5,730 nt of DNA from a virus. The notes under the pieces were generated by a model, which saw only the letters and a program-made list of their open reading frames with translations, had not been told where the DNA came from and did not search any database. Position numbers and translations under genes: made by a program. Numbering within the stretch: position 1 is the first letter of the stretch; every line of letters starts with the position of its first letter. Positions 1 to 5,730 of the stretch are shown here, piece by piece. Where the stretch lies: positions 1 to 5,730 of IMG/VR virus record IMGVR_UViG_3300045988_002368; one strand, given 5' to 3'.

Positions 1-55
1 CCTTTGTCTTGCATTGTTCCATAAAATCTGTGTTTTCGTACTTTAGCCGGTTTTC
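1..55. repeat. Terminal redundancy, copy 1 (identical to 5676..5730). It marks the closure of a circular genome.
   Basis: A base-by-base comparison of cctttgtcttgcattgttccataaaatctgtgttttcgtactttagccggttttc at both ends shows an exact 55-nt match. Confidence 0.95.
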
Positions 56-976
56 CGCGATTGCCGCTGTTTGTCTGTTTTGCTTAATTCTCCACAATCT
101 TTGTGGATTTTCCGCTTCCATCATTTTTTCGTAATAACGTGGAATTTGTGCGTGTTTGCCGTTTGTACATTGGATGTATCCTTGTCTCCAGATTTCTGCT
201 TTGTGCTCTTGATAGTAGTGGTCTCCTAAGCCCGGCTTAAGGCTCATACATGCAAAAGGCTTTTGTTGCCCTAGTTCGTAGTATGCGTTTGCCTTCTGGC
301 CGTCTATCTCGTACATTTTTTTGGTAACGTATCCTGCAACATATCTATATGTCTCTGGTACTGCTTGTGCTATTTGTATTTGACCCATGCCCCATAGGTT
401 TGCTAGCCATTCACTTGTGAAATATCCGTTGTGTTGTATCTTGTATAGGTGCTTCAAATCTGTTGGTTGCCATCCGTATAGTATCATATGATAGTGCGGT
501 CTTGCTGTTTGTTCTCCGTACTCTCCCGCCACAAAATAGCGTAATTTGCCCCTGTAAGCTTTTCTAAGGCGTTTTAAGAATTTTTGAACATCAGTATACA
601 GCAAAGTTTGGACGCTTTCAGGACTCTCCTCTCCCGGTTTCCAGGCGTATTGTACTTTTCGCATGATTTCGCCTGTGTTTACTATCATGCCCGGTACATG
701 GTCGTCGTCGTAGGTCAATGTTATAAACCAAACTTCTTCTCTTGGATAGTCTCGTGCTTCTAATTCTATTCTTGTTGTCCAGTCCTCTCTTTGTCTGATT
801 CTGCATCCTATACATTGCCCGCATGGTATCAACATGACATCTTTTCTATACATCAAATCTTCATACTTGAGCTGTTTCCCGCTTATTTCAGAAAAACGGG
901 AGAGTGAATACACCCTCCCGCTGATGTTTTTGTTTTTCGGGTTGTACAGCCTTATTAATGGCTTGTAACAACTCAT
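1..976 (-). CDS. Replication initiation protein (Microviridae VP4 / phiX174 gpA-like HUH rolling-circle endonuclease). This is the N-terminal 325 codons plus 1 nt. The ORF runs off the window start and continues on the circle at 5675..5632, giving 339 aa in total.
   Basis: Hand translation of the minus strand from ATG 976..974 gives MSCYKPLIRLYNPKNKNISGRVYSLSRFSEISGKQLKYEDLMYRKDVMLIPCGQCIGCRIRQREDWTTRIELEARDYPREEVWFITLTYDDDHVPG... with no stop down to position 1. RCR motif I is FITLTY (727..710). The HUH motif is RPHYHMILYG (HYH at 496..488). The double-tyrosine motif is YVAGYVTKK (343..317), compared with phiX174 gpA YVAKYVNK from memory. The PCGQCIGCR cysteine cluster is typical of gokushovirus VP4. 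The ATG overlaps the VP2 stop as ATGA (976..973). The ORF is missing from the supplied track, probably because it is open at the window edge. Confidence 0.9.
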   Translation of the reverse strand, partial: MSCYKPLIRLYNPKNKNISGRVYSLSRFSEISGKQLKYEDLMYRKDVMLIPCGQCIGCRIRQREDWTTRIELEARDYPREEVWFITLTYDDDHVPGMIVNTGEIMRKVQYAWKPGEESPESVQTLLYTDVQKFLKRLRKAYRGKLRYFVAGEYGEQTARPHYHMILYGWQPTDLKHLYKIQHNGYFTSEWLANLWGMGQIQIAQAVPETYRYVAGYVTKKMYEIDGQKANAYYELGQQKPFACMSLKPGLGDHYYQEHKAEIWRQGYIQCTNGKHAQIPRYYEKMMEAENPQRLWRIKQNRQTAAIAENRLKYENTDFMEQCKTK

Positions 977-1866
977 CTTAAATAATCACCTGGCTTTCGT
1001 TTTTCTCCGTATGTTCCAGTTTTGTCTTGTGGTTTTATTGCTCTGCTCTCGCCCGTTTTTGACTTTTTCGTTTCGCCACCGCCGGTTGCTTTCGGTACGG
1101 TTGCTTCTGTCTTTTCCATGGCTTTGTACGTTTTTAACAGGTCATCTACAAGTGCTTTTGGAGTGCTGTGACTTGTGCTTAGCTGACTTCCAACGGCTTC
1201 TGCAAGCTGATACCATTGTGAGTTGCTTTCCGACCGGCTGAAATAGCTTGTTGGCACGTTGCCATTCATTGTTGATACGCCTAGTGCGCTTGATGATGGC
1301 ATTCCCATGCTTGCGCCTGTAATTGTTGCTCCTGAGCCTCCTGGTGTGCTTGCTCCTCCGTTTGCGAATGCTAAAATAGGATTTAGTCCTGCTTTTCGCA
1401 TATCTTCCACGGCGCGTTGGTAGCTTGTATTGCTCATGCGCTCTTGGAAGTTTCTGTTTGCTAGCGCTTCGGCGCTGTTATAGTTCATTGCCGCATTTTG
1501 TTCGATGTGGTTATAGATTCCCTGTTGGATTGCTCCTAACGTGTTGTAACCCATCTGCATTAGCATGTTTTGGCGATTTGTTTTGCTTTGAAATGCGTTT
1601 TGCCCACCTTGCCAGCTGTAAAAACGGTCTAGATATTCCATGATTTTTTCGTCGTTTGTGCCGCCTTCACTGCTTGAACTGCTTATTCCACCGCCTTGAC
1701 TTTGACTTTGATTCCATCCTTGGCTTTGGCTGTCTGAGGTTTGTCCGAATTGGCTTGCTAGCCCTTTTCCTGCTAGCGTTAATGCGCTTGTTACTACTTG
1801 TGGATTGTTTGCGAGCCAGCTTCCAACGGCTTTTGCTCCTGCTCCTAGTGTTCCTAGTATCGACAT
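973..1866 (-). CDS. Minor capsid / DNA pilot protein (gokushovirus VP2-like, functional analogue of phiX174 H), 297 aa.
   Basis: The ORF is in the supplied track. It sits immediately after the major capsid gene. It has a Gly/Ala-rich hydrophobic N-terminus (MSILGTLGAGAKAVGSWLANN), and the segment SYQRAVEDMRKAGLNPILA contains the AGLNP-type motif I associate with microvirus VP2/pilot proteins. Its stop overlaps the Rep ATG. Confidence 0.8.
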   Translation of the reverse strand: MSILGTLGAGAKAVGSWLANNPQVVTSALTLAGKGLASQFGQTSDSQSQGWNQSQSQGGGISSSSSEGGTNDEKIMEYLDRFYSWQGGQNAFQSKTNRQNMLMQMGYNTLGAIQQGIYNHIEQNAAMNYNSAEALANRNFQERMSNTSYQRAVEDMRKAGLNPILAFANGGASTPGGSGATITGASMGMPSSSALGVSTMNGNVPTSYFSRSESNSQWYQLAEAVGSQLSTSHSTPKALVDDLLKTYKAMEKTEATVPKATGGGETKKSKTGESRAIKPQDKTGTYGEKRKPGDYLR

Positions 1867-1867
1867 T

Positions 1868-1894
1868 CAAAAATAGCCCGGATTTCTCCGGGCT
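1868..1894 (-). terminator. Intrinsic terminator / attenuator-like hairpin between VP1 and VP2.
   Basis: The minus strand reads AGCCCGGA-GAAA-TCCGGGCT (1894..1875), an 8-bp G+C-rich stem with a GNRA-type tetraloop. It is followed directly by ATTTTTG (1874..1868) and then the VP2 ATG (1866). Confidence 0.6.
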
Positions 1895-1904
1895 TCCTCC
1901 TTTC

Positions 1905-3554
1905 TTACAGTTTGTACAAGCCCGGTACACTGTATAGCGGCATCCGTCTTGTGGTTTTGTTTGCTACTCGGATTGCACCGAAAAATTGGGGCTCGTTTTG
2001 TACGATTAACGTTCTTGCGATTTCTGCTTTTCCTTCTGCCATCCAGCTTTGTGACAGTGTTGGCACGGCCGAATAGTTGTCGGCGTAATGCCAAAAATCC
2101 AGACTTCCGGTTGCATTGCTTCGCATTTTGCCCGATACTCGGTTAGGCTTCATTCTATAGTCTGCCCAAGCTTCCTGATAGCCAAACGTTTCCTCGTCTT
2201 CTGCCGTGCCGGTAAGCATGATTTCTTTTTTCTTTACTGGTTGTTCTCCCAAGTTGGCAAATTGTGGTACATAGTAGTCCAATCTGTCTTCTCTGCTCCA
2301 GAAACGTTCCAAGCCTTGTTGGTAACTGTGATTGTGTCGCACACAGCACACACCAATGATAAAACCGTGTTCTTCAAACGATTTGGTAAAGCTACTTTCG
2401 TTGATTGGTGTTACTGACATTGCACCGGTTTCACCAATCGGTGTATCCGTGTCGGTCTGTTGTCCGCTTGTCTGCACGATTTGATTCATATTTACATGGT
2501 ATCTTCCACCGCCAAGGTATTCCGGCACCTGTACGGTTTTGTCGCTGATTACCACGTTCCATAGTGCCTGTACCTGTTCGCGGTAACGGCTACCGCCTCT
2601 TGCGAGTGCCTCATAATACTGCTGTACTGCTACGGCTTTTCTTAGATCGTTGATTGTTGCTGTCGTTACGCTGCCGAGATCTGTGCCGAGATATGCTGTT
2701 TCTGCCCCTTGGATTCCGCTACTTGCTACTATTGCCGGTCTTTTTCCGGTTGTTTCTGTCGTATTGTAAATTTCTCCGTTCTGGTATAGTTTAATTGTGC
2801 CTGCCGCGGCCTTTTCGTTGGTCAGTTCGATGTTTTCATACAGTTTCACTGCCGCATTACCTTCCATCGGCAGTGACACAGCCGGCCCGCGTTGCGGATA
2901 AGGCAAACAGCTTGAGAAGTAGTCGTGGAAACGGTTTACCGGAAGACATCGCCCTCCGTTGATTGCGTTCTTCAGGTTCTCTTCAATTTTATTTTCATCT
3001 TGTGTGTCTTGGTAATTTATGTCTTCGCTGTTATTTTTCCACACTGCCGCATTGTCTACATTTTCGTCTCTGAAAAATTCATTCCAAATCATGACATAAG
3101 CGCGAATTGGCAAGGCGTTTACTGTAAAAGTTGCTTTTACTTTTGTTGGTACGCCCATGTAGTCTAGGATTGATGCTTCGTATGGATATCCGTTTTTTTC
3201 CGTTCCGTTTATTTTTATTTTTGGTACTTTGTAATTTTTTGTTGGCATCCATGGAGTACTCTCAACTTCTCCCATGAACTGTTTGAAATCACTCCACAGG
3301 ATACGGTTTGGACAATAGAAATAGTAGAAATCGATGAACGCGTCATCGAAAACAGGATATTTGGGTGTCGTCATTCTGATGATTGCCGCTGTGTCTACGT
3401 TGAAGGTATCGCCCGGCAATACTTCGTCAACATAGAACGGAATCAGTTTGCCGGAATCGAACGTTGTTAAAATCGTCTGGTCACGGTTAAAACGTGTTCG
3501 ACTTGCTTTCATTTCCGGAATCTGGTTAAAGTGTCGTTCATTGTTTCTGTTCAT
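1905..3554 (-). CDS. Major capsid protein (Microviridae VP1 / phiX174 F family), 549 aa.
   Basis: This is the longest ORF. The N-terminus MNRNNERHFNQIPEMKASRTRFNRDQTILTTFDSGKLIPFYVDEVLPGDTF matches the conserved gokushovirus VP1 N-terminal pattern (basic stretch, R-x-x-F, TTF-x-x-G-x-LIP, PGDTF). A Shine-Dalgarno sequence GGAGGAAGAGAATAA precedes the ATG, which abuts the VP3 stop. Confidence 0.95.
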   Translation of the reverse strand: MNRNNERHFNQIPEMKASRTRFNRDQTILTTFDSGKLIPFYVDEVLPGDTFNVDTAAIIRMTTPKYPVFDDAFIDFYYFYCPNRILWSDFKQFMGEVESTPWMPTKNYKVPKIKINGTEKNGYPYEASILDYMGVPTKVKATFTVNALPIRAYVMIWNEFFRDENVDNAAVWKNNSEDINYQDTQDENKIEENLKNAINGGRCLPVNRFHDYFSSCLPYPQRGPAVSLPMEGNAAVKLYENIELTNEKAAAGTIKLYQNGEIYNTTETTGKRPAIVASSGIQGAETAYLGTDLGSVTTATINDLRKAVAVQQYYEALARGGSRYREQVQALWNVVISDKTVQVPEYLGGGRYHVNMNQIVQTSGQQTDTDTPIGETGAMSVTPINESSFTKSFEEHGFIIGVCCVRHNHSYQQGLERFWSREDRLDYYVPQFANLGEQPVKKKEIMLTGTAEDEETFGYQEAWADYRMKPNRVSGKMRSNATGSLDFWHYADNYSAVPTLSQSWMAEGKAEIARTLIVQNEPQFFGAIRVANKTTRRMPLYSVPGLYKL

Positions 3555-3995
3555 TTATTCTCTTCCTCCTTCTTTTTCTTTTTTTGTTCCGGTTTCATAT
3601 GCCGCTTGCTGGTCATATTCTTTTTTGTATTTGCTTTCTTCTTCTTCTGCTTTTTTCAGTTCTTCAAGTTTCATGGCGTTTGCCTGTGCGGTCGCAATCA
3701 TACGATAATATTCGTGAATGTTTTGCGGAAATTCGGTGATATCTACTTCTGTTCCTTCCATTGCTCCTTCTGACAGACTTTTTAGAAATTGCGGGTCAAA
3801 GCTTGCTTTTCGGACAATGTTTTTGATATCACATTCGTCTGCATAACTTTCAATTTCTTGCTGGATGTCAATTGGTGTTGTTTCTTGTAAGACTTCGTCT
3901 CCTTTATCGTCTTTTGTCCAGACGTATTGTTTTTGGATTTTTTCTCCTGATTCAGAAAAGAAGGGCTTTCGCCCTTCCTCATATCGTTTATTCAT
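3555..3995 (-). CDS. Internal scaffolding protein (gokushovirus VP3-like), 146 aa. The start is moved to ATG 3995..3993.
   Basis: Translation gives MNKRYEEGRKPFFSESGEKIQKQYVWTKDDKGDEVLQETTPIDIQQEIESYADECDIKNIVRK... The ECDI-x-NI segment and the acidic, coiled-coil C-terminus fit the Chlamydia-phage VP3 scaffold family as I recall it. The sequence GGGAGGG (4009..4003) lies about 8 nt upstream of this ATG. The longer 182-aa reading in the track would overlap the upstream gene and has no ribosome-binding site. Confidence 0.75.
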   Translation of the reverse strand: MNKRYEEGRKPFFSESGEKIQKQYVWTKDDKGDEVLQETTPIDIQQEIESYADECDIKNIVRKASFDPQFLKSLSEGAMEGTEVDITEFPQNIHEYYRMIATAQANAMKLEELKKAEEEESKYKKEYDQQAAYETGTKKEKEGGRE

Positions 3996-4227
3996 TCGGC
4001 TTGCCCTCCCATACCTTTTCGGTATTATTTGTGAATGTGCCGAGTTCATCTTCAAACACTGCCAGTTTAAAGCCGGTGTAGTCGCCCGGTGCCTGTCCGA
4101 CAAACGTTTTTTCGTCCTTTGCCATCACATTACACATACGTGCGAACGTTGCGTTGTTTTTGCTCTCGCCTACCCATGCGTAGCACTTTGCCACGCTATC
4201 CCACAGGCCAAAGTATTCATGTTTCAT
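3988..4227 (-). CDS. Small conserved-looking non-structural protein, 79 aa (possibly ORF5/VP5-type). Function unknown.
   Basis: An AAGGAGA Shine-Dalgarno sequence lies upstream of ATG 4227. The stop (3990..3988) overlaps the VP3 start by 8 nt. The pattern YFGLWDSVAKCYAWVGESKNNATFARMCNVMAKDE...PGDYTGFKLAVFEDELGTF resembles the F-x-V-x-D-x-K-A...A-x-R-x-F...P-x-D-y-x-L...G-x-F-D small-protein family common in gokushoviruses. This is from memory and was not searched. Confidence 0.65.
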   Translation of the reverse strand: MKHEYFGLWDSVAKCYAWVGESKNNATFARMCNVMAKDEKTFVGQAPGDYTGFKLAVFEDELGTFTNNTEKVWEGKPNE

Positions 4228-4246
4228 GATATTTGTTCTCCTTTTT

Positions 4247-4369
4247 TTACAGGCGGATGCCGCCTCTCATAGGCTTCTGACTGAGGTTGATTGTTTTGGT
4301 TTTTCGTGCGGTTACGTTGAACATGCGGCGGTCTTTTCCGCCGCTCATCTTCTTACGATGCTGTGCCAT
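4247..4369 (-). CDS. Small basic DNA-binding / packaging protein (gokushovirus ORF8/VP8-like, analogue of phiX174 J), 40 aa. It is not in the supplied ORF track.
   Basis: Hand translation gives MAQHRKKMSGGKDRRMFNVTARKTKTINLSQKPMRGGIRL*. It has 12 K/R residues and 1 acidic residue in 40. The C-terminal MRGGIRL matches what I recall for chlamydiaphage ORF8-type peptides. GGAG (4380..4377) lies 7 nt upstream of ATG 4369..4367. The gene overlaps the upstream ORF end by 17 nt. The TAA stop is at 4249..4247. Confidence 0.75.
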   Translation of the reverse strand: MAQHRKKMSGGKDRRMFNVTARKTKTINLSQKPMRGGIRL

Positions 4370-4580
4370 TGTTATACTCCCTTCGCATTAGTTCCATTTC
4401 GATGCTGTTTGCAAAACTTTTCATTTGCCAAATTTCATCCATGAGCTTTTTAGCATCTTCAATGTTTGACACTTTTTTAACCATTTTGTAATTGCCATCG
4501 ATTTCTTTGTATTTTCGTTCGAGTAGTTTTTCTAGTTCTTCTTTGGGCTCATCACGTACATTCCATGTTTTTTGCATCAT
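4353..4580 (-). CDS. Hypothetical protein, 75 aa, highly charged and predicted helical (ORFan).
   Basis: Translation gives MMQKTWNVRDEPKEELEKLLERKYKEIDGNYKMVKKVSNIEDAKKLMDEIWQMKSFANSIEMELMRREYNNGTAS. An AAAGGAG Shine-Dalgarno sequence lies 7 nt upstream of ATGATG (4580..4575). It sits 4 nt after the preceding stop, and the gene packing is consistent with real coding. I recognise no family motif. Confidence 0.55.
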   Translation of the reverse strand: MMQKTWNVRDEPKEELEKLLERKYKEIDGNYKMVKKVSNIEDAKKLMDEIWQMKSFANSIEMELMRREYNNGTAS

Positions 4581-4584
4581 AGCT

Positions 4585-4701
4585 TTACTCCTTTTCATTG
4601 TTGCTATCGTGCAGTGCGTGGTAGATTTCGTCAAGCTTTTCGAGAATCTTCATCATAAGTTGGATTGCTTGCTTGACGTCTTTAATGGAAATCAGTGCCA
4701 T
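4585..4701 (-). CDS. Hypothetical micro-protein, 38 aa, single amphipathic helix (ORFan).
   Basis: Translation gives MALISIKDVKQAIQLMMKILEKLDEIYHALHDSNNEKE. The sequence AAAGGGGG lies 6 nt upstream of ATG 4701..4699. That ATG is 1 nt after the peptidase TAA (4705..4703). The longer 69-aa reading in the track overlaps the peptidase out of frame and lacks a ribosome-binding site. Confidence 0.45.
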   Translation of the reverse strand: MALISIKDVKQAIQLMMKILEKLDEIYHALHDSNNEKE

Positions 4702-4702
4702 T

Positions 4703-5095
4703 TTATACCCCCTTTCTGTATTTCGCTTTACGCACATCAAAGTGCACCCAGCTTTTGTATACGATAATGCCGCATTCATCCGGTACAATTTCATTCAGCT
4801 TGTTGGCAAGTTCTTTTGCGCTTATTCCATTAACTCGAATGTCTGCCGCCATACCGCGCATGTGGTAGCTGTATTTTGCTCCGTTGCATTTTTTGTTCCA
4901 CTCCGGCGTCCTGTATCCGCTAGTGATAACTACCGGCTTTCCTAGTTTATTTCGTAGAATGTCCAGGATGGTGTATAAGTATTCGTCAATGAAAACTATT
5001 GGACTTCCGTCTTTACAAGCAAATTCTTTTACTTTGAAGTGTCTTGTAAGCTGTATGTTTCCGTCAGTGTCTACAAGGTAGCTTTTAATGCTCAT
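4703..5095 (-). CDS. Zinc D-Ala-D-Ala carboxypeptidase-type peptidoglycan hydrolase (peptidase M15A / Peptidase_M15_3, YcbK-like fold), 130 aa. Putative endolysin.
   Basis: Translation gives MSIKSYLVDTDGNIQLTRHFKVKEFACKDGSPIVFIDEYLYTILDILRNKLGKPVVITSGYRTPEWNKKCNGAKYSYHMRGMAADIRVNG...SWVHFDVR. Family hallmarks are present: F-x-x-x-EF-x-C, SGYR, H-x6-D (H78 at 4864..4862, D85 at 4843..4841) and a terminal V-H-x-D (H118 at 4744..4742). This is a complete Zn-ligand triad. GAGGAA lies 6 nt upstream of ATG 5095..5093. The 148-aa version in the track starts at a TTG that is actually the promoter -35 box. Confidence 0.85.
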   Translation of the reverse strand: MSIKSYLVDTDGNIQLTRHFKVKEFACKDGSPIVFIDEYLYTILDILRNKLGKPVVITSGYRTPEWNKKCNGAKYSYHMRGMAADIRVNGISAKELANKLNEIVPDECGIIVYKSWVHFDVRKAKYRKGV

Positions 5096-5120
5096 GGCTG
5101 TTTCCTCGCTTTCTGTTTTA

Positions 5121-5167
5121 ATAATATCATTTTTTTTGTCGCTTGTCAATTGTTTTTTGGTTTGAAT
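5121..5167 (-). promoter_or_regulatory. Near-consensus sigma70/sigmaA promoter with an extended -10 and an A-rich UP-like element. It likely drives the whole gene block.
   Basis: The minus strand reads attcaaaccaaaaaaca-a-TTGACA-agcgacaaaaaaaa-TGa-TATTAT. The -35 TTGACA is at 5149..5144, the spacer is 17 nt, TG is at 5129..5128, and the -10 TATTAT is at 5126..5121. The predicted start site near 5114 gives a leader of about 19 nt carrying the peptidase Shine-Dalgarno sequence. Confidence 0.7.
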
Positions 5168-5242
5168 GGCGCTTTAGCGCCTTGCCGTGCGTAGCGTATG
5201 CGGAGCTCGGCTAATCCATTCCTTGTAAGCGCTGTGCGCGTT

Positions 5243-5414
5243 TTCAACACTTTCAACATTTTCAACAAGTTTTCAACAAAATGTTGCACAATTATTTTGG
5301 TCATTTTGACGGACTTTCAACAATTCAACAAGTTTTCAACAAATCTTTCAACTTTCTTTTTGGTGCTTTTTCTTTGTATCTACGTAAAGAAAAAGCACTT
5401 ATCAACTTTTCAAC
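5243..5414. repeat. Iteron array of ten TTCAAC(A) repeats, arranged as two clusters of four plus a pair.
   Basis: TTCAACA occurs at 5243, 5252, 5261 and 5272, and at 5316, 5324 and 5335. TTCAACT occurs at 5347. ATCAAC is at 5401 and TTCAAC at 5409. Spacing within clusters is 8-12 nt. The longer unit CAACAAGTT occurs three times (5264, 5327, 5435). Confidence 0.85.
5363..5398. other. Perfect 13-bp inverted repeat (hairpin/cruciform) embedded in the iteron array.
   Basis: GTGCTTTTTCTTT (5363..5375) is followed by the loop GTATCTACGT (5376..5385) and then AAAGAAAAAGCAC (5386..5398). All 13 pairs were checked individually. Confidence 0.85.
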
Positions 5415-5502
5415 TGTTCCTACTACGTCTACTACAACAAGTTATATATACCCCAAACACCCCTTGAAGCGTAGCGAATAGGGGTAGGGGTAGAACGTAC
5501 TC

Positions 5503-5545
5503 CGTGCGCGCACGCGTGCGCGCTTCGTGCGCGTGTGCGCGCGCG
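5503..5545. repeat. G+C-rich strictly alternating pyrimidine/purine tract (Z-DNA/cruciform-prone) containing an 18-bp perfect palindrome.
   Basis: 5503..5523 (21 nt) and 5526..5545 (20 nt) alternate Y-R without exception and are separated by TT. GCGCGCACGCGTGCGCGC (5506..5523) is its own reverse complement. 35 of 43 bases are G or C. Confidence 0.85.
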
Positions 5546-5547
5546 AA

Positions 5548-5571
5548 ATAGGCTGTTTATCTTATAGGCTG
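5548..5571. repeat. Direct repeat ATAGGCTG x2, 16 nt apart, between the G+C tract and the post-Rep hairpin.
   Basis: ATAGGCTG is at 5548..5555 and again at 5564..5571. TTTATC (5556..5561) and GATAAA (5571..5576) also form a short inverted repeat around the second copy. Confidence 0.5.
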
Positions 5572-5580
5572 ATAAAGTGA

Positions 5581-5613
5581 TAGCCCAGTACTTACTTGAT
5601 AGGTACTGGGCTA
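5581..5613 (-). terminator. Long hairpin 18 nt downstream of the Rep stop. It is a possible end-of-operon terminator and/or an origin hairpin.
   Basis: TAGCCCAGTAC (5581..5591) pairs perfectly with GTACTGGGCTA (5603..5613). The stem can extend by T.G, T-A and A-T to leave the 5-nt loop CTTGA (5595..5599). On the minus-strand RNA it is followed by UCACUUUAUC, which is only a weak U-tract. Confidence 0.4.
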
Positions 5614-5631
5614 GGTGACACCATGACACTG

Positions 5632-5730
5632 TTATAGTGTCCCTCTTTTTTTCATTTGCTTTTTGATTACTCTCTCCTTTGTCTTGCATTGTTCCATAAA
5701 ATCTGTGTTTTCGTACTTTAGCCGGTTTTC
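5632..5730 (-). CDS. C-terminal end of the same VP4 replication initiator. 5676..5730 duplicates 1..55, and the unique tail is 5675..5632 including the TAA stop at 5634..5632.
   Basis: Reading on from position 1 across the junction in the same frame gives ...NTDFMEQCKTKERVIKKQMKKRGTL*. The frame arithmetic closes: 976 nt + 44 nt = 1020 nt = 340 codons. Confidence 0.85.
   Translation of the reverse strand, partial: ENRLKYENTDFMEQCKTKERVIKKQMKKRGTL
5676..5730. repeat. Terminal redundancy, copy 2 (identical to 1..55).
   Basis: As for copy 1. The implied unit length is 5,675 nt. Confidence 0.95.

Follow-up and report, generated by a model that had tools for sequence, protein, structure and literature searches.

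A probable M15-family endolysin without a classical holin in a clade of gut gokushoviruses

The closest described counterparts of the gene considered here are M15_3 peptidase genes, which Roux et al. (2012; PMC3394797) reported from 11 human-associated Microviridae, including five Gokushovirinae. Four of the gokushovirus copies grouped with homologues from Faecalibacterium prausnitzii that adjoin a holin, repeated horizontal transfer was inferred, and an endolysin role was proposed, possibly in Gram-positive hosts. Kirchberger et al. (2022) described peptidases as recurrent lysis-associated accessory genes of microviruses and documented their exchange between microvirus families; isolated and cultured marine microviruses with M15 peptidases have also been reported. 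According to a 2023 review, ssDNA phages lyse by single-gene lysis and leave the murein undegraded. Gokushoviruses rank among the most abundant phages in the mammalian gut, and the clade described below bears on how they leave their hosts. The gene and its probable endolysin role have been known since 2012, and the present genome adds an example rather than a discovery. The literature searched contained no experiments on a wall hydrolase from any microvirus; the statement in the original prediction that such genes had never been characterised therefore appears to hold, as absence of evidence only.

The window, i.e. the whole stretch of DNA that was analysed (5,730 nt, positions 1 to 5,730 of IMG/VR record IMGVR_UViG_3300045988_002368), is a complete gut gokushovirus genome. 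Its first 55 nt are identical to its last 55 nt, and this terminal repeat indicates a complete circle of 5675 nt. A Gokushovirinae-type genome was defined by VP1, VP2, VP3, VP4 and VP5 encoded together on a single strand of a ~4.5-6-kb circle, and the window carries VP1 (Phage_F), the VP2 pilot protein, the VP3 scaffold (Chlamy_scaf), the VP4 Rep and VP5 in this arrangement, with all of its genes on the minus strand (Table 1). The 40-aa protein resembling VP8/J is present in 45/46 relatives. By megablast, mammalian-gut gokushoviruses are closest, Gokushovirus WZ-2015a (KT264791) being the best match (84% DNA identity across 75% of the genome); Microviridae from pig and human faeces come next. 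Gene order is the same in KT264791, KX513868 and MG945334/MG945447, namely VP4, intergenic region, peptidase, small ORFs, VP5, VP3, VP1 and VP2, and their peptidases belong to the same family with 68-89% protein identity. The gene is annotated as 'similar to peptidase' in MG945334/MG945447 and is unannotated in KT264791. With a peptidase at most 90% identical to those of its relatives, and with the DNA identity given above, the window is a new sequence variant. Compared with the M15_3 genes of human-gut Gokushovirinae and Alpavirinae (Roux et al., 2012), the Faecalibacterium link is the same and nothing of substance differs.

Table 1. Features of the window (positions of the whole stretch; minus is the coding strand).
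Feature	Position	Strand	Remarks
VP4 replication initiator, 5' part	1..976, on across circle junction to 5675..5632	-	339 aa
VP2 DNA pilot protein	973..1866	-	phrog_8742, E 8e-110
VP1 major capsid protein	1905..3554	-	Phage_F, E 1e-134
VP3 internal scaffold (Chlamy_scaf)	3555..4103	-	Pfam match; true start probably inside ORF
VP5 (Phage_ORF5)	3988..4227	-	Pfam and PHROG matches
40-aa basic protein, probably DNA-binding VP8/J analogue	4247..4369	-	phrog_10695, E 2e-11
orf75, 75-aa charged, probably helical protein	4353..4580	-	AAGGAG 7 nt upstream of ATG
orf38, 38-aa acidic protein, heptad (coiled-coil-like) pattern	4585..4701	-	ATG 1 nt after peptidase stop
M15 (PF08291, LAS-fold) zinc peptidase, 130 aa	4703..5095	-	ATG 5095, stop 4705-4703
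Shine-Dalgarno GAGGA	5103..5107	-	7 nt upstream of peptidase ATG, read from sequence
Promoter-like site TTGACA, 17-nt spacer, TGnTATTAT (extended -10)	5121..5149	-	11/12 match, best in the window
Conserved non-coding block, ~90 nt	5156..5245	-	88-92% identity across 47 genomes
Eight GTTGAAA copies, iteron-like	5242..5414	-	all on coding strand, all in intergenic stretch
55-nt copy of positions 1-55	5676..5730	.	assembly overlap, circular genome

The gene product had been taken for an M15-type zinc peptidase with an intact metal triad, and profile searches, alignments and a structural model all bear this out. It matches Pfam PF08291 (Peptidase_M15_3) with an E-value of 5.2e-22 and 78.5 bits, far above the cut-off (23.2), and the match spans positions 2-108 of the 108-position profile. 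PF05951 (DUF882/M15_2) is matched more weakly (E 7.7e-8), and PHROG 894, 'endolysin', is matched at E 1.5e-41. The NCBIfam equivalog NF053624 (MepK, an L,D-endopeptidase) was rejected as an assignment, since 43.7 bits against a cut-off of 185 marks a related protein and not an equivalog. PF08291 belongs to the clan Peptidase_MD of LAS enzymes, with which the protein agrees in gathering score, zinc ligands and fold. The predicted zinc ligands are H78 and D85 (H-x6-D) together with the distal H118, at the positions originally given for them, and none of the three varies in 23 close relatives or in an alignment of 48 sequences, some of which are only 43-51% identical. In a Zn D-Ala-D-Ala carboxypeptidase (PDB code: 1lbu), the counterpart of the H78..D85 segment is the metal motif SRHMYGHAAD; this enzyme was recovered from the PDB at E 1.6e-3 with the single sequence and at E 2.3e-7 with a profile.

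A first AlphaFold run on a shallow alignment of 23 near-identical sequences gave a pLDDT of 71 and a weak match to 1lbu. It was replaced by an AlphaFold2 model built from the 48-sequence alignment, including homologues of the Faecalibacterium phage type, which has a pLDDT of 93.5. The LAS fold was defined by a central antiparallel sheet with helices packed against it (1lbu, VanX and hedgehog-N are examples), and the best 32 PDB matches of this model are all LAS-fold proteins. The top match is 1lbu (E 5.7e-4, probability 1.0, rmsd 2.3 A); further matches are VanXYc, VanY, Ply500 endolysin, LdcB, ChiX, LysB4, LysECD7 and hedgehog N-domains, and VanX is found further down the list than 1lbu, VanXYc and VanY. 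Thus 1lbu, the Streptomyces albus G enzyme (MEROPS M15), is the best match by structure as well as by profile, and like VanY, VanXY and VanX it has the LAS fold and the SxHxxGxAxD ... H motif in common with the peptidase. However, it is only ~24% identical over ~90 residues and has an extra N-terminal wall-binding domain, whereas the gokushovirus peptidase is a single domain that lacks one; the substrate specificity of 1lbu or the Van enzymes cannot be transferred to it. Variability of the peptidase gene by codon position across 47 genomes is 0.135/0.078/0.335, and this preponderance of third-position substitutions indicates purifying selection. Overall, the 130-aa protein is almost certainly a LAS-fold zinc peptidase of the M15_3 family.

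The original prediction regarded M15-like ORFs as sporadic in microviruses and the present one as rare, which is refuted by the 2012 report, by GenBank annotation and by the number of relatives in sequence databases. A tblastn search of GenBank phages detected the peptidase at 68-89% identity in ~20 gokushovirus records, and in the two that were inspected the gene at the same position is annotated as 'peptidase M15' (KX513868) or 'similar to peptidase' (MG945334). In IMG/VR, 233 contigs encode relatives of the peptidase, and the best 80 of the 233 are 74-90% identical. A set of 5.8 billion proteins contains 1335 clusters of relatives, of which the best 120 are at least 79% identical and lie mostly on contigs of at most 6 kb, many of them ~5.7 kb long. 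The peptidase is present in each of the 43 complete genomes among the 80 closest IMG/VR relatives by VP1 (VP1 identity of 73% or more), and the three members without it are truncated contigs.

The nearest homologues in tailed phages are the endolysins of the Faecalibacterium phages FP_oengus, FP_Toutatis, Lelie and Aster, with 44-45% full-length identity. Like the gokushovirus peptidase, these are single-domain M15_3 enzymes with the H..D..H triad and without a signal peptide or wall-binding domain, and at 137-138 aa, compared with 130 aa, they fall into the same size class. In FP_oengus and Lelie, the two phages that were inspected, the gene next to the endolysin encodes a strong transmembrane segment (mean Kyte-Doolittle hydropathy over 19 residues, KD19, of 2.57 and 2.47), and in FP_oengus an annotated holin lies one gene beyond this neighbour. 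Holin-type transmembrane genes therefore directly follow the endolysins of FP_oengus and Lelie, whereas no such gene was found among the coding-strand ORFs of at least 25 aa scanned in the microvirus.

The homologues also provide a clue to the host of these never-cultured viruses, i.e. Oscillospiraceae or Faecalibacterium. Close VP1 relatives were not found in 185,579 species genomes, in which a VP1 profile rescan returned only distant matches. A distant gokushovirus (VP1 45% identical) is integrated in an Oscillospiraceae MAG, on a contig of 14.5 kb, where it lies between radA and a group formed by tgt, yajC and a XerC-like recombinase gene, and microvirus prophages in Firmicutes isolates have already been reported. 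On the basis of 45% identity to phage endolysins and of this one distant MAG prophage, an Oscillospiraceae-type, monoderm host is plausible, and we infer that the donor was a tailed phage and the host lineage of the Oscillospiraceae/Faecalibacterium type.

The peptidase had been placed first after a near-consensus promoter, and the 11/12 site directly upstream agrees with this. The -35 hexamer TTGACA lies at 5149-5144 and the -10 hexamer at 5126-5121. Since a match of 11/12 was reached somewhere in 7% of dinucleotide-shuffled genomes, the score taken alone is only suggestive. Sites of at least 10/12 are, however, found upstream of the peptidase in 41/47 complete relatives, nearly always with a spacer of 17 nt and in most cases with TG preceding the -10 hexamer, so that the comparative evidence for the putative promoter is stronger than the score in a single genome. 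In ~19/47 genomes, including that of the window, 23-26 nt separate the end of the best site from the start codon, which would make the peptidase the first gene; in ~17/47 genomes it lies ~195-280 nt upstream of the peptidase, with one extra small ORF in between. An alternative TTG start at 5149 falls within the -35 hexamer, and therefore the 130-aa form is the likely product.

Holins, signal peptides and amurins were searched for by KD19 in coding-strand ORFs of at least 25 aa, in three frames. The scan covered the window and 47 complete relatives rotated to a common origin, with 1374 coding-strand ORFs; a simple Kyte-Doolittle window would overlook ORFs shorter than 25 aa and amphipathic membrane-active proteins. 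The N-terminus of the peptidase, MSIKSYLVDTDGNIQLTRHF, is polar, and neither a signal peptide nor a SAR segment was found by Kyte-Doolittle in the protein, the top KD19 being 0.86 and away from the N-terminus. No holin-type membrane protein was found among the minus-strand ORFs of at least 25 aa in the window (maximum KD19 1.22) or in the 47 complete relatives (maximum 1.55; 0/1374 coding-strand ORFs reach 1.6). In most relatives the highest value, 1.4-1.55, belongs to the N-terminus of VP2, which is below transmembrane grade; in the window this segment reaches only 1.08. Protein E of phiX174, which like the peptidase is a microvirus product concerned with host lysis, is a single-gene MraY inhibitor, but it is not an enzyme: it is a small membrane protein whose gene is overprinted on gene D. 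No E-type amurin, i.e. a small ORF, in many cases overprinted, whose product has a transmembrane helix at its N-terminus, was found in the three coding-strand frames among ORFs of at least 25 aa, either in the window or in the 47 relatives. The original prediction, which saw no N-terminal signal or anchor, no hydrophobic stretch of holin type on the minus strand and no E-type amurin, was thus correct in all three respects. Of a canonical holin-endolysin cassette, the putative muralytic enzyme without an export signal of its own is present, and a transmembrane partner was not found among the ORFs scanned. It is added here that the absence of a holin is a property of the whole clade, beyond the genome of the window.

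Several hydrophobic candidates were considered and rejected. The only strongly hydrophobic ORF near the peptidase, a 91-aa antisense ORF (4492..4767, plus strand) with a KD19 of 3.2, is broken by stop codons in 29/46 relatives, and its hydrophobicity follows from the composition of the T-rich antisense strand. Hydrophobic ORFs in two relatives (L127 and L134) belong to foreign segments, in contigs that are oversized and probably chimeric, and a hydrophobic 29-aa ORF in another (L140) is a singleton.

Two ORFans had been noted downstream of the peptidase. Both are real genes, judged by an excess of variability at third codon positions, but with lengths of 38 and 75 aa and not the 69 and 93 aa of the mechanical ORFs. 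The sequence of orf38 (MALISIKDVKQAI..ILEKLDEIYHAL) is net acidic and shows a clean 3-4 heptad pattern; its variability by codon position is 0.18/0.17/0.34, it is found in 46/46 relatives, and it has no Pfam or PHROG match. For orf75 the corresponding variability is 0.21/0.14/0.32, a full-length homologue is found in 24/46 relatives, and there is no family match. No homology was found between orf38 or orf75 and the holin-region proteins of FP_oengus and Lelie.

A specific partnership of orf38 with the peptidase was rejected, since orf38 also occurs beside the VP8-like gene in the smaller gokushoviruses MG945423, MG945136, KT264799 and MG945157, in which the peptidase was not detected. Among the ORFs scanned between VP4 and VP3 in peptidase-less gokushoviruses, none is hydrophobic. 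Therefore, orf38 counts among the core genes of the lineage and is no dedicated lysis partner, and the peptidase, although fixed in the clade, is absent from more distant gokushoviruses that have the small genes of the lineage; both points are added here to what was known. Since such relatives exist, the peptidase cannot be the sole lysis function of the lineage, which, on these gene contents, must as a whole have another way out of the host cell.

Overall, the clade is best described by a captured endolysin whose holin was left behind and which needs a separate membrane lesion, to which we assign a probability of roughly 60%. One possible scheme is as follows. The ancestor of the clade would have taken the peptidase gene from the lysis cassette of an Oscillospiraceae (Faecalibacterium-type) tailed phage, capturing the endolysin alone and not the holin. 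The main transcription unit, with the peptidase at its head, would be transcribed from the conserved promoter, of the sigma-70/sigma-A type, and the enzyme, made without a signal peptide, would fold and accumulate in the cytoplasm. A separate viral function without a classical transmembrane helix, which the peptidase-less sister viruses must likewise have, would breach or de-energise the cytoplasmic membrane, after which the peptidase would cut the peptide part of the murein and aid the release of progeny. It may make lysis faster or more complete, and may matter most with a thick wall. A role of the peptidase in lysis is likely, as far as can be judged from sequence; the manner in which it would cross the membrane is proposed with much less confidence than either this role or the identity of the enzyme. 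It speaks against this scheme that an endolysin confined to the cytoplasm does no harm, as a rule, unless a holin is present, and yet the gene is retained throughout the clade, which argues for an efficient route of access not apparent from the sequences. How such an enzyme gets to the murein is a genuine and testable question raised by the clade, which, with its single endolysin, its two or three very small conserved proteins and the lack of a holin, is a compact test system.

Instead of a separate lesion, a host pathway, orf38, orf75 or the N-terminus of VP2 might move or release the peptidase across the membrane, by a chaperone-assisted or a pilot-protein-mediated route. A precedent is provided by mycobacteriophage Ms6, the LysA of which is exported with the chaperone Gp1. 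The start of orf38 1 nt past the peptidase stop, its presence in 46/46 relatives, the coding constraint on orf38 and orf75, and the position of the VP2 N-terminus as the most hydrophobic segment in most relatives (KD19 1.4-1.55) are consistent with such export. However, the presence of orf38 in peptidase-less genomes too points to another primary role, and its acidic, coiled-coil pattern is unlike that of peptide antibiotics. Moreover, orf75 is missing or degraded in ~40% of relatives, and the VP2 N-terminus of the window reaches a KD19 of only 1.08. Export of this kind is considered unlikely. A low probability is likewise given to the broader proposition that this abundant clade lyses with an endolysin independent of a classical holin, be it by destruction of precursors in the cytoplasm or by a new route through orf38, orf75 or VP2.

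Destruction of precursors would make the peptidase an amurin that is an enzyme. Hydrolysis of D-Ala-D-Ala, UDP-MurNAc-pentapeptide or the stem of lipid II in the cytoplasm would starve wall synthesis, and growing cells would lyse as they do with phiX174 E, a holin being unneeded. This would account for the missing signal peptide and holin, and a first-gene place behind a strong promoter would suit a stoichiometric sink for precursors. In addition, the closest folds (1lbu, VanXYc and VanY, with VanX lower) act on the D-Ala-D-Ala termini of precursors, and VanX is cytoplasmic. However, the tailed-phage homologues, which are 44-45% identical and match the peptidase in size, belong to holin cassettes and hence act on the sacculus. 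Moreover, endolysins produced in the cytoplasm, such as T4 E, T7 lysozyme and T5 L-Ala-D-Glu peptidase, are tolerated by the cell as long as its membrane is undamaged. Lysis by loss of precursors is thus very unlikely in comparison with the capture of an endolysin that waits for a membrane lesion.

It is also highly improbable that the peptidase is carried in the virion and opens the thick monoderm wall locally for DNA delivery by VP2. The probable hosts are thick-walled Clostridia, an enzyme acting from outside would require no holin, and virion wall hydrolases are known in other small or tailless phages, of which phi6 P5 and PRD1 P7 may serve as precedents. However, the nearest homologues are annotated endolysins of lysis cassettes and no virion genes, the peptidase has no domain or extension for docking to VP1 or VP2, the T=1 capsid has little spare volume, and relatives with the small genes of the lineage infect without it. 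Finally, a purely accessory function, in which lysis that happens anyway frees the peptidase to degrade wall fragments or neighbour cells and thereby to release virions from debris or expose receptors, would agree with the existence of relatives without the gene and with the lack of an export route in the hydrophobicity scan, but is rendered most doubtful by the retention of the gene throughout the clade and the strong purifying selection on it within a genome of 5.7 kb, which suggest a direct and large fitness effect, and by the lack of a wall-binding domain to keep the enzyme on debris.

The intergenic region upstream of the peptidase has two further features. The conserved ~90-nt block is better conserved than the peptidase gene itself and contains a hairpin, GGCGC-TAAA-GCGCC, at 5181-5168; an Rfam scan of the block returned no match, and its single-strand folding gave nothing significant. 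The C-terminal half of a mechanical 52-aa ORF (5304..5146) consists of this block; the ORF was rejected as a gene, a partner or an N-terminal extension of the peptidase, since codon periodicity is absent from the block (0.09/0.15/0.11 by position) and three frames are called in relatives, where longer peptidase gene calls run into the same kind of non-coding sequence read in three different frames. The iteron-like GTTGAAA repeats are far more numerous than chance would give, with 8 copies observed against 1.44 expected and 0/200 shuffles reaching 8.

The two ends of the window (1-55 and 5676-5730) form an identical 55-nt direct repeat; the sequence is a circularly closed genome of 5675 nt, and the gene of the Rep protein (VP4) runs across the junction. 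An inverted repeat (AGCCCAGTAC ... GTACTGGGCT, approximately 5578-5622) lies directly downstream of the Rep stop codon, and a GC-rich tract of alternating purines and pyrimidines (CGCGCGCGCACACGCGCACG...) occurs at approximately 5490-5545 in this genome of about 43% GC.

Coordinates of the features in the window and in an Oscillospiraceae contig
Feature	Location	Remarks
Rep (VP4)	window 976..1, then 5675..5632	crosses circle junction
Non-coding block, ~90 nt	window 5156-5245	minus strand
GTTGAAA array, 8 exact copies	window 5242-5414	minus strand
Integrated gokushovirus	L089 (CAZYSS010000055.1) 3729-9083	14.5-kb contig, uncultured Oscillospiraceae MAG

The non-coding block is 88-92% identical across the 47 complete genomes compared, and the peptidase genes of the same genomes diverge more. 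It contains the hairpin GGCGC-TAAA-GCGCC, shows no codon periodicity, found no match in Rfam and does not have a significant single-strand fold. Possible roles for the block are those of origin, packaging signal or regulatory element. Immediately upstream of the block and the promoter is the GTTGAAA array, which is iteron-like: every copy is on the coding strand and confined to this intergenic stretch, and the observed number compares with 1.44 copies expected genome-wide, at least 8 being reached in 0 of 200 shuffles.

In about 17 of the 47 relatives (e.g. L001, L012, L017, L022 and L046), the best promoter-like site is located some 195-280 nt upstream of the peptidase gene, and an additional ORF of about 70-90 aa (e.g. 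...YELRSWNDDDTMTTVLKIKDEPKNAKKRAREYANEHKGIYSLYKVEEV...), absent from the window, is found between the two. Four smaller gokushoviruses of 5.2-5.4 kb, L090-L093 (MG945423, MG945136, KT264799 and MG945157), possess the 38-aa gene orf38 and the VP8-like gene, lack the peptidase, and carry different small ORFs, such as one for a 58-aa Cys-rich protein, between the intergenic region and orf38. That interval next to orf38 acts as a site for variable cargo. The gokushovirus integrated in L089, whose major capsid protein VP1 shares 45% identity with that of the window, lies between radA on one side and tgt, yajC and a gene for a XerC/D-like recombinase on the other. An M15 peptidase is absent from this virus; a 221-aa ORF in it (4628-5293) has M23-like HxxxxxD ... 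HxH motifs and no match in Pfam.

Among the complete relatives, a 29-aa hydrophobic ORF (mean Kyte-Doolittle hydrophobicity over 19 residues, 2.05) with a GTG start was present only in L140 (3251-3340), between the VP8-like gene and VP5. This singleton, in a genome whose peptidase copy is divergent (50% identity), may be due to chance. In most relatives the most hydrophobic segment of the proteome is the N-terminus of the pilot protein VP2 (METLLKLLPSLMQGLSMLTGIIT), instead of which VP2 of the window (973-1866) has a Gly/Ala-rich N-terminus (MSILGTLGAGAKAVGSWLANN).

Follow-up and report, generated by a model that had tools for sequence, protein, structure and literature searches.

The window, meaning the whole 5,730-nt stretch of DNA that was analysed, holds a circular gokushovirus genome of 5675 nt with a terminal redundancy of 55 nt. 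All genes lie on the minus strand of the window (Table 1). The sole long noncoding region is 5096-5631 (536 nt); the sequence-only reading had given it as 5150-5631, which is correct for the portion upstream of the promoter and falls short of the full extent. The promoter is of the sigma-70 type and precedes the gene block that starts at 5095. With 11 of 12 matches and a TG extension it is called strong, and a matching -35/-10 pair is found at the equivalent place in a relative (L031). The window contains no tRNA. A search against all Rfam families (E up to 1) returns a single chance match, Termite-leu (E = 0.61), inside the Rep gene.

The noncoding region carries a repeat array. The hexamer TTCAAC occurs nine times on the plus strand (at 5243, 5252, 5261, 5272, 5316, 5324, 5335, 5347 and 5409), and that strand has zero further copies anywhere in the genome; a tenth copy reads ATCAAC (5401-5406). 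Start-to-start spacings are 9, 9 and 11 nt in the first group, 8, 11 and 12 nt in the second and 8 nt in the third. A recount thus agrees with the array as originally noticed: ten motif copies in 172 nt, spaced 8-12 nt and grouped 4+4+2. In 2000 dinucleotide-preserving shuffles of the genome the maximum is 3 copies per 172 nt, compared with 9 observed; 5000 shuffles restricted to the noncoding region likewise give at most 3. The real repeat unit is a 9-mer, (T/C)TTTC(A/C)ACA, and the cassette to which it belongs runs past the right end first noted, to about 5451. These 9-mers look like variants of the DnaA box, which has the relaxed consensus TTWTNCACA, and by homology would be expected to bind DnaA. 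The echo of the phiX174 origin core that had been seen in the CAAC of the repeat is coincidental.

Two other readings of the repeats were rejected. The open reading frames 5198-5467 and 5281-5481 are repeat artefacts; an open frame is kept in 15% of relatives on the box strand and in 0 on the other. The repeated TTGAAA hexamers resemble a -35 element; as a promoter they give one scan match (5320-5291), the -10 of which is unconserved in relatives.

Table 1. Genes and noncoding features of the window, with column identity among 13 divergent phages where available.
Feature	Position	Strand	Column identity	Remarks
VP4 (HUH Rep)	976 across the circle junction to 5632	-		stop codon 5632-5634
Conserved hairpin, candidate rolling-circle (Rep) origin	5581-5622	+		loop TTACTTGATAG, flank GGTGACACC; separate, outside the array
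GC-rich alternating purine-pyrimidine imperfect palindrome	5498-5550	.		right boundary of cassette region
Short AT-rich stretch ATATATA	5444-5450	.		ATATATAATA in relatives; candidate DNA-unwinding element
Near-invariant phage-specific 9-mer CAACAAGTT	5435-5443	+	0.97	coding strand AACTTGTTG; between trios and AT-rich stretch
DnaA-trio run CTA CTA CGT CTA CTA	5420-5434	+	0.93	among the most conserved segments
4-nt spacer GTTC	5416-5419	+		from box pair to trios
Tandem DnaA-box pair	5399-5415	+		TTATCAACT 5399-5407, TTTTCAACT 5407-5415; 1-nt overlap, 17 nt in total
Perfect 13-bp inverted repeat	5363-5398	.	0.64	arms 5363-5375 and 5386-5398
DnaA-box cluster 2, four 9-mers	5314-5353	+	0.89	starts 5314, 5322, 5333, 5345
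Inter-cluster spacer (AAATGTTGCACAAT...)	5279-5313	+	0.71	conserved among close relatives only
DnaA-box cluster 1, four head-to-tail 9-mers	5241-5278	+	0.87	TTTTCAACA 5241, CTTTCAACA 5250, TTTTCAACA 5259, TTTTCAACA 5270
GC-rich left cassette boundary (GCGCTGTGCGCG)	5228-5240	.		
Sigma-70-type promoter	5149-5121	-		TTGACA 5149-5144, 17-nt spacer, TGnTATTAT ending at 5121
Peptidase M15 gene	5095-4703	-		
Three small ORFs		-		downstream of peptidase M15; no family matches
VP5, VP3, VP1	VP1 3554-1905	-		after the small ORFs
VP2 (297-aa ORF)	1866-973	-		named from relatives' GenBank annotation; Pfam match absent

The right-hand part of the cassette reads, in full, TTATCAAC / TTTTCAACT / GTTC / CTACTACGTCTACTA / CAACAAGTT / ATATATA. 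On the top strand, DnaA-trios appear as CTA repeats; their complement, 3'-GAT-5', is the single-strand motif bound by DnaA. In this genome the trio run is broken at the third triplet (CGT), and only two perfect CTA triplets adjoin the spacer; a run of at least three consecutive trios (3'-NAN-5', consensus GAT) is reached only if the TTC of the spacer is counted. Most relatives have three to five CTA triplets without interruption. The AT-rich run that follows is 7-10 nt long and flanked by GC-rich DNA, compared with about 30 nt in the hosts described below; a stretch this short may be insufficient for helicase loading.

The cassette is widespread among gut gokushoviruses. The noncoding region is matched by 44 GenBank gokushoviruses from faeces of human, pig, monkey, mink, raccoon and dog, and 35 of the 44 match across the cassette (5241-5450), which is left unannotated in nearly all of them. 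Among IMG/VR genomes with a Rep at least 89% identical, 79 of 80 carry the cassette, i.e. 79 of the 79 informative ones; the one relative that does not (L014) is a chimeric contig with a tailed-phage portal and Mu-F genes.

An alignment of the intergenic regions of relatives, which the sequence-only reading had proposed, confirms that number, phase and motif of the repeats are kept. A diverse alignment of 13 members has a fixed plan: four boxes, a spacer, four boxes, a variable segment, two overlapping boxes, about 4 nt, (CTA)n, CAACAAGTT and ATATATAATA. Measured from the first CTA in 90 phage genomes, the box offsets are -179, -170, -161, -150 / -106, -98, -87, -75 / -21, -13, with ten boxes per genome and all in one orientation. 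Variation between boxes is mainly A/C at position 6; canonical TTATCCACA and TTTTCCACA occupy the same slots in relatives, and the box at -13 is mostly TTTTCCAC(A/T). Across the 13 divergent phages, column identity is 0.86-0.89 in the boxes and 0.93 in the trios, against 0.54-0.71 in the spacers and the hairpin segment. Cassette length is nearly fixed in relatives, and the region is noncoding.

The perfect hairpin described within the array is only partly borne out. It has a real 13-bp stem in this genome (DNA folding dG -12 kcal/mol, z = -8), yet among 76 distinct relatives it occurs in about 5 and is absent or weak in about 71, and its loop is unconserved. Most relatives have a weak mini-palindrome, ACGC-TTTA-GCGT, at the same spot. 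A conserved structural hairpin within the array was therefore rejected; the stem is a lineage-specific elaboration of a variable spacer.

The order of the conserved parts is that of the basal unwinding system (BUS) of bacterial chromosomal origins, which was defined in the incC region of B. subtilis (Richardson 2016/2019; Pelliciari 2021; PMC8287927, PMC6669920). The BUS of B. subtilis, S. aureus and S. pyogenes consists of box, box, 4 nt, (CTA)n and AT-rich DNA (Table S1, PMC8287927). As complements of the entries in that table, it reads TTATCCACA / AATCCACA / GGCC / CTACTATTACTTCTACTA followed by A/T in B. subtilis, and TTATCCACC / AATCCACA / GCAC / CTACTACTATTACTA in S. aureus; the same table gives TTTTCAACA-GGT-TTTTCAACA for the origin of Ruminococcus albus 7 and TTATCAACA for that of C. 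difficile (PMC8287927).

The phage cassette shares with the BUS the order and orientation of the elements, the overlapping 17-nt pair, the 4-nt spacer and extra helically phased boxes upstream; it also has CTA/GAT trios with AT-rich DNA after them, in this genome in the broken and short form described above. The pair starts, -21 and -13, are those of DnaA-boxes 6 and 7 of B. subtilis (TTATCCACA / AATCCACA). A BUS box is allowed up to 2 mismatches to TTATCCACA or to a species-specific motif; TTATCAACT has 2 mismatches to TTATCCACA, and TTTTCAACT has 1 to the host motif TTTTCAACA, while TTTTCCACA is found at the box-pair slot in relatives. The two boxes of a BUS pair have the same orientation, facing the trios, and the well-conserved box lies within 16 nt of the first trio (peak 10-13); the phage pair starts at -21 and -13 and leaves a 4-nt gap after the second box. 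The strict BUS pattern occurs in 0 of 5000 shuffles. In contrast to the bacterial BUS, the phage copy resides in a 5.7-kb ssDNA phage, away from dnaA and dnaN. It also differs in its far shorter AT-rich stretch, the interrupted trio run of this genome, the presence of CAACAAGTT after the trios, and its ability to invert and to move between phage lineages. B. subtilis-type origins are bipartite; the phage has the dnaA-dnaN half only.

Closer counterparts are found in gut Clostridia. A scan of species-representative bacterial genomes for TTTTCAACA-N0-3-TTTTCAACA gives at least 120 loci, and those listed are rich in Oscillospiraceae, Ruminococcus, Acutalibacteraceae and other Clostridia MAGs. Among the loci listed, three from Oscillospiraceae (L139, L165 and L183) and one from Ruminococcus (L151) contain 9-13 boxes together with TTTTCAACAGTTTCAACACCCC-CTACTACTACTACTA and AT-rich DNA. 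All four read TTTTC(A/C)AC(A/T)GTTTCAACA, then 4 nt (CCCC in two), then CTA/TTA five times, then AT-rich DNA. The element lies between Pfam-identified DnaA and DnaN genes in the Oscillospiraceae loci and downstream of dnaA in the Ruminococcus locus; these flanks identify the four as chromosomal origins. An nhmmer search of the four with the phage profile gives E = 6.5e-18, 4.2e-13, 2.6e-11 and 7.7e-11 over profile positions 26-208; the targets were preselected for two boxes, which inflates nothing beyond the first cluster. The joint alignment of phage cassettes and host origins is collinear.

The host origins share with the phages the box variant (TTTTCAACA or TTTTCCACA), the CCCC/CTAC junction and much of the geometry. 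Host boxes form a cluster at about -178, -167 and -156, corresponding to the phage cluster there; they recur at -105, -97 and -86 in Oscillospiraceae, compared with -106, -98 and -87 in the phages, and end in a pair at -22 and -13, compared with -21 and -13. The host origins differ in having an inverted box at -70 where the phages have a direct box at -75, more upstream clusters (9-13 boxes over about 350 bp) and a long AT-rich region. Overall identity between phage and host origins is about 65%. Since the host is inferred from MAGs and identity is at this level, the true host origin lies outside the sampled set. Integration of the phage into a host origin by homology was also considered and rejected: about 65% identity would not suffice, and no microvirus genes turn up in the 120 bacterial loci listed.

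None of the four verified host origins contains the 9-mer CAACAAGTT, which is thus a phage-specific addition. That it is a Rep site is speculation. Its coding-strand form, AACTTGTTG, has AACTTG in common with the phiX nick core, which is a lead and not evidence. A model based on DnaA and an origin leaves this near-invariant 9-mer unexplained.

Cassette and Rep do not vary together. MT135268 has a cassette 90.5% identical to that of the window, with a Rep of 48% and a VP1 of 46% identity; conversely, phages with 92% Rep identity have cassettes that are merely 82-83% identical. Reps of 38-40% identity likewise occur together with the cassette, and in KT264784 and MT121961 it is located between VP2 and VP4. 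In 6 of 79 close relatives (about 8%) it is inverted in place. Comparison of three inverted genomes (L057, L045 and L030) with L031 shows that the inversion unit is exactly the cassette, bracketed by GC-rich sequences of the CGCGCAC type, and that the sequence on both flanks stays fixed while the cassette flips. The conserved hairpin by the Rep stop keeps its orientation when the cassette is inverted. This independence from Rep and from gene orientation fits a double-stranded element that binds a host factor. Exchange between divergent phages and inversion in place also mark the cassette as a portable replication or control module. No plasmid homologue of the cassette was found; the only plasmid matches are 36-nt repeat matches in Acinetobacter plasmids.

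These observations bear on the first role suggested for the array, that the repeats are iterons for Rep (VP4) at a double-strand origin of rolling-circle type, nicked in the adjoining hairpin as in CRESS or pMV158-like elements. Direct phased repeats next to a hairpin have this appearance, TACTACG in the cassette resembles what we take to be the nick sequence of pMV158, and AACTTGTTG contains the AACTTG mentioned above. In CRESS and rolling-circle plasmid origins, however, iterons adjoin a conserved nick stem-loop and co-vary with Rep. The array hairpin is unconserved; cassette similarity is uncoupled from Rep similarity, as MT135268 shows (90.5% for the cassette, 48% for Rep); and inversion of the cassette leaves the phiX-like hairpin near Rep in its usual orientation. 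Movement and inversion independent of Rep argue against Rep iterons, and bacterial dnaA-dnaN origins free of phage genes have this motif and geometry too. Motif and positions are those of host-origin DnaA boxes, and the analogy with CRESS viruses and rolling-circle plasmids is not supported; we regard Rep iterons as scarcely credible.

A better candidate for the Rep origin lies outside the array. The earlier statement that the characterised microvirus origin is located elsewhere holds here: a phiX174-type site (about 30 nt, with nick core AACTTG/ATA, AT spacer and key sequence) is absent from the array, and a phiX174-like candidate is present at 5581-5622. The hairpin itself spans 5581-5613; ACTTGATA in its loop and a GACACC flank, together at 5591-5622, resemble the phiX174 origin. 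The phiX174 origin is about 30 nt within gene A; the candidate is separate from the array, which shares nothing meaningful with that origin. In this clade the phiX-like candidate reads on the non-coding strand.

Every ssDNA phage needs a complementary-strand origin, and the cassette could serve as one if the folded single-stranded form primed second-strand synthesis after infection. The strong hairpin of this genome would suit such a signal, and in E. coli plasmids a DnaA-dependent "ABC primosome" assembles on a DnaA-box hairpin. The boxes of the cassette, however, are all direct repeats and so are not duplex in ssDNA, and most relatives do not have the hairpin. Moreover, single-strand signals are strand-specific, whereas the cassette occurs in both orientations with respect to genes and phiX-like hairpin. 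We consider this role highly improbable.

The location of the cassette also suggests transcriptional control, in which DnaA on the array, or curvature from phased T-tracts, would activate or repress the strong promoter. The distance from promoter (5149-5121) to first box is 92 nt, and DnaA is a known transcription factor. Three other microviruses (L238, L303 and L333) have arrays of canonical boxes right after a promoter-like TTGAC and before the first gene. In the inverted genomes, however, the distance from boxes to promoter grows by some 200 nt and it is the AT-rich end that points to the promoter, and KT264784 and MT121961 have the cassette between VP2 and VP4. Neither regulation nor curvature accounts for the trios or for the collinear resemblance to host origins. 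Control of the promoter is an improbable function.

Of the four roles first proposed for the array, that of a host-factor binding platform is favoured; judging from homology, the factor would be DnaA. We propose that 5241-5450 (about 210 bp) is a self-contained copy of the unwinding half of an oriC of gut Oscillospiraceae or Ruminococcus, which recruits DnaA to the double-stranded replicative form (RF); we put the probability of this reading at about 0.6. As it lies in a microvirus genome, between the Rep and peptidase genes, the element is an oriC-like cassette and not an oriC. The case is built on homology and geometry shared with host origins and the BUS, on conservation, and on independence from Rep and orientation; it is from these that we infer DnaA binding, unwinding and the downstream steps.

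Under the proposed origin-copy model, the phage genome would be converted to a supercoiled double-stranded RF, and host DnaA-ATP would occupy both upstream box clusters and the tandem pair. From the pair, DnaA would oligomerise onto the trio strand and melt the adjacent AT-rich DNA. Helicase and primase would thereby have a way into the RF that the host controls. This could lead to theta-type amplification of the RF or plasmid-like persistence; alternatively, the entry point could aid Rep-driven rolling-circle replication from the separate phiX-like hairpin about 150 nt away. To our knowledge, no rolling-circle phage is known to need DnaA, which counts against this model, as do the broken trio run of this genome, the shortness of its AT-rich stretch, the lack of the upstream half of a bipartite origin, and the box-only arrays of other microviruses described below.

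Binding of DnaA does not have to fire an origin. The many RFs of an infected cell, with ten boxes each, could titrate DnaA and so block host initiation, or sense the host level of DnaA-ATP and tie the phage programme to it. Such titration has a precedent: oriC fragments on plasmids block initiation of the B. subtilis chromosome, and the inc regions are named for this incompatibility. Titration would be independent of orientation, and it could do with an AT-rich stretch that is short and GC-clamped. It is also consistent with box-only arrays in distant microviruses. An IMG/VR scan for three tandem canonical boxes (TTATCCACA) gives at least 120 matches; among the matches listed are at least seven small microviruses (4.4-4.9 kb) with a VP1 29-41% identical. 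These have 3-6 perfect boxes in 11-bp phase, mostly without trios, and the arrays adjoin an origin-like hairpin or sit just 3' of a TTGAC that resembles a promoter element. The family thus has recurrent DnaA-box arrays built from more than one type of box, and the box-only arrays indicate that binding of DnaA can be selected for by itself, be it for regulation or for titration.

Boxes alone suffice for titration, yet in the cassette the trios (0.93) and the pair geometry (-21, -13 and the 4-nt spacer) are among the most conserved features, and the entire host unwinding module is kept collinearly. The strong constraint on trios and pair geometry speaks for DnaA engaging an unwinding module rather than being titrated only. 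A sink or sensor for DnaA that never fires as an origin is unlikely, yet it is the strongest of the alternatives, ahead of promoter control, a complementary-strand origin and Rep iterons.

The use of host DnaA by mobile elements is not new in itself. The origins of P1 (oriR), pSC101, F, RK2 and R6K, as well as the datA titration locus, use host DnaA via DnaA boxes. In contrast to the phage cassette, theta origins of plasmids and phages have one to five boxes in support of an initiator that the element encodes and that has its own iterons. The gokushovirus genome has no gene for an element-encoded initiator that binds iterons, and we know of no plasmid or phage theta origin with a complete module of box pair, trios and unwinding element copied from a host. 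A parallel exists within the gokushoviruses: enterobacterial prophages of this group, reportedly described by Kirchberger and Ochman in 2020, are said to mimic the host dif site. In both cases a gokushovirus carries a host chromosomal cis-site that hijacks a host DNA-transaction machine; the machinery differs (XerCD/dif integration versus DnaA/oriC), and the cassette implies no integration. In open-access papers and preprints, no literature was found that links DnaA or oriC with gokushoviruses or Microviridae, or oriC-like elements with phage; the repeat motif strings return primer sequences only. The component parts are well known, and a mobile, invertible cassette of this kind in an ssDNA phage appears to be new. 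Within the searchable literature, this would be the first virus with an unwinding module of DnaA boxes and DnaA-trios.

In the human gut, gokushoviruses rank with the most abundant and persistent phages, and little is known of their hosts, origins and lifestyle. Through a host-type oriC cassette, hundreds of uncultured genomes may become assignable by sequence to Oscillospiraceae or Ruminococcus hosts. A bolder claim, which we offer tentatively as a possibility, is that the host chromosomal origin has been captured, as a miniature that works, by a large group of gokushoviruses from the mammalian gut. If so, the RF would be initiated by host DnaA in the manner of an oriC minichromosome, on top of Rep-driven rolling-circle replication, and this would permit a plasmid-like carrier state coupled to the cell cycle, or DnaA-gated amplification of the RF. 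Host-matched DnaA-box arrays would then be a recurrent feature of Microviridae, overlooked so far, and a possible signal for host prediction in uncultured ssDNA phages. As a minimal origin supplied by nature, with ten boxes in about 210 bp, the cassette may also be useful for origin biochemistry in Clostridia, which are hard to study. More generally, it suggests a way in which a "lytic" ssDNA phage could persist or amplify, through DnaA-dependent initiation of the RF or through titration of DnaA.

The hairpin beside the Rep stop codon is probably the rolling-circle origin. The phiX174 nick core (AACTTG|ATA) is present in its loop as ACTTGATA, and its flank is similar to the phiX key sequence. 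The hairpin is conserved; the table also gives its positions in L216 and L338. Chp2 and a 4.1-kb Ciona microvirus share the same loop; their stems are different from that of the window but compensating. The flank in the Ciona virus is identical to that of the window (GGTGACACC), and the flank in Chp2 (GGTGATAGC) is similar.

Features around the cassette and in the gene block (window positions unless a locus is named)
Feature	Position	Strand	Sequence	Remarks
Conserved hairpin	5581-5622	+	TAGCCCAGTAC-TTACTTGATAG-GTACTGGGCTA, then GGTGACACC	Directly past Rep stop
Counterpart in L216	2722-2762
Counterpart in L338	about 2905-2950
GC-rich alternating purine-pyrimidine tracts	5228-5240 and 5498-5550		CGTGCGCGCACGCGTGCGCG...	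Either side of AT-rich cassette
Hairpin	5168-5181		GGCGCTTTAGCGCC	Inside conserved 5150-5240 segment
Peptidase_M15_3 gene	4703-5095	minus		First gene past promoter; E = 5e-22
GC-rich stem-loop	1871-1890	minus	AGCCCGGAGAAATCCGGGCT, then TTTTT on coding strand	Sequence read by eye

The oriC-like cassette of putative DnaA boxes varies in orientation and placement. About 8% of close relatives (L030, L045, L057, L059, L067 and L074) have it at the usual site but inverted, and a contig of 10.7 kb (L037) has two copies, one in each orientation. In some distant relatives the cassette occupies a different intergenic region (L006 and L012), between VP2 and VP4. The boundaries of the inversion match the two GC-rich tracts, both of which are imperfect palindromes with Z-DNA-like composition; these tracts could mediate inversion, or act as clamps restricting unwinding. 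The segment of ~90 nt between cassette and promoter (5150-5240), which includes a hairpin, is kept among relatives under either cassette orientation; one candidate role for it is complementary-strand priming. In an 8781-nt contig (L014, IMGVR_UViG_3300045988_086966), a microvirus is fused to tailed-phage portal and Mu-F genes, with the junction at the exact expected cassette position; this contig is almost certainly an assembly chimera.

Arrays of 3-6 perfect canonical DnaA boxes are also found in distant IMG/VR microviruses of 4.4-4.9 kb; among the matches listed, these are L238, L277, L289, L303, L307, L318 and L333. The arrays consist of TTATCCACA-GG repeats in 11-bp phase, and either adjoin an origin-like hairpin or occupy the interval that separates the first gene from a promoter-like TTGAC element. 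L289 additionally has a DnaA box followed, after 4 nt, by CTACTGCTGTTA.

The Peptidase_M15_3 protein is likely to be a cell-wall lysis enzyme; together with strong Shine-Dalgarno sites, it fits a Firmicutes-type host. The GC-rich stem-loop separates VP1 from the ORF that follows it (VP2) and resembles an intrinsic terminator or attenuator within the gene block.

Strand asymmetry is extreme across the whole window (coding strand A 38%, T 19%), and reaches A 48% and T 12% at four-fold sites of VP1 (1905-3554). phiMH2K is A-rich too; in contrast, Chp2 has the opposite composition, with T at 51% on the coding strand. The origin-like hairpin differs in strand: its sequence is found on the coding strand of Chp2 and of the Ciona virus, but on the non-coding strand in the clade of the window, a difference that bears on the identity of the nicked and packaged strand.
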